A stretch of DNA of 64,000 nt from Longimicrobiales bacterium. Lineage in GTDB: Bacteria > Gemmatimonadota > Gemmatimonadetes > Longimicrobiales > Gaopeijiaceae. Under the pieces are notes generated by a model that worked only from the letters and a program-made list of their open reading frames with translations, did no database searches and was not told the DNA's origin. Positions 1 to 64,000 of the stretch are shown piece after piece (position 1 is the first letter of the stretch; each line of letters opens with the position of its first letter). The stretch spans positions 480,001 to 544,000 of the forward strand of contig CBDCNQ010000002.1 in assembly GCA_965219445.1 (NCBI GenBank). Reading direction: 5' to 3'. Both the position numbers and the translations under genes were made by a program.

Positions 1-116
1 TCCCCGACGAGGATGATCTCGAAGTCCGATTCAGGGTTTGTCAAAGCGCTTACGGCGCCGGCTACCTCAGCCCCGGGGGCCGCATCGGTCCCCATGGCGT
101 CCAGAGCAATGCGCAC
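1..116 (-). CDS. plsX: Phosphate acyltransferase PlsX, N-terminal part (runs off window)
   Basis: Manual translation from GTG at 116 gives MRIALDAMGTDAAPGAEVAGAVSAL...IILVG, the PlsX start motif. It follows rpmF as usual and is not in the ORF track. Confidence 0.9.
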   Translation of the reverse strand, partial: MRIALDAMGTDAAPGAEVAGAVSALTNPESDFEIILVG

Positions 117-140
117 CTCAATCGGTCCCGTTTCTCGAGG

Positions 141-323
141 TCAGTCCAAGTCCGGGTCTAGCACCTGCTCTCCACCGTAGTACCCACAGCTTGGGCACAC
201 CCGATGGGGGATCTTGGGATCACCACACCGAGAGCAAGTATTCGTGACCACGGGCTCAGCCTTGTAATGAGTGCGCCGCTTACGCCTGCGTTGCTTAGAA
301 ATTCTCTTCTTTGGCACAGCCAT
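141..323 (-). CDS. rpmF: 50S ribosomal protein L32 (4-Cys zinc-ribbon form)
   Basis: MAVPKKRISK...CSRCG...HRVCPSCGYY. Confidence 0.97.
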   Translation of the reverse strand: MAVPKKRISKQRRRKRRTHYKAEPVVTNTCSRCGDPKIPHRVCPSCGYYGGEQVLDPDLD

Positions 324-332
324 CGGCCTAAC

Positions 333-842
333 TCACTTGTTCTCGAGTGCGCGGAGGACACCCCACCGTGGGTCGGTGCCTCCCGGCAGACAGTTGCATT
401 CGGACTCGTTCAGATTCTCACCACATCCAGCGCATAGACCACGACAATCGACCCGGCACTCCATAAAGGAGGGTATCGCGAGGACCACCTCGTCACGAAC
501 GTACGGTCCCAGGTCGATCTCTCGGACGCCCATCTCGAGGCGGTACGTCTCGCTATCGTCGTCCTCCAACAAATCCGACGGCGCGAAAAGAAGCGTGATA
601 TCGAGATCGACTTGCTTCTCGACGCGATCGAGGCACCGGCGGCAATCCTGCAACACTGTACCCACCACGCCACCCCGCACCACCAACTCACCCGAGCCCG
701 CCCATGAGGCGTTCAACACGACGTTGAGAGGCTCTTGGTGCACGAACTCGAAACCCTCGAAGAGGGCGTCGCTGGCCTCAATCCACCCTTCGACTCGCAA
801 CGTCTTACGTCGCTCCAAGTCACCCAAATCGACCTTGAGCAT
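333..842 (-). CDS. yceD: DUF177/YceD family protein
   Basis: CRRCL, CRGLCAGCGENLN..C.C and DPRW motifs; sits upstream of rpmF. Confidence 0.9.
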   Translation of the reverse strand: MLKVDLGDLERRKTLRVEGWIEASDALFEGFEFVHQEPLNVVLNASWAGSGELVVRGGVVGTVLQDCRRCLDRVEKQVDLDITLLFAPSDLLEDDDSETYRLEMGVREIDLGPYVRDEVVLAIPSFMECRVDCRGLCAGCGENLNESECNCLPGGTDPRWGVLRALENK

Positions 843-850
843 AGTCGGAA

Positions 851-879
851 AAGCTATCCCAAGCCCGAGGGCGAGTCAA
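851..879 (-). promoter_or_regulatory. Putative sigma70 promoter for yceD-rpmF-plsX (nearly leaderless)
   Basis: Minus strand TTGACT (879-874), 17-nt spacer, TAGCTT (856-851), 8 nt before the ATG at 842. Confidence 0.45.
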
Positions 880-895
880 CGCGGTGGTGGGCCTG

Positions 896-1315
896 TCAAG
901 CGCCCAACCTTTGATGCTCGGAGAAGAAAAAAGCGATCTCGGACGCAGCGTTTTCGTCCGAGTCGGAGGCATGGATCGCGTTGCGCTCCTTCGACTCCGC
1001 AAAGAGCTTACGAACCGTTCCTTCATCGGCCTCGGCCGGATCGGTCGCACCGATCGTCCTACGAAGCTCAGCGACCGCATCTTCGGCCTCCAAGACCATC
1101 GGGATCACTGGGCCCGACGTCATGAAGCTCACCAGAGAGTCGAAGAACGGGCGCTCCTTGTGAACGGCGTAGAACGCCTCCGCCTGGACCGTGTTCATAC
1201 GGGTCATCTGCACGGCCCTGACCGTAAAGCCGGCAGCTTCGAGATGGGCTAGAATACTTCCTGCTTTACCGGCCTCCATCGCATCCGGCTTTATGATCCC
1301 GAGCGTAAGGCTCAT
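896..1315 (-). CDS. ndk: Nucleoside diphosphate kinase
   Basis: IIKPDA, FYAVHKERPFF, NAIHASDS (catalytic His). Confidence 0.97.
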   Translation of the reverse strand: MSLTLGIIKPDAMEAGKAGSILAHLEAAGFTVRAVQMTRMNTVQAEAFYAVHKERPFFDSLVSFMTSGPVIPMVLEAEDAVAELRRTIGATDPAEADEGTVRKLFAESKERNAIHASDSDENAASEIAFFFSEHQRLGA

Positions 1316-2275
1316 CTATGTTTGTTCCTCTTTCTTGAACGAACCGTCCGGGAAGAGCCAGCGAAGCACCTCCCTACGGGTGAGTAGGCCGACCATCTCT
1401 CCATCCCGGATTACCGGGAGCTGTTCGACATCCCGATTCACCATGATCGACGCCGCCTCGATGAGGCTCTGTTCTTCCGAAATGCACATCACCGTGCGCG
1501 TCATGATTTCCCTCGCCGTCAGCTCCGTCCGGGCCGTCGCAGCACTCCCACCGACGCTCTCCACCCGGGCCTGAGAGACGAGCTCCTCCATCGCGTCCCC
1601 GCTCGTGATTACGCCGAGGAACTCGTAATCCTCACCCACCACGGGAACCGCCTGGAGGTCCCTCCGGACCATGAGATCGGCCACCTCTGAGTAGGGCGTA
1701 TCCGGGTATACGCGATACTGGACGGGCTCGACCACGTCCTCCACCAGAAGACTCCGATGGGGATCGAGTTCCATAAACACCGATACCCTCGCAACGCCGT
1801 CAGCCGATCGGGCGTTCAAAAGCGCCGTCACCTTCTCTTCCTCCCGGAAAAACCGCCTTAGTGTGGGGAGCGTCCGATCCCTCAGAGACACTAGATGCCG
1901 AGGGGTCACCAGTATGAAGACCATCTCGGAATCGGTTTCAGATCCGCGACCACCGTTGGCGTCCACCTCGTCGGGATCCACGCCCGAAGAGGCATCAGCC
2001 CGAGTCCTCTCCGCCATAAACCCCGTGGGCGAAACGCCGATGACCGCACGGACTTCCTCGACGGCATCGGACTCCGAGAGAGCCACGACGACACGCTCGT
2101 GGACACGATGGATCTCTCCGGATGCGCCGCCAACGAGATCTGAGGCGAGCTTCTTGGCCACCGCGTCCGAGACCCCCGGTATGGCTCGGAGCGCACTCGT
2201 GAGTGCCCCCGGGAGATCCGGTGCATCGAGCGGAACCAGAATCGCCCCGCGCCGGAGCATTTCAGCGATTTTCAT
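1316..2275 (-). CDS. CBS-pair protein with a degenerate PTS-EIIA-like N-terminal domain
   Basis: Two C-terminal CBS repeats (VPVVGE..FLGVIT..D; LPVIRDGEMVGLLTRREV). ATG 2275 preferred over the TTG start. The N-terminal assignment is tentative. Confidence 0.7.
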   Translation of the reverse strand: MKIAEMLRRGAILVPLDAPDLPGALTSALRAIPGVSDAVAKKLASDLVGGASGEIHRVHERVVVALSESDAVEEVRAVIGVSPTGFMAERTRADASSGVDPDEVDANGGRGSETDSEMVFILVTPRHLVSLRDRTLPTLRRFFREEEKVTALLNARSADGVARVSVFMELDPHRSLLVEDVVEPVQYRVYPDTPYSEVADLMVRRDLQAVPVVGEDYEFLGVITSGDAMEELVSQARVESVGGSAATARTELTAREIMTRTVMCISEEQSLIEAASIMVNRDVEQLPVIRDGEMVGLLTRREVLRWLFPDGSFKKEEQT

Positions 2276-2302
2276 CCGTCCTCCGTCGAGGAGCAAGGCG
2301 GG

Positions 2303-3190
2303 TTACGCACGAACAGCACCTTGGATCAGGCCGACGATATCAGCAGGACGTTGGGCCACCACGATACCGTTGTCCTCGAACGCTTTTATCTTCTCTTCTG
2401 CAGTCCCCGAGGAGCCACTGATAATCGCACCGGCATGCCCCATTCGGCGACCCGGAGGGGCGGTCTGGCCGGCAATGAATCCTACGACCGGGATCTCGAG
2501 GTTCTCGCTCACCCACCGGGCCGCCTCCTGTTCATCGGTACCCCCGATCTCCCCAATCATGACGATCGCCTCGGTGTCGGCGTCACCGGCGAAAGCCTCG
2601 AGCGCATCGACGAAGTTGGTTCCGATGAGCGCATCACCGCCGATCCCCACACAAGTCGTCTGTCCGATCCCCGAGTTGGTCAAGTGGATCACAGCCTCAT
2701 ACGTGAGTGTTCCCGAGCGAGAAATCACGCCCACAGGTCCGGGCGTAACGATGTTTCCCGGAATAATCCCCACCTTCGCCTTTCCTGGAGAGATGACGCC
2801 TGGGCAGTTCGGCCCCACGACCTGCGCGCCGTGGTCCCGCGCGAAGGCGTGCGCCCGAGCCATGTCCTGCACCGGGATCCCCTCGGTGATGGCCACGATC
2901 AACGAGACTCCGGCGTCTGTGGCTTCTTCGATCGCACTCGCAGCGAAGGCTGGCGGCACGTACACCGCCGAGGTGTTGGCGCCGGTCTCGGATACCGCTT
3001 CATCCATGGAGTTGAAGATCGGTACGCTCGCGCCCTCAGGACCCTCGAAGGTCTGCCCGCCCTTCCCCGGTGTGACACCGGCCACCACTGCGGTCCCGTA
3101 TTCCATCATCTGAAGCGTGTGGAAAGACCCGTCTCGTCCCGTAATTCCTTGGACAACCAGCTTCGTATTTTCGTCGACTAGAATCGCCAT
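2303..3190 (-). CDS. sucD: Succinyl-CoA synthetase alpha subunit
   Basis: [27 protein letters not shown]. Confidence 0.97.
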
Positions 3191-3207
3191 CTATCGTATG
3201 GGCTCCA

Positions 3208-4344
3208 TCATCCCGCATTCACCATCTCAACGGCTCGCTCGACCACTTCATCCATTGACGAAGACACCGAGAAGCCGGCTTCGGCAAGAATGTCCAACCC
3301 TTCCTTTTCATTGGTTCCCGTAAGGCGAATCACGATCGGGCACTCGATATCGATGCGAGTCGTCGCCTCGACGATGCCCCGTGCCACATCGTCGCAGCGG
3401 GTGATCCCCCCAAAGATGTTGAACAGGATGACCTTCACATTCGAATCCGAGATGATGATCTCCAGCGCGGCGACGACCTTTTCAGGACTCGACGAGCCTC
3501 CAATATCGAGAAAATTAGCGGGCTCTCCGCCGTAATATTTCACGAGGTCCATGGTGGCCATGGCCAACCCCGCTCCGTTGACACAGCAACCGACGTTCCC
3601 GTCCAGCTTGACGTAGCTGAGAGCGGCTTCCCGGGCCTTGGTCTCGGCAGCCGGTTCCGCCGACAGATCCCGGTATTCGACGAGCTCTGGATGCCTGAAG
3701 AGCTCACTGTCGTCGATACTCATCTTGGCATCGATCGCCTTGACCTCGCCCGAACTCGTCGTAATGAGAGGATTGATCTCGATCATCGACGCCCCGCTCG
3801 ACGTGAACGCACTGTAGAGCTGGCGGATGATCTTGGCCGCCTGCTTCACCAAGCTCGGTTCCCCGTAGAGCGAGTTCGCCAGCCAGTACGCCTGATGGCC
3901 CATCAAGCCATAGCGGGGGTCGACCGTGAGCTTCCGGATGGTATCCGGACTGGTGTGCGCAACTTCCTCGATGTCGATCCCGCCCTCGGCCGACACCATG
4001 AACGTGGCGGCCCGAGCCTTTCGGTCGATGAGGACGCCCACATAGGCCTCCGTATCGATGTCTTCCGCTGGGGTGATGAGAACTCTCTCGACCGTGAGAT
4101 CCGAGATGGTCATGCCCAGAATTTTCTCGGCATGCTCACGAGCCTCGGCCGTCGTCTTGGCCAGCTTCACGCCACCCGCCTTCCCTCGTCCACCGGAGTG
4201 GACTTGAGCCTTCACGACCACCGTCCCTCCATACTGCTCGGCGAGGGCCACAGCCTCTTCGGGCGTGGTGGCGACCTCTCCAGGGGGCACCGGGATCCCG
4301 TTGGCACGTAGCACTTCTTTGGCCTGATACTCGTGGATGTTCAT
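3208..4344 (-). CDS. sucC: Succinyl-CoA synthetase beta subunit
   Basis: MNIHEYQAK, KAQVHSGGRGKAGGV, NGAGLAMATMD, NIFGGI. Confidence 0.97.
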   Translation of the reverse strand: MNIHEYQAKEVLRANGIPVPPGEVATTPEEAVALAEQYGGTVVVKAQVHSGGRGKAGGVKLAKTTAEAREHAEKILGMTISDLTVERVLITPAEDIDTEAYVGVLIDRKARAATFMVSAEGGIDIEEVAHTSPDTIRKLTVDPRYGLMGHQAYWLANSLYGEPSLVKQAAKIIRQLYSAFTSSGASMIEINPLITTSSGEVKAIDAKMSIDDSELFRHPELVEYRDLSAEPAAETKAREAALSYVKLDGNVGCCVNGAGLAMATMDLVKYYGGEPANFLDIGGSSSPEKVVAALEIIISDSNVKVILFNIFGGITRCDDVARGIVEATTRIDIECPIVIRLTGTNEKEGLDILAEAGFSVSSSMDEVVERAVEMVNAG

Positions 4345-4388
4345 GCGAACCTAAGAGTGGATGCTGTGGATGCTAAGGGCTGTGGACG

Positions 4389-7145
4389 CTAAGGAATGTC
4401 CGCACCCGAAGAAAGCCGCTCGAGCAGGGCGCGGAGTTCGGAGAGCGCCTCGCCAAATCCCTGAAAATCTCCGGTTCGTAGTGCCGCATCCGCCACCTCG
4501 AGCAGGGCCAAGGCCTCAGCCGGCCACTGGTCGGTGTCCAGGGAGGGAACGTCCAGCGCCTCTTCGGCGGATGTGAACTGGGGGACAGCCGCGTCGGCGG
4601 TCCGAGCCAACGCCTGGATCGCTTCTCGAAGTGTTTCCTCCATCTCGACCCGGTACCCATCGCTCACGACGAAGCGCCTCAGTTCAGGAATGGCGTCCTC
4701 TTCGGCCGCCAAGAACACGGGCTCCATGTAGAGAAGCGTTCGGCCTACCGGTACCAGATGCAGGTGTCCGGTCCACACCTGGCTTCCTCCGGTCCTCCAC
4801 AGCGAGAACTGTTGCGAGATCCGCGGATCCTGCTCGATCAGGGCCTCGACCTGACGGGGGCCCGGCACCTGATCCTCGACGGGCACATCGAACAGAACGA
4901 GGTCGCCGTACCGGTCGCGATCGCTCGAGGCGGCCAGGATGGCGGTCAGATTCTGCCGCCCACGTGGCACGAACACGGAGGTGAGCAGAAAATCTCTCTT
5001 CTCCTCTCCTGGGAGCCGATACAGCCCATATTCCGGTTGATAGGGCACGGGGGTTGTACCCTGAGCCAATTCCTGTGGCAATGTCCAAACGTCCTGCTGG
5101 CCATGGAAGAGTGGCGCCGTCTCCTGGTGGTACTGAAAGAGGACCCGAGCTTGGAGGCTCAGCATGGTCACAGGGTACCGAACGTGGTCGCGTAACCCCT
5201 CCGGCATTTCACTCAAGGGCCGGAATAGTGTAGGAAAGCCCCGGGCGTAGGCCTGGAGCAGCAGATCCTCTTCATCGATCACGTAGAAAATCACCTCGCC
5301 GGTGACCCCGTCGACGGTGATTTTCACACTGTTCCGAGCGTACCGGACGGGCCTCCCCGCCTCCAGGTCGTGCCGGGTCGACAGAGGGAACGAGCTCGTC
5401 CCCGTGAACCCCTCTAATATCCAGACGATCCGCCCCTCGTGGACAACGGGATAGGGGGCCTCGGGGAATCTGAGGAGTTGTCCGGAAATTCGTCCCACGC
5501 GCTCCAAAACATCCCTTCGGAAGACGAAGCGGCTGTCCCGGTCCACCTCGGCAGCGAAGAGCAGGTTCGCATCCCTGAAGCGCCAAGCAAGCGCGAGGGT
5601 CCTCAGAGGCGAGTCCAGCTGAATTCCGGCCGGAAAATCGATCCCCGGCTGTCGCGTGCCCCCTTCCCCGCCTGTGGGATCTCCGGGATTGACAATCGCA
5701 TAGACCTGGCGACGCGCTCCGACGTAGACGTTCGGACGAGTCAACCTGAGGCCCTCTGGTGCAACGTCGCTCGCCGCAAATTCCGGGGGAATCCCAGACA
5801 CGAACATCGTAGGACGCCCCTCGGGTGTACGGGCCGTTGCGGCGCTGACAACCGCCCCCATCCCTCGGATGTAGTCGTCCCGGAGATGCAGGTTCTGCCA
5901 GTTCGGATCTTGGATCCCCCTCGGGAGAACCTCCCGTACGGCCAGCGCTACCGGGACCATTCCATCCGCTCCCTGATAGCGATCCACCGTCACACCCGAA
6001 AAGTCATAATACGGGAAGCGAGCCTCCAATTCTCTATATGTCGTCAGAAGGGCCTGCGCACTCCAGACCGGAAGACCCTCGAACTGGGAGGTCGCCGCTT
6101 GCCAGTCCACGCTGGACGACTGCTCGTAGTCGAACTCACGCCGCTCGAGGTCCGTCAGGTCGAAGCCCATCCGTGTGAACCGCATGTTCTCCAGTATGTA
6201 GGGAGATTCCCGCTCCAATTCATTGGGCTCTACCCGAAAGCGCTGGATGAACGACGGATACGCCTGTCCAACGGCCAGCCCACCCACCAACAGGACTCCG
6301 GAGCTCACGATGAGCGGCAGTGGGCGATTCTTGAAGCCGCTCCACAGCGCAGCGGCGGACACCGCAAGAGCGAGCACCGCGAGGACACTGTACGCGGGCA
6401 TGCGCGCCTCGGCGTCGGCAAATCCGAAGATGCCTTGTACGCCAGAGGTTCCGTTGAGCATGAGGACGTAACGCGCGAGCCAGAACTGCGCCCCCAGCAT
6501 GACGGAAAACGCAGCGATGATCACCCCTAGGTGCACCCGGGGTCGACTCCTGATGACGAACCGTGACGGTCCCCATTGGAGCGCCCCTGTAGCCGCGTAT
6601 CCTGCCGCCGCAAGCGTAAAGACGAGGAAAGTAACGACGAGACCGAAGATCACCAGCGATCTCAAAAGGGGCAGCACAATGACGAAGAACGTCAAATCCC
6701 GTCCCAGGAAGGGATCCGTAACACCCCATTCCGGCGCGTTGAGTAGATATAGAACGTTGAGACCCATGGATGGAGGGATTGAGGCCCCAAACCAGGCCCC
6801 GACCAACGCGGAAAGCACGGCGACACTCCAAACCACAACCGTCTCGGAGAGTTGCTCCGAGATTACGAGGTCGCCCAGCCGGCGCTTGATCCGGATTCCA
6901 CCGAGCGCGCGGGCGATGAACCGCAGGTTGAAGAAGAACACCAGGCCCACCATCAGTGCTCCGAGCAGACGCACACCCCACTCCCAGAAGACCCGAGTCC
7001 AGAAGACCGACGAGTATCCGAGGGAATCGAACCAGAGGATTTCGATATAGGCGTTGGCGGCGATCCGCCCTGCCAACAAGACCATCAGCAAAGCGATCCC
7101 CAAAGCGAGCAAGAGACGTCTGCCCCTCAGTTCCCGGATCTTCAC
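4389..7145 (-). CDS. UPF0182 family membrane protein
   Basis: LWFDSLGYSSVFWT, DPFLGRDLTFF, VEPNELERESPYI, YARNSVK, GPRQVEA motifs; 918 aa. Confidence 0.9.
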   Translation of the reverse strand: MKIRELRGRRLLLALGIALLMVLLAGRIAANAYIEILWFDSLGYSSVFWTRVFWEWGVRLLGALMVGLVFFFNLRFIARALGGIRIKRRLGDLVISEQLSETVVVWSVAVLSALVGAWFGASIPPSMGLNVLYLLNAPEWGVTDPFLGRDLTFFVIVLPLLRSLVIFGLVVTFLVFTLAAAGYAATGALQWGPSRFVIRSRPRVHLGVIIAAFSVMLGAQFWLARYVLMLNGTSGVQGIFGFADAEARMPAYSVLAVLALAVSAAALWSGFKNRPLPLIVSSGVLLVGGLAVGQAYPSFIQRFRVEPNELERESPYILENMRFTRMGFDLTDLERREFDYEQSSSVDWQAATSQFEGLPVWSAQALLTTYRELEARFPYYDFSGVTVDRYQGADGMVPVALAVREVLPRGIQDPNWQNLHLRDDYIRGMGAVVSAATARTPEGRPTMFVSGIPPEFAASDVAPEGLRLTRPNVYVGARRQVYAIVNPGDPTGGEGGTRQPGIDFPAGIQLDSPLRTLALAWRFRDANLLFAAEVDRDSRFVFRRDVLERVGRISGQLLRFPEAPYPVVHEGRIVWILEGFTGTSSFPLSTRHDLEAGRPVRYARNSVKITVDGVTGEVIFYVIDEEDLLLQAYARGFPTLFRPLSEMPEGLRDHVRYPVTMLSLQARVLFQYHQETAPLFHGQQDVWTLPQELAQGTTPVPYQPEYGLYRLPGEEKRDFLLTSVFVPRGRQNLTAILAASSDRDRYGDLVLFDVPVEDQVPGPRQVEALIEQDPRISQQFSLWRTGGSQVWTGHLHLVPVGRTLLYMEPVFLAAEEDAIPELRRFVVSDGYRVEMEETLREAIQALARTADAAVPQFTSAEEALDVPSLDTDQWPAEALALLEVADAALRTGDFQGFGEALSELRALLERLSSGADIP

Positions 7146-7146
7146 G

Positions 7147-8514
7147 TTATACAGCCACCCCTTTCGTCAGCAGCCAGGACTCGATCTCGCTGCGAATCGC
7201 GCTCAGTTGCTTTTCTGTTTCCGCCTCATAACGCGCCACGATAATGGGCTGCGTATTGGACGCCCGGAGGAGACCCCATCCGCCGTCGAACCGAACTCGC
7301 GCACCATCGACGTCGATCACGTCCCGAGTCTCCCTGAAGTGTTCCAGTGCCGCCTCCACGATCGCGAACTTGGTCTCCTCGGTCACGTCGATGCGCAGCT
7401 CCGGCGTGGACACGTACACCGGAAAATCAGAAACCATCTCTGAGAGTGTACGCCCGGACCGTGCGATCAGGTCCACGAGCCGGCACGCCGCATAGGGTGC
7501 ATCATCGAACCCGAGGTAGTTGTCGGCCATGAAAATATGTCCAGAAAGTTCGCCCCCGAGGGCCGCGTCCGTTTCCCTCATTTTCTCCTTGATCAGGGAG
7601 TGCCCGGTCTTCCACATGATCGCTTCCCCACCAGACCTCGTAAATTCGTCCGATACGACCTGGGAGCATTTTACGTCGAAGATGAGCCGTTGTCCCGGTC
7701 CCCGTGTGCGAAGGACGTCGAGTCCGAACAGCAACAGCAGGAGGTCTCCACGGACGATCTGGCCGTGCTCGTCCACGGCCCCGATACGATCTGCGTCTCC
7801 ATCGAACCCGATGCCTAACTCGGCGCCCTCGCGGCGTACGGCGTCGATCAAGTCCACGAGGTACTCGTCTACCGTGGGATCTGGATGGTGATTAGGGAAC
7901 GTCCCGTCGGACTCACAATACAGGGGAACGACCTCCGCGCCCAGCGCTTCGAGTAACTCGACCCCCACCAGGGATCCGACACCGTTTCCACAATCCAACA
8001 CGACCTTCACCGGCCGCGAAAGATCGAAACGTCCGGCCACATCCGCCACGTAGCGATCCAGGACGTCGACACGTTCGGAGCCTCCCGCACCCTCTCCAAA
8101 TTTCTCCTCGACGATGGCGTGCTTGATCGCTTGAATGCGCTCGCCATATACCGGCATCCCCTGGAGCGTCATCTTGATGCCGTTCCATTCGGACGCGTTA
8201 TGGGAGCCCGTAATCTGAACGCCACCATCCGTGGGAAGGGTCTTCTCGGCCCAGTAGAGGGTGGGCGTCGGAACGGTCCCGATATCGATCACGTCGGCGC
8301 CAGAGCCGTTGAGCCCCCGGATCAAGCCCTCGGCCAGTGCAGCAGATGAGGGGCGGTTGTCCTGCCCGACAGCGATAAGAGGAGGCCGACCGAGGCGTTG
8401 AGAGGCCAGTGTCGCGTAGGCCCGCCCAACCCCCTCGGAGACCTCGGGGATCAGCTCGTCGGCGACAAGACCGCGAATATCGTACTCACGAAAAATATGT
8501 TCAGGTGCCGACAT
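7147..8514 (-). CDS. Phosphomannomutase/phosphoglucomutase
   Basis: IFREYDIRG, ITGSHN, FDGDADR, GELSGH, RASNTQP; start taken at ATG 8514. Confidence 0.93.
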   Translation of the reverse strand: MSAPEHIFREYDIRGLVADELIPEVSEGVGRAYATLASQRLGRPPLIAVGQDNRPSSAALAEGLIRGLNGSGADVIDIGTVPTPTLYWAEKTLPTDGGVQITGSHNASEWNGIKMTLQGMPVYGERIQAIKHAIVEEKFGEGAGGSERVDVLDRYVADVAGRFDLSRPVKVVLDCGNGVGSLVGVELLEALGAEVVPLYCESDGTFPNHHPDPTVDEYLVDLIDAVRREGAELGIGFDGDADRIGAVDEHGQIVRGDLLLLLFGLDVLRTRGPGQRLIFDVKCSQVVSDEFTRSGGEAIMWKTGHSLIKEKMRETDAALGGELSGHIFMADNYLGFDDAPYAACRLVDLIARSGRTLSEMVSDFPVYVSTPELRIDVTEETKFAIVEAALEHFRETRDVIDVDGARVRFDGGWGLLRASNTQPIIVARYEAETEKQLSAIRSEIESWLLTKGVAV

Positions 8515-8566
8515 ACAACCGTCGCTGGTTGAGGTGCGAGTCTGTTCGGCTAGAAGCCTGTTCAAG

Positions 8567-10075
8567 TCACGGAGCCACACCGATAAACTCCGGGCCCGCC
8601 GCTGAGAGCCCACTGACGCTCGACCGCGCCAGATCCATGGTGGCTCCCGGAAAAACGCCGAGATAGACGATCAAGATCACTCCGGTAATCAACGCCAGGC
8701 GCATGGCAACCGGAATGTAGATCGGCCCGCCGGCGGTATCGGGAGGCGCATCCCTCATCCACATGAACCACGCCACACGCAGGTAATACCAGTACGAGGC
8801 CACGGTCGTGAGCACGAGGACGACCGAGAGGAAGACCAGGTTTGCCTCCATCGCGCCCTGAAGGAGAAACACCTTTCCGATGAAGCCTCCCGTTCCGGGA
8901 AAACCGGCCAGCGAAAGCAGGAAGACCGTGAAGAGGACCCCGAGTAACGGGTACCTCCAACCGAGTCCGGCGTATTCCTGGATCTCGAGACGGTCTTCCC
9001 CCTGGCCCGACACCAGAATGACGATGCCGAACGCACCGATGTTCATCAGCGTGTAGATCAACAGGTAGAACAGAAGTCCGGCGGCCGCCGTCTCATTCGC
9101 AGCGACGATCGCCACCATGAGGTAGCCCGCGTGCGCGATCCCCGAGTAAGCGAGCATTCGCTTTACGCTCACCTGAACCATGGCGACGAGATTGGCGACC
9201 ACCATCGTGAGTACTGCGAGCCACCACAGAATCGCCCACCAACTCTCATAGGCATTCGCGAAGGCCACTGAAAAGACACGAAGGAACGCCAAGAACGCGC
9301 CCGCCTTGACGGCCACGGACATGAAGGCCGTAACTGGAGTCGGAGCCCCCTCATAGACATCGGGCGTCCACATATGGAACGGAACCGCGGAGACCTTGAA
9401 CGAGAATCCGACCGCGAGAAGCGCGATGCCGAAGACGAGGAGAGCGCCGTGCGCCGCTCCGCTCACGATGGACTCGGTGATCGCGGAGATATGCGTGCTA
9501 CCGGTCGCGCCGTATACGAGTGCTATCCCGTAGAGGAAGAACCCGGTGGAAAACGCGCCCAGCAAGAAATACTTGAGGCCGGCCTCAGCCGATGTGCGAT
9601 CTCTCCGGTTGATGGCGGCCAGCACGTACACGGCCACCGACATGATCTCCAATCCGAGGAAAATGACAATGAGGTCGCGTGCCGCGGCCATGATCATCAA
9701 TCCCATAGTCGAATAGATCAGCAACGCGTAAAACTCCGCTTCCTGAAGGCCCTGCCGCTGAACGTAGCTCTTGCTGATCAGGACCCCGAGTCCGGCGCCT
9801 GCGAGAATGATCCAATTTGAGAACAACGAGAAGCCGTCCAGGGCGATCATCGACTGCGTGCCCACTTCGGTGACTCCGTAAAGCCAACCGTTCGCGAACG
9901 CGGCGAGGACGATCCCCAGCACGGAAAGCCATCCCAGGTCGGCCGACGCCCCGGAAGCGTCGGAGCGGCGCGGACTCACGCCGAGCAGGAGAATTACGAT
10001 CCCCCACACCGACAGAATGATCTCAGGTGCGAGCGCTACGACGAAATGCGCCTGATGACTGAAATCGAGTACCAT
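8567..10075 (-). CDS. nuoN: NADH-quinone oxidoreductase subunit N
   Basis: EAGLKYF, FKVSAVPFHMWTPDVYEGAP, KRMLAYS; last gene of the nuo cluster. Confidence 0.95.
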   Translation of the reverse strand: MVLDFSHQAHFVVALAPEIILSVWGIVILLLGVSPRRSDASGASADLGWLSVLGIVLAAFANGWLYGVTEVGTQSMIALDGFSLFSNWIILAGAGLGVLISKSYVQRQGLQEAEFYALLIYSTMGLMIMAAARDLIVIFLGLEIMSVAVYVLAAINRRDRTSAEAGLKYFLLGAFSTGFFLYGIALVYGATGSTHISAITESIVSGAAHGALLVFGIALLAVGFSFKVSAVPFHMWTPDVYEGAPTPVTAFMSVAVKAGAFLAFLRVFSVAFANAYESWWAILWWLAVLTMVVANLVAMVQVSVKRMLAYSGIAHAGYLMVAIVAANETAAAGLLFYLLIYTLMNIGAFGIVILVSGQGEDRLEIQEYAGLGWRYPLLGVLFTVFLLSLAGFPGTGGFIGKVFLLQGAMEANLVFLSVVLVLTTVASYWYYLRVAWFMWMRDAPPDTAGGPIYIPVAMRLALITGVILIVYLGVFPGATMDLARSSVSGLSAAGPEFIGVAP

Positions 10076-10081
10076 GGCCGC

Positions 10082-11644
10082 TTACTCCGCCGCCTCGGCG
10101 CTGGATACGTCCCGACCCGGCTCGATGAGAGCCACGTTCGACGGCGCTGCGGCGTACACGCGCTCCAGCACCACCTGGACGCTGGGCTCCATCCTCCGCA
10201 GCAGTGGCGTCGGATGCACGCCGATCACGATCATGAGGGCGATCATGGGCGCCAAGATGGCCACCTCGCGGCGGGACAGATCGTGGACGGCCTGGTTCTC
10301 CGGTTTTTCCAGCGCGTTGAAGAAGACGCTCTGTACCATCGGCAGCATGTAGTACGCGGCAAAGATGACGCCGCTCGCCGCAAAGATGCCCACGCCGGGA
10401 TGGTACTCGAACGCCCCTAGGAGTGTGAGGAACTCCCCGACAAATCCGCTCGTGCCCGGCAACCCGATGGACGTTAAAGCGGTGATCAGGAACGCGGTGG
10501 CCAGCCACGGCGCCACTCGTCCGATACCGCCGAATTCCTCGATCAAACGCGTATGGCGACGCTCATGTAGCATGCCGAGAAGGAGAAAGAGCGCACCGGT
10601 GGAGATCCCGTGGGAGATCATGACCAGTAGTCCCCCTTGGAGTCCGTTCATGTTGAGGGCGAAGATGCCCACGACCACGAACCCCATGTGCGCCACGGAC
10701 GTGTACGCCACCAGCTTTTTCGCATCCGGTTGGACGGCAGCCACCCAGGCAGCGTAGATGATCCCTATGACACCCAGCACGAGCATGAGCGTTACGACGC
10801 TCGGATGTTGAGCCGCAACGGGAAAGAACGGCAACAGGAACCGCACGAACCCGTACGTGCCCATCTTGAGCAGGACCGCCGCCAGTACGACCGACCCCGG
10901 AGTCGGTGCCTCTACGTGGGCGTCGGGAAGCCAGGTGTGGAACGGGAAAACGGGAACCTTGATGGCAAACGCCAACGCGAAGGCCCCAAACAACCACATC
11001 TGCTCCCCCGGTGTCAGGGGAATCTGGAGAAGATCCGCGAAGGCGAAGGACGTCACGCCTAGCAGCGCCTTGCCCCGGGCGTATATGTATAGAATTCCCA
11101 CCAGCATCAGAAGGGAGCCAACGGCCGTGTAGAGGAAGAACTTTATCGCGGCGTAGACCCTCCGCTCTCCTCCCCAGATTCCGATGATGAAGTACATCGG
11201 AACGAGCGTGAGCTCGAAGAACACGTAGAAGAGGAACAGGTCCACGGCCGTGAACACTCCCACGACCCCGACCTCGAGAAGAAGCATGAGCGCATAGAAC
11301 GACTTTTCTCTCTTTTCGATGTAGTTGAACGACCCGAGGATGGCGAGTGGAACCGTGAAGGTGGTCAGCATGACCAGGAACAGGCTGATCCCATCGAGGC
11401 CGAGAGCGTAGTTCACACCCCATGCGGCGATCCACGACCGGCTGCTCTCGAGCTGATACCCACCGCCGAGGGCAGGATCGTAGGCCCACCAAAGTCCCAC
11501 GCTCAGGACGAAAACGACGAGGCTCCAACGCAGGGCGAGTCCCTTGGCCCGATCCTCTGCAGCCCAGAGAACGTGGACCGTCCCCAGGAGCGGAAGCCAA
11601 ATGAGTGCGTGTAACACCCAGCTCTCGTAGGCGAGTGCGCTCAA
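10082..11644 (-). CDS. nuoM: NADH-quinone oxidoreductase subunit M
   Basis: FHTWLPDAHVEAPT, LLKMGTYG, GLPGTSGFVGE. Confidence 0.95.
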   Translation of the reverse strand: MSALAYESWVLHALIWLPLLGTVHVLWAAEDRAKGLALRWSLVVFVLSVGLWWAYDPALGGGYQLESSRSWIAAWGVNYALGLDGISLFLVMLTTFTVPLAILGSFNYIEKREKSFYALMLLLEVGVVGVFTAVDLFLFYVFFELTLVPMYFIIGIWGGERRVYAAIKFFLYTAVGSLLMLVGILYIYARGKALLGVTSFAFADLLQIPLTPGEQMWLFGAFALAFAIKVPVFPFHTWLPDAHVEAPTPGSVVLAAVLLKMGTYGFVRFLLPFFPVAAQHPSVVTLMLVLGVIGIIYAAWVAAVQPDAKKLVAYTSVAHMGFVVVGIFALNMNGLQGGLLVMISHGISTGALFLLLGMLHERRHTRLIEEFGGIGRVAPWLATAFLITALTSIGLPGTSGFVGEFLTLLGAFEYHPGVGIFAASGVIFAAYYMLPMVQSVFFNALEKPENQAVHDLSRREVAILAPMIALMIVIGVHPTPLLRRMEPSVQVVLERVYAAAPSNVALIEPGRDVSSAEAAE

Positions 11645-11647
11645 CGT

Positions 11648-13822
11648 CTAGAGCCCGATCACGGCAAGAATGACCAACACGCCCACCGTCATGAAGAAAA
11701 CATAGGTGTTCACCTGACCCGTATGTAACAAGCTGCCTACCCACCCGACCGCCCGGACCGCGTTACCCACCGCATTGACCGCCCCATCGATGATCTTGGC
11801 ATCCAGGACCCGCCACAGGACCCGCGAGGTGGTCAGGATGGGATCGACTACCCATCGGTGATAGAACTCGTCCACGTACCACTTGTTGAAGAGAATGCGT
11901 GAGAACCCCGTCGGCTCGACATCATCCACCGCCACCGGTACCCTCTTGCTCCCGAAGAGCCGGGTGGTCACCAAAACCACAGTCAGGGCCGCGACGGTCG
12001 AAATCAGCCCCCACGCCACCTCTCCGCCCCCAAGCGGTGCGGCGTGCGCCAGCTCCCCGAGTTGCGCCTCCTGGACCTGGTGGGCGGCTTCGGTGACCGG
12101 CTCGAGCCAGCCATGGAGCCACTCGCCCATCGGAAGAAAGCCAAATCCGCCCAGCACGGACTCCCTCAGATCCGGCGTGACATTGATCCAACCGCCGAAG
12201 ACGGACAGCGCGGCAAGGATCGCGAGGGGGATCCACATGGTTCTCGGAGCTTCGTGGAGGTGCTCGGCCTCCGTCGATCCGGTCCTGTTCTCGCCATGAA
12301 AGGTCATGAGCATCAGTCGCGTCATATAGAACGCGGTCAGCATGGCCGCGGCCAATGCCAGGACCCAGTAAACCGTGTAGAGACCCTGGTACGGCGCGTT
12401 CTCTGCGCCCGCCATCGAACCCGTCATCCAGATGATTTCGTCCTTCGAGAAGAAGCCCGCGAAGGGCCAGATCCCCGCGATCGCCAAGGTAGCGAGCCAC
12501 ATGGTGACCCAAGTGATCGGCATGTAGGCCTTGAGCCCACCCATATTCCGCATGTCCTGAGCGTCCCAATCCTTGTGCGTATGATGAAGCGCGTGGTGCA
12601 TCGAGTGGATGACGGCCCCCGCCCCCAAGAATAGGAGCGCCTTGAAGAAGGCGTGGGTCATGAGATGGAAGATACCGGCCGTATACGCCCCCACACCGAC
12701 ACCCAAGAACATGTAGCCCAACTGCGAGACCGTGGAATACGCCAGAAGCTTCTTGATGTCTTGCTGCTTCAAGGCGATGGTCGCGGCGAAGAGCGCGGTA
12801 AGCACGCCGATCCCTGCCACCACGGCGCTGCTGAGCGGAGCGAGTGCGAACAGCACGGAGGATCGTGCGATCAGGTAGACCCCGGCGGTGACCATCGTGG
12901 CCGCATGGATGAGGGCGGATACCGGCGTCGGACCCGCCATGGCGTCGGGTAGCCAAATATAAAGCGGAATTTGGGCGCTCTTACCCGTGGCAGCCAACAA
13001 GAAGAACAGTGTCACGGTGGTAACTACCGGGCCGCCGTAGAGGAATACGGACTCGGCGTCCCCAAACACGCCTACGAAGTCCACCCGCTGGAACACCAGG
13101 TACAGCAGAAAAATCGCAAGGAGAAAGCCGAGGTCGCCGATCCGATTCACGATGAACGCTTTCTTTCCAGCGGAAGCCTTTACCTCGTCGCTGAACCAGA
13201 ATCCGATCAGAAGGTAGGAGCAGAGCCCCACACCCTCCCAGCCGATGAACATGATCGGATAGTTGGCCCCCATGACCAACACCAGCATGAAGAAGACAAA
13301 CAGGTTGAGGTAGGCGAAGTAGCGCGGGTAACCTGGATCATCCTGCATGTATCCGACGCTGAACACGTGGATCAGGAACCCCACTCCGGTGACGATCATC
13401 ATCATGATCATCGAGAGCTGGTCGAGCTGGATCGCGGCCGCCACGTCCAGGCGATCTCCGGTAAGAAGGTCTTCACCCGCAGTGATCCACGACCAATAGC
13501 TACGGATCACAGGCTCGTGCAGCTCGGCGCCGAGCATCCCCACGAAGTTCACCAAGGTGAGCAGGAACGCCAGCAGCACGACACCGGGGCCCACCCAGGT
13601 TGGTAGGCTGTGGGAGGCGGGGCGACCGTTTTCGAAGAAGTCGAACTCCCCGCCGGCTCGGACCGCATCGGCCGACACTCGGGCAGCGGACAAGGCAAGC
13701 ACGCCATTGACGACGAACCCCAAAAGCGGCAAGAGGATGATGAGCCCTGGAAGGAAAGGCTCCCAGGCGCCTTGTGACTCCTCGAGTCCGCCGGCCTGCA
13801 CCAGTAGACCGAACTGCGTCAC
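11648..13822 (-). CDS. nuoL: NADH-quinone oxidoreductase subunit L
   Basis: GKSAQIPLYIWLPDAMAGPTPVSALIHAATMVTAG, HAFFKALLF. Confidence 0.95.
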   Translation of the reverse strand: MTQFGLLVQAGGLEESQGAWEPFLPGLIILLPLLGFVVNGVLALSAARVSADAVRAGGEFDFFENGRPASHSLPTWVGPGVVLLAFLLTLVNFVGMLGAELHEPVIRSYWSWITAGEDLLTGDRLDVAAAIQLDQLSMIMMMIVTGVGFLIHVFSVGYMQDDPGYPRYFAYLNLFVFFMLVLVMGANYPIMFIGWEGVGLCSYLLIGFWFSDEVKASAGKKAFIVNRIGDLGFLLAIFLLYLVFQRVDFVGVFGDAESVFLYGGPVVTTVTLFFLLAATGKSAQIPLYIWLPDAMAGPTPVSALIHAATMVTAGVYLIARSSVLFALAPLSSAVVAGIGVLTALFAATIALKQQDIKKLLAYSTVSQLGYMFLGVGVGAYTAGIFHLMTHAFFKALLFLGAGAVIHSMHHALHHTHKDWDAQDMRNMGGLKAYMPITWVTMWLATLAIAGIWPFAGFFSKDEIIWMTGSMAGAENAPYQGLYTVYWVLALAAAMLTAFYMTRLMLMTFHGENRTGSTEAEHLHEAPRTMWIPLAILAALSVFGGWINVTPDLRESVLGGFGFLPMGEWLHGWLEPVTEAAHQVQEAQLGELAHAAPLGGGEVAWGLISTVAALTVVLVTTRLFGSKRVPVAVDDVEPTGFSRILFNKWYVDEFYHRWVVDPILTTSRVLWRVLDAKIIDGAVNAVGNAVRAVGWVGSLLHTGQVNTYVFFMTVGVLVILAVIGL

Positions 13823-13826
13823 CAGC

Positions 13827-14120
13827 TCACCACTTGAGGAGGTTGAAGTTGTTCACGTTCACCGTTTCGTAGTGCCGGAATATGGAGATGATGATCGCCA
13901 AACCGACGGCGGCTTCCGCGGCCGCGACCGTCATGACGAAGAACACGAACAGCTGGCCCTCGATGCCCACGTATCTTGAAAACGCGACGAACGTGAGGTT
14001 CACCGCGTTCAGCTGGAGCTCGATGCACAAGAACATGACGATCACGTTTCGGCGCACGATCACACCGAGAGTCCCGAGCACAAAGATCAGCCCGGCTAGG
14101 ATGAGAGACTCGGCCAACAC
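13827..14120 (-). CDS. nuoK: NADH-quinone oxidoreductase subunit K
   Basis: [25 protein letters not shown]. Confidence 0.95.
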
Positions 14121-14122
14121 GG

Positions 14123-14644
14123 TCAGGTCGCCGTCTTGGCCAAAACGACCGCACCCACGATTGCCACTAGAAGCAGGATGCCCGTCAGCTCGAACGGGAC
14201 CACGTAGTCCGTGAAGAGCGGCCGTGCGATCGCCCCCACCGCCCCGTGTTCCCGCAAAGCCGCATCGATCGCGTCGCCCGCGCCCAGATTGGTTTCGAGC
14301 CCGGAGCTGCCGCTTCCCAACTGGCGAGCCAGCAGACCACCGATGCCTCCCGTCACCGCGAATCCGAAGATCGTGGCGACGCTGCCCCGAATGTCGCGTC
14401 GATACTCGTGCCCCAGATTGAGCAGCATGATCACGAACAGGAAGAGCACCATGATCGCACCGGCATACACAATGATCTGGACCGCCGCGAGGAAGTGAGC
14501 CTCCAGCAGTACGAAGACCCCCGCCGTGCTGGCCAACGTCGCCACCATGAACAACAGGCTTCCTACAGGGCTGCGGCTCACGACCACGCCCATCGAGCCA
14601 CCGACCGCGACGGCCGCGAACACGAAGAAGAGGACTTCAGTCAT
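14123..14644 (-). CDS. nuoJ: NADH-quinone oxidoreductase subunit J
   Basis: [30 protein letters not shown]. Confidence 0.95.
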
Positions 14645-14665
14645 GCGCCCATTTCACGCGTCGTA

Positions 14666-15166
14666 TCACTCGCCGGCGGGGTCTGCGGGGTCCCATAACA
14701 ACGTGGTCGGATGGTCCTGATCCATCAGCCGATCCAGATCATAGACGAAGCGGTCGCGCGTATACTCCGCGTTTTCGAAGTCACGGCCCACGTGAATCGC
14801 CTCGACCGGACAAACCTCCTGACACATGCCACAGAAAATGCAGCGGAATTCGTCGATCTCGTAGACGATCGGGTAGCGATTGCCCTGGTCGTCCTCCCCA
14901 CCGACGAGACGGATGCAGTTGGCCGGGCATACTGTCGGGCAAAGACCACACGCAACACACTTGGGCCGCCCGTCCGCATGGACCTCCATAACGTGCGTGC
15001 CACGCCACCGGGGGCTCAGTTCGGTCTGCTCCTCGGGATACTGCTGCGTCACCTTCTTCGGGCTCAGCATGTGGCGGAGCGTGATGGCCATCCCCTTGAA
15101 CGCCGCCCGCAAATAGGAGGTCCGCCCCGGATCCGGTCTCTGGATGACTCGTGTGGTTATAGCCAT
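14666..15166 (-). CDS. nuoI: NADH-quinone oxidoreductase subunit I
   Basis: Two 4Fe-4S motifs: CVACGLCPTVCP and CIFCGMCQEVCP. Confidence 0.95.
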   Translation of the reverse strand: MAITTRVIQRPDPGRTSYLRAAFKGMAITLRHMLSPKKVTQQYPEEQTELSPRWRGTHVMEVHADGRPKCVACGLCPTVCPANCIRLVGGEDDQGNRYPIVYEIDEFRCIFCGMCQEVCPVEAIHVGRDFENAEYTRDRFVYDLDRLMDQDHPTTLLWDPADPAGE

Positions 15167-15211
15167 CTCACTATTCCGTATTTTCTTAGATCCATTCGTC
15201 TAACATTGTTT

Positions 15212-16510
15212 CTAATCACCAGCCGTGGCTCCTTCGCCCACGATCACTCCCTGGCCACCAGCCGAAGGCCCCGACGCGGCCGCTTTATACCCCACCGCCG
15301 CACCCTCGATGATTCGGCCACGATCGAGGAAGAAAACGAATGCCACCGTACAGATCGCACTGACGCCGGTGAGCGCCAGCCCGTGAGTAAATCTGGAAAC
15401 GCCAACCTGGTCCAAGACCAATATCGTCGTAGAAACGATCATGATGTACGCCAAGGCCGTGGGCAGCATGATCTTCCACCCCAACTGCATCACCTGGTCG
15501 TAGCGGAAACGTGGCAGCGTCCACCGAACCCAGATGTAGAAGACCAGGAAGAACCCCGTCTTTGCGGCAAAGCCGGCGAAGGTCAGCAATGTCTTCCAAA
15601 TGGCCGGCGCGGCAGCGATGGGAGCACCCGACGCGTCGAAGCCCCGAATCAGCTCGCCCTGGAACCAGAAGGCATCGTCCCACGAACCGGGCAAATCCCA
15701 CCCACCGAAAAAGAGTGTAGCCATGAGTGCCGCTGCCGTCAGCATGTGCGCGTATTCGGCGATGAAGAACATGGAGAACTTCATCGCGGAATATTCGGTG
15801 TGAAAGCCCGTGATGAGCTCTGACTCCGCCTCAGGCATATCGAACGGCAACCGGTTCGTCTCGGCGAACGCCGACACGACGAACAGGATGAACCCCAGAG
15901 AAAGGGGGAGTGCAAACCAGAGGCCCAACTGCTGCTGTTGCCAAACGATCTCCGTGAGCGTGACGCTGCCGGCCATCATGATCACCACAATCAGGCTCAG
16001 GCCGAGGGCGACTTCGTAGCTGACCATCTGGGCCGAAGCCCGAAGGGCACCCAAGAAGGCATACTTATTGTTGGATGCCCAGCCCCCGATCACGATCCCG
16101 TACACGCCCAGTGAGCTGAGCGCGAGAATGTAGAGGAGGCCGATCGGAACGTCGGCGATGATCATGTCGACGACCCCCCACGGTGTGGGGAGCGGTGCGG
16201 CGAAGGGCACCACCGCGAACGTAACCAGCGCAGGAACCATCGCCAGCATCGGCCCGAGCATGAAGTAAAACTTCGAGGCGGCTCCGGGAAGCGCTTCTTC
16301 CTTGACGAGGTTCTTTAGCCCATCCGCAATCGGCTGAAGCAGCCCGAACGGTCCGACGCGATTGGGGCCGAGCCGGTCCTGGATGAACGCAGAAATCCGC
16401 CGCTCGGCGAGCGTCGTGTAGGCCACCGTCAACATCACCACGCCGAACATGATGGCGACCTTGAGTGATGAGGCCAGGAGGAGCGGCAGACCGGCAATCG
16501 GAGTGTTCAC
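15212..16510 (-). CDS. nuoH: NADH-quinone oxidoreductase subunit H
   Basis: QDRLGPNRVGPFGLLQPIADGLK, AETNRLPFDMPEAESE, PRFRYDQ; GTG 16510 lies just after the nuoG stop. Confidence 0.93.
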   Translation of the reverse strand: MNTPIAGLPLLLASSLKVAIMFGVVMLTVAYTTLAERRISAFIQDRLGPNRVGPFGLLQPIADGLKNLVKEEALPGAASKFYFMLGPMLAMVPALVTFAVVPFAAPLPTPWGVVDMIIADVPIGLLYILALSSLGVYGIVIGGWASNNKYAFLGALRASAQMVSYEVALGLSLIVVIMMAGSVTLTEIVWQQQQLGLWFALPLSLGFILFVVSAFAETNRLPFDMPEAESELITGFHTEYSAMKFSMFFIAEYAHMLTAAALMATLFFGGWDLPGSWDDAFWFQGELIRGFDASGAPIAAAPAIWKTLLTFAGFAAKTGFFLVFYIWVRWTLPRFRYDQVMQLGWKIMLPTALAYIMIVSTTILVLDQVGVSRFTHGLALTGVSAICTVAFVFFLDRGRIIEGAAVGYKAAASGPSAGGQGVIVGEGATAGD

Positions 16511-16511
16511 G

Positions 16512-18140
16512 TCAGTCCGCCACCACGGGTACCCGTGCTCCGGGCGGCCCACCCTGGGCGCCGATCGTTTCGTAATCCAGTCCCCTATACGACTCTACCA
16601 CGTCGGCCACCAGACCGAAGGCCTGCTCAGCGCTACGCGGCCCCTCCTCATCTTGGATTGCACCCAAGAGCGCCCCCAGCACTAACCACGCGGGGCGAGC
16701 CGCTCCGGGGCCCGACAGCGCAGGCCAGAACCGTTGCACGCGTCCTACATGGTTCGTGAAGGTCCCTTCTTGTTCCGCGAACGTGGTGACCGGCAACTGG
16801 AAGTCGGCCGAGGCGAGAGCCGCAGACGTGTACGCACCCACATACAGCACCAGTGCTGCGTTGGGGGCGAAGCCCTCGGGCTGATCGTCGAGTGCGTCCC
16901 CGAGGACCAGAACCACGCCGTCGTACTCCGCAAAGTCGTCCAGCCCCCCCTGCCCTGCGTCGTCGCCCACCCTCTCACATCCGAGCAATTCAGCACCCTG
17001 CTCATTGGGCGCCAGCCCTTTCCGGCGTGCCAACCCCTCGTATCCTCGTAGCGCGACCTCTTCATCGGCTCGCGGAGAGCGAAAGACCACCGCGCCGTCA
17101 CCAAGAGTCCGGACCAGGCGCGACACCGCTCCGAGATCCTCATTCGACCAGAAGGGCGACACGACCGCTTTCACCGAACTTGCGCGCAGTGTGTCGACTC
17201 GCGCCTTCAACGCCTCGAGCGCCTCCGTCCAGCCCATCGCCGTTTTGCGGCCCTCGGCGTGCATGACCGGTGCCTCCAGCCGGTCGCCCCTGTTCAGCCA
17301 TTCGTACCGACCACGTCCGTAGTCGCAGATCCAATGCCCGTTCACCTCCGGGTTGGTTCGAGGCTTCATGCGATGTACCAGGTTGTCCCTGGTGTGCAGC
17401 TCGATGTTGCACCCCTGGCTGCAATTCGGGCAGATCGAGGGCGTGTGATCGAGGTCCCACGCTCGGGCCCTGTGGAGGAAGTCCTTCGACACGAGCGCGC
17501 CCACGGGGCAGATATCCACCACGTTCCCGGCCCATTCGGCCTGTTCCAGCCCCTTGTCGAAGAATGTGTCGATCACCGAACGGCTCCCCCGCTCTACCAC
17601 TGTGAGCAACGGCTTTTCCTCGACCTCCTCCATGAAGCGGACGCAGCGTGTGCACATCACACAGCGATCCCCGTAGAAGAGGACGTCCCCTCCAAAGTCG
17701 TCGCGTCCCAGCACACGCTTCGCGTCACGCCCCCGACCGTGCTCCCGACCCTCGGCGAACACGAAGTCCTGGAGGTCGCACTCACCCGACTGGTCACAGA
17801 TTGGACAGTCGAGGGGATGGTTCAGCAGGTAGAACTCCAGTACACCACGCCGCATCCGCGTGGCGTTGTCGCTCTGGGTGCGTACCACTTGCCCCTCAGC
17901 CACGGTGGTTGTGCACGACGGAAGCAGCTTGGGTGCGCCCTCCACCTCGACGAGACAGAGGCGGCACATGGCCGGTGACGAAAGACCCGGGTGATAACAG
18001 TAGTGCGGCACCTCCGTGCCGGCGCCCTGCGCCGCCTGAAGAAGTGTCGTCCCCTGAGGCACCGTGACCTCTTGCCCGTCTATCGACAGTGTCACCTTCT
18101 CCACGTCGGAGCCGTCGATTTTGGTAGTCTTGTCGGCCAT
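16512..18140 (-). CDS. nuoG: NADH-quinone oxidoreductase subunit G (short, 542 aa)
   Basis: CYHPGLS..AMCRLC, NHPLDCPICDQSGEC, CVMCTRC, CPNCSQGC. Confidence 0.92.
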   Translation of the reverse strand: MADKTTKIDGSDVEKVTLSIDGQEVTVPQGTTLLQAAQGAGTEVPHYCYHPGLSSPAMCRLCLVEVEGAPKLLPSCTTTVAEGQVVRTQSDNATRMRRGVLEFYLLNHPLDCPICDQSGECDLQDFVFAEGREHGRGRDAKRVLGRDDFGGDVLFYGDRCVMCTRCVRFMEEVEEKPLLTVVERGSRSVIDTFFDKGLEQAEWAGNVVDICPVGALVSKDFLHRARAWDLDHTPSICPNCSQGCNIELHTRDNLVHRMKPRTNPEVNGHWICDYGRGRYEWLNRGDRLEAPVMHAEGRKTAMGWTEALEALKARVDTLRASSVKAVVSPFWSNEDLGAVSRLVRTLGDGAVVFRSPRADEEVALRGYEGLARRKGLAPNEQGAELLGCERVGDDAGQGGLDDFAEYDGVVLVLGDALDDQPEGFAPNAALVLYVGAYTSAALASADFQLPVTTFAEQEGTFTNHVGRVQRFWPALSGPGAARPAWLVLGALLGAIQDEEGPRSAEQAFGLVADVVESYRGLDYETIGAQGGPPGARVPVVAD

Positions 18141-18144
18141 CGCG

Positions 18145-19437
18145 CTACGCGGCCCCCACCCGCTCGCCGCGGCGGATCAAAGCAAGGTATTCGTCTCTGA
18201 ACTTCTCGATGGAAGACTGCACGGGAGCGGCCACCGAATCCGAAAGCACGCAGATGGTCGTGCCGGTCATCTGCTCGCTGACTTCGACGAGCGTGTCGAG
18301 GTCGTCTTCGGTCCCGCGTCCATCCTCTATGCGCTTGAGGATCGTGGTGACCCAAGCGGTGCCCTCACGGCACGGCGTGCACTGGCCGCACGACTCGTGC
18401 GCGTAGAACGACGCCATGCGCATGACCTGATGCACGATGTCCGTGGTCTCGTCCATGACGATCACGGATGCACACCCCAGCATTGATCCGGCCTCGACCA
18501 CCCCTTCATAAGAGAGCAAGCAGTTCATTGACTCCTCGGCGGACAGGAGCGGAACTGAGCTGCCACCCGGGATGACCGCCTTCAGCGCCCGATCCTTGAT
18601 CATGCCACCACACACGTCGTAGATGAGATCCTTGAGCGGGAAGCCGAGCGGAAGCTCGTAGTTACCCGGACGCCTCACATGACCGCTCACGCAGAACAGC
18701 TTGGTCCCCGGACTCTTCTCCGAGCCCCACTGCCGGTACCACTCACCCCCGTTCGCGACGATGGGCGGGATCGCCGCAAGAGTTTCGACGTTGTTGATGG
18801 TCGTCGGCATTCCGAAGGCACCGACGGCGGCCGGAAATGGTGGCTTTACACGCGGCTCCCCCCGACGCCCCTCGAGAGAGTTCATCAGGCCGGTTTCTTC
18901 GCCGCAGATGTATGCACCCGCACCCGCAAAAACCGTCACATCGATCTTCTGCCCGGAACCCAGGACGTCGTCGCCGAGAATGCCCGCCTCGTATGCGTCC
19001 TCGACCGCCTTCGCCATAACCTGATTCGCTTCGAAGAACTCACCACGGCAGTAGATGTACACATGCTCGGCACCCATCGCATAGGCGCCGATGACACACC
19101 CTTCGATGAGCAGATGCGGCACCCAGCGCAGAAGTTCACGGTCCTTGAATGTACCGGGCTCGGATTCGTCCGCGTTGCAGAGCAGATAATGGGGCTTGGC
19201 CTTGTCCTTGGGCATGAAGCTCCACTTGAGCCCGGTCGGGAAGCCGGCCCCTCCCCGTCCGCGCAGCCCCGACGCCTTGACGATCTCCACCACGTCCTCG
19301 GGGCTCATGTCCAAAGCCTGCTTCAAGGCCTCGTAGCCCCCGCGCGCCTCCCAACCGTCCAGCGTCCGGGCCTCGGGGTCACCAAAATACTTGGAAAGAA
19401 TCGGGACTTCCTGTTCGTGGCTATACGGGTACCCCAT
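18145..19437 (-). CDS. nuoF: NADH-quinone oxidoreductase subunit F
   Basis: GLRGRGGAGFPTG, NADESEPG, GAGAYICGEE, ESCGQCTPCREG. Confidence 0.96.
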   Translation of the reverse strand: MGYPYSHEQEVPILSKYFGDPEARTLDGWEARGGYEALKQALDMSPEDVVEIVKASGLRGRGGAGFPTGLKWSFMPKDKAKPHYLLCNADESEPGTFKDRELLRWVPHLLIEGCVIGAYAMGAEHVYIYCRGEFFEANQVMAKAVEDAYEAGILGDDVLGSGQKIDVTVFAGAGAYICGEETGLMNSLEGRRGEPRVKPPFPAAVGAFGMPTTINNVETLAAIPPIVANGGEWYRQWGSEKSPGTKLFCVSGHVRRPGNYELPLGFPLKDLIYDVCGGMIKDRALKAVIPGGSSVPLLSAEESMNCLLSYEGVVEAGSMLGCASVIVMDETTDIVHQVMRMASFYAHESCGQCTPCREGTAWVTTILKRIEDGRGTEDDLDTLVEVSEQMTGTTICVLSDSVAAPVQSSIEKFRDEYLALIRRGERVGAA

Positions 19438-19441
19438 GTGA

Positions 19442-20131
19442 CTATCCCTCACCCTCCGGCCCCGTCGAGTAAGCCGCGCCAGCTCCCCACTCCCGCAAGT
19501 GAGCTACGATCCGCGGAACCTCCTCGAGGGTCACGTTCTCGTAGTACCGGGAGTTGATCTGCACACAGGTGGGAAAGCCACAGCCTGCCAGACACTCGGC
19601 CTCGATCACCGTAAAGGCGCCGTCGAGGGAGGTCGCGCCCATCTCGGTGTTCGTGTGCTCCAGAAACGCCTCGAGCACATCCTCGGCGCCACAGAGGTTG
19701 CAGCTGATGTTGGTACACACCTGCACGAGGTGCCGTCCCACTGGGCGCTTGTTGTACATCGTGTAGAAGGTCGCCACCCCACGCACGTACGCGGACGAAA
19801 GCTCGAGGAGCTCCCCCACCCGATCCATGGTCTCGGGGGAGATGTGCCCGCGTACCTCCTGGGCCAGATTGAGAGCCGGCAGCAGCGCAGCGCGCTTGTT
19901 CGGATATCTGGTCAGGATTTTCTTGAGGCGTGCTTCATACGGCCCTTCGAAGAGGGGCGCATCTGGATCCTTCTCCTCCAACATGTACGGGTAGGTGGCC
20001 GATCCCGCAGCGTGCCCGCCTTCCAGCGGACGGACCCCCACGAAGTCGATCCCCCGAACCTGCTCTTCGGTCAGATCGTACTCGCCCACATTCCCCGCCC
20101 AACCCGGGTTCTTGAAGGGAATCTCGCTCAT
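19442..20131 (-). CDS. nuoE: NADH-quinone oxidoreductase subunit E
   Basis: VATFYTMY, CTNISC, ECLAGC; ATG 20131 overlaps the nuoD stop (ATGA). Confidence 0.92.
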   Translation of the reverse strand: MSEIPFKNPGWAGNVGEYDLTEEQVRGIDFVGVRPLEGGHAAGSATYPYMLEEKDPDAPLFEGPYEARLKKILTRYPNKRAALLPALNLAQEVRGHISPETMDRVGELLELSSAYVRGVATFYTMYNKRPVGRHLVQVCTNISCNLCGAEDVLEAFLEHTNTEMGATSLDGAFTVIEAECLAGCGFPTCVQINSRYYENVTLEEVPRIVAHLREWGAGAAYSTGPEGEG

Positions 20132-21333
20132 CGATCGATCTCCCCGAGCACGATGTCCAGCGAGGCGTTGATCATGATGAGATCGGAGACCAAGTGCCCT
20201 TCGGCCAGCTTGGCGATCACCGAAAGATTCACGAACGAAGGGGGACGAATTCTCCACCGCACCGGCTTCTCGCCTCCGTCACTCACGACGTACATCCCGA
20301 GCTCCCCCTTCGAGCCCTCCACCGCGAAGTAACAGTCACCGGCCGGAACCGCGATGCCCTCCGTGATCAACTTGAAGTGATGGATCATCGACTCCATGTC
20401 GTTCATGCAATCGGTCTTGCTCGGCAAGGAAACACGAGGATCCGCTACGTTGATCGGCCCATCCGGAAGGCGGTCGAGCGCCTGCTCGAGGATGCGCAAG
20501 CTTTGGCGCATCTCCTCCATACGCACCAAATATCGGTCGTAGCAGTCTCCGTTTTCCCCGATCGGGACGTCGAAATCGTACGTCTCGTAGTCGTAATAGG
20601 GATTGTCCTTGCGCAGATCGTAGTCCACGCCGGAGGCTCTGAGGTTCGGGCCCGTGAACCCGTGGTTGATCGCGTCCTCACCGGAGATCACTCCGATGTC
20701 GAGTGTGCGTCCGAGATGGATTCCGTTCGTGGTCAGAAGTGAATCGATCTCGTCCAGTGTTTTCGGGAAAGTCTTCACGAAGTCGCGGAGCGAGTCGGTC
20801 CAGCCGTCAGGGAAATCCGCCATCATTCCGCCGACCCTGGTGGCCGACGTGGTGATGCGTGCTCCCGTGTAGTCCTCATGGAGTTTGTAGATGCGCTCCC
20901 GTTCCTGAAACGCGTACAGGAAGGGCGTGAAAGCCCCCACGTCGATGGCGGTCGTCCCGAGCCAGAGCAGGTGGCTGAAGATCCGGTTCATTTCCATGCA
21001 GAGCACACGGGCGACCTTGCATCGCTCCGTCACCTCGAGGCCCATGAGTTTCTCGACCGCCATGACGTAAACGCAGTTGTACATCAGCGGCGCCAAGTAG
21101 TCCATGCGGTCCGTGAGCGGAACGATCTGATTCCAGGTCCGGTACTCGCCGAGCTTCTCGAAGGAAGAATGGAGGAAGCCGATATCGGGCGTCACCTTGA
21201 GCACGGTCTCGCCATCAAGTTCACAAATTAGCCGCAGAACGCCATGGGTGGCGGGGTGTTGCGGCCCGATGTTGATAAGCATGGGCTCCGAACGAGCGCC
21301 CGCCTCCGGAAGCTCCAGGATCTTCTCCGTCAA
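20128..21333 (-). CDS. nuoD: NADH-quinone oxidoreductase subunit D
   Basis: NIGPQHPATHGVLRL, DRMDY, GEIDR C-terminus. Confidence 0.96.
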   Translation of the reverse strand: MTEKILELPEAGARSEPMLINIGPQHPATHGVLRLICELDGETVLKVTPDIGFLHSSFEKLGEYRTWNQIVPLTDRMDYLAPLMYNCVYVMAVEKLMGLEVTERCKVARVLCMEMNRIFSHLLWLGTTAIDVGAFTPFLYAFQERERIYKLHEDYTGARITTSATRVGGMMADFPDGWTDSLRDFVKTFPKTLDEIDSLLTTNGIHLGRTLDIGVISGEDAINHGFTGPNLRASGVDYDLRKDNPYYDYETYDFDVPIGENGDCYDRYLVRMEEMRQSLRILEQALDRLPDGPINVADPRVSLPSKTDCMNDMESMIHHFKLITEGIAVPAGDCYFAVEGSKGELGMYVVSDGGEKPVRWRIRPPSFVNLSVIAKLAEGHLVSDLIMINASLDIVLGEIDR

Positions 21334-22031
21334 GGCGCGTCCTCGGCCGGGTCCGTTGAGCGGTCAGGCTCAGGAGGCACCAGCCCGGGGACGCCACCCA
21401 CCTCCAACTCTTCCGGCGTATAGTCGTCGTGATAATCCTGAGACAGTGCACGCCTCGTCTGCTCCGCCCTCGAAAAGCGCCCCCGCAAAGGGAAGTCCTT
21501 CCTGAGGGGATGGCCTTCCGCGTAGTTCTGCGGCATCAAAATCCGGCGAAGATCCGGGTGGTCCCTGAACTCCACACCAAACAGGTCGTAGACCTCCCGC
21601 TCGAGCCAATTCGCGGCCTTCCAAAGCTGGACCACGCTGTCGATGGAGAGCCCGTCGAGGGGCAGCTCACATTTGACTCGCAGCGCCCGCTTGTGGGCCA
21701 CGGACCACAACTGATACACGATCTGTAGCGGCCTTCCGCCCCCGTAATCGATGGCTGTCACGTCGACAAGGAGATCATAGTGCTGCTCAGGATCATCCTT
21801 TAGCCACTCCAACACCGCTCGGTTACTGTCAGCATCTACAAACACGACGTGCTGATCGCCCGCCTGCACTTCATGGCGGAGTACGGTCGAGCCGAATCGG
21901 CCTTGAAGCCCCGTCACCGACGGGTGTTCCGCTGGGTCGCCACCGCCACCGCGAGGCGCGTCCGTGCGGCGGTCTGAGACCTCCGGGCCCTGCTCGACCG
22001 AGTCGAACGCGGATCCACTCTCGTCCACCAT
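21330..22031 (-). CDS. nuoC: NADH-quinone oxidoreductase subunit C
   Basis: WLEREVYDLFG..F..HPDLRRILM...GHPLRKDFP; ATG 22031 follows the nuoB stop. Confidence 0.92.
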   Translation of the reverse strand: MVDESGSAFDSVEQGPEVSDRRTDAPRGGGGDPAEHPSVTGLQGRFGSTVLRHEVQAGDQHVVFVDADSNRAVLEWLKDDPEQHYDLLVDVTAIDYGGGRPLQIVYQLWSVAHKRALRVKCELPLDGLSIDSVVQLWKAANWLEREVYDLFGVEFRDHPDLRRILMPQNYAEGHPLRKDFPLRGRFSRAEQTRRALSQDYHDDYTPEELEVGGVPGLVPPEPDRSTDPAEDAP

Positions 22032-22033
22032 GC

Positions 22034-22747
22034 CTAGGGGAGCAAGTCCTCGGAGCGCTCCGGGCGCGTGGTCTGAGCGGGGGAACTGAGTTGCTCCTGC
22101 TGGGTCGAGTTTCCGAACGGGCCCGCCAGCGCCGCGACCTCTTCGTCGTCGGCATGGGGGCGCCCCACGAGGGCCGGATTTTCCGCCCTGAGGCCGTAGT
22201 GCTCCGACAGGCTCTCGTGGCGAATCTTCTCTTGGATCATCATCAAACCGTAGATGAGACCCTCGGGACGCGGCGGGCAGCCGGGAACGTAGACGTCGAC
22301 GGGGATGATGGTGTCGATCCCCTGGACCATGGAATATGTGTCGAACACGCCTCCCGAACTCGCACACGCACCCATCGAGATACACCACTTTGGCTGCATC
22401 ATCTGGTCCCAGATCCGCCGCAAGACCGGCGCGAGCTTGTAGGGAACCCGACCAGCACAAATCAGCACGTCGGCCTGACGGGGACTGAACGACATACGCT
22501 CCATTCCGAAGCGAGCCAGATCGAAGTTCGAAGCGGCCGAAGCCATCATCTCGATGGCGCAGCAAGCCGTACCGAAGGGCATGGGCCAGAGTGAATTTCG
22601 TCGAGCCCAGTTGACGACGAAATCCACCTTCGTGGTGAGGAATGTGGGGCTTCCGAAGCCGAGAAGTCCGCCCTGTCGCCCTTCCGCCTGGCCCAACGCC
22701 TCAACCTCCGTGACGCTCAGTGGATCTCCGCTCCCACTGTCTCTCAT
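22034..22747 (-). CDS. nuoB: NADH-quinone oxidoreductase subunit B
   Basis: [34 protein letters not shown]; start at 22747 (ATGA overlap) or 22753. Confidence 0.94.
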
Positions 22748-23100
22748 TCCCATTCGAGACCCCCCTTCTTCCACTCGTAGACCAGCCCCAAGGCCAAAAC
22801 GGCGACGAAAAGACTTACCGCCACGAACGGACCCCACCCCAGCTCCCTCATTTCGACCGCCCACGGGATCAGGAAGATCGTCTCCAGATCGAAGACGATG
22901 AAACTGATCGCGACCATATAGAATTTCACCGAAAAACGAAGGCGTGCGTCCCCGAGCGGGATCATTCCGGACTCGTAGGGCATGGATTTTTGTGGGGTCG
23001 GCCGCCGGGGGCTCAGAATATGGGAGGCGATCCCCATTCCCAGCGCGTTTACGACGGATACGCCGAACAGGATCAGAAGCGGGATATATGATCCCGACAT
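22744..23100 (-). CDS. nuoA: NADH-quinone oxidoreductase subunit A
   Basis: [29 protein letters not shown]. Confidence 0.95.
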
Positions 23101-23119
23101 GGCGGCCTTTGGACGTGGC

Positions 23120-23137
23120 TTGTGAAATCGTTCACTT
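23120..23137. promoter_or_regulatory. Putative Rex operator
   Basis: TTGTGAA-ATCG-TTCACTT against the Rex consensus TTGTGAA-N4-TTCACAA (12/14), about 20 bp upstream of nuoA. Confidence 0.7.
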
Positions 23138-23149
23138 GTGTACCACCTT

Positions 23150-23179
23150 AAGGTATTCCAAGGCTCGAACGAGTGTCAA
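23150..23179 (-). promoter_or_regulatory. Putative sigma70 promoter of the nuo operon
   Basis: Minus strand TTGACA (23179-23174), 18-nt spacer, TACCTT (23155-23150). Confidence 0.6.
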
Positions 23180-23317
23180 CCCGATTTCAGTCCTACTTGG
23201 GGGGACCATCATATTGTCGGCGCCCGAGGGGTGCATCGCAGGGGGTGTGCGGGTCCCTCCCAAGCCCTTATTCTGCCCGTCGAAGAGACGGTTTTCCTAT
23301 CAACCTGACACCGAAAC

Positions 23318-23872
23318 ATGCCAATCAAGAGCGACCATTGGATCCGGCGGATGTCCGAAGAGCACGGCATGATCGAGCCCTTCGAGCCGAAACAGATAAA
23401 AGACGGCAACATCTCCTACGGCCTGTCTTCCTACGGCTACGACATCCGGGTGGCTGCCGAGTTCAAGGTCTTTACGAACGTCCACAATGTGATCGTCGAC
23501 CCCAAGAAGTTTGACGACCGTTCATTCGTGGACGTGACGGAGCCCGAATGCATCATTCCGCCGAATTCCTTTGCCTTGGCGAGAACCGAGGAATACTTCC
23601 GTATCCCGAGGAACGTCCTCGTCCTGTGCGTCGGGAAGAGCACGTACGCGCGATGTGGCATCATCGTGAACGTGACGCCCCTCGAGCCGACCTGGTGCGG
23701 ATACCTGACCCTCGAAATCTCGAATACGACGCCCCTTCCGGCGAAGATCTACGGAGGTGAGGGGATCGCTCAGCTGCTCTTCTTCGAGGGGGACCAGGAG
23801 CCGAGCGTGGCATATGCCGACCGACAGGGCAAGTACCAGGATCAGGTGGGTGTGACCCTTCCGAAATTATAG
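23318..23872 (+). CDS. dcd: dCTP deaminase
   Basis: [32 protein letters not shown]. Confidence 0.95.
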
Positions 23873-23877
23873 GTCCG

Positions 23878-24450
23878 ATGATCGACTCTCCACCATCACT
23901 AGGTGGCTACTGCGTCGTGGCCCAGGATCACCCCCTCCATGGCCCGTACCACGATGAGGAATACGGTTTTCCGCTTACCGACGACAATCGCCTCTTCGAG
24001 CGGCTCCTTCTCGAGATCAACCAGGCAGGCTTGTCGTGGCTGACGATCTTGAAGAAGAGGGAGGGTTTCCGGAGCGCCTACAACGACTTCGACGTTCGGA
24101 TCGTGGCCGACTACGGTGCCGCCGACCGGGCGCGCCTCATGGGAGACGCGAGAATCGTTCGAAATCGTCTGAAGATCGAAGCCGCCATCCACAACGCCGG
24201 CGTGTTCTCGAGCCTCCGTGAAACGTACGGCTCCGTCGCCGAGTGGCTGGCATCACACCATCCCAAGTCGAAAGAGGATTGGGTGCGGCTCTTCAAAAAG
24301 ACCTTTCGCTTCACGGGTGGCGAGATCACGGGTGAGTTCCTCATGAGCATCGGATACCTTCCGGGATCCCACGACCCGGCGTGCCCAATATACGATCGAA
24401 TTCTACGACTGAACCCTCCGTGGGCCCAAGTGACGTCCGGGGCATCATGA
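23878..24450 (+). CDS. tag: DNA-3-methyladenine glycosylase I
   Basis: YHDEEYG, LEINQAGLSW.TILKKR, IVRNRLKI, H...C. Confidence 0.92.
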   Translation: MIDSPPSLGGYCVVAQDHPLHGPYHDEEYGFPLTDDNRLFERLLLEINQAGLSWLTILKKREGFRSAYNDFDVRIVADYGAADRARLMGDARIVRNRLKIEAAIHNAGVFSSLRETYGSVAEWLASHHPKSKEDWVRLFKKTFRFTGGEITGEFLMSIGYLPGSHDPACPIYDRILRLNPPWAQVTSGAS

Positions 24451-25538
24451 CCGAGGCAGTACCCGAGGGCCACGGGGAGGAGCATATCTGGACCGCCCGG
24501 CATTACTCACCTCCGTGGTGGTTGTCGAGCCCCCACGTTCAAACGCTGGCCGGGAAATTTCTCAGGGCGGCGCCGCGCAGGATGCTCACCGCCGAACGGA
24601 TCGAGACGCCGGACGGAGACTTCTTGGACATCGACTGGATGCCCGAAACCGATCCCTCGGCGCCCCTCGTGCTCGTGCTACACGGGCTGGAAGGCCACAC
24701 CAAGAGGGGGTACATGGTCCAGGCGTTCCTGGCGCTGGCGGACCGCGGAATGCGTGCCGTGGGACTGAACTTCCGTGGCTGTTCCGGAGAGGCGAACCGG
24801 ACCCCCCGCTTCTACCATTCTGGTGAGACCGAGGATGTCGGCTTCGTCCTCGATTTTCTGCGCGAGCGGTTGCCGGCCCGCCCGCTCATGGCACTCGGCT
24901 TTTCTCTCGGAGGAAATGTCCTCCTGAAATACCTCGGGGAGCAGGGAACGAAGAACGCCGCGCCGCTTTCAGCGGCTGTGGCAATCTCGGTTCCGTACGA
25001 CTTGTCGGCTGGAGCAGATGCTCTCGAGCGGGGCGGCATGGCCAAAATCTATGTCGACTACTTCCTCCGCTCTCTTTTGGCCAAGGTCCGCGCCAAGAGA
25101 GAAATCCTGGCGAACATCCTCGACCTCGACGCCGTGTGGGCTAGCACGACGCTACGCGAGTTCGACGACACTGCCACTGCCAAGCTTCATGGATTCACGG
25201 ACGCCGAGGATTACTATCAGAAATCCAGCTCGAACTGCTTCATCCCGTCGATCCGGGTCCCCACGCTGCTCCTTCACTCTCGGGACGATCCCTTTCTGCC
25301 TGCGGCGGCGCTTCCCCGGACTGCGATCGAGGCAAACCCATTTTTGACGCTGACCCTTACCGAGGGCGGCGGCCATGTAGGCTTCTTCGAGGGTGGACCG
25401 CCCTGGCATCCAGCCTTCTGGGCGGAGGAGCAAAGTGCGTCATTCCTAGCCCACCATCATCACAGGTCCTCGGTGATGACGGGTAACGGGAACCCCCGTG
25501 CGCCGGAATGGGTTGACCCGAACCCCGAGACTATCTAG
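24447..25538 (+). CDS. YheT-family alpha/beta hydrolase
   Basis: HVQT, HGLEG, GFSLGGN, DDPF, GGHVGF; ATG 24447 overlaps the tag stop. Confidence 0.88.
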   Translation: MTEAVPEGHGEEHIWTARHYSPPWWLSSPHVQTLAGKFLRAAPRRMLTAERIETPDGDFLDIDWMPETDPSAPLVLVLHGLEGHTKRGYMVQAFLALADRGMRAVGLNFRGCSGEANRTPRFYHSGETEDVGFVLDFLRERLPARPLMALGFSLGGNVLLKYLGEQGTKNAAPLSAAVAISVPYDLSAGADALERGGMAKIYVDYFLRSLLAKVRAKREILANILDLDAVWASTTLREFDDTATAKLHGFTDAEDYYQKSSSNCFIPSIRVPTLLLHSRDDPFLPAAALPRTAIEANPFLTLTLTEGGGHVGFFEGGPPWHPAFWAEEQSASFLAHHHHRSSVMTGNGNPRAPEWVDPNPETI

Positions 25539-25617
25539 TGTGGCGAAGTCCGAAAGGATTGAGTGGGGTGCTGGCAAAACGTGAGCACCGAGCAACGATG
25601 GATGAGGGAGAAGTGGC

Positions 25618-25824
25618 ATGGCCGAGGGAACGGTAAAGTGGTTCAATGACAGCAAGGGTTTTGGATTCATCACGCCGGACGAGGGCGAGAAGGATTGCTT
25701 CGTGCATTATTCGGCAATCCAAGGAGACGGTTTTAAGAGCCTCGCCGAGGGGGACCGAGTACAGTTTGAGATCGGTGAGGGACCGAAGGGACCTGCTGCA
25801 GAGAACGTGACCCGACTCGGATAA
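25618..25824 (+). CDS. Cold-shock protein (CspA family)
   Basis: [22 protein letters not shown]. Confidence 0.96.
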
Positions 25825-25890
25825 GACCGCACGTCGGGCCTCCGGTCCAACGTGGCACCCTACTAGCAGTCACCCCAGCGCAGGGCTTCC

Positions 25891-26409
25891 TTAGGCGGGC
25901 TCGTGCTGCCCTGATTGCTCGAAGAACACCCTCTGGTGCCAGCTCGCCCGGGCCGGACCCTCCCACCGCCCCGAGCGCGCATCTTTCAGGCTGGTGACGG
26001 TATTATCGAACACGACGGTGTCCGGACCCACCGCACCCTCCTCCGCCAGTCGGCTGAAGTCCGACCGGGAAATCCGCCTCACCTCGCCGTCCTCCACGAA
26101 CCAAACCGGCGTGTTGTCGAGGACCCGCGTACCCAATCGCCGCTCCTGGTCTTTCAGCACACCGACCATGGCGTCGATGGAGCACCCTGAGGGAGGTAAG
26201 GAAGCATCATCGACGGCAACAAGGAGAAACCGTCCCCATCTCCAATCGCGACCGCACGTCAGTGGAACCCCGTGCGCCGCCCATGTCTCGAGAAAGAGGT
26301 CCACGGCACTCAAGAAGCTCTCCTGCTCGGCGTCCGCGAGGGAGCGCTCGACCCCGAACACCCAAAGGCGTGATTTGTCTGGTAACGTCTCGAATGGAAC
26401 CACTGGCAT
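25891..26409 (-). CDS. Conserved hypothetical protein (WAAHG / SGCSID motifs)
   Basis: 172-aa ORF with protein-like composition; its start overlaps the stop of the upstream transporter. Confidence 0.75.
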   Translation of the reverse strand: MPVVPFETLPDKSRLWVFGVERSLADAEQESFLSAVDLFLETWAAHGVPLTCGRDWRWGRFLLVAVDDASLPPSGCSIDAMVGVLKDQERRLGTRVLDNTPVWFVEDGEVRRISRSDFSRLAEEGAVGPDTVVFDNTVTSLKDARSGRWEGPARASWHQRVFFEQSGQHEPA

Positions 26410-27608
26410 CAGGCCACCTCCTCTTCGCCCTCGGCGGTGTCAGCACGGTCAGCACGCTCCTCGGTGACTTCAGGGGCGTCCAAGTTGCCGGCGGTCGCGG
26501 CCTCCGAAGGACTCGGAATCGCAAAGCCCGGCGCCATCTGTGGGGGCGCCTTATCCAAGAGAATAGCCACCCACCGCAGATCTTCAGTGTTCTCCAACAT
26601 GATCTTGACAACCATCGTGAGGGGAACCGCGAGCAGGGCTCCCACCGGGCCCCACACCCAAGCCCAGAATAGCAACGACAGGATCACCACCAACGTCGAC
26701 AGCCCAAGCCTCCTGCCCATCAGGTTGGGCTCGACGATATTCCCGAACACCGTGTTGATCGCTCCGTATCCGACGATCACCAGTATGAAATTGCCGAGCG
26801 AGCCGAACTGAACGACGCTGAGAAGCAGGGCCGGAACGGCAGCCAGAATGGACCCTACGGTGGGAATGTAGTTCATGACGAAACCGATGAGCCCGAGTAG
26901 GATTGGAAAGTCCAGGCCCGCGAACCACGCCAGCACGCCGATCAGCAAGCCAGTGGTCAGGCTCGTCAGCGTCTTGATGCCGAGATACTCCTGGACCTCC
27001 CGGACGATCTTGGTCATACGTCTACGGTCGTTCGGCACCATCTTGGTGACCCGCCGCCGCTCGCTCTCCCGACGCCCCACGATCGCACGGAACTTGAAGG
27101 GGAAGACCATCGCCTCACTCAGAACGAAGGCCATGATCAGCAGAACCAGGAACGTGTTGGTCAAGAAGCCCGCCACCCGCGCAGCGGTACTAGCGAAAAA
27201 ATCGACCGCGGCACCCGGATCGATCAATTCGAAGGTCAGATATTGGTCAAGCTGGATCCCGATCTGCGCACTCAATCCGGCCACCCATGATGCGTAAAGC
27301 GCCTCTACGCGTGCTCGATACCCGGGGAGCTGGTCTTGGAAATCGGCAACGGCCTGCGTACCCAGCATGATGAGGGCCCCGAATACGACGCCGATCATGA
27401 GCATCGTGAGTACGATGGCCAGGGGTGCCGGCACACGCCGGAGCTGGAGCCAGAACATGAGCGGCATACTCATCACGGCCAGGAACAGCGCCAAAACGAA
27501 GGGCAGAAGAATGCTCGCACCCTCGCGTAAGCCCGCGACGACAATGACGAAAGACGCCCCCATGAGAAGGAAGCGGGCTCCAGGGGTGTTGGTTGAGATC
27601 GGAATCAT
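26409..27608 (-). CDS. AI-2E (PerM/TqsA) family transporter
   Basis: Multiple TM helices; YLGIKT, NYIPTVGS, NIVEP.LMG..LGLS, WG..GALLAVPLT. Confidence 0.9.
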   Translation of the reverse strand: MIPISTNTPGARFLLMGASFVIVVAGLREGASILLPFVLALFLAVMSMPLMFWLQLRRVPAPLAIVLTMLMIGVVFGALIMLGTQAVADFQDQLPGYRARVEALYASWVAGLSAQIGIQLDQYLTFELIDPGAAVDFFASTAARVAGFLTNTFLVLLIMAFVLSEAMVFPFKFRAIVGRRESERRRVTKMVPNDRRRMTKIVREVQEYLGIKTLTSLTTGLLIGVLAWFAGLDFPILLGLIGFVMNYIPTVGSILAAVPALLLSVVQFGSLGNFILVIVGYGAINTVFGNIVEPNLMGRRLGLSTLVVILSLLFWAWVWGPVGALLAVPLTMVVKIMLENTEDLRWVAILLDKAPPQMAPGFAIPSPSEAATAGNLDAPEVTEERADRADTAEGEEEVA

Positions 27609-27721
27609 CTAGCGTGTCGAATCTCCCAGGGTCGTGATCGCGATCACGTCCCGGCCGAATCTTGTGGACCGCACTGGCATGGACCTTACACAGCAAGGCT
27701 CGTACCAGCGGTAACTGTCTG

Positions 27722-28096
27722 ATGCCTGAACACCGATCCGATTCCGGGGTTCCGATTCCCCACTCCGACAGGGAACTGCTCGACCAGTGCCGTGTGGACG
27801 TGTTCCGCTCCGGGGGCAAGGGAGGACAACATCAAAATGTCACGGAGAGCGGCGTCCGTCTTACGCATCTTCCCACCGGGACCGTCGTCATCGGTCGCCG
27901 TTTCCGTAGCCAGCAGGCCAACAAGCGGCGGGCTCTGGTCACGCTTAGAGAGAGGCTCACGGCCCTGAACACGCCCGAGAAACGGCGAATCCCCACTCGC
28001 CCCACCCGCAGTGCCCGGGAGCGGCGGTTATCATTGAAACGACGCCGGTCTTACAAGAAGATTTTCCGCCGAAAACCGAGGGTGGACGACGATTAG
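27722..28096 (+). CDS. arfB: Peptidyl-tRNA hydrolase ArfB-like ribosome rescue factor
   Basis: RSGGKGGQHQN (GGQ motif), basic tail RIPTRPTRSARERRL..K. Confidence 0.85.
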   Translation: MPEHRSDSGVPIPHSDRELLDQCRVDVFRSGGKGGQHQNVTESGVRLTHLPTGTVVIGRRFRSQQANKRRALVTLRERLTALNTPEKRRIPTRPTRSARERRLSLKRRRSYKKIFRRKPRVDDD

Positions 28097-28171
28097 GCAC
28101 TCGCCTTATCATTAATGGTTGTTGTTCGTTCCGCCCTAGGTTGGTTTGATCCCCGCTTCGAGAGGCTCTAA

Positions 28172-29305
28172 TTGAAGGAGAAAATCCGCGCGCTGCTGAT
28201 CGATGATGATCAGGGTGATTTTGTCTTCACGAAGGGGCTTCTGAGTCAAATCACGCACCCCATCATCGAATTGGATTGGGTCCCCACCTTCGAGGAAGGG
28301 CACGATGCCATCGCCGAGGGAGGGTACGACGTCTACCTCGTCGATTATTTCCTCGAAGACCGTACCGGCCTCGACCTACTCCGCGAGGCCGCACGATACC
28401 AACTCGAGGCGCCGGTGATCATGCTCACCGGCCGCGGCAGTCGTGACGTGGACCTCGAGGCGATGCAAACGGGTGCCGCCGACTATCTCGTCAAGGGCCA
28501 GATCGAACCCGAGGACCTCGAGCGCTCCATACGATATGCGCTTGATCGAATGGAGGCCCAACGCGCGCTCAGAGTGAGCGAAGAGCGCCACAGAGGGATG
28601 TTCGACCACCTCCCAATGGGTGTTTACCGGTGCTCGCCAGAGGGTGAATTTTTGGATGCGAACCCAGCCCTCGTGAGGATCCTCGGTTACCCCGACCCGG
28701 CCAGCCTCGCGAGCCTATACGCGTCCACACTTTACGTCGGCGCCGAGGACGAAGAGGCCTTCAAGGAACGGCTGCGTGAATTCGGGGTCGTCCGGGGCTT
28801 CGAGACGCAGGTGCGTGGCGTGGATGGCCGGGACATCCGGCTTCGCAATACGGCGCGCATTCATCGGGACGTGGATGGGGAGGTCGGCTACGTCGAGGGC
28901 GTTGTCGAGGATGTCTCGCGTACGTGGCGCTCGCCTGGGATCCACCGGGAGGCCGCACGATATCAGGCATTGTACGAGTGCGGCCACATGGGCATCCTCA
29001 CGGTGGACGACTCGGGAGAGATTCAGGATGGCAACCCCGCCTTCCGTGCGCTCTCGGGTTATGAGGAGGAGGACCTTTCCTCGGTGCCATATGAGGCACT
29101 TTTTGAGGAGGCGGACCGAGCTGAGGCGTTGGAGAAGATACGGCAACTCTTGGCGGGCGGCTCTGCGATTCGGGAAGACCTCCGTAAGCTTCTCATGAAG
29201 GATGGATCGATCCGCACTGTGAGTGCCCTGTCCATCCTGATCGAGAACGGGGAGCGCGAGCCGAACCAAATCCTCGTTGTGCTGGAGGCGACGCCGACGC
29301 CCTGA
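28172..29305 (+). CDS. Receiver domain plus two PAS domains, no output domain
   Basis: LLIDDD, LVDY, MLTG, DYLVK; PAS motifs DANPALVRILGY and GNPAFRALSGY. Confidence 0.85.
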   Translation: MKEKIRALLIDDDQGDFVFTKGLLSQITHPIIELDWVPTFEEGHDAIAEGGYDVYLVDYFLEDRTGLDLLREAARYQLEAPVIMLTGRGSRDVDLEAMQTGAADYLVKGQIEPEDLERSIRYALDRMEAQRALRVSEERHRGMFDHLPMGVYRCSPEGEFLDANPALVRILGYPDPASLASLYASTLYVGAEDEEAFKERLREFGVVRGFETQVRGVDGRDIRLRNTARIHRDVDGEVGYVEGVVEDVSRTWRSPGIHREAARYQALYECGHMGILTVDDSGEIQDGNPAFRALSGYEEEDLSSVPYEALFEEADRAEALEKIRQLLAGGSAIREDLRKLLMKDGSIRTVSALSILIENGEREPNQILVVLEATPTP

Positions 29306-29332
29306 AGGCTCCGCTGGGATCCGTCTCGAACG

Positions 29333-30139
29333 TTAAGCTGTGTGTCCCTCGGTCTGATCCGGGCCGTTGGCCGTCGAATCCTCCTTGGCCAGTACGTCTT
29401 CCGCCCCTCCCTCCCCCTCGCTGGCATCCTCGCCATTCCCCTTCTTCGCCCCGGGGGTCCCTGAATCCCCTGCTTCCCCAGAGCCAGTCACGCCATCACC
29501 ACCGCCGCTTTCGGGCTCGACGATCTTGCGAACGTTCGATCCCAAAGCGTGACTCAAACAGAGCTCGGTCCAGTCCCCCGGATCACCCTCGTCTTGAGGC
29601 GTGTCGCCCGCCTCGATCCCGACTCTCACCTCAGCCGCAGCGTCCGCAAGGTCGAGCGCGTCCAGCGCATCTGCCGCGGCACCCCGGAACTCCACGTCCG
29701 CAACCGCCCGAGCCATCATCTGGATCTGCTCCCCGGCGATGTCCTCACGTCCAGCCTTTAGTGCACTTGCCACATATTCGTTCAAGTGCACCACAACGGA
29801 GGCCATATGGTGAGAAGCCAGGTCGAGCCACGTCAGAGTGCAAAGTGTTCGCACCGCTTCGGGGTGGATGCGCACGATCTTCGTCGCGAGTCCACGGGCA
29901 GGCTCGGGCTGCCCGTCCTCGAGCATCGCGTCAATGGCGCGGCCGTAATAATGAAGAGCCCGTTGCCGGTTGCCCGCACGATCGCAAAGGTCACCCGCTC
30001 GGTTGAGCGGGACCCATCTGAGCCCCAAATCCGCCGTTTCGGCCTGTGCCTCGAGATCAGCCAGAACCGCCTCGGTAACAGGCGCACGCCGGTCCGAGGC
30101 GGGTTTCTTCGAGCGGAACAAGCCTGAAAGCGATTTCAT
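29333..30139 (-). CDS. Hypothetical helical (TPR-like) protein with acidic tail
   Basis: 268-aa ORF, LNRAGDLC...ALHYYGRAID. Confidence 0.65.
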   Translation of the reverse strand: MKSLSGLFRSKKPASDRRAPVTEAVLADLEAQAETADLGLRWVPLNRAGDLCDRAGNRQRALHYYGRAIDAMLEDGQPEPARGLATKIVRIHPEAVRTLCTLTWLDLASHHMASVVVHLNEYVASALKAGREDIAGEQIQMMARAVADVEFRGAAADALDALDLADAAAEVRVGIEAGDTPQDEGDPGDWTELCLSHALGSNVRKIVEPESGGGDGVTGSGEAGDSGTPGAKKGNGEDASEGEGGAEDVLAKEDSTANGPDQTEGHTA

Positions 30140-30206
30140 TGCGACCGTTGGACGTTTGCTAGAGATCTGGCTGCGTCCCTAAACTGCCCGTCTCGGCGCG
30201 CTGCCG

Positions 30207-32777
30207 TCAAACGGACCCGACACGTACTGGGGTGAACAGTCGCCAGAACCACGGCGCGCGCCGCACAGCGATGTCCAGGAAAAAGCTGATCAACGCCAGA
30301 GCGGATAGCCATGGCCACAGCGGTGTCGGTACCGAGGCTGTCTCTCCCTGGTCGTCGAAAATCTCTCCCACTTCGGGTAAGAACTCCCCTCCGGTTTGGG
30401 CAGCGATCTCACCCAACAATTCGGTGTTAGCGGGATAGAGCCGGTACTCGTCACCGTACCTGTAATAGAGTGCCTGCGAGCGGTCCTCGATGCCATTGCC
30501 CGACAACTCGAACCGATACGGTTCCTCCCCGGGGGCGCCGAGGGCATGACGGGCCTGGAAGGTCCCCGGGCCAACCTGCTGGAAGGACAAGGCAACCCCT
30601 CCCCCCTCGGTTCCTACCAGGCTTAGCCGTGGATCGAGATCGGTACGATAGTCACCCTCCTCGGTAAGCGCACTCACCGTAATGAGGGCTTCATCCCCGA
30701 CCCGTTCTACGACGAAATCCAGCTCGCCGCCACCGTCACGCCTCATCGTTTCTCGGACGAGCTGGGACCAGAACTTTCCGTACCCATCCCATGTCAGCCA
30801 ATCGGCGGCCCAGCGGTTCTTGACGTCCGATGTGAAAGCAGCGGTCCTGCCCAAGCCGTATCGCCAACGGGCCAACAGTGGGTTCTCAGTTTCAGATTGG
30901 ATGAGCACTTCGGCCGTCTCCTTGGGCAGCGTCCTCACGTATCCGCGGAGAGGCGGCGCCGCATCCAGATCGATGTCCGTGAAGGCTTCGATCGATGTGA
31001 TCACCGTCGTCTCGACGGCCTCCTCCACCAGCGTGGACTGCGAAGCGATTTGGGTTTCCTGGATGAAGATTCTCGGGACGCGTTCGGCGTCTTGAATAAA
31101 GTAGCTGCGCCCCCTTCCCCACGTCGCAATATCCCCCAGCAGCTCTCTATCCGCCTCCTGGCCCACCGCCACCGACGAGACGGTTATGTCCGAAGCGGCC
31201 ATCAGTGTAACGAGGTCCTCGTAGTCGTCCGCGTAGGTCTTGCCATCGGACAGCAGGATGACGTGCCTCACCTCGGCCTCGGAGTCCGCAAGAGCCTCGA
31301 ACGCCGTCTCCAACGCCGGATAGATGTTCGTCTGGGACCCGGCAATGATGCGGCTGATGAAGTCGTTCATGCGGGACTTCTCGACGGCGGGCTGAAGAGG
31401 CACGGTCACGTACGGAGTATCGTCGAACGTGACCAATCCGAAGCTGTGGCTCGGCTCGAGTAGATCAAGCGCCGCCTTGGCCGCTTCTTTGGACAACTCG
31501 AGCTTCGGGCCCACCATGCTGTACGACTTATCCATAACGATGACGAGGGCCAGGTCCTTCCGTTCCTCGTTGATCTGGAACCATATGGGAAGCACCTCTT
31601 CGATCTCAGACTCGGCATATCCCTCCTCACCGTAGCTCGACTCGCCAGCGGCGAAGATGAATCCGCCCCCGAAGTCCCGGACGTATTCGAGGATGGCGGT
31701 CACCTGATCGCCGCCCAGCGCGTCCATCGGCACGTCGCTCAATAACACGAGATCGAAATTCTCGAGATCCGCAGCCGTCGCTGGCAGTGATTCAGGGCCC
31801 ACCACGATCACGTCCATGCCTTCCGAGGAGAGCGCGTCTCTTAGGTATTGGGCGCTCGCTGCTCTACCCTCGATATAGAGTATCCGGGGGCGTGCGCCGA
31901 CCGAGATCGCCTGCGTATGAAGATCGTTTTGGCCGAGCGGGTCGTTTTCACTCTCGAGCCGTCCCGAAAGCGTCCCCGCACCTCCCGCCGGAAGCCGTAC
32001 CTCGAAGTCGACCTCGTTGATTCCGGGCTCGAGGCTCACGTCCCGGGTCTCGAGTGTCTGGCCGTCGCTGACCAGCGCGACCGTGGCGATGGAGCCCACA
32101 CGGCTGAACACACGCACAGTCGCGGTGACCGGCTCCTGCTCGCGGAGCTCATCCGGCAGATCGATCGACTCGACCCAGCTGTCCCCCTCGCCCCGAACCG
32201 TGGCTGGAAGCGTGAACACGCGCACGTCATTCTCCTGCGCCTCCCCCAATAGCCGAGATACGCTTCCGGCGTTCTCGTTGCCGTCCGTAATCAACACGAG
32301 ACGCTTGAGATAGCGCGGATCGAAGCTCCGGAACGCGCGCGCCATGGCCGATTCGAGATTCGTGCTGCCCTGGTTGATCGAACGGTTCGATCCGTCGGCC
32401 GAAACTTCGACCGACCGGATTCCCTCGGCCGTAGCCGCGGCTCGAGCCGATCCACCGAAGGCGAGGAAGGCCGCGTGCGCCGGATCCCCCCGAGCATTGG
32501 TCGAGGCGATCCAATCGATGGCCGTACTCACGAACTCCGGATCGATACTGCTCGATACATCCAGTACGTAAACGACGGACATCCATTTCCCCGACCGATT
32601 CCAGACGGGCTCGATGAGGGCGGCAACCAAGAAGACCACGACCGCGATCCTGAACGCCGCGGCGACCGCACGATGCCGGGGTGACGAGCCCCGCGTAGAG
32701 TGCTGAGAGAGCCGCCAAATGAACGGAACCGCGGCCAACCCCAGAATCGGCCACCAGCGAGCGAATTCGATACTCAT
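30207..32777 (-). CDS. Membrane-anchored double-VWA protein with glutamine-amidotransferase-like domain
   Basis: MIDAS motifs DVSSS/ITDG and DKSYS/LSDG; YGLGRTAAFTSD..RW; ATG 32777. Confidence 0.85.
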   Translation of the reverse strand: MSIEFARWWPILGLAAVPFIWRLSQHSTRGSSPRHRAVAAAFRIAVVVFLVAALIEPVWNRSGKWMSVVYVLDVSSSIDPEFVSTAIDWIASTNARGDPAHAAFLAFGGSARAAATAEGIRSVEVSADGSNRSINQGSTNLESAMARAFRSFDPRYLKRLVLITDGNENAGSVSRLLGEAQENDVRVFTLPATVRGEGDSWVESIDLPDELREQEPVTATVRVFSRVGSIATVALVSDGQTLETRDVSLEPGINEVDFEVRLPAGGAGTLSGRLESENDPLGQNDLHTQAISVGARPRILYIEGRAASAQYLRDALSSEGMDVIVVGPESLPATAADLENFDLVLLSDVPMDALGGDQVTAILEYVRDFGGGFIFAAGESSYGEEGYAESEIEEVLPIWFQINEERKDLALVIVMDKSYSMVGPKLELSKEAAKAALDLLEPSHSFGLVTFDDTPYVTVPLQPAVEKSRMNDFISRIIAGSQTNIYPALETAFEALADSEAEVRHVILLSDGKTYADDYEDLVTLMAASDITVSSVAVGQEADRELLGDIATWGRGRSYFIQDAERVPRIFIQETQIASQSTLVEEAVETTVITSIEAFTDIDLDAAPPLRGYVRTLPKETAEVLIQSETENPLLARWRYGLGRTAAFTSDVKNRWAADWLTWDGYGKFWSQLVRETMRRDGGGELDFVVERVGDEALITVSALTEEGDYRTDLDPRLSLVGTEGGGVALSFQQVGPGTFQARHALGAPGEEPYRFELSGNGIEDRSQALYYRYGDEYRLYPANTELLGEIAAQTGGEFLPEVGEIFDDQGETASVPTPLWPWLSALALISFFLDIAVRRAPWFWRLFTPVRVGSV

Positions 32778-34624
32778 ACGGTCAGTCGCCTGTGGTAGGT
32801 GACCCACTCCGTCACCACCAACACCAGCGCCAGGAGGAGAAGCAAGATCCATAACTCATCGTTCGGACCGGGCTGCGCCCCCGCCAACACAGTCGACGCG
32901 GCGGCCGTGATCCCGCCCGAGGCGAGTCCCGAATCGTTGACGGAAGACCGCTCGGCGCTGGCCAGGTTGACGGCCACCCGAAGCCGTCTGTCACCCTCGG
33001 CCACTACGGTGTAGAGACCCGGCTGATCCGCCAAGAAGACCGTGCGATCGGACAGCGGCCAGGCGACGATCTCGTTGCCCTCGAGGTCTGTGATCGTGGC
33101 CATCGGAAGTGGCACCTCGACCCGACCCGGCGCTCGGGCCAGCGCAACCTGCTCATCCATCAACCAGCTCAAAGCGTTGGCGAGGAAAATCGGGAAGCCC
33201 GGTTGAAGCGGGAAGTTCGAATCCTCCAGCGCAAACGACACGCGCACCATCCGATCTCCTTGGTCACTGACCACAACCAGCGGCAGAGACCTGTTCCCGA
33301 CCACGACTTCGGTGGCCGACCCACTTCCTGGATCGCCGGCAGAAGACGCTGGCTCCGAATCGAGGCCCGCCGGTACGGCGATACGCGCGGCCCGATCGAT
33401 ACGTAGATCCTCGAGCGCCACAAAGCGGAGCACCGGATGAGCCGGATTCCGATCCGGTACCTCCGTAACCTCCACGATATCGAGCGTCCGGGTAAGCCAC
33501 TCCGCATCGGGCGGCAAGAACAGCAACGCCGGGCCACCTGGTGCCTGGGGCGGAGCGAAGCGATCGAAGATGTATACGTCCGCCGAGACCTGGGGACTGT
33601 ATTGAGCCGGGCGGATCACCTCCAGGGACAGCCGCGGCTCGTCCGCTAATAAATTTTCGAGGTACAGGCTGCCCGACGTAATCAGTGCAACCCGAGTCTG
33701 AGTCCGGATCGGCAAGAAGCCGTAGGCGTAATCATCGGCCGAGAACGCATCTGGGTCCGCCGTAACCGCGGCTCGTACCGGCCCACGTCCGAACCCGCTC
33801 AGATCGATGAACCGCGAGCGTGATTCGCCCGCCAGGAGGGTCAGCGTATCTCGTACGCCTCCTTCTACGCTTCCACTCAATCGAAGCGTGACCTGCTTCG
33901 AGACGGGCGACGCGTTCTTCAACTGGACAAAGGCATGGTAGCGCGTCGGCTCTGAAGGCAAGGCCTCTATTTCAAAAGCCGTGATGCCGACGTTATGCGC
34001 GGGCTCGAAAACGGAAACCACTCTCGCCTCCGGCGGAGCCTCGTCCACCATTACTCCGTCGGAGATGAAGAATATCTCGGACTCGGCGTCGCCGTCGGGC
34101 AGATCAGGGAACTCGGACGCACCACCGAGGGACACGGTGAGGCCGGCGAGCACCTCCAAAGCGGCCCGCCGCTCGCCGGGCTCCCCCGGTGGGGCCTGAC
34201 CCGACGTGTCGAGAATGAGGAACTTCCCGCTCGCGCTCCCCTGCCTCAGGAATCGGCCCGCGTGCGCCACCGCGTGCTCCCAACGTGTGAACCCGTCAGC
34301 GCTACGGGTGGCCATGGTCACGGAATTGTCGATCACGACCGTGATGTTGCGGACGTCTCTGCCCGGGGAGGAAAGCTCGGGACGCCCGATCCCGGCCGCG
34401 ACGGAAAGGCCGATCGTCAGCGCCAGTATCAACGAGAGCCACCATCGCAATCGGTCGAAGAACGTGTTCCTTTTCTTTTCCCTGAGTAGGCGGTCCCAAA
34501 GCAGGGTCGACGGGACGACCACTCGCTGGGGTGGCGGCTTCAGCCAATACAGGTATACGATGGCCACTACCGTGGTACCTAGAAGGACTCCCGCCAACGC
34601 CGTGCTCAATCCAAGAAAAATCAT
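32774..34624 (-). CDS. BatA-type N-terminus plus VWA domain protein
   Basis: LYWLK....VVVPSTLLW, IDNSVTM, ISDG, C-terminal TM followed by EW; ATG 34624. Confidence 0.85.
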   Translation of the reverse strand: MIFLGLSTALAGVLLGTTVVAIVYLYWLKPPPQRVVVPSTLLWDRLLREKKRNTFFDRLRWWLSLILALTIGLSVAAGIGRPELSSPGRDVRNITVVIDNSVTMATRSADGFTRWEHAVAHAGRFLRQGSASGKFLILDTSGQAPPGEPGERRAALEVLAGLTVSLGGASEFPDLPDGDAESEIFFISDGVMVDEAPPEARVVSVFEPAHNVGITAFEIEALPSEPTRYHAFVQLKNASPVSKQVTLRLSGSVEGGVRDTLTLLAGESRSRFIDLSGFGRGPVRAAVTADPDAFSADDYAYGFLPIRTQTRVALITSGSLYLENLLADEPRLSLEVIRPAQYSPQVSADVYIFDRFAPPQAPGGPALLFLPPDAEWLTRTLDIVEVTEVPDRNPAHPVLRFVALEDLRIDRAARIAVPAGLDSEPASSAGDPGSGSATEVVVGNRSLPLVVVSDQGDRMVRVSFALEDSNFPLQPGFPIFLANALSWLMDEQVALARAPGRVEVPLPMATITDLEGNEIVAWPLSDRTVFLADQPGLYTVVAEGDRRLRVAVNLASAERSSVNDSGLASGGITAAASTVLAGAQPGPNDELWILLLLLALVLVVTEWVTYHRRLTV

Positions 34625-35511
34625 CTGAGGAACCGACCCTGGCGGAAAACCTGAAGGATCAGGTCCTCGAACGGGACGTGCGTCGTGGTCCGCAAATAAC
34701 CCCAGCCGTTCTTCCTGCAATAGCCGCCGACTTCCTCACAGTGCTCCTCGAACTGTTCGCCATAGGCCTCGAGGAGCGCCGGCGTAACCCTGATGCGCTG
34801 GGATGTCCCGAGTTCCGCATCCTCTAGAAGCACTTCGTCGGGAAGGTCGGGATGCGCCTCTTCGGGGGTGTAGACATGGACGGCGAATAGATCCTGCCGA
34901 AAGTAGCGGAGCATGTCGAATGCCTTCGAGAATCCCTCCTGATCCAGGAAATCCGACACCACCACCACCAGTCCACGACGCCGACGAGCGGAGAAGAAAG
35001 CCTTGAACGCCTTCTCCATCGAAGTTGCCCCACCAGGCTCGGCGGACTCCAGAAAGCGAAACGCGTGCCAGACCTGGTGTTTGCCCCGACGTGCAGAGAG
35101 CTCGTGCGCAACGCCGTCGGCGAAGCCGACCAGGTTGACGCGATCCTGGTTCAGGAGCCCCACGTAGCACAGCGCTGCCGCGATCTTTCGGGCGTAGTCG
35201 AACTTCACGGGAGTACCATGGTCCATCGACCCGCTCGCGTCGAAGAAAATGTAGATCGGAAGGTCCGCCTCCTCCTCGAAAAGTCTCAGAATCAGCTTGT
35301 CGAGACGCAGATACGTACGCCAATCGACGTTCTTGGTGTCCTCACCAGATACGTACTGCCGGTAGTCGGCAAACTCGATCCCCGCATCGGTCTTCTTCTT
35401 GGCCCGATGCTCCCCATGCAGGTGTCCCGGAATCATGTGATTCGCGACGAGGTTCAAGTATTCGAGCTTCTTCAAGAACTCGTCGTCGAAGAGCGTGCCC
35501 TTCTCACTCAT
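34621..35511 (-). CDS. DUF58 family protein
   Basis: EFADYRQYVSGED...VDW, DASGSM, VSDF. Confidence 0.9.
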   Translation of the reverse strand: MSEKGTLFDDEFLKKLEYLNLVANHMIPGHLHGEHRAKKKTDAGIEFADYRQYVSGEDTKNVDWRTYLRLDKLILRLFEEEADLPIYIFFDASGSMDHGTPVKFDYARKIAAALCYVGLLNQDRVNLVGFADGVAHELSARRGKHQVWHAFRFLESAEPGGATSMEKAFKAFFSARRRRGLVVVVSDFLDQEGFSKAFDMLRYFRQDLFAVHVYTPEEAHPDLPDEVLLEDAELGTSQRIRVTPALLEAYGEQFEEHCEEVGGYCRKNGWGYLRTTTHVPFEDLILQVFRQGRFLR

Positions 35512-35535
35512 CCGCTGAACACCGGGCCCACCGAC

Positions 35536-36534
35536 TTACTCCGAGGGCTCCGGAGTATCCTGCATGATAGCCTCCAGGATCGTGTCGGTGTCGATCCGCT
35601 CCGCTTCGCCCTCGAAGTTGAGCAGCACGCGGTGGCGCAGCGCGGGAAGCATAAAGGCCCGAATATCTTCGCAGGACACATGGACGCGGCCGTTGAGCAG
35701 CGCGTTCACCTTACCCCCGATCACGAGGGTCTGAGTTCCACGCGGACTGGCCCCAAAACGTGCGTAACGCTGCGTCAGCGGGTGCGCGTACGGCGTATCG
35801 GGGTGGGTCGCAAGGGTCAAGCGGATCGCGTAGTCCTGAACGGATCGCGCGATCGGGACGCCCCGGGCCGTGTTGCGCATCTCCAGGATCTCTTCCCGGT
35901 CGAGCACCGTGCCCGCCTCGGGCTCTTCGCGGCGGGTGGTCCGGTCCATGATTTCGTGCATGTCATCCGGTTCCGGATACTGGATTTTCAGCTTGTAGAA
36001 GAACCGATCGAGTTGTGCCTCGGGCAGCGGGTAGGTCCCCTCCATCTCTAGCGGATTCTGAGTGGCGAGAACGAAAAAAGGAGGTGAGAGCCGGTGCGTG
36101 GTCGTACCGACCGTGACGCTGCGCTCCTGCATCGCCTCCAGGAGCGCGGACTGGGTCTTGGGCGTGGCACGATTGATCTCATCCGCCAGCAGGATGTTCG
36201 TGAAGATCGGACCTTCTTGGAAGGCGAGATGTTTTTCGCCCGTGTCGCTCTCGTGCACCACGTCACTCCCCACGATGTCGCCCGGCATGAGGTCCGGCGT
36301 GAACTGGATGCGTGAGAAGCTCAGATGGAGAACGTCCGCGACGGTCGCTACGATCTTGGTCTTCCCGATACCCGGGATACCCTCGAGCAGCACATGTCCT
36401 TTGGAGATCAAGCTGATCAGGGTTCCATCGATAATTTCATTGTTACCGACGATAACCCTGGAGATCTCTTCCTTGACCCTCCCGAACTGCTCGGTGAACT
36501 CACTGACCTGTGTGTCGAGTTGCGTGGTCGTCAT
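35536..36534 (-). CDS. moxR: MoxR family AAA+ ATPase
   Basis: GIPGIGKT, RIQFTPDLMPGD, DEINRATPKTQSALLEAM, PLPEAQLDRF. Confidence 0.95.
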   Translation of the reverse strand: MTTTQLDTQVSEFTEQFGRVKEEISRVIVGNNEIIDGTLISLISKGHVLLEGIPGIGKTKIVATVADVLHLSFSRIQFTPDLMPGDIVGSDVVHESDTGEKHLAFQEGPIFTNILLADEINRATPKTQSALLEAMQERSVTVGTTTHRLSPPFFVLATQNPLEMEGTYPLPEAQLDRFFYKLKIQYPEPDDMHEIMDRTTRREEPEAGTVLDREEILEMRNTARGVPIARSVQDYAIRLTLATHPDTPYAHPLTQRYARFGASPRGTQTLVIGGKVNALLNGRVHVSCEDIRAFMLPALRHRVLLNFEGEAERIDTDTILEAIMQDTPEPSE

Positions 36535-38123
36535 TGTCTCTCGTCGGGCCGAATGGCCAAGAAATATTTTTTTACGAGGCTTCGGTACCGCCAGGGGATT
36601 CGCTCGGCGTTCAGCGCCGAACCCTGGGAGTATTCCGAAGGTGCCCGCACGTCGCGGTACTGCACGATCGAACTCTGCTGACGACTGGCCTCCTGGAAGA
36701 GATCCTCGGGATCCAACTCCCGCTCTTCTTCGGCAGACTCGGGTGCAGAGCCTGCGATCACCTCGAGCGCGAGCTGCGCTTCCAAAGTCGTGCTGGCGCC
36801 GAGCTCGAGGCCACCACCTGATGGATCCCCGGTCGCATTGCCCGCCGGCCCACCCTGGTTCTCAGGCGAGCCGCCGTCGGAGCGAGTGACCTCGGAGGAC
36901 GGCGATGCCACCGACGCGTCGCTCGACTCACCCGAGATGGATTGGCTCTGGGCCATCTGCATTTCCGTCAGTCCTGGCGAGCCCCCACGTTGGGCCATCG
37001 CCTGCTGCATCGCCTCAGCCGCTTCCGAGGCCTCGTTGTTCGCTTCCTGGCGTGCCTGCCGTTCAGCTAATTGCTCGAGCGCGGCCGCAACCCGTTCCAG
37101 CGCTTCCTGGGCATCGGAAAGGCGGCCCTCCGAGATCGCAGCGGCGGCCTCTTCCAGCGCGGCGAGCAACTCGTCGATGACCGGCTCATCGATGTCCGAA
37201 GCCGCCTGCAAACGGTCTCCCAAGTCCGCCAGATCCTGGCCGGTGAGGTCATCGAGTTGCTCGGAAAGATCACGCAGGCCCTCGGCCGCTTCGGAAAGAT
37301 CCTGGTTCCTCAAAGCATCAGCGAACTCGGCCAGTTCATTCGATCCCCTGAACTCTTCGAGCAGCTCCTCGAGAGCGTCGCGAGTGGCAGCCATCTCCAG
37401 ATTTCCCTCGTCGAGCGCGTCCTGAGCCTCCCTCAAGTCACGGAGAACGTCATCGAAGGACGTTTCAGCCGCCTCGAGTTCCTCAAGCACCTCCTCGAGC
37501 AGAGCCAGGGCCTCCTCATCCAAGAGCTCGTCGCCCTCGCCATCGATGAGGTCACGGATGTCGTCAGCGTACGCCTCCTGCTGGCGCTCGAAACGGCTGG
37601 AGTCCGATGCGGGCTCGAACGTCAGGAGCGGGCCCTCGGAGGGCAGGAAGGCCATTGCTTCCAAGAGTCCAAAGAGCGCAAACGCGACCCCGAAACGTTT
37701 TGGGATCGTCACTGGAACCAGGCGCCGCGGGTCCAATCGGCGAGCCGTCTCCGCGGCACGCCCGACCAAGAGATCGACCCAGGGCGAAGAATCGCCCCGC
37801 CGCATGAACCAGTACGCACTCTTGATTTCGTCGTTCAGATCGGCGCGCTGATCTACCACTCCGGCCGCCCGCTCTAGGCGCCAACCTCCGACTTGGGACC
37901 AAACGAGGAAAGCCAGGAAAGCGGCCGCCCCAGCGCTGACGATCAGGTCACCTGGCGGCACGCTGACGGGAACCAACAGGGGAGCCGCTTCGATAAGCAG
38001 CAGGGCGCCGAGCACCAAACACGCGGCGATCGACAAGTGTTGGAGCGTCTGGTTGAAACGAACCTTGAGATCGATACGCCTGAGCACCGCAGTGATCGTG
38101 GACCGCTCGGTGGCCCTATTCAC
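36531..38123 (-). CDS. Membrane-anchored acidic coiled-coil protein, first gene of the MoxR operon
   Basis: About 3 TM segments, long E/A/L-rich helices, C-terminal IPWRYRSLVKKYF; stop overlaps the moxR start. Confidence 0.75.
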   Translation of the reverse strand: MNRATERSTITAVLRRIDLKVRFNQTLQHLSIAACLVLGALLLIEAAPLLVPVSVPPGDLIVSAGAAAFLAFLVWSQVGGWRLERAAGVVDQRADLNDEIKSAYWFMRRGDSSPWVDLLVGRAAETARRLDPRRLVPVTIPKRFGVAFALFGLLEAMAFLPSEGPLLTFEPASDSSRFERQQEAYADDIRDLIDGEGDELLDEEALALLEEVLEELEAAETSFDDVLRDLREAQDALDEGNLEMAATRDALEELLEEFRGSNELAEFADALRNQDLSEAAEGLRDLSEQLDDLTGQDLADLGDRLQAASDIDEPVIDELLAALEEAAAAISEGRLSDAQEALERVAAALEQLAERQARQEANNEASEAAEAMQQAMAQRGGSPGLTEMQMAQSQSISGESSDASVASPSSEVTRSDGGSPENQGGPAGNATGDPSGGGLELGASTTLEAQLALEVIAGSAPESAEEERELDPEDLFQEASRQQSSIVQYRDVRAPSEYSQGSALNAERIPWRYRSLVKKYFLAIRPDERQ

Positions 38124-38247
38124 TGTCGACCTTTTCCAAGATCGGGCGGCTGAACGTATTGTGCATCATTGGGAGCTCCCGGTGGACCGACATAGCAGGC
38201 TAAACTGACGCCGCCGCCGAGAGCGAGCAAGTGAGACGCAGGTGCTT

Positions 38248-39453
38248 CTATTTCGAAACCGTGTTTCCGCCCGCCTTTTGACCACGGTGAAGGGCCCTGC
38301 GAGCGGCCTGGGCAACCGCACCGAATCTGGCGGACCATCCCTTCTCTTGTCCGCGTTCGGCCACGCCGACCGTCACGGTCAGGGACCACCGCGCCGTGGG
38401 ATACCGCGTGGTTCCATCCATGCCGTTTCCCGCCGCCTTGGGGCGCAGCGGGAACTGGAAGTCCTCGATGTCCGCGCGCAGGACCTCGAGGTCGCCGAGG
38501 ACTTCGTTACGCCCCTTCCCTGCAAAGATGAGCGCGAAGTCCTCGCCGCTGTAACGGAACGCGCTGGCACCCGCCTTCCGCAAATTGTTGGCGATTTTTC
38601 TTATGACGCGGTCGCTCGCGTCCCGTCCGTGACGGTCGTGGAGGGTCTTGAAGTTGTCGATACTCACCAAGGCCAGTGCATAAGACGATTTCACGCGCCT
38701 GGCCTCACGCCACAAGGCTCTTCGTGCTGGAAGGTGCGTGACATTGTCATGAAGGGAGAGGGCATACGACTTCTCGAGCACGTTTACGATCAACATGAGG
38801 CCGGCCATCGTCAGGTAGATCGTCGACTCTAGGGAATCGGGTCCGCCTCGCAGAGCCAACACAAGCGCCGCGGTCACCCAGAAGAACCCTTTGTCGAGGC
38901 GATGGCCCCTCCATCCGGCGAGTCCTCCGGTGACCAGGAGCGCCATCAGGCCCACCGCCAGCGCCGCATCCGACAACTGAAGTCCGGAGAGGTCCCAGGG
39001 AAGGAGAGCTTGCCACGTCCACGACAGGAACTCCGGACGCACCGCCCAAACCATGAGCCCACCGGCCAGCCCCGCCGGGATGATCGCGACCTGGATGAGC
39101 CCCCGAGGAGAGAGCGCACCCCGATCCTTCATCGCCGCGACGATCGGCAGTAGAAACAGGAACAGCACGCCGCTGGCATCCCAAACCGACCCAGCGCCGG
39201 GCTCCAACGTGGAAGTCGAGGGTCGGAGGAGCACGTCCATCATGAAAAGGCCGAGCAAGACTGCTGCCGCGCGGCTGCGGCGATAACGCCAAGCGAGAAA
39301 CACCCCGCCACCGTACACGACCGGCGCATACACGCCGGCTGCCCCCGCGAGCCAGGGAGCCTCCGTCCAGAACGTGGCCAGCAGGACGCCCAATAGGAGG
39401 AAAATCAGACCGGGCCAGACCCAGCCTCGCACGACTCTTACCTTCTTCGACAT
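38248..39453 (-). CDS. Membrane protein with degenerate GGDEF domain
   Basis: About 7-8 TM segments, then HDNVTHLPARR, SIDNFK.LHD.HG, FRYSGEDF. Confidence 0.85.
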   Translation of the reverse strand: MSKKVRVVRGWVWPGLIFLLLGVLLATFWTEAPWLAGAAGVYAPVVYGGGVFLAWRYRRSRAAAVLLGLFMMDVLLRPSTSTLEPGAGSVWDASGVLFLFLLPIVAAMKDRGALSPRGLIQVAIIPAGLAGGLMVWAVRPEFLSWTWQALLPWDLSGLQLSDAALAVGLMALLVTGGLAGWRGHRLDKGFFWVTAALVLALRGGPDSLESTIYLTMAGLMLIVNVLEKSYALSLHDNVTHLPARRALWREARRVKSSYALALVSIDNFKTLHDRHGRDASDRVIRKIANNLRKAGASAFRYSGEDFALIFAGKGRNEVLGDLEVLRADIEDFQFPLRPKAAGNGMDGTTRYPTARWSLTVTVGVAERGQEKGWSARFGAVAQAARRALHRGQKAGGNTVSK

Positions 39454-39581
39454 TTATTCAGGTGGGAACGCGGTGATGACCCGAGGGTCGGCGAACCGAA
39501 ATCGGCTCCAGTAAGAAAACTAAGAAGCCCTGGGGGCCGGGGGCCAGGAGTTTTTCGGCTCGAAGCCGAGGAAGTCCGAGA

Positions 39582-41159
39582 TCAGCCGGACGACGTGGCC
39601 GCAACCCCCGGTACGCACCGCGTTCGAACTGCCAACGGGCGGATCGCGCCCGGGATGCGAACCGGAAGTAGCAGAATCACCAGCAACCCAAGAGAGAGCG
39701 GGCCGACCACACCGCCGATGTGCACTGCGAGCGGGACAGCGCCGGATCGCTGAACGCGGCCCGCGGCATAGGTCTCCACAAATGGCTCGGTTCTCGTCAC
39801 GACTCGGCCGAGCGGATCCACGATGCCCGAGACGCCGGTGTTGGCGGCCCGGACCACCGTGACACGGTTCTCCACCGCTCGCAGCGTCGCATGGGCAAAG
39901 TGTTGATGGGGAGCAGCCGTTCGACCGAACCACGCATCGTTGCTCAGCGTCACCAGTACCTCTGCCCCGGCGCGCCGAAGGGTTCGCGACATGTCCGCGA
40001 ACGTGAGCTCGTAACAGAGCAGTGTCCCGTAGCGTCCCATCGCTGAATCGGCGACGTGCGTGGCCTGGCCGGGAGTGAAACCGCCAAAGCCCGTCCGTGA
40101 GAGATTAAGCGCGCCCGCCGGCACCCACTCAATCATCGGGATGAGCTTCTGCTTGCGGTGGACGACCGGCACGCTGGTTCCGGCGATGGGGTGGAAGGCT
40201 AGGGCGGCGTTGTAGCGTCGCGGTGGACCATCTGCCGACCATTCCAGGTCCACGCCGCCGGTGAGGACAGTGCTTCGTGAGCGCCGCGCCAACTGGGTGA
40301 CGCGAGCGGCCCATCCTGGGTGCGACCGGATGGCATCAGGCAGGGCGGTTTCGGGCCACGCGATGAGCTGGGGATGGGCGTCGGCGATGGCCTTTTCCGC
40401 AAGGCGTACCGTCCGCTCGACGATCGCGTCCTGCCCGGTTGGCGTCCACTTTTCATGCACCGTCACGTTCGGTTGCACCACAGCGACCATGGCGCCCGGT
40501 TCCAAGGGCAATGTATTGAGCCGGTGCAGGCCGTACAGCGTCACCAGGAACAGCACCGTGGCCGCGGCCTCGACGTGAGCCAGCGCCACTGTCCGGCGGT
40601 GTCTCGTCCACCAGGCCATGGCCAGCAAGACGTTGATCGTGGCGACGATGAACGCGAGTCCTCCCGCGCCGGCGAGGTCGGCCGTCTGCACGAGGACCGG
40701 CAGGGCTGTTACCGTGAGGGCGAGTTGGTGCCATGGGAAACCGATGGGGCCCACCTGCGCCGCGAGCCACTCGAGAACCACCACGCCCGTCGGGAGGGCG
40801 ACGAGGAGTCGGTTCGGCGAGTGACGGGCGATCCTGCCGACGACCGCGAACATCACCGCGGTCAGGCCGCCGAACATCACCGCTGCGACCAGATAGAGAG
40901 CGATCGTGCTCCGCCCATACTCCCACAATGCCACCGCCAGCCAGTAGAGCAGGGCGCCGTGGGTGACCGTCCCATACCAGAACCCCTGGTGCAGGTGCAC
41001 CCGCCACGCATTCGCATCGTGGGTGCCACGCAGTATGAGCAGCGCCGCCGGGATGAGGCAGACGAACGCGGGGACCACCAGGGTGAACGGCGGATACGCG
41101 AGCGTGAGAAGCAACGCGGCGGCCGCGATCAGGATCCAGTCGGAGCGGGGAAGGCGCAT
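39582..41159 (-). CDS. lnt: Apolipoprotein N-acyltransferase
   Basis: VQPN, WPETA (E), KQKLIP (K), LCYE (C), SNDAWFG, RAVENR..VVRAANTG. Confidence 0.92.
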   Translation of the reverse strand: MRLPRSDWILIAAAALLLTLAYPPFTLVVPAFVCLIPAALLILRGTHDANAWRVHLHQGFWYGTVTHGALLYWLAVALWEYGRSTIALYLVAAVMFGGLTAVMFAVVGRIARHSPNRLLVALPTGVVVLEWLAAQVGPIGFPWHQLALTVTALPVLVQTADLAGAGGLAFIVATINVLLAMAWWTRHRRTVALAHVEAAATVLFLVTLYGLHRLNTLPLEPGAMVAVVQPNVTVHEKWTPTGQDAIVERTVRLAEKAIADAHPQLIAWPETALPDAIRSHPGWAARVTQLARRSRSTVLTGGVDLEWSADGPPRRYNAALAFHPIAGTSVPVVHRKQKLIPMIEWVPAGALNLSRTGFGGFTPGQATHVADSAMGRYGTLLCYELTFADMSRTLRRAGAEVLVTLSNDAWFGRTAAPHQHFAHATLRAVENRVTVVRAANTGVSGIVDPLGRVVTRTEPFVETYAAGRVQRSGAVPLAVHIGGVVGPLSLGLLVILLLPVRIPGAIRPLAVRTRCVPGVAATSSG

Positions 41160-41162
41160 TGG

Positions 41163-42561
41163 TCAGCCCTGTCCGTGCACTTTTACCGGGGCCCACGGTT
41201 GGCTCAGAATGGACGTGCCGGCCTGGCCCAGATCGTTGGCGCCCCAGCACCAGACATCTCCGTCCGCGGTCAAACCGCAGGTGTGTTGCCTTCCCGCCGC
41301 GACCTGGGTAAACGTGTGACCCCCGGTGACGGCAACGGGCTCCTCACGATATTCGGTGGTGCCGTCACCTAATCGACCCTCTCCGTTCTCGCCCCAGCAC
41401 CACGCAGCACCCCCCGTGGTCAGCCCGCACGTGTGGACGCCCCCGCCACTGATCGCGGCAAACGGACCGAACCCGACCATCGGAGCATATACGCTGCGTG
41501 CAAAATCGTAGCAGAACACCGACCCCAGAGAGGTGCGCGCGCAACGTCCGCTTACCTGTACAAAGAGGGAATCGGCCGTCAGACCCGTGGCCACGGGCAT
41601 CCGCAGGGGCACATACGAGCACCGCACCTGGATCGGGCCTCCCGCCTTGTCCACACCGTTCTGACAGGTCTCGGTGCCTGCCAGCGTCGGGCTGAAATTG
41701 TCGAGGTTACCCCAGCAGTAGAGGTGGCCCGCGTCGGTCACCCCGCAGGTCGTCGCCTCATGCGTATCGAGCGAGACCCACTGAAGGTCCCCGGCGACCA
41801 ATTCGGGTGTGGCGACGGGCCCGCTGCGTTGATTGCCACCCAACTTCCCAGTGCTGTTATCACCCCAGCAGTACGCGGCCCCAATGGAAGTCAGCCCGCA
41901 CGTGTGGCCCCAGGCGAGGGTCAGGGTGGTGAACGCCCGGCCGCCCGAGACCGCGACCGGATCGAAGAACCAGCGGCGTTCCGACACGCCGAGTTGCAGT
42001 GTGAAGTTGTCGCCCCAGCACCATGCGCTGCCGAACGTATCCAGACTGCACGCGTGAGAGCTACTCACCTGGACCGAGCGAGCGTCGGTCTTTCGGGGCA
42101 CGGGCATCGGACTGCACGGTGTACCCCAGCAGGTACTAATTGCGGGATCGACCCCCCATTGCCCGAGTTGGGAGCTACTCCCGGTTCCCCAGCAAAGGGC
42201 GATGTCGCCTTCGGAGACGGCGCACGAAGCCCGCCCGCCCGCTGCAATGTCCGTGACGGGCCCCATGACGACGGTGTCTGGTACGAACACGGCCAGAGAG
42301 TCCACGAGCCCGCCGGCTTCCGCCACCAGGAATGTGCGACCAGGCGCCCGCGCCTGGATGATTCTCGTGGGATCGTTCGGGGAGTCGGGACCGCTCGGGG
42401 AGAAACGAGGGGCGCCGACGTCGGAGGCGATCGAGCGATCGCGGATGATCCAGTTGATTTCGGCGGTAGGAGGTGTCTCGAAGCACCCCGATTGCACCCA
42501 CGCCTGATCTGCCGATCCCACCACCAGATGCAGGGAATCAGGGAAGAGGGCGACGTCGGTA
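41163..42561 (-). pseudogene. RCC1-repeat (beta-propeller) protein, 5' end cut off by the IS256 left end
   Basis: Repeated HTCGLT..G.A.CWG.N..G.LG. The frame is open up to the IS junction at 42561/42562, with no signal peptide or clear RBS-linked start left. Confidence 0.75.
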
Positions 42562-42722
42562 GAGCTAGGATCAAAGGCATCATAGGGGCATGGCGACCGC
42601 TACCGGTACCGATCAGCAGCGAAGCAGCCCGAAGACGAAGAGGCGTTCTCCTCCGGGAACGGGTGCGCGTTCATCATTGTTCGCGCAAGGAAGCAACCCA
42701 CCTATCCAAGAGGAGAACGCCG

Positions 42723-43970
42723 ATGGAGAGATATATCGGACTCGACGCACACGCGTCGAGCTGCACGCTGGGGATTGTAGGCCCCAGCGGCAAGCGCTTG
42801 GGCTCGCAGGTGGTGGAGACGAACGCGCGGGCGCTGATCGAGGTGCTGCGAGGGATTCCGAGGAACCGGCACTTGTGCCTGGAAGAAGGGACGCTGTCGG
42901 GGTGGCTGTACGAGGTGCTGGAGCCGCACGTGGAGGAGCTGACGGTGGCGGGGGTCGGCAAGAGCCGGGGCCCGAAGACCGACAAGCTGGACGCGTTTGC
43001 CCTGGCGGAGAAGCTGCGGATCGGATCACTGGAGACGAGGGTCTACAAGAACCGGGGCCAGTTCAGGCGGCTGGGGGAACGGGCGAAGAGCTACGACTTC
43101 CTGGTCGGCGACACGGTGCGGGTGAAGAACCGGCTCAAGAGCGTGCTGCGCTCGAGAGGAGTGGCCTACGGCGCGGGGCGCTCGGTCTACTTGAAGCGCG
43201 ACCGGGAGGAGTGGTTGGCCAAGCTGCCGGAAGCGAGCAGGACGACGGCCGGGTTGCTGTACGAGGAGCACGACGCACTCGTGGCATTGAGGGCGAAGGC
43301 CGAGAAGGCGTTGCTGGCGGAAGCACGCAAGCATCGAGAGTGGCATGTGCTGAAGACGTGCCCGGGTCTGGGTCCGATCCGGACGGCGGAGCTCCTGCCG
43401 GTGGTGGTGACGCCGTACCGGTTCCAGAGCCGGAGCAGGTTCTGGGCGTACTGCGGACTGGGCGTCGTGATGCGGAGCTCGTCGGACTGGGTGCGGGGTC
43501 CGGGTGGGCGGTGGGTAAGGGAACCGGTACAGCAGACGCGGGGGCTGAATCGGAACTTCAACCACACGCTGAAGCGTGTGTTCAAGGGCGCGGCGACGAC
43601 GGTGATCGGTCGGGCCGAAAACGAACCCTTGTACCGCCACTACGAGCGACTCCTGGAGGGGGGCACGAAGCCGAATCTGGCGAAGCTGACGATCGCGCGT
43701 CAGCTCGCCTCGATCGTGCTAGCGGTGTGGCGCACGGGCGAAGCGTACGACCCAAGAGACTGGAAGCGACGGAGTAAACCGGCCTGGGATCGGCGAGCGT
43801 GGGGTCGAAAGCGGTCACAACATGGGGTCCGACGAAACGGAAGCGAACCGGTTACAGGGGACAGCATCCATACACACCGTGGGCCGGGGCAGAGAGCCCA
43901 AGCCCCCACTCAAAGGCTATGCACCCCTGGAAGAGCCGAACGAAGCGATGGGCCACAGAGTCCCAGATAG
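42723..43970 (+). CDS. IS110-family DEDD transposase/recombinase (probable native stop 43777; 1-nt frameshift near 43752)
   Basis: YIGLDAH (D), CLEEG (E), KTDKLDA (D,D), PGLGPI, AYCGL....RSS; GAGGAG RBS before ATG 42723. Confidence 0.92.
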   Translation: MERYIGLDAHASSCTLGIVGPSGKRLGSQVVETNARALIEVLRGIPRNRHLCLEEGTLSGWLYEVLEPHVEELTVAGVGKSRGPKTDKLDAFALAEKLRIGSLETRVYKNRGQFRRLGERAKSYDFLVGDTVRVKNRLKSVLRSRGVAYGAGRSVYLKRDREEWLAKLPEASRTTAGLLYEEHDALVALRAKAEKALLAEARKHREWHVLKTCPGLGPIRTAELLPVVVTPYRFQSRSRFWAYCGLGVVMRSSSDWVRGPGGRWVREPVQQTRGLNRNFNHTLKRVFKGAATTVIGRAENEPLYRHYERLLEGGTKPNLAKLTIARQLASIVLAVWRTGEAYDPRDWKRRSKPAWDRRAWGRKRSQHGVRRNGSEPVTGDSIHTHRGPGQRAQAPTQRLCTPGRAERSDGPQSPR

Positions 43971-44022
43971 AAGGATGGTTCCCGCTCCAGAGCGGAGAAC
44001 GCGACGGCTGTGAACGTCTTCC
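43855..44022 (+). ncRNA. Putative bridge RNA/seekRNA core (ends approximate, within 43778-44150)
   Basis: Nested stems enclose TACACACC and TCAAAGG, which match the insertion target, and ATAGAAGG, which matches the element's own right end. Confidence 0.8.
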
Positions 44023-44263
44023 GGACTGCGATGCGGACCCTGCGAGCGCACCCCTCCCCACCCTGAGTCGTCGACCGGGCAATCCAAACCATGCGGACGC
44101 CGACGGTCAAAAAATGAGCCGACGGCGCGTGGGGAAGGTGCGTCTTGACCGCCAGCCCCATAGAAGGGTGTGTAAAAAAAGAGGCGACGTACCTTTCCGC
44201 TAGGTAGTAAGAAGTTAACCAGCGAATCCCGGGTGAGCGCCCGGGGGAAAGGAACGATGCCTC

Positions 44264-45508
44264 GTGAGGAAGAATATGGTGGGACCCGAGAGTGAGTCCA
44301 GCACGCCGACGTGGGAGTGCTTGGAAGCGCTGGTTCGTGAGAAGGCCCAGGAGATGGTCCAGCGGATTCTGGAGGAGGAAGTGACGGAGTTGCTCGGCCG
44401 GGAGAAGTCGGAGCGGAAGACGGTCGTAGACCCGGCGCCAGGCTACCGCAACGGCTACGGCAAGGCTCGGCGGCTGGCGATGAGCTCGGGCACGATCATG
44501 CTCCGACGGCCCCGGGTTCGAGGCATTGAGGAGCGGTTCGAGAGTCGGGTGTTGCCGTTGTTCGCACGACGGACGAAGGAGGTGGGTGCTCTGCTTCCGG
44601 AGCTGTATCTGCACGGGCTGGCGGAGGGAGACTTCGAGCTGGCGATGCGGGGCCTGCTGGGCGAGGGGGCCCCGTTGTCGAAGTCTTCGATTTGGCGGCT
44701 GCGGGCGGGATGGACGGCGGAGTTCGAGGAATGGAGCCAGCGTCGCCTGGAGGGCCGTGAGGTCGTCTACGTATGGGCGGACGGGATCTACGTGAAGGCA
44801 GGGCTCGAGCGGGACAAGGCAGCGCTGCTGGTGGTTCTCGGTGCGATGCGAGACGGGACGAAGGAGGTGTTGGCCCTGAGATCGGGCTACCGAGAGTCGG
44901 TCGAGTCCTGGTCCGAGGTGTTGCGGGATCTGAAGGCACGCGGCATCGAGGCGCCCCGGCTTCTGATGGCGGACGGCAACGCGGCGATCTGGGGCGCAGT
45001 ACGGCAGGTATGGCCTGAGGCGGGCGAGCAACGGTGCTGGAACCACAAGATGAGGAACGTGCTGGACCGGCTGCCTCAGCGGGAGCAGAGCGAGGCGAAG
45101 GACCTTCTCAGGACCGTGGTCTACGCACCGAGGCGGTCCGAGGCGCTGAAGGCCCGTGAGGCGTTCGCCAGGCGCTACAGACCGTGGTATCCGAAGGCGG
45201 TGGATGTACTCGAGGACGACTGGGAGCGGATGGTGGCGTTCTACGACTTCCCCGAGGACCACTGGAAGCATCTACGCACGACGAACGTGGTCGAGAGCCC
45301 CTTTGCCGCAGTACGGCTCAGGACAACGGCGGCGAAGCGCTTCAAGCGGGTCGAGAGCGCTACGGCGCTGATCTGGAAGCTGCTCTTGGTGGCGGAGAAG
45401 CGCTTCAGAAGGCTCGACGCTCCTCACCTCCTCAAGGACGTATTTGAAGGAAGAAAGTTCGAAGACGGAAAGCCCGTCTCAACCCAACAGCGGAAAAACG
45501 CCGCCTGA
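44264..45508 (+). CDS. IS256-family (Mutator-type) DDE transposase
   Basis: YRNGY, YLHGLA.GDF, VWADGIY (D), LMADG (D), QRCWNH, TTNVVES (E). Confidence 0.95.
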   Translation: MRKNMVGPESESSTPTWECLEALVREKAQEMVQRILEEEVTELLGREKSERKTVVDPAPGYRNGYGKARRLAMSSGTIMLRRPRVRGIEERFESRVLPLFARRTKEVGALLPELYLHGLAEGDFELAMRGLLGEGAPLSKSSIWRLRAGWTAEFEEWSQRRLEGREVVYVWADGIYVKAGLERDKAALLVVLGAMRDGTKEVLALRSGYRESVESWSEVLRDLKARGIEAPRLLMADGNAAIWGAVRQVWPEAGEQRCWNHKMRNVLDRLPQREQSEAKDLLRTVVYAPRRSEALKAREAFARRYRPWYPKAVDVLEDDWERMVAFYDFPEDHWKHLRTTNVVESPFAAVRLRTTAAKRFKRVESATALIWKLLLVAEKRFRRLDAPHLLKDVFEGRKFEDGKPVSTQQRKNAA

Positions 45509-45537
45509 AACATTTACACACCTATTGACCCAACCTC

Positions 45538-46543
45538 AAAACCCCATGCGCGTGAGCCAATCCTGCCCTCGGATCGTGTAAGCGACCGAGATGTCACGGA
45601 GCTTTACGTAGCCCGCGTCCTCGATGAACTGGCTGGCCGGGCCCGTGAAGTGGGAGCCGATGCCGTCCAAGAACCATGTGGACCAGTTGATGGGCACGGA
45701 CGTCCTCGCCCCCGGCCCGGCGACATCGTACTGCTCGAGGAACGTCTCACCGAAGGTTTCGTTCTGCCCTGCGCCCTGGTACTGCTCGAGGTCCGCGTGC
45801 GTACCGTAAGTGTAGAGCGCACCCCTTGTGCCGTTCCACATTTGGCCGCCGTGCTTGAAGTCCAGGAGTGCGGAGATCCTCAGGTTGTCACCGATCCGGA
45901 CGTTGTTCCGGATACTGGCCGTCCAGTCCGCGTTCGCGTCCCCGATGACACGGCTCTGGGGATCCTGCTGGGGATAGCCGTCGGAGTGGATGTAGACGTC
46001 CCCTGCATTCCACTCCGTGTAGGTGGCGTCGATGTCCACATCGGTAGCCGTATCCAAGCTCCCGTTGCCGAAGCGAACGAAATCACTGCCGAAAAACACT
46101 CCAATGGGGTGGCAAAGGGTGATGTCGCCGCTGGCGTTCCGCTCCGGAGCGACCACGGAGTTCGTGATTCCCACAAAGCCCGTGAGCCCGAACTCCTCGG
46201 TCCCCGCAAGGTCCTGAGCACAGCTGTCGTTGGTGGCCCACTGGCCGACGACCTCCCACGATACTCCGCTCCTTTCCACGACGTTCGCTGCGGCGGTTAG
46301 TTCCCACCCCCGGTTCTCGAACTCCGCGGCGTTGGCGAACTTGCTGAAGAAACCCGTGCTGGGGGACACGTCCACCGCGAGAATTGCGTCCTTCGTCTGC
46401 TGATAGTAGTAGGTGACTCCCAACCTCAAGCGATTCTCCAAGAACGCGACGTCTGCGCCGGCCTCGTACTCGGTGGTACGCTCCGGCTTGATCTCGTTAT
46501 TGCCCAAGATGGTCTCGCGGACGACACCCTCGTTCCCCCCGCC
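45538..46543 (-). pseudogene. SusC/RagA TonB-dependent receptor, distal fragment (3' end truncated by IS256)
   Basis: GNNEIKPERTTEYEAG, ENRGWE, FIEDAGYVKLRDISV; the stop codon is created by the IS end. Confidence 0.85.
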
Positions 46544-46614
46544 CTCTCTGCCAACTTACGTGAGACACGGAGCAGCTAAGGAATTAGAGTAGGGCGAAGG
46601 CAGAGAAACCGAGG

Positions 46615-47064
46615 ATGCTGAGACACCGAGAGAGAATGAAAGAGAATGGAATAGCCCCACCAACCTGGGACGGTAAGCGAAGCGCGGCAGCTCCTGCGGA
46701 CTCGGAGGTGGTAGATAGGCCGCTGCGCCGGCGGTTCGCTCCGTCGTACAAGCTGCGGATCGTCGAAGAAGCGGACCGGTGCACGGAGCCCGGAGAGGTT
46801 GGCCGACTCCTACGGCGGGAGGGCTTGTACTCGTCGCACCTGACGACATGGCGCAAGGCGGCGCATAGCGGGTCCCTGAAAGCGCTGTCGAAGAAACGAG
46901 GCCGTAAGCGCGAGCGCAATCCGCTGGAGGAGAAGGTGCGCAAGCTGGAGCGCGAGAACACTCGCCTCGAGAAGGAGCTCCAGAAGGCGCACTTGATCAT
47001 CGACGTCCAGGGAAAAGTTGCAGGGCTGCTGGGATTGAGCCTCGAGGACGGGACGAACTCATGA
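46615..47064 (+). CDS. IS3-family OrfA (HTH plus leucine zipper)
   Basis: RRRFAPSYKLRIV, LRREGLYSSHL..WR, coiled coil; the start may be ATG 46636. Confidence 0.88.
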   Translation: MLRHRERMKENGIAPPTWDGKRSAAAPADSEVVDRPLRRRFAPSYKLRIVEEADRCTEPGEVGRLLRREGLYSSHLTTWRKAAHSGSLKALSKKRGRKRERNPLEEKVRKLERENTRLEKELQKAHLIIDVQGKVAGLLGLSLEDGTNS

Positions 47065-48068
47065 AGGCGACCCAGGAGCTAGCCAAGCACGTAGGGGTGA
47101 AGCCCGCGTGCGATGCGCTCAGGGTGCCGCGAGCCACGTTCTACCGTCGTCGGAGTGCATCGACCGGGCATCAGCAGCCCCGCCCGACCCCCGCCCGGGC
47201 CTTAAGTGAGAGGGAGCGGGACAAGATTTTCGACACCCTGTGTTCGGAGCGGTTCGTGGACCGGTCCCCAGCCGAGGTGGTGGCGACGCTGCTCGACGAG
47301 GACGTCTACCTGTGCAGCGAGCGTACGATGTATCGCGTTCTGGCTTCCCAGGTGCCGGTTCAGGAGCGTCGAGCGCAGCGGAGTCATCCCAAATACCAGA
47401 AGCCCGAGTTGATGGCGAGGGGCCCGAACCAGGTCTGGTCCTGGGATATCACCCGGCTGCTGGGGCCGAAGAAGTGGAGTTACTTCTACCTCTACGTGAT
47501 CCTGGACATCTTCAGCCGCTACGTCGTGGGATGGATGGTGGCGGATCGGGAGAACTCTGCCCTGGCCAGCCGGCTGATCCAGCAGAGTTGCTTGAAGCAT
47601 GGCGTCCAGCCCCACCTCCTGACCCTGCATTCCGATCGAGGGGCTCCGATGACGAGCCAATGCACGGCTCAACTACTCGCCGATCTCGGCGTGACCCGCT
47701 CGTTGGGCCGACCCCAGGTCTCGGATGACAATCCGTTCTCCGAGGCTCAGTTCAAGACCTTGAAGTACCATCCCTCGTTTCCCGGCCGGTTCGGGGATCA
47801 GGGGCAAGCCAAGACCTTCTGTCGCTCGTTCTTCCGTTGGTATAATGCCGAGCACCGCCATGGCGGCATCTCGATGCTGACCCCCGAACAGGTCCACTTC
47901 GGTCACGCCGATCGGATCATCGCCTGCAGGAAGGCCGTGCTCCGTGAGGCATGGGCCGCTCATCCCGAGCGCTTCGTCTCCGGTGAGCCGAAGCCTAAAC
48001 CACTCCCGGAGGCCGTCTGGATCAATCCTCCCACCCCATCCCTCACGACACAGGAGATTGCTCTCTAA
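47061..48068 (+). CDS. IS3-family OrfB, integrase-core DDE transposase
   Basis: WSWDIT (D), LDIFSRYVVGW, HSDRG (D), DNPFSE (E); -1 frame relative to OrfA. Confidence 0.92.
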   Translation: MKATQELAKHVGVKPACDALRVPRATFYRRRSASTGHQQPRPTPARALSERERDKIFDTLCSERFVDRSPAEVVATLLDEDVYLCSERTMYRVLASQVPVQERRAQRSHPKYQKPELMARGPNQVWSWDITRLLGPKKWSYFYLYVILDIFSRYVVGWMVADRENSALASRLIQQSCLKHGVQPHLLTLHSDRGAPMTSQCTAQLLADLGVTRSLGRPQVSDDNPFSEAQFKTLKYHPSFPGRFGDQGQAKTFCRSFFRWYNAEHRHGGISMLTPEQVHFGHADRIIACRKAVLREAWAAHPERFVSGEPKPKPLPEAVWINPPTPSLTTQEIAL

Positions 48069-48105
48069 TTGATTTCCAAGAGTGTCTCACTGGCGTTGAC
48101 AGGTT

Positions 48106-50186
48106 CCGCCGTAGGTGCTCAGGAGTCCATCGGGGAACAACCATGCATCGGTAAAGATTCCCGTGGTGAAGGCGCTGACATTGCTGAACAGATCCGGCTG
48201 CTTGCCGGCGACGCCATACGCGACCCGAAGCTTAGCGAAGCTCAGCGGTGTGTCTTCTACCCTGTTGGAGAGGTCCCAAGCCGCGCTGGCCTTGGGATAG
48301 ACGTACCGCTTGTCTTCTCCACCAAACGTGTTGGATCCGTCTAAACGCGCGCCAGCGGTCACGTACAGTTGGTCCCAAAGATCCACGGTACCCTGCGTGA
48401 AGTAGCCATCCGTACGCACTGTCGACGTGAACTCGTTGGGTATTTGGGCCACCGTAAAGTCGAGCTGACTCGTCCCCTCGAAGAGGGTGGATCCATTCAC
48501 GCGGTGCTGCCGGAACTCCCGGTGGTTGAGGTTCTGGCCGATCGAAAGCGTACCCAAAACGAAGTCACTGAGCTGTCTCGTGGCCGTGGCGATAAGGTTG
48601 GAGTCCAACTCGAAGGTCACGAAGTCCGCCCTTACGATCCGGCCGTCCGGGGAGTCCGTGGAGCTCTTGGGGACCACCTCCTTGCGCTCGTCGGCAGTGT
48701 AGTCGGAGCCGAGCATGTAGTTCACTTGGAGCCAGTTGAAGGGCGTGTACTGGGCGTTGATGTTCCCGAAGGTCCGGCCCACGTTCGCCGTGCTGGTAAT
48801 TTCGTTCGAAACCCAGAAGGGGTTGTCGAACCCCCGAGTCTCAGTCACAGACGTGGGATTTGGAAGCTGGTAGCTCCGGTGTAAGCCCTCAGCCGTAAGG
48901 TACGGTTTGTTGTTGAAGTCGGGTGGCGTGCGCAGCGCGCCGAGTTGCATGCTCGAACCACTGGACCCCTGCTGGATAAAGTCGCCCCGGCTATCCGCGA
49001 ACGAGAAATTCGCCGAGACTCGGAGGTCGTCCCGGAAGGCATGCCCGGCCCTCAAGCGCACGGTGGTGCGCTCGTACATTTGATTGCCCTTGATCACGCC
49101 GTTCTGGTCGAGCCGGCCCAGGGAAAGGTAGTAGTCGGTGGTCGCCGTGCCACCGGACCAGGTCAGGCCCAGCTCGCTGCGGAACGCGGTCTTGTAGAGC
49201 TCGTCCGCGTGGTCGAACACGGGAGTTCCGGACCCGATGGACGGTCCCCAGGTGAACGGACAACCACCCCCACCGCACAAATCCATACCGGGCATACCTT
49301 CCGGCGCGCCGTCCAGACCTTGGCCGAACCCTGTCTGAAGCGGGATCGTGCGGCTCACATCATCAATCGACAGCGAACTCCGGAATTCGACGCGGTTGGT
49401 CCCGGGTTGCCCCCGCTTGGTCGTGACCAGAACCACGCCGTTTCCGGCACGCGATCCGTACATGGCCGCCGCCGCGGCGCCCTTGAGAATCTGAATGCTC
49501 TCGATGTCGGTCGCGTTGAGGTCCATCGCTCGGTTACCCACCACGACTCCGGCGATGTTTACTCCGATCGTGTCGGAAGAGTTGTTGATGGGCTGCCCGT
49601 CCACGACGAACAGGGGCTGGTTGCTCCCGATCAGCGAATTGGCTCCCCGGATACGGATATAAGAGCCCGCACCGGGATCGCCACCCGAAGACGTCACTTC
49701 CACGTTGGGCGCCTTGCCCGCCAGCGCTGCCACGACGTTGGGCTCACGGCTCAGTACGATCTCATCGGCCCGAACCGTGTTGATCGTGACGCCGAGCTTT
49801 TGCCGCTGCATTTCGAGCCCCTGACCAATCACCACGATCTCGTCGAGCAGGAGGGGGTCCTCGCCGAGGCTGAAGTCGAGCTCTTGAGTGCCCGGACGCA
49901 GGGTGACCTGAAGGGTCTCGGAGGCGCGTCCGATCAAGCTTACGGACATCTCAACCGTCTGCCCCGTGGCGCGAGACGCCGGGACGATCAAGACGTACCG
50001 TCCGTCAGAGTTGCTCGCGACACCGATGTTCATCGATGGGATGAGAATGGCGGCAGCCATCAAGGGCTGCCCCTCGGGCGATGTGATTCTGCCCGCAAGC
50101 GTCGTGGGGTCTTGGGCTGATAAATTCGGGGCCGCGATCGTGCATCCAACCGTCAACATGAAGAGCAGACGGAATTGGAGATGCAT
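48106..50186 (-). pseudogene. SusC/RagA TonB-dependent receptor, proximal fragment
   Basis: GAGGAGG RBS before ATG 50186; signal peptide; plug domain IRIRGANS..PLFVVDG..ILKGAAAAAMYGSRAGNGVVLVTTKRG. Confidence 0.88.
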
Positions 50187-50501
50187 ACAACCTCCTCGGC
50201 GATGGCTCGGAAGCGACGAAGGCGTCGAGGAGGCAAAAGCTCGAGAAGAACCGGTATTTGGCGCTCCCACCCCCCCATCCCCCTGCAGCAAGAAAGTTAG
50301 GTCTGAGCCGAAGAGGGGTGCAAGAACTTTTTTCCCCTGAGTGGGAGCCCCGACGCCGATGGCGACTCGCCTCGAGGGAGCACTTCTTTCGCTCGAAGAA
50401 AGTAAATCCATCATCGATGACAGAGAGCCCTATGCACTCCTTGAGTGCATGACCCATACTGTGAGCATGATGTCGAAATCCTCCTCGGGTGAGAGCTCGC
50501 G

Positions 50502-52790
50502 ATGACGACGGAATCGAGTGACTATTCGGTAAACCAGATGGCGGTCGGCTTCACGCTGGGTGCGGCGCTCGGTCTGACGCCCCTTGTCAGCCTGTACAAC
50601 CTCGTCTTCCTCGCCGCCTTGATCGCACTGCGTCTTTCTCTCAGCACTTTCACGTTGGCCTGGATTGTTGCGATTCCCTTCGGCTTCCTGCTCGATCCAG
50701 TCTTCCACCGCCTCGGGTCCGCCCTGCTCTCCTCCGAGTTTCTGACGCCGCTTTGGATCCAGGCAGCCAGCGCGCCGCTGGTGCCCCTCACTCGGTTCAA
50801 TAACACGGTGACTTTGGGGAGCTTGGTATTTTGGGCCGCGGCAGTGGTCCCGCTCTTCTTCCTGAGCCGGAGAGGTGTCGCTGCCTATCGCGGCGGCCTG
50901 GAACGCCTTCTGGCGGGCATACCGTGGGTCGGTGCCATCGGGCGTGTCGGTATCGTCCGCCGCCTGCTCGGGCTGGAGGCCGGCCGCCGCGGGTGGATCC
51001 GAAAGGGGTTCGTTCTTCCGTTGGCATTGTTCGTGAGCCTGGGAGTCGGCGCCTGGTGGTTGCTGGCGGACCGGGGGGCGCGCGCAGGTGTGGAGCGGGC
51101 GGGAACCCGAATCGTGGGGGCTACGGTCGACGTGGGCACGATGGATGTCGATCTCACCGACGGCGTACTCGTGATGACCGGCCTTCAGGTCACGGATCCC
51201 TCGGCCCCCGAGAACAACATCGTCGAAATCGGAGAAATCGCGGCGGCGATGTCTGCGGGCCCGCTACTGAGGGCCAAGGTCGCGATCGACAGTGTCGTGG
51301 TGCGCGACATTCGGTTCAATACCAGGCGTGAAACCCCCGGGGAGGTCGATACGCTCCGAGAGCGCAGCACCGTCTTTCGGGATGAAATGGAGCGCTGGAG
51401 GGCGTCCACTAGAATTCCGACCATTCCCACACCGAGCCTTTCGAGTCCGGTCGACTTCAGCAGCCTCAGCGCTGATTCTTTTGAGACGGTGATCCGGGCC
51501 CGGGAGTTGGCGGGGACCCTCGCCGTGACCCGCGGCGCCTTCGGAGACCGGCTAGAGGCCCTGGACGCTGGGGCGCAGATCGACGCTGCGTCGGCCCTGC
51601 TCATGTCACTCGAGGGTGCCTCGGTTAGGAGTCTGGGGCTCGGCGGGGCCACGCGTGCGGTGAGCTCTCTGCGTTCTATGGCCGCGGGGATCACGGACAT
51701 TGTCCCACGCGTCGCCGAGCTGGAGGAGAATCTAGCGGCGGAAGGGGCGGACCTGCGTCGAGGCCTGGCGGCGCTGGACGATCTTCGGGACGGTGATTAC
51801 AGAAGAGCCCTGAGCGTGCTGAACCTCCCCTCCTTCGACCCCGACGATATCAGTGCTGCCCTGCTCCAGGCTCCGCTGATGGAGCGTGTGGAGACCCTCC
51901 TTTACTGGGCACGGGTCGTCGATGCCAATCTCCCCGATGGGAGCCGGTCCTTTCGGTTCGAGGGGCCCGAACGGCTCCGCGGTGCCGGCGAGGACGTGAC
52001 GTTTCCATCCGTGGGTTCCGCCCTGCCCGCATTCGCCATGAACAAGCTGGAGGGCTCGGTGACGATTGGTGCGCTGACCGGCTTCGCGATTCGGGTGCTC
52101 GACCTGAGCTCGGATCCCGGTGCCACCGGAAGGCCGACCACAGTCCAACTCACGGGGGAAAGCGGAGCGACCCGCGCGGGGCTCGATCTGAGCCTGGACC
52201 GGACCGGAGACGTGGCCGAGGACCAGCTGGTCGCACGATTGTCTGGACTGCCCCTTCCAGAGCTGGAGATCGCCGCCCTGGGGGCCCGTCTCGATCTTGG
52301 GGAGGGAGGCACAAGTGTCGACCTCTCGAGGGCGGGAGACGCGATCGTCGGGGAGGTCACGTGGTCCGCGGCGGGAGCGAGTTGGCAGCGCAGTGGCCCC
52401 GACGCGGCAGGCGCCGCCGCCTACCTCTGGGACGTCGTGTCGGGTCTGACTTCGATAGAGATCACACTCGGGCTGGACGGAACCCTCTCTTCACCGGGAA
52501 TCTCGGTCCGATCCAACATCGGCGAGCAGATCGTGCGGAGCTTGAGGGATCAGATCGGGAACGAGGTCCGCCGGGCAGAGGCCCGGGCACGGGCTGAGGT
52601 GGATCGGCTCATCGAGCAGTCCCTCACCGAAGTACGGAGCCAGGTGGCAGACTTCGAGGAGGGTATCGGTGCGACGCTCAGCGACTACACAGGGGAGCTG
52701 GACCGAGTGAAGACGTCGCTCGAGACGCGCCTAAGGGACTTCACGCCGAGTCTGCCGACCTTGCCCAGGTTGCCCGGGTTGCCAGGATAG
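50502..52790 (+). CDS. Probable fusion of a TIGR03546-like (DUF2062) membrane domain and a TIGR03545-like domain
   Basis: N-terminal LGLTP...DP.FH.LG.ALL...TRFNNTVTLGS, then WIRKG-TM and an AsmA-like start (GLQVTDP..P..N); recognised from memory only. Confidence 0.6.
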   Translation: MTTESSDYSVNQMAVGFTLGAALGLTPLVSLYNLVFLAALIALRLSLSTFTLAWIVAIPFGFLLDPVFHRLGSALLSSEFLTPLWIQAASAPLVPLTRFNNTVTLGSLVFWAAAVVPLFFLSRRGVAAYRGGLERLLAGIPWVGAIGRVGIVRRLLGLEAGRRGWIRKGFVLPLALFVSLGVGAWWLLADRGARAGVERAGTRIVGATVDVGTMDVDLTDGVLVMTGLQVTDPSAPENNIVEIGEIAAAMSAGPLLRAKVAIDSVVVRDIRFNTRRETPGEVDTLRERSTVFRDEMERWRASTRIPTIPTPSLSSPVDFSSLSADSFETVIRARELAGTLAVTRGAFGDRLEALDAGAQIDAASALLMSLEGASVRSLGLGGATRAVSSLRSMAAGITDIVPRVAELEENLAAEGADLRRGLAALDDLRDGDYRRALSVLNLPSFDPDDISAALLQAPLMERVETLLYWARVVDANLPDGSRSFRFEGPERLRGAGEDVTFPSVGSALPAFAMNKLEGSVTIGALTGFAIRVLDLSSDPGATGRPTTVQLTGESGATRAGLDLSLDRTGDVAEDQLVARLSGLPLPELEIAALGARLDLGEGGTSVDLSRAGDAIVGEVTWSAAGASWQRSGPDAAGAAAYLWDVVSGLTSIEITLGLDGTLSSPGISVRSNIGEQIVRSLRDQIGNEVRRAEARARAEVDRLIEQSLTEVRSQVADFEEGIGATLSDYTGELDRVKTSLETRLRDFTPSLPTLPRLPGLPG

Positions 52791-52895
52791 AGCCGCTCAG
52801 AGGACGGTAGCTTGGCAGCCAGCACTCCCCAGCCGAGCGCCGCAACGGACGGCCCGGTCGGGGAGCTCGCAGGCTCGTCCTTCTGGGTCCACGCC

Positions 52896-53546
52896 TCAGA
52901 GCGTTGGGGAGGCCATCGTCATACCGAGGTGCTCTATGACGAGTGCGACCCGCCGATTTTCGATCCCCTCATCCTGTCCCGCTCGATCGGGGAAGACCAG
53001 GCGCTCCGGAGCTTCTCCGTAGCTGACGGCTCTGACACGATCCCCGCGGAAGCCGGCGGTCTCGATCATGTATCGGCGGACGGCCTCTGCGCGCCGCCGC
53101 CCGAGATCGAGATTGTACTCGGGGGAGCCCGCACGGTCCGTAAAGCCCTCGACCGTGAGCAGGACGTCAGGATAGTACTCGGATACGACGTCGCCGAAAC
53201 GCGCCAGCACAGGAAGGTCCTCCGGGCGCAGTTCATCTCGATCGAAGCCGAAATAGACAGGAACATCGAAGCGAATTGCCGTTTCCAGGCGCTCTACGGT
53301 CACGTCGAACTCGCCTTCCAGGTCGGAGAGCGCGTCCGTCAGGCGATCCAAGCGGGCCGACAACGCAGCGATCTGAGCGGCGTTGCGGCCGTCCATCCCA
53401 TTATCCTGTGTTGCGAGCTCTGCTCTAAGCGCGGCGATTTCCGCCTCGAACTCCTCTTGGCCCACATGTGCGCAAGAGGTGGCGAGCATTGCGAAGACGA
53501 GAGTGAAGGCTATCGCGAGCCTCGATTTGACTGCCGATCCTATCAT
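52896..53546 (-). CDS. OmpA/Pal-family lipoprotein with N-terminal coiled coil
   Basis: Lipobox-like ATSC; VYFGFD, VEGFTD..GS.EYNLDLG.RRA, SYGE, NRRV. Confidence 0.9.
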   Translation of the reverse strand: MIGSAVKSRLAIAFTLVFAMLATSCAHVGQEEFEAEIAALRAELATQDNGMDGRNAAQIAALSARLDRLTDALSDLEGEFDVTVERLETAIRFDVPVYFGFDRDELRPEDLPVLARFGDVVSEYYPDVLLTVEGFTDRAGSPEYNLDLGRRRAEAVRRYMIETAGFRGDRVRAVSYGEAPERLVFPDRAGQDEGIENRRVALVIEHLGMTMASPTL

Positions 53547-53625
53547 CGATCCCCCTCAGCTTGAGGCATCCTGAGCCGTGCTCTTCGATGGTAGCCGAAC
53601 AATCGCTGGGTTCTTCGCGCCTGGC

Positions 53626-53667
53626 AAGAAAAATCGCGGGGACCGCCCGTCAGGCGGCCCCCGCGAT
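53626..53667 (-). terminator. Intrinsic terminator after the VWA-like lipoprotein gene
   Basis: 15-bp GC stem ATCGCGGGGACCGCC / GGCGGCCCCCGCGAT, then a T-rich tract on the minus strand. Confidence 0.75.
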
Positions 53668-53692
53668 GACCTGCATCACGCGATGACCTGTA

Positions 53693-54448
53693 TCAGAGGA
53701 TGCGTTCCCTTCTCACGCGAAAGTCTACGTTGTCCGTAACCCATTTCCACAGGAGTTCCTGCTCTGCCATGGCGAGCTCGGGACGGAACTGGGCGTTCCA
53801 GCCCGTCATCACTTCGGCATCCTGAGTCCAGAGCCGAACTCGTCTTCGACTCACCGCCGTCCTCCAGCTCGAGGCCACGGTGGGAGTCGGATGGAGCACA
53901 CGAACGGTCACACTCCGCGACAAGTATTCCAAAGGGCTCACATCGATGGATTTGTATGGGTCCTCAGGCTCGGATCCTCGGGCGACGTCGGGGACGCCAT
54001 CCGTAAAGAGGACCATGTTCAGCGGAGCCAGCGTGAGCCCCCTCTGCTTGACCAGATCCGCCCCCTGCGCGAAGAACGTGTTGAAATCCGTGAGCTGATC
54101 GTCGGAGGGGAACCATGCCCGCAAATCAGCCTCGATTTGGTGTCGGTCCTTGCCAAGGAAGTCGTGAATCGGGTGGAACGTTTTTGCTTCCCCTTGGGTG
54201 CTCCCACCCACCGAGCCCACAAAGACCGAAGTCGGTACCTGGAGCCCTCCGAAGCCGTTCAGATGGGCCTCGAGGTAGTGGGCAGCAAACCGTATGGCGT
54301 CCCCGTAACTTCCTGAATTCTGAAACGACCCGCTCACATCGATCCCCATTATCAACGTGTATCGGGGAGCGCGGGTGGAGTCCTCGGCGGGAACGCACGC
54401 CGCTAGGGCGAGCAAGCCCCCCACCGCGAACCGCAAGACCCGATTCAT
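53693..54448 (-). CDS. Hypothetical lipoprotein with VWA-like MIDAS motif
   Basis: Lipobox LAAC; GIDVSGS, TDF, FTDG. Confidence 0.75.
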   Translation of the reverse strand: MNRVLRFAVGGLLALAACVPAEDSTRAPRYTLIMGIDVSGSFQNSGSYGDAIRFAAHYLEAHLNGFGGLQVPTSVFVGSVGGSTQGEAKTFHPIHDFLGKDRHQIEADLRAWFPSDDQLTDFNTFFAQGADLVKQRGLTLAPLNMVLFTDGVPDVARGSEPEDPYKSIDVSPLEYLSRSVTVRVLHPTPTVASSWRTAVSRRRVRLWTQDAEVMTGWNAQFRPELAMAEQELLWKWVTDNVDFRVRRERIL

Positions 54449-55728
54449 GTCGTCACCTCGCCCAAGACGGGATCCCCGCCCGATCGGCTCTTCGAACCGC
54501 CCCGCTTGGCCTTCGTGTCCGCTGCGGCGCCAGGGAAGGGCGTGTCGGCGAGCACATCACTGAGATTCTTGAGCGGGAACGTGAACACGGGGTGCGAACT
54601 GATCGCCACCACAGGGAAGTTCACGGCCATGGCCAGGAGCTGGAGAACCGGCAGCGACGCGAGCTCCACGCCACGGCGCCCCTCCTTTTTGAACCACGCT
54701 GTTTCGCTCTTCATGGCCTCGATCGGCTCCCTCCACAACGTCCTCGAGGACTCAGAGGAGGCCTTGACCGGGGCTTCCTGCCCAACCTCAACCTGGCGGG
54801 AGACGATGGCGATCAGCGAGGGGGTACCGAAGCGCCCGAAGAGGAACCAAGTCATGCCTCGAATCCCGATCCATCCGAAGACCCCGAGTGCCAGCGTGGA
54901 GACCAGGCCCATTTGGATCTGGCCGCCGCTCTGCTGATTGATCCAAGGCGTAATCGCGTCGATGAGCTCACGATACAGGAACACGACCTCGAAGAACGCC
55001 ACGAAGAACTCGACCAGGATCATCTGGATCACCTCTCCGATCCTCCGCGACCGGATCGCTTCGGTCATCACCTGGATGCTCGCGAAGCTTCCCGCGATGA
55101 GGAAGAAGAGGAAGAACCACAGGACGGGCATCACGAACAGCCGGTTCGGGACGAAGCCGGTGATGTCCGCCAGCACCTCGGTAAGCGTAGGCATCAAGGT
55201 GAAGCTGAAGATGGTGGCCTCGAGCCCAGACCAAATGAGCGTCAGGATCACCGCGATCCAGGGTACACCCGGCTTCAGGTAGCGGCTCGCTAATGAATCG
55301 AACATCCCCAGAGGCGCTGAGATGAAGCCCTTCACTGCCACCAGCAACATCCGGATGATCAAAGCAATCAGACTCCAGACCCATCCGAGCACCAGTGCGG
55401 CGAACCGCATGACGCCGGTCCAAAAGAACCAGATGCCGCGTCCCGTATCCCACCATCCCAGGGCGATCGTCGTGAGGAACCTACCTCTGTGTGACCGGAA
55501 CGGGAGCGTGTAGACCGACAACATGGTCGACCAGACCGCCACGATCAGAAGCAGAATCGGCATCAGGAGGAAGAACCTCCTCAGCACGATGCCAGAGGCC
55601 GAGTCCGCGTACCAACTGAAGTTCAGGATGGCGGATTGCCATTCCGGGATCCACCACAACGGCGCTCCTAGAAACTCTACCGCACGGTGCCACTCTGATG
55701 GTAAATAGGATATCAGTGCCTCGAACAT
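54445..55728 (-). CDS. Hypothetical polytopic membrane protein
   Basis: GAGGG RBS before ATG 55728; several TM segments; stop overlaps the next start (ATGA). Confidence 0.75.
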   Translation of the reverse strand: MFEALISYLPSEWHRAVEFLGAPLWWIPEWQSAILNFSWYADSASGIVLRRFFLLMPILLLIVAVWSTMLSVYTLPFRSHRGRFLTTIALGWWDTGRGIWFFWTGVMRFAALVLGWVWSLIALIIRMLLVAVKGFISAPLGMFDSLASRYLKPGVPWIAVILTLIWSGLEATIFSFTLMPTLTEVLADITGFVPNRLFVMPVLWFFLFFLIAGSFASIQVMTEAIRSRRIGEVIQMILVEFFVAFFEVVFLYRELIDAITPWINQQSGGQIQMGLVSTLALGVFGWIGIRGMTWFLFGRFGTPSLIAIVSRQVEVGQEAPVKASSESSRTLWREPIEAMKSETAWFKKEGRRGVELASLPVLQLLAMAVNFPVVAISSHPVFTFPLKNLSDVLADTPFPGAAADTKAKRGGSKSRSGGDPVLGEVTT

Positions 55729-55879
55729 GACGTTTCCCTCGTTAGTGGGCGCGGTAGGACCATGTTCGCCCGCCTCCAGAAAGTCCGATTCTGACAAGGT
55801 CCTATACAAAGCTAGGCACACCCGTCGGAGATACTCAATGAAAATCGTAAACCCCTCAAGGTTGACAAATACGATTCGG

Positions 55880-56863
55880 GTGTGGCGACTTTTGCCTCTT
55901 TTTCTCGCTACGTTTCTGCTCGTTCTTGGGGCGTGCGCGCCGCCAACAGCAAGGGAAACGATCTGGGTCACGATTCCCCCTGACGCGCCGCTCGAGGCAG
56001 TCACGGACTCCTTGGTGGCCAACGGAATCATCCAGTCTCCGCAAGCGTTTCAGCGGTTGGCGAGGATGGGACGTGCCCACCTGGGTATCCAACCCGGGCT
56101 CTACGACCTACAACCCAACAGCCCGATCGGTGCGGTTCTGGTCCGACTGCGTAAGGGGACTGCTCCGGTAAAACGGTTCGTACTTCCCAAGGGCATCTGG
56201 CTGACCGAATTGGCTGCACGAATCGAGCAGCAGATGGGCCTCGAGCAGGAAGCCTTCTTGGCGGCCGCGAGTTCCCCTGTCCTTCTGTCCCGGCTGGGTG
56301 CACGGGGCAACAGCGCGGAAGGGTACGTATACCCTTCGGTGTATTACCTGCGGGAGAGCGCGAGCGCGGATGAAATTCTGGATCAGGTCACGGACACGTT
56401 CGAGGCTCACTGGAATTCGGATTGGGACCAACGGTCGGCGTTTCTGGGGCTCACGCGGGACGAGGTCGTCACCCTCGCATCGATCATAGAGGGTGAGGGG
56501 CCGGCTGAAGAGGATTTGCTCGACATATCGTCCGTGTACCACAACCGCCTGAACCGAGGAATGCGATTGCAGGCGGATCCAACCGTGGTCTTCGCTCTGG
56601 GCCAGCGCCGGCGTTTGCTCAACCGGGACTACGCGACCGATTCTCCGTTCAATACGTATCGGATGGTTGGACTTCCCCCGTCACCCATCGGCAACCCATC
56701 GAGTTCGAGTATTGAAGCAGCATTGTATCCCGACTCCACGGACTTTCTCTACTCCGTGGCGCGGCCGAATGGGCGTCACAGATTTTCGGTCACGTATGAA
56801 GAGCACCTTCGGGCCATCGGGGAGATCAGAAAAGAAGAAGGGGAGACCGGCCATCGAAATTGA
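55880..56863 (+). CDS. mltG: Endolytic transglycosylase MltG
   Basis: EGYVYP..Y, LASIIEGE, NRLNRGMRLQADPTV, SPFNTY...GLPPSPIGNP; start uncertain (55838 or 55880). Confidence 0.9.
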   Translation: MWRLLPLFLATFLLVLGACAPPTARETIWVTIPPDAPLEAVTDSLVANGIIQSPQAFQRLARMGRAHLGIQPGLYDLQPNSPIGAVLVRLRKGTAPVKRFVLPKGIWLTELAARIEQQMGLEQEAFLAAASSPVLLSRLGARGNSAEGYVYPSVYYLRESASADEILDQVTDTFEAHWNSDWDQRSAFLGLTRDEVVTLASIIEGEGPAEEDLLDISSVYHNRLNRGMRLQADPTVVFALGQRRRLLNRDYATDSPFNTYRMVGLPPSPIGNPSSSSIEAALYPDSTDFLYSVARPNGRHRFSVTYEEHLRAIGEIRKEEGETGHRN

Positions 56864-56899
56864 GGCCGACTCCCCTTCGCTACCTCTACGGCAGGCTGG

Positions 56900-57295
56900 T
56901 TACCCCACCGTAAACCGGATCGTCTCGAGAACGTTACCTCTGGCGTCGCGTACCTCAACGCGCCAGTCGCCGGCCCATTCCGGTGGGATGGCCTTGTTGC
57001 TCCAAGTCCTCCACGGAGATCCCCCGATGCTGAGCGCGAGATCGGCTCTCTCGACTTCGCCGTGGATCCAGACATGGTGGATCATGGTGTCTCCCTCTGC
57101 TCCTTGGATACGGGTCCAGGCATAGACCCTCTCCACGTTGGCCGGGAACGTCATGGCCTCGCCAGTCGGCATCCGGTCGACGACACCCGTCGCCAAGGCG
57201 GATTCCGCCACAGTGAGACTTTGTGCTGAAACGCCAAGCGGGGCGAGTAGCGCTACGAGTGCAAATCCGATCACATTCGTCGTAAGCGATTTCAT
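56900..57295 (-). CDS. Secreted DUF2914-like protein
   Basis: Signal peptide; VYAWTRI, I.HVW, WRTWS.K, GDWRVEV. Confidence 0.75.
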   Translation of the reverse strand: MKSLTTNVIGFALVALLAPLGVSAQSLTVAESALATGVVDRMPTGEAMTFPANVERVYAWTRIQGAEGDTMIHHVWIHGEVERADLALSIGGSPWRTWSNKAIPPEWAGDWRVEVRDARGNVLETIRFTVG

Positions 57296-57389
57296 GCTTT
57301 CTCCTTCGTGAAGGACCACCTGTGGTTATCGAGAGGGTCGCGTCGCCATCTCCAGGGCATCGGACGGACCGGCGCCAGGGGAGGACGAG

Positions 57390-58319
57390 TTAGGGGATTA
57401 CCCCGTCAAGGATGTAATTCTGTGGATCTATGGCTCTTCCGCCGACCCAGATTTCATAGTGTACGTGCTCGGCGGTGGCTGTACCGGTCTGGCCCACCTG
57501 AGCAACCGCCATACCACGGTCAACTGGTTGACCGCGCTCCACCAAGAACTTCGATGCGTGCGCGTATCGGGTCATGTATCCAAACCCATGGTCAACCTCG
57601 ACCGTATTCCCATATCCGGTCCGCCAACCCACGTAGGACACCACACCATTGGCGGTCGAAAGGATTGGAGTCCCTTCTGGCGCGTGCAGATCGATTCCCT
57701 CGTGCGGGAGCTCCCGGTCCCAGATCGGGTGCATCCGGGCGTTGCTGAATCTGCTGGTGATGTATCCGTCCGTGGGACTGATGGACGGGGTGGACCGAAG
57801 AAGGTCGTGGTGCGCCTGGAGGCTGTCCATGGCCTCCGAGAGGCTCTCTGAGAGGAGCTGGGTTCTCCGCTCGAGGGCCCGGATGTCATACGAGGTCGCG
57901 AAGGTCACGGCAGCGGAGACGGGGTCTTCCACCCAAAGGGGGCTCGATTCGGGCGTGAGCATGCCTGGTCCGCCGACCCCCACCTCAAAAATCTCCTCAT
58001 CGATGGCGTCGAGGCCGGCCAGAAGGCGGAAACCCTCGTCTTTCTCGATGAGGACGTCGATGGATCCGGCTATCTGAGCCATTCGCCCCTGAATTTCCCC
58101 GATTTCGTCGGAAAGAAGCGACTTTTCGCGCTCGAGCTTTAGGACGTCATATCGGGCCGAGCCATTCAAGGCGACAATCATGGACAGCGAGGTCACCGTG
58201 AGTACGAAGCCTGCGCCGAGAGAGGCCAGATAATGCATGGCCCTACTCGATATGCTGTATTGCCGAGCCCTGTCACCGTGGTCCGACATACATACGAAGG
58301 TCCACCGTTTATTCGGCAT
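57390..58319 (-). CDS. M23 family metallopeptidase with TM segment and coiled coil
   Basis: HEGID, GYGNTVEVDHG, YAH, HVHYE; start about 58319. Confidence 0.9.
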   Translation of the reverse strand: MPNKRWTFVCMSDHGDRARQYSISSRAMHYLASLGAGFVLTVTSLSMIVALNGSARYDVLKLEREKSLLSDEIGEIQGRMAQIAGSIDVLIEKDEGFRLLAGLDAIDEEIFEVGVGGPGMLTPESSPLWVEDPVSAAVTFATSYDIRALERRTQLLSESLSEAMDSLQAHHDLLRSTPSISPTDGYITSRFSNARMHPIWDRELPHEGIDLHAPEGTPILSTANGVVSYVGWRTGYGNTVEVDHGFGYMTRYAHASKFLVERGQPVDRGMAVAQVGQTGTATAEHVHYEIWVGGRAIDPQNYILDGVIP

Positions 58320-58600
58320 ACTTATCCCTAGGAGCGTTGCGAAAGCGTTGAGTGGCGAACGTTCGGCATACGTGTGGCAGGGGAAGCCCATATGCACACG
58401 GATCCCCTCTCAATGGAACACGGGGGGATACAACGGCTGGATGGTGCTTCTTTCCGGACATTATCGATGCCAATTCAAGAGCGACCTTCTCGTGCGTTTT
58501 CCTGGGAGGTTCACAACAAGACGCGTGCCGACCGTGTGGGAAGGGTCACGATTGATTTCTACCATATGCTATATATCTTATTGATAATTACTTAGATCGT

Positions 58601-58628
58601 TTTACCTCGAAATCATATTATGTTAAGA
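58601..58628 (+). other. Candidate dif site (XerC/XerD recombination)
   Basis: TTTACCTCGAA-ATCATA-TTATGTTAAGA, an 11-6-11 layout; right arm 9/11 to the E. coli XerD arm; intergenic and AT-rich. Confidence 0.65.
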
Positions 58629-58787
58629 GGGAGCCCCACCTGGGCTAAAATGTGCCCAAGAAGGGAAAAGAATACCCATGGTAGCGGCGAATTCGACGGG
58701 CACTCGGCAAGCTTTACGCTGGATCTTACGAGTGATACAGTCTCGGGGCAGGACTTTCAATGCAATCAACGACGGTAGGAGGGGGTC

Positions 58788-59165
58788 ATGCGGGCTCTCG
58801 GCGTAGTCATGGCAGCGGTCGCGGTCCTCGTTTCGGCACCGGCCGATGCAGCGGCCCAGGCCGATTTGACTGGGACGTGGGACCTCACCGTGATGACCGA
58901 GCAGGGTAACGAAGTACTTTCGGTCGACATCGTCCAAAACGGTCAAGACCTGACCGCTACTGGCGATGCGGGCGAGTTCGGCGAGATAGAGCTGAAGGGT
59001 ACCCTCGACGGGGCCACCGTTCGCTTCGCGTGGCAACTGGACCTCCAAGGGACTCCGTTGGAGATCGTCTTCTTGGGCACCCTCGCGGATGGCGCGATTT
59101 CCGGAACGGCGGACTTCGGAGGTATGGGCCGGGCAGACTGGGTCGCCGAACGTGCGCAGGACTAA
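58788..59165 (+). CDS. Small secreted beta-rich hypothetical protein
   Basis: AGGAGG RBS; signal peptide AAAQ; ADLTGTW...W.AER. Confidence 0.8.
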   Translation: MRALGVVMAAVAVLVSAPADAAAQADLTGTWDLTVMTEQGNEVLSVDIVQNGQDLTATGDAGEFGEIELKGTLDGATVRFAWQLDLQGTPLEIVFLGTLADGAISGTADFGGMGRADWVAERAQD

Positions 59166-59194
59166 CCGAACAGGCCAGACGCAGCCCGTGTCTC

Positions 59195-59225
59195 AGACGC
59201 ACGTGCGGGAATCAGACGTGCGTCT
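59195..59225. terminator. Hairpin between convergent genes
   Basis: Perfect 10-bp IR AGACGCACGT / ACGTGCGTCT overlapping the stop at 59212; no U tract. Confidence 0.35.
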
Positions 59226-61608
59226 CGAGGGGCGCATACGGCTGCGCCCTGCCCTCCAATTCCGCTAGTATCACATCCGCCGTGAGTGGCGTCCGGCACA
59301 GGCACTTTCCGCCCAGCGCATCGGAGATGGCGGAGGCGATGGCCGCTGAGCCCGCACCCACGGGCGGCTCTCCAATCCCCTTGGCTCCCACTGGAGTCTG
59401 CGGATCAGGGACTTCGACCGCGCCCCACTGCATGTCCACCGGAACGTCCAGAAATCCCGGTGGGCGGGCCGTATAAAGTCTTTTGGCGAATGAGACTCCC
59501 CAGACGGGGTCGTACACCCACTTTTGACTTCTGGCGATCCCCATGCCCTGGATCGAACCGCCTAGAATCTGGCCACCGAGGCTCCTTGGGTGCAGCATGG
59601 TCCCGCAGTCGGCCATTGCCGTATAATGTATGATCTCCACCACGCCGGTCTCGACATCCAACTCCACCTCGGCGAAGCCGACCACGAACGAACGAACGCT
59701 GCCGCTGTACGGATAGTTGTCCTTGGCGGCAGCAACCAGGCCTTGTCCGGCCAACGCCGTGGCGGACGCCTTGGTCATGTCGTTGAGCTCAGGCGCCAAC
59801 TCCTCTCCGCTGTACCTCCCACCTAGCTCGATGGCGCGGGTGGCCGCCTGGGCGAAGGTCAGGCCCCGAGCCGGGTTCGACGCGCGGAAAACGCGGCCGT
59901 CCGATGTGTCATAATCCTCTGGGGCGCCCCCGAGGTCACGAGCAGCGATCTCCTGTAGCTTCCGCTTGGCGTCCATTCCCACCGCGTGGTTCGCTCGGGT
60001 ATGGGCGAGCGTCGTCTGGCTCCCGCCTTGAGCGGAGCTCCACGGCAGGTTCCGGCTCGTGTCACCCCAGACGACTTCGCAGTCATCCCACGCCATCCCG
60101 AGGATCTCGGCGGCGACCTTCCCCGTGTCCATAACCGAGTGGGTTCCCAGGTTACCGATGCCCTGGTGGATATAGAGCTTTCCGTCCGGCCGGATCACCA
60201 AAAGCCCCTCGTACTCGCGACTTCCCGCCGAATAGGCGCTCAGGCCCATTCCCACTCCGGTGATTTTGGTGCCGTTGCGCTGACCGCTCCGCTGTAGCCT
60301 CTCCTGCCAGTCGAACAGCTCCTCACCCCGGTCCAACGCCTCCCTCACGAACGCGCTGGAGATGGTCGTGCGGTCGGGGCCGTACATGGCGTCGCTGTCG
60401 GGTGCATTGATCCGACGGATCGCGAGCCGATCGATTCCGAGCTCCCGCGCCGCCTTGTCCATGATCGGCTCGAGCATCCCCGTGATTTGAGCACCCCCCG
60501 GGCCCCGCTGGGCAGATTTCGGAGGGGTGTTCGTGAAGACGCCAACTCCCCGGTGACGCATGGCCTCAGGCTGGTAGGCGAGAGAGGCGATCTGGCCACA
60601 AGACATGTATTCACCACGTAAGTCGTAGGGGCCGCTTTCCTGAAGCACGTACAGGTCGAGCGCCGTCATACGACCGTCCGAGCGGAACCCGAACCGGGCC
60701 CGGGCCTGGAACCCGGGCCGCGCACGGCCCAAGTAGGTCTCCTCGGCGCGAGTGATCCGGAGCATGACCGGCCGGTTCAGCTTGCGGGAGAGCAGAGCCG
60801 GGACCTGCACGATGGCGCTTCCCCTAATCTTGCTTCCGAATCCACCTCCGCAGTACTCCCCGACGATGACCACGTCCTCCATGTCCAGCCCTAGACCGTC
60901 GGCAACGACGCCCCGGGTTTGGGTCACACTCTGGGTTGAGCAGTGCAGAAAGAGCCTCCCGTTTTGCCAATAGGCCATGGCGCTCCGGGGCTCCAAGGCG
61001 TGGTGCGACAGGGATTGGTGAATGATCGTCTCGTCTAAAATGAGATCCGCTTGGGAAAAGCCGGCCTCGAGGTCTCCAAAGCTCCACTCATCTCCAGGCT
61101 CACCGGTCGGAAGCCGATCCTCGCCCGCCTCTTCGAAGTCCGCCTCAGTCCATTTCACGCTGGCCATCTCACCGTTGACGACGGTGTTGCCCTCCGTACG
61201 GGCGTTGGGCCCCCCGGGACGGAGGCTGTCCAGCGGGTTCAGGACGAAGGGCAACGGCTCGTAATCGATCCGGATTCTCTCGATGGCGTCCGCGGCCGTG
61301 GTCTCGTCCACCGCGGCAAGCGCCAGGATCGCCTCACCTTCGTAGCGTGGCTCCATGGTGAGGGCCGCCTCTCCGGGCGCATCGGGCTGCGGCACCTCGT
61401 CCGCTGTCAGGATTCCCACGACTCCGTCCATGGCCAGAGCCTCACTCGTATCGATGCGGAGCACTCGGGCGTGCGGCATGGGACTGGCGAGCAGCTTGGC
61501 GAAGACCATTCCGTCCGCGCGGAAGTCCTCGGCGTACCTGGCCCGCCCCGTGATCTTGGCCACGAGGTCCAGGGGGGCGATGTCTTGTCCGACCAGCTTC
61601 TCCGCCAT
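59212..61608 (-). CDS. Xanthine dehydrogenase-family molybdopterin-binding subunit
   Basis: KITGRARYAED, SPMPHAR, GGGFGSK, AQRGPG, GAKGIGEP; GGGAGG RBS before ATG 61608. Confidence 0.9.
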   Translation of the reverse strand: MAEKLVGQDIAPLDLVAKITGRARYAEDFRADGMVFAKLLASPMPHARVLRIDTSEALAMDGVVGILTADEVPQPDAPGEAALTMEPRYEGEAILALAAVDETTAADAIERIRIDYEPLPFVLNPLDSLRPGGPNARTEGNTVVNGEMASVKWTEADFEEAGEDRLPTGEPGDEWSFGDLEAGFSQADLILDETIIHQSLSHHALEPRSAMAYWQNGRLFLHCSTQSVTQTRGVVADGLGLDMEDVVIVGEYCGGGFGSKIRGSAIVQVPALLSRKLNRPVMLRITRAEETYLGRARPGFQARARFGFRSDGRMTALDLYVLQESGPYDLRGEYMSCGQIASLAYQPEAMRHRGVGVFTNTPPKSAQRGPGGAQITGMLEPIMDKAARELGIDRLAIRRINAPDSDAMYGPDRTTISSAFVREALDRGEELFDWQERLQRSGQRNGTKITGVGMGLSAYSAGSREYEGLLVIRPDGKLYIHQGIGNLGTHSVMDTGKVAAEILGMAWDDCEVVWGDTSRNLPWSSAQGGSQTTLAHTRANHAVGMDAKRKLQEIAARDLGGAPEDYDTSDGRVFRASNPARGLTFAQAATRAIELGGRYSGEELAPELNDMTKASATALAGQGLVAAAKDNYPYSGSVRSFVVGFAEVELDVETGVVEIIHYTAMADCGTMLHPRSLGGQILGGSIQGMGIARSQKWVYDPVWGVSFAKRLYTARPPGFLDVPVDMQWGAVEVPDPQTPVGAKGIGEPPVGAGSAAIASAISDALGGKCLCRTPLTADVILAELEGRAQPYAPLETHV

Positions 61609-61910
61609 GATGGCCTCCCTTGGGCCGGCCACCGGCGCGTTCAGCTGGCTCGGCCTGTAGACGAGTCGCCCCAGGAAGAAAAACGTCACGGCCTCCGGCC
61701 GGCCGGGGCGGTCGCTTCAACCTGATGGATGATGGGCATGGGCGCAACGGTGGGGAGGGGACTTTTCGTGACCTGTCCTACCCTGGCGATGCGCTTGAGT
61801 CGGTCTTATGATGGGCGGTTGTCAGAAAAGTCGCTTTGTTCCAGATCGTCGGACTCGCGTGGGTATGCCTACCAGACCCGTCCGTTCACCGCTTTGCCAA
61901 TGAGGAAGCT

Positions 61911-63977
61911 ATGTCAACACTGACCCGTAGACTCCAGAGTCACTCGAATGGTTTCGCCCTCGTGCTCGGCGTGCTGCTGCTGGCGCCCACGCTCGGCTTC
62001 GGGCAGGAGCGCCAAAACCCGTACGGGGAGTGGCGTTACCAGAGTGGAGACGCGTGGGGCACGCGCTATTCGCCCGTCGATCAGATCGAAGCCTCCAACT
62101 TCGCCGACCTCGAAGTCGCGTGGGAGTGGCGAGCCGACAACTTCGGTCCGGTGGTCGACCAGCAATTCAAGTCCACTCCGACGTACATCGACGGACTCCT
62201 GTACACGGTGGCCGGCCAGCGCCGCACCGTGGCCGCAATAGACCCGACCACCGGCGAGACGGTGTGGACCTACCGCGAACCGAACACGGAGCGGTGGGAG
62301 CGCTCGATGCGCCAGAACTACGGAAAGGGTGTTGCCTACGGGGAGGTCGACGGAAGGGGCGTGATATTCTACACGTCTCCCGCGTTCTTCCTCCACGCTT
62401 TGGACGCGAAGACCGGTGAGCACATCCAGAACTTTGGCTCACGGGTACCGATCGAGGGCTTCCCCTCGACGGGTGTCGTGGACCTGCTAGTTCCCCTCAT
62501 CGCGGATTGGGGCCCCTGGCTCACCTACGATAGCGCATACGACCCTGCGCACGGTATCCCGCGAGAGTTGGGCTACATCACCTCCTCGTCGCCTCCCATC
62601 GTCGTGAACGGCGTGGTGGTGGTCGGCAACTCGGCCGAGCAAGGATACCTCCAGACCCGGATCGAAAACGTCCCGGGCGACATCCTCGCCTTCGACGCCC
62701 GGAGCGGTGACTTCAAGTGGAAGTTCCATGTGATTCCACGGCCGGGCGAGTTCGGTCACGAAACGTGGCTCAACGACGCATGGCAGTGGACGGGGGACGT
62801 ATCTTCGTGGGCGCCGATGTCCGCGGACGAGAATCTGGGCCTCGTCTACTTCCCTACGAATCCGCCTACGATTGACTATTTTGGCGGGTTCCGGCCCGGA
62901 GAAGGCCTGTTTGGAACGAGTGTGGTTGCGCTGGACGTTCAGACGGGCCAGCGCGTATGGCACTTCCAGACGGTCCACAACGACCAGTGGAACTACGACC
63001 TTCCGAACGTCCCAATCCTAGCCGATCTCGAAGTGGACGGGCGGGCCATTCCGGCGCTGATTCAGACGGCGAAGACGGGCATTATCTACGCGTTCAACCG
63101 GGAAACCGGGGAGCCGATCTGGCCGATCGAAGAAGTGCCGGTAGTCCAGACTGAAGTACCCGGGAACTGGACGTCGCCGACCCAACCCATGCCTACTCGG
63201 CCGGAGCCGGCCGAGGCCCTCGGGCTTGATTCCGACGACATCATCGACTTCACGCCCGAGCTGCGGCAAGAGGCGATGGAGTTGATCCGCAACTACCGCA
63301 TCGGCGGACCGTTCGTGCCCCGGCTCTTCGAGGGACACGACGCAGGCGTCGTCGCGAACATTCGTTGCTACGGCGGACTGAATATCACGAATCCCGCTAC
63401 GTTGGATCCGACAACCGGTATCTTGTACCACCCGTCCTCGAAGGGTTGCAGTGGCGGCATCGTAATCCCTGGTGCCGATGCGGATGACCCGGACAACCCA
63501 CGGACTACGGGCACGACCATTTCGGAATGGGTGGCCGGTCCGGGTGGCGGCTTGCCCCGAGTCCAGGGGCTGCCGGTCTGGAAGCCGCCCTACAACCGGC
63601 TTTCCGCGTACGACATGAACACCGGCGAGCGGCTATACTGGATTCCGATCGGGGATACCCCCGAAGACATACGGAGCCACCCGGCGCTTCGTGGAGCGGA
63701 CCTGTCGAACACGGGTGGTGGCGGTAATTCGATCCAGATGGTGTCCGGTGACCTCCTTTACGCGACGGAGGGCTCCAGCGGACCGCCGGTCCTCAACGCC
63801 TATAACAAGCTGACCGGGGAACACGTAGGCGAAATCCTACTCCCCTCCCCGGGGCAGTACGGCATGATGAGCTTCCTACACCACGATTTCCAGCACATCG
63901 TGGTGCAGGTCGGCAGTCCCGGCCGCTTGGTCGCGCTACGGCTGCCCGGTATGGATACGGGCGTAGTAGCACACTAG
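61911..63977 (+). CDS. PQQ-dependent (glucose/quinate-type) dehydrogenase, secreted
   Basis: Signal peptide; RYSPVDQI...N..DLEVAW, WHFQTVHNDQWNYD, SPTQP, KPPY..LSAYDMNTG. Confidence 0.88.
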   Translation: MSTLTRRLQSHSNGFALVLGVLLLAPTLGFGQERQNPYGEWRYQSGDAWGTRYSPVDQIEASNFADLEVAWEWRADNFGPVVDQQFKSTPTYIDGLLYTVAGQRRTVAAIDPTTGETVWTYREPNTERWERSMRQNYGKGVAYGEVDGRGVIFYTSPAFFLHALDAKTGEHIQNFGSRVPIEGFPSTGVVDLLVPLIADWGPWLTYDSAYDPAHGIPRELGYITSSSPPIVVNGVVVVGNSAEQGYLQTRIENVPGDILAFDARSGDFKWKFHVIPRPGEFGHETWLNDAWQWTGDVSSWAPMSADENLGLVYFPTNPPTIDYFGGFRPGEGLFGTSVVALDVQTGQRVWHFQTVHNDQWNYDLPNVPILADLEVDGRAIPALIQTAKTGIIYAFNRETGEPIWPIEEVPVVQTEVPGNWTSPTQPMPTRPEPAEALGLDSDDIIDFTPELRQEAMELIRNYRIGGPFVPRLFEGHDAGVVANIRCYGGLNITNPATLDPTTGILYHPSSKGCSGGIVIPGADADDPDNPRTTGTTISEWVAGPGGGLPRVQGLPVWKPPYNRLSAYDMNTGERLYWIPIGDTPEDIRSHPALRGADLSNTGGGGNSIQMVSGDLLYATEGSSGPPVLNAYNKLTGEHVGEILLPSPGQYGMMSFLHHDFQHIVVQVGSPGRLVALRLPGMDTGVVAH

Positions 63978-64000
63978 CCGACGCCGTCAGGCGGATTGGC

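Follow-up and report, generated by a model that had tools for sequence, protein, structure and literature searches.

The closest described systems are the seekRNAs of the IS1111-type elements ISEc11, ISKpn4, ISPst6 and ISPa11 (Siddiquee et al., 2024; PMC11187229) and the bridge RNA of IS621 (Durrant et al., 2024; PMC11208160; structure 8wt6). In the IS1111-type seekRNAs treated in the former report, the match to the target's top strand lies 5′ of the match to the bottom strand, the two matches overlap in the target and the RNA has a short form of 70–100 nt and a long form of 145–170 nt (PMC11187229). For 93% of IS1111 elements, a bridge RNA has been predicted within the right end (PMC11208160).

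The window, by which we mean the whole 64,000-nucleotide stretch analysed, contains an IS1111-group element that interrupts an IS256-family element in its left inverted repeat. Both halves of the site in which the IS1111-group element has landed can be read in a folded segment downstream of its transposase gene, and a guide RNA is therefore predicted; we assign a probability of about 0.9 to the reading of 43855–43929 as the target-binding loop of a seekRNA/bridge RNA of this element. The element resembles ISEc11, ISKpn4, ISPst6 and ISPa11, as described by Siddiquee et al. (PMC11187229), in its downstream non-coding region, its subterminal repeats and a transposase of ∼340–350 aa. It also shares with the seekRNAs of that account the strand order, overlapping target matches, sizes (here 75 and 146 nt) and the natural retargeting of close relatives with the stems kept. 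It differs from them in its target and in its transposase clade (Gemmatimonadota, Myxococcota and Acidobacteriota), which carries RSS[S/A]D instead of the S(T)G motif given in that account. With IS621, as far as that system is set out in PMC11208160, it has in common a DEDD recombinase and a structured RNA with a target loop and a donor loop. The order of the guides is reversed here, however, and the top-strand guide covers one core base, whereas both IS621 guides include the whole core; in addition, the second module forms a junction of several helices instead of a plain internal loop and shows no convincing right-donor guide.

Insertion into another mobile element at a fixed position and with a single orientation is also known from a site-specific IS110/IS1111 element. 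In the present case the host element belongs to the IS256 family, insertion affects only one of the two repeats and the guide that would explain the choice can be read directly. A literature search limited to titles and abstract openings (IS1111 with IS256 and inverted repeat) found no work on such targeting. The element clearly adds a further case to a mechanism already described (seekRNA/bridge RNA, 2024) and leaves the picture of how such elements work unchanged. It offers a fully readable natural example of what we take to be RNA-guided insertion from a little-studied bacterial order, in which a single genome combines the guide with its target, the donor end, variant sites that are empty and one off-target site, and, with a 351 aa enzyme and ∼146 nt of predicted RNA, it is a compact candidate for comparison with ISEc11 and IS621.

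The insertion sequence, its host repeat and its transposase

The IS1111-group (IS110 family) element is ∼1.59 kb in length (42578–44167, plus strand), as delimited by 22 full-length copies in the same genome with 98–100% identity, and sits 16 nt inside the IS256 left inverted repeat. The outer 16 nt of this repeat (GAGCTAGGATCAAAGG; 42562–42577, plus strand) align with the reverse complement of the IS256 right repeat, and their last 7 nt comprise the left target half and the core GG. The rest of the IS256-family element follows on the plus strand at 44168–45534 (the right repeat ends at ∼45534), starting with the inner part of the left repeat (GTGTGTAAAAAAAG...) and including a transposase gene (44264–45508) whose product scores 200 bits against Pfam PF00872 and 297.8 bits against NCBIfam IS256 (cutoff 150). 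The boundaries of the inserted element are ambiguous by the 2-nt core, since GG is present at both junctions (42576–77 and 44166–67), where it lies within AAGG; both ends are conserved among relatives. Site and orientation are the same in 19 of the 22 copies, which is the insertion behaviour of IS110/IS1111 elements, and the target site rebuilt without the element is equal in length to the IS256 right repeat, consistent with insertion without target duplication.

An 11-bp subterminal inverted repeat, within the 7–17 bp of IS1111 elements, begins 7–8 nt inside each end, its left copy (GGGGCATGGCG; 42585–42595, plus strand) pairing with 44150–44159 with one gap. This gapped repeat was detected by aligning the two element ends, is not among the 25 pairs shown by the inverted-repeat finder, and has its two copies altered together in relatives L061, L054 and L048. 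The conserved right end (44145–44167, plus strand) is composed of a −35-like TTGACC (44145–50), the right subterminal repeat (44150–59) and CATAGAAGG. CTTGAC followed by a spacer and CATAGAA lies at the right end of 25 of 31 relatives, and the −35-like TTGAC is conserved 16–17 nt from the right tip in 25/31. By analogy with the family (PMC11187229), we infer that TTGACC would be one half of a promoter formed at the circle junction, for which CATCAT (TATAAG in relative L065) would come from the left end. A scan for sigma-70-like promoters found none in the linear element and is silent on such a junction promoter.

Judged by its domains and aligned residues, the enzyme is an IS110-family DEDD transposase. 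Its gene (42723–43777, plus strand) has a canonical product of 351 aa with an N-terminal RuvC-like DEDD domain (Pfam PF01548, 38.6 bits against a cutoff of 29) and a C-terminal Transposase_20 match (PF02371, 32 bits against a cutoff of 21.3) that is confined to profile positions 2–52 of 87. Asp8, Glu54/Glu55, Asp87 and Asp90 are invariant in 19 relatives and align to acidic residues in the IS621 sequences HYIGID, IEaTG and NKTDTVDA. Ser253 is nearly invariant in the relatives and aligns to the Ser of the IS621 ESG motif, which we take to be the catalytic serine; the surrounding residues here read RSSSD and not SG. When 19 relatives are combined in a profile, it matches the IS621 transposase structure 8wt6 with an E value of 1.5e-10, whereas the single sequence gave no match in a search of solved structures. 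The match to NCBIfam NF033542 (IS110 family RNA-guided transposase) runs end to end (residues 4–340 on profile positions 1–342 of 343) with a score of 112.8 bits, below the cutoff of 140; this score marks a divergent branch, the threshold being a matter of naming and not a structural criterion.

The window copy carries a frameshifted transposase in the assembly, as had been proposed. Relative to 17 of the 22 copies, one C is missing from the C run at 43751–43753, which replaces the last 8 residues at the extreme C-terminus and extends the open reading frame from 351 to 415 aa (to 43970). The product is 351 aa in 17 copies, 415 aa in four and 429 aa in one. Contigs of DNA runs X3 and X4 have an extra C after 43750 and no A at 43931; these contigs collapse many copies and so cannot tell a true frameshift of the window copy from a homopolymer error. 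Downstream of the canonical gene lie 389 nt of non-coding sequence, compared with 145 nt upstream, which is the layout of IS1111-type elements, whose transposases have ∼330–350 aa.

Fold and flank matching of the predicted target-binding loop

The predicted target-binding loop (43855–43929, plus strand; 75 nt) is built from a pair of closing stems, the internal loop that they frame and a hairpin inside it, an assignment based on its matches, fold and covariation. The first strand of the internal loop, TACACACC (43871–43878, plus strand), is the exact reverse complement of GGTGTGTA (44167–44174), with which it would pair as the guide for the target top strand (RTG equivalent). The second strand, TCAAAGG (43910–43916, plus strand), is identical to the left flank plus core (42571–77) and would be the LTG equivalent, including the core GG. 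Together they describe the 14-bp target site TCAAA-GG-GTGTGTA. Read 5′ to 3′, the strand complementary to the target top strand comes first and that complementary to the bottom strand second, so that the loop has one segment per target strand, in IS1111 order, as in a seekRNA/bridge RNA; the top-strand guide reaches only the second base of the GG core (a 1-nt overlap). The outer stems (CAGGGG at 43855–60 with CCCCTG at 43924–29, and GCAT at 43864–67 with ATGC at 43919–22) and both guide matches are thus present exactly as first described. The inner stem (GTGGG at 43879–83 with CCCAC at 43905–09) is likewise present in the window copy; as a 5-bp stem it is not general among relatives, in which the two central G–C pairs are kept in 30/31 each, a U–A pair in 20/31 and the other two pairs in 6–8/31, and the covariation is carried by a longer inner hairpin. 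The 75-mer has a minimum free energy of −29.8 kcal/mol (z = −2.0; a fold at least as stable is reached by 5 of 200 shuffles) and contains no variable position among the 22 full genome copies. An Rfam search of 42000–45000 with E values up to 10 gave no family match, the sole match being to NEAT1_2 by chance (E = 2.8) on the other strand at 42523–42643.

Conservation of the fold was assessed in 31 relatives from Gemmatimonadota, Myxococcota and Acidobacteriota with transposase identities of 39–100% (drawn from 80 of the 432 relatives detected). The outer stems are paired in 97.8% and 99.2% of cells, with G–C/A–U swaps. Overall, 86.7% of cells are paired, compared with 77.3% in shuffles and 34–48% in slid controls. 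Twenty pairs are changed on both sides, and the covariation score of 0.301 (0.142 in shuffles) is reached by none of 500 shuffles.

The loop strands follow the flanks of their own elements. The longest exact match of the top-strand guide averages 6.08 nt for its own flank and 3.00 nt for foreign flanks (n = 25), and that of the bottom-strand guide 6.53 and 3.86 nt (n = 17); neither observed value was reached in 20,000 permutations, a count that overstates the significance because the relatives are not independent. The covariation of guides and flanks in homologous elements that had been proposed as a check was thereby found for both strands. In this comparison the right end was not found in 6/31 aligned relatives and the left end in 12/31, and the left ends of L056 and L081 were omitted, as their match to the end motif required a substitution. 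Individual matches reach 8/8 and 8/8 in L048, 9/9 in L061, L053, L086 and L064, 9–10 of 10 in acidobacterial relatives with the core TC, and 10/10 in an element of 40% identity that is present 15 times in another genome. The longest match is 4 nt or less for the top-strand guide in 7/25 relatives (L052, L093, L085, L059, L044, L056 and L089) and for the bottom-strand guide in 2/17 (L082 and L044); most of these poorly matching elements occur as one copy in a metagenome bin, and their flanks may represent rearranged or off-target sites. Some 30 related elements present different guide–target pairs on one conserved scaffold. In L045, with an 83% identical transposase, the stems are kept and the guides differ and fit its own flanks, an instance of natural retargeting. 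A further natural test was sought in L044, whose transposase is 95% identical and which has the guides TACGCACC and TCACTAGG and a left flank resembling the IS256 right repeat; however, it is the single full copy in its genome, and its right flank agrees poorly with the guide.

The reading of this region as the guide RNA of an IS110/IS1111 recombinase is accordingly supported by the transposase family, the IS1111 layout, the strand order, the compensatory changes and the guide–flank covariation. The label 'reprogrammable' rests on the published behaviour of the family and on the natural retargeting among relatives.

The second module and the proposed insertion pathway

A second conserved RNA module is predicted at 43934–44000 (plus strand), with a 5′ strand (43934–49), a small hairpin (43950–63), a 3′ strand (43964–77) and a further hairpin (43978–44000); the two modules together span 146 nt. 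In relatives the small hairpin is 98.4% paired and the 3′ hairpin 86.9%, with seven pairs changed on both sides. An outer stem for this module (positions 103–107 with 178–183 of alignment A2) was rejected, being only 58.7% paired. The 3′ strand contains ATAGAAGG, which equals the right end of the element plus the core and is likely to be the equivalent of a donor guide (LDG). In 25 relatives this strand matches its own right end over 7.52 nt and foreign ends over 5.86 nt (0 of 20,000 permutations). A search for an RDG equivalent, a strand complementary to the left end, found no convincing candidate, only GATG against CATC, which covaries at one position in L048 and shows no covariation in L068 and L085. 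As a separate observation, the clade to which the element belongs spans at least three phyla and combines an NF033542 score below the naming threshold with an altered serine motif and a second loop that seemingly reads one donor end.

By the account given for the family (Siddiquee et al., 2024; Durrant et al., 2024), the non-coding region would be part of the transposase transcript, for which the joining of the ends in the circle probably creates the promoter. The transcript would then be processed to an RNA of ∼75–150 nt and bound by the transposase, as in related elements. Each strand of the 14-bp site would be bound by base pairing with this RNA, while its second loop would engage the element ends in their joined form; strand exchange by the enzyme would then take place at the GG core. 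The outcome would be orientation-specific insertion without target duplication and a genome in which every perfect site is filled.

The same conserved segment could instead act as DNA, as an internal copy of target and end that is read by the transposase or by a single-stranded DNA intermediate such as the folded strand of the excised circle. Compensatory changes are compatible with this, as they prove the folding of one strand only, and a 2026 preprint (10.64898/2026.08.31.748434) reports that IS621 mainly excises a single-stranded circle. Two metatranscriptome runs, in which 1/20 to 1/10 of the sampled words are present, each gave one short contig inside the transposase gene only (42806–43091 and 42936–43088; depth 2.4–2.9; 95–99% alike), and these assembled contigs, which cannot show absence, include nothing over the non-coding region. 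However, the equivalent region of four IS1111-type elements and one IS110-type element is described as a transposase-bound RNA that works in trans (PMC11187229), and the position, size and strand order found here agree with those of the published seekRNAs; we therefore consider a role as DNA very unlikely and retain the guide RNA.

Occupied and empty sites in the genome

Of the 22 full genome copies, 20 have the 16 nt of the IS256 left repeat directly before the element and another has a version with one base changed. Both IS256 halves flank 19/22, and the DNA beyond the end of the 16-nt repeat differs in every one of the 22 copies. One copy lies at a non-IS256 site that fits 13 of 15 guide positions, as counted by hand on its flanks. 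The genome contains no unoccupied perfect 14-mer. Five IS256 left repeats are empty and each has a changed site (three with one mismatch and two indel variants). The IS256 right repeat (TCAATAGGTGTGTA, minus strand, ∼45514–45527) has the sequence and the two mismatches originally attributed to it, but these are not both in the core: they fall at position 5, in the left half, and position 6, the first core base, of the 14-bp site. The proposal that they explain why only the left repeat was used fits the census, in which none of 29 right repeats (two mismatches each) is occupied and no perfect site is empty. The genome thereby provides a ready data set on mismatch tolerance, sites with one mismatch or one indel being empty and those with two mismatches empty in 29/29. 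In the untouched left repeats the changes lie exactly at the crossover point, and two of them read GAAGG, as at the right junction of the element.

In 19 composite copies, the distances between IS1111-type parts and those between the adjoining IS256 parts are uncorrelated (Mantel r = −0.06; 3,967 of 5,000 permutations at least as high), and near-identical IS256 parts (1–4 differences) hold IS1111-type parts that differ at 20–30 positions. This lack of correlation favours repeated independent insertions. A broader and rather doubtful reading, which we put forward tentatively, is that the element acts as an RNA-guided hyperparasite by which the IS256 population has been saturated, and probably silenced, through separate events, that excision scars protect the survivors, and that it represents a distinct IS1111 subfamily whose donor is read partly by RNA and partly by protein. 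Under this reading the GAAGG variants would be scars of imprecise excision that now block re-entry.

Alternatively, the guide may be genuine for the family and the population in this genome a fossil, the IS256 element and its passenger having spread as a composite by IS256 transposition. That all occupied sites are the same, that the transposase is frameshifted in 5/22 copies and that the metatranscriptome contigs (which cannot show absence) include no RNA over the guide region would fit such a history. It is nevertheless highly improbable in view of the uncorrelated distance matrices, the copy at the non-IS256 site with its 13/15 fit and the intact 351 aa gene kept in 17 copies; moreover, an IS256 element whose left repeat is interrupted 16 nt from the tip should be hindered in its transposition. 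We continue to regard the segment as the predicted target-binding loop of a guide RNA that would have directed these insertions.

Chance agreement was estimated by shuffling the dinucleotides of the 389-nt non-coding region 100,000 times: 249 shuffles contained an 8-mer complementary to the right flank, 10,975 a 7-mer identical to the left flank, and six both matches, in the observed order and within 80 nt. The probability that the matches are chance in G+C-rich sequence, or that the region is the coding tail of the 415 aa open reading frame, is negligible: the frame of the window copy is indeed open through 43970 and the left-flank match alone arises in 11% of shuffles, but the ordered pair is as rare as stated, the frame of 17/22 copies ends after 351 aa, upstream of the hairpin, and relatives keep the base pairs rather than the reading frame, with loop strands that follow their own flanks.

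The element and its target site

The predicted target-binding loop of the seekRNA/bridge RNA (43855–43929, + strand) lies inside a 1.59 kb IS1111-group element (42578–44167, +) with left boundary ...GGATCAAAGG|CATCATAGGGG and right boundary ...CCCCATAGAAGG|GTGTGTAAAAA. The element comprises 145 nt upstream, the transposase gene and 389 nt downstream, a layout described for the IS1111 group (PMC11187229; PMC11208160). Its ends carry an 11 bp subterminal inverted repeat, whose two halves change together among relatives. The neighbour to the right is an IS256-family transposase gene. The left inverted repeat of that IS256 element is made up of GAGCTAGGATCAAAGG, the 16 nt preceding the IS1111-group element, and the bases that follow it (GTGTGTAAAAA...); the IS256 right repeat, at ∼45514–45534 on the other strand, reads GAGGTTGGGTCAATAGGTGTGTAAA. 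Since the left-repeat halves flank the element and the right repeat aligns with them, the left repeat is split by the element 16 nt from its tip. The rebuilt empty site, TCAAA-GG-GTGTGTA, is as long as the right repeat. Next to the composite element is a 453-residue ORF (41163–42524, −) with repeated CWG..N..GQLG-like motifs that look RCC1-repeat-like by eye, and farther to the right an ORF at 46615–47064 (+) resembles the first frame of an IS3-family element, its tail looking like a leucine zipper.

Every string, coordinate and stem of the original prediction was correct when rechecked against the window sequence. TCAAAGG (43910–43916) in the predicted RNA is identical to the target top strand across the left half and core, which makes the bottom strand its predicted pairing partner (LTG equivalent). 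The predicted partner of TACACACC (43871–43878) is the top-strand stretch GGTGTGTA, made up of the second core G and the right half (RTG equivalent). The steps that go further than sequence and comparison, including transcription of the region and binding, are inferred from the published family. IS4321 and IS5075 reportedly target the repeats of other transposons. The predicted strand logic is that described for IS621 (PMC11208160), whereas the order of the guides along the RNA is the reverse, as in the IS1111-type seekRNAs of PMC11187229. RNA guides for IS1111 elements have been known since 2024 (PMC11187229), the prediction of Durrant et al. covers 93% of IS1111 elements (PMC11208160) and ISEc21 targets IS3 genes (PMC11187229); a literature search, judged from its listing alone, found no paper on IS1111 targeting of IS256 inverted repeats. 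As both IS1111 guides and transposon-repeat targeting are already published, the element and its guide would represent a well-supported further example of a known RNA-guided kind, belonging to a clade that is both divergent and widespread.

Copies and sites in the genome

The genome (4.56 Mb, five contigs) contains 22 full-length copies of the element at 98–100% identity, besides fragments. The 16 nt IS256 tip lies to the left of 20 of the 22, with a one-base variant in one more, and the DNA past this tip is different in every copy. IS256 interior follows on the right in 19; the other three have a non-IS256 site, other DNA and a partial second copy, respectively. The copy outside IS256 (G000:C2:336726–338314, in which G000 denotes this genome and C2 a contig) lies between ...CTCAAAGG (...GACTCAAAGG) and GTGTGACG... 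(GTGTGACGCAGC...); this natural off-target site agrees with the guides at 13 of 15 positions by manual count, with both guides covering both core G's. At G000:C5:1611142–1613244 lies the full copy that is directly followed by part of a second (positions 1080–1589), in tandem or nested. The 75-mer has no variable position among the 22 copies, and the two guide strings are identical in all 24 RNA modules of the genome, one of which has an inner-hairpin deletion.

No unoccupied perfect 14-mer was found anywhere in the genome. Three sites with one mismatch are each an empty IS256 left repeat, and two further empty left repeats have a 1 nt deletion or insertion. The right-repeat version, with two mismatches, occurs 29 times and all 29 are empty, which, together with the lack of an empty perfect site, supports the proposal that these mismatches explain why only the left repeat was hit.

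IS256 parts that are 1–4 positions apart bear IS1111-type parts 20–30 positions apart. Distances in the two parts show no correlation (r = −0.06), which favours many separate insertions over spread as a composite unit.

The window's IS256 copy (44167–45534) shows ∼22–29 differences from other main-subfamily copies, which are themselves 1–9 apart. The passenger-free IS256 left ends (G000:C5:267952, C4:199278, C4:1221665, C5:483697 and C5:635847) are all changed (TCAAGGG.., TCAGAAGGG.., TCGAAGGG.., TCAGAGGG.. and ..GGGTGAGTA). Three of the five belong to the near-identical main subfamily, with changes exactly at the crossover point, and two sites read GAAGGGTGTGTA, the same as the element's right junction. 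These could be imprecise-excision scars, immunity-selected survivors or, for the 1 nt A-run change, homopolymer error.

Loop structure and guide–flank covariation

The 75-mer has a folding energy of −29.8 kcal/mol (z = −2.0; equalled in five of 200 shuffles), a modest signal taken alone. Of 100 000 dinucleotide-shuffled versions of the element's non-coding region, six contained an 8-mer that complements the right flank and, no more than 80 nt after it, a 7-mer identical to the left flank. An RNA-like module is conserved 70–100 nt past the stop codon in most relatives. For a structural alignment of 31 non-redundant examples, RNAalifold gave two closing stems and an inner hairpin, with compensatory changes in 14 of 29 pairs. 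In a 36-pair structure set by hand on this alignment, 86.7% of cells are paired (77.3% in shuffles), 20 pairs are changed on both sides and the covariation score is 0.301, a value that none of 500 shuffles reached (0.142 in shuffles); sliding the partners reduces pairing to 34–48%. The predicted outer stems correspond to helices 1 and 2, paired at 97.8% and 99.2% across the 31 relatives, with G–C for A–U swaps in 5–13 sequences per pair of helix 1. The predicted inner stem holds in part: its two central G–C pairs are general and a U–A pair is present in 20 of 31, but the remaining pairs are not general. One relative's locus (L067:1436–1616) has a 17 nt tandem duplication spanning the top-strand guide and the beginning of the inner hairpin, and a near-identical element in another Longimicrobiales bin (L042:3606–4683) has three RNA modules in tandem at 458 nt spacing.

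A survey with a single genome for each species identified 432 loci encoding transposase relatives, 80 of which were retrieved (39–100% identity); by title the relatives belong to Gemmatimonadota including Longimicrobiales, Sorangium and other Myxococcota, Acidobacteriota and others. Element ends in the relatives were placed by conserved motifs (right, CTTGAC...CATAGAA; left, CATCATAGG), and each loop strand was matched to its own flank and to those of other relatives. The mean longest exact match to the own and foreign flanks was 6.08 versus 3.00 nt for the top-strand guide (n = 25) and 6.53 versus 3.86 nt for the bottom-strand guide (n = 17). Neither own-flank mean was reached in 20 000 permutations, figures that are counts rather than probabilities as the relatives are related and their targets partly similar. 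Matches of at least 7 nt were found for 12 of 25 top-strand and ten of 17 bottom-strand guides, and matches of at most 4 nt for seven and two, respectively. Loop strands covary with flanks across homologues, and quite different guide–target pairs occur in many lineages. Guide matches are 8/8 on both flanks at L048, 9/9 at L053, L061, L086 and L064, and 6 nt exact (best window 8/9) at L065. Acidobacterial elements (41% identity, core TC) have mutually different guides and right flanks matched at 9–10 of ten positions, and in a congeneric genome an element of 40% identity, present in 15 copies, matches at 10/10. L045, with an 83% identical transposase, keeps the stems, but its guides differ and fit the flanks of L045 itself, paralleling the ISEc11/ISXne4 case of PMC11187229. 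At the right junctions of L066 and L075, an additional GAA/AAG triplet separates the right end from the guide-matching flank (CATAGAAGAAGG... versus the expected CATAGAAGG...), which suggests slipped strand exchange in a short AAG repeat.

The transposase and a second RNA module

Both IS110-family Pfam domains score above their cutoffs in the encoded protein. The product is 351 residues long, ending at the equivalent of 43777, in 17 of the 22 full copies; the window copy and three others have one C fewer in the run at 43751–53, giving 415 residues, and one copy encodes 429. The frameshift replaces only the last eight residues, and the missing C in the window copy may be an assembly error, as it sits in a homopolymer. 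A profile of 19 relatives matches the IS621 transposase structure (8wt6; E = 1.5 × 10−10) and ISCro4. Asp8, Glu54/Glu55, Asp87 and Asp90 are invariant among relatives, and Ser253, in RSSSD, aligns with the serine of the IS621 ESG motif. The NCBIfam IS110 model matches end to end at 112.8 bits, below its 140-bit cutoff, which marks the transposase as a divergent branch. The NCBIfam TIGR-Tas RNA-guided endonuclease model gives a sub-threshold match to residues 123–287 (57.6 bits; cutoff 100); TIGR-Tas proteins and IS110 enzymes have an RNA-binding domain in common.

A second module (43934–44000, +) shows the same degree of conservation as the first. The element's right end and core recur in its 3′ strand as ATAGAAGG, which varies with the right end of relatives (ATGGAAGG, ACAGAAGG, TCAGGAGC and ATAGAAAC; ATAGATC in the acidobacterial group), with a mean match of 7.52 nt to the own right end and 5.86 nt to foreign ones (0 of 20 000 permutations). 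This strand has the form expected of a left-donor guide; a search for a partner strand for the element's left end gave no convincing candidate. Both modules taken together occupy 146 nt, within the 145–170 nt published for long seekRNAs (PMC11187229).
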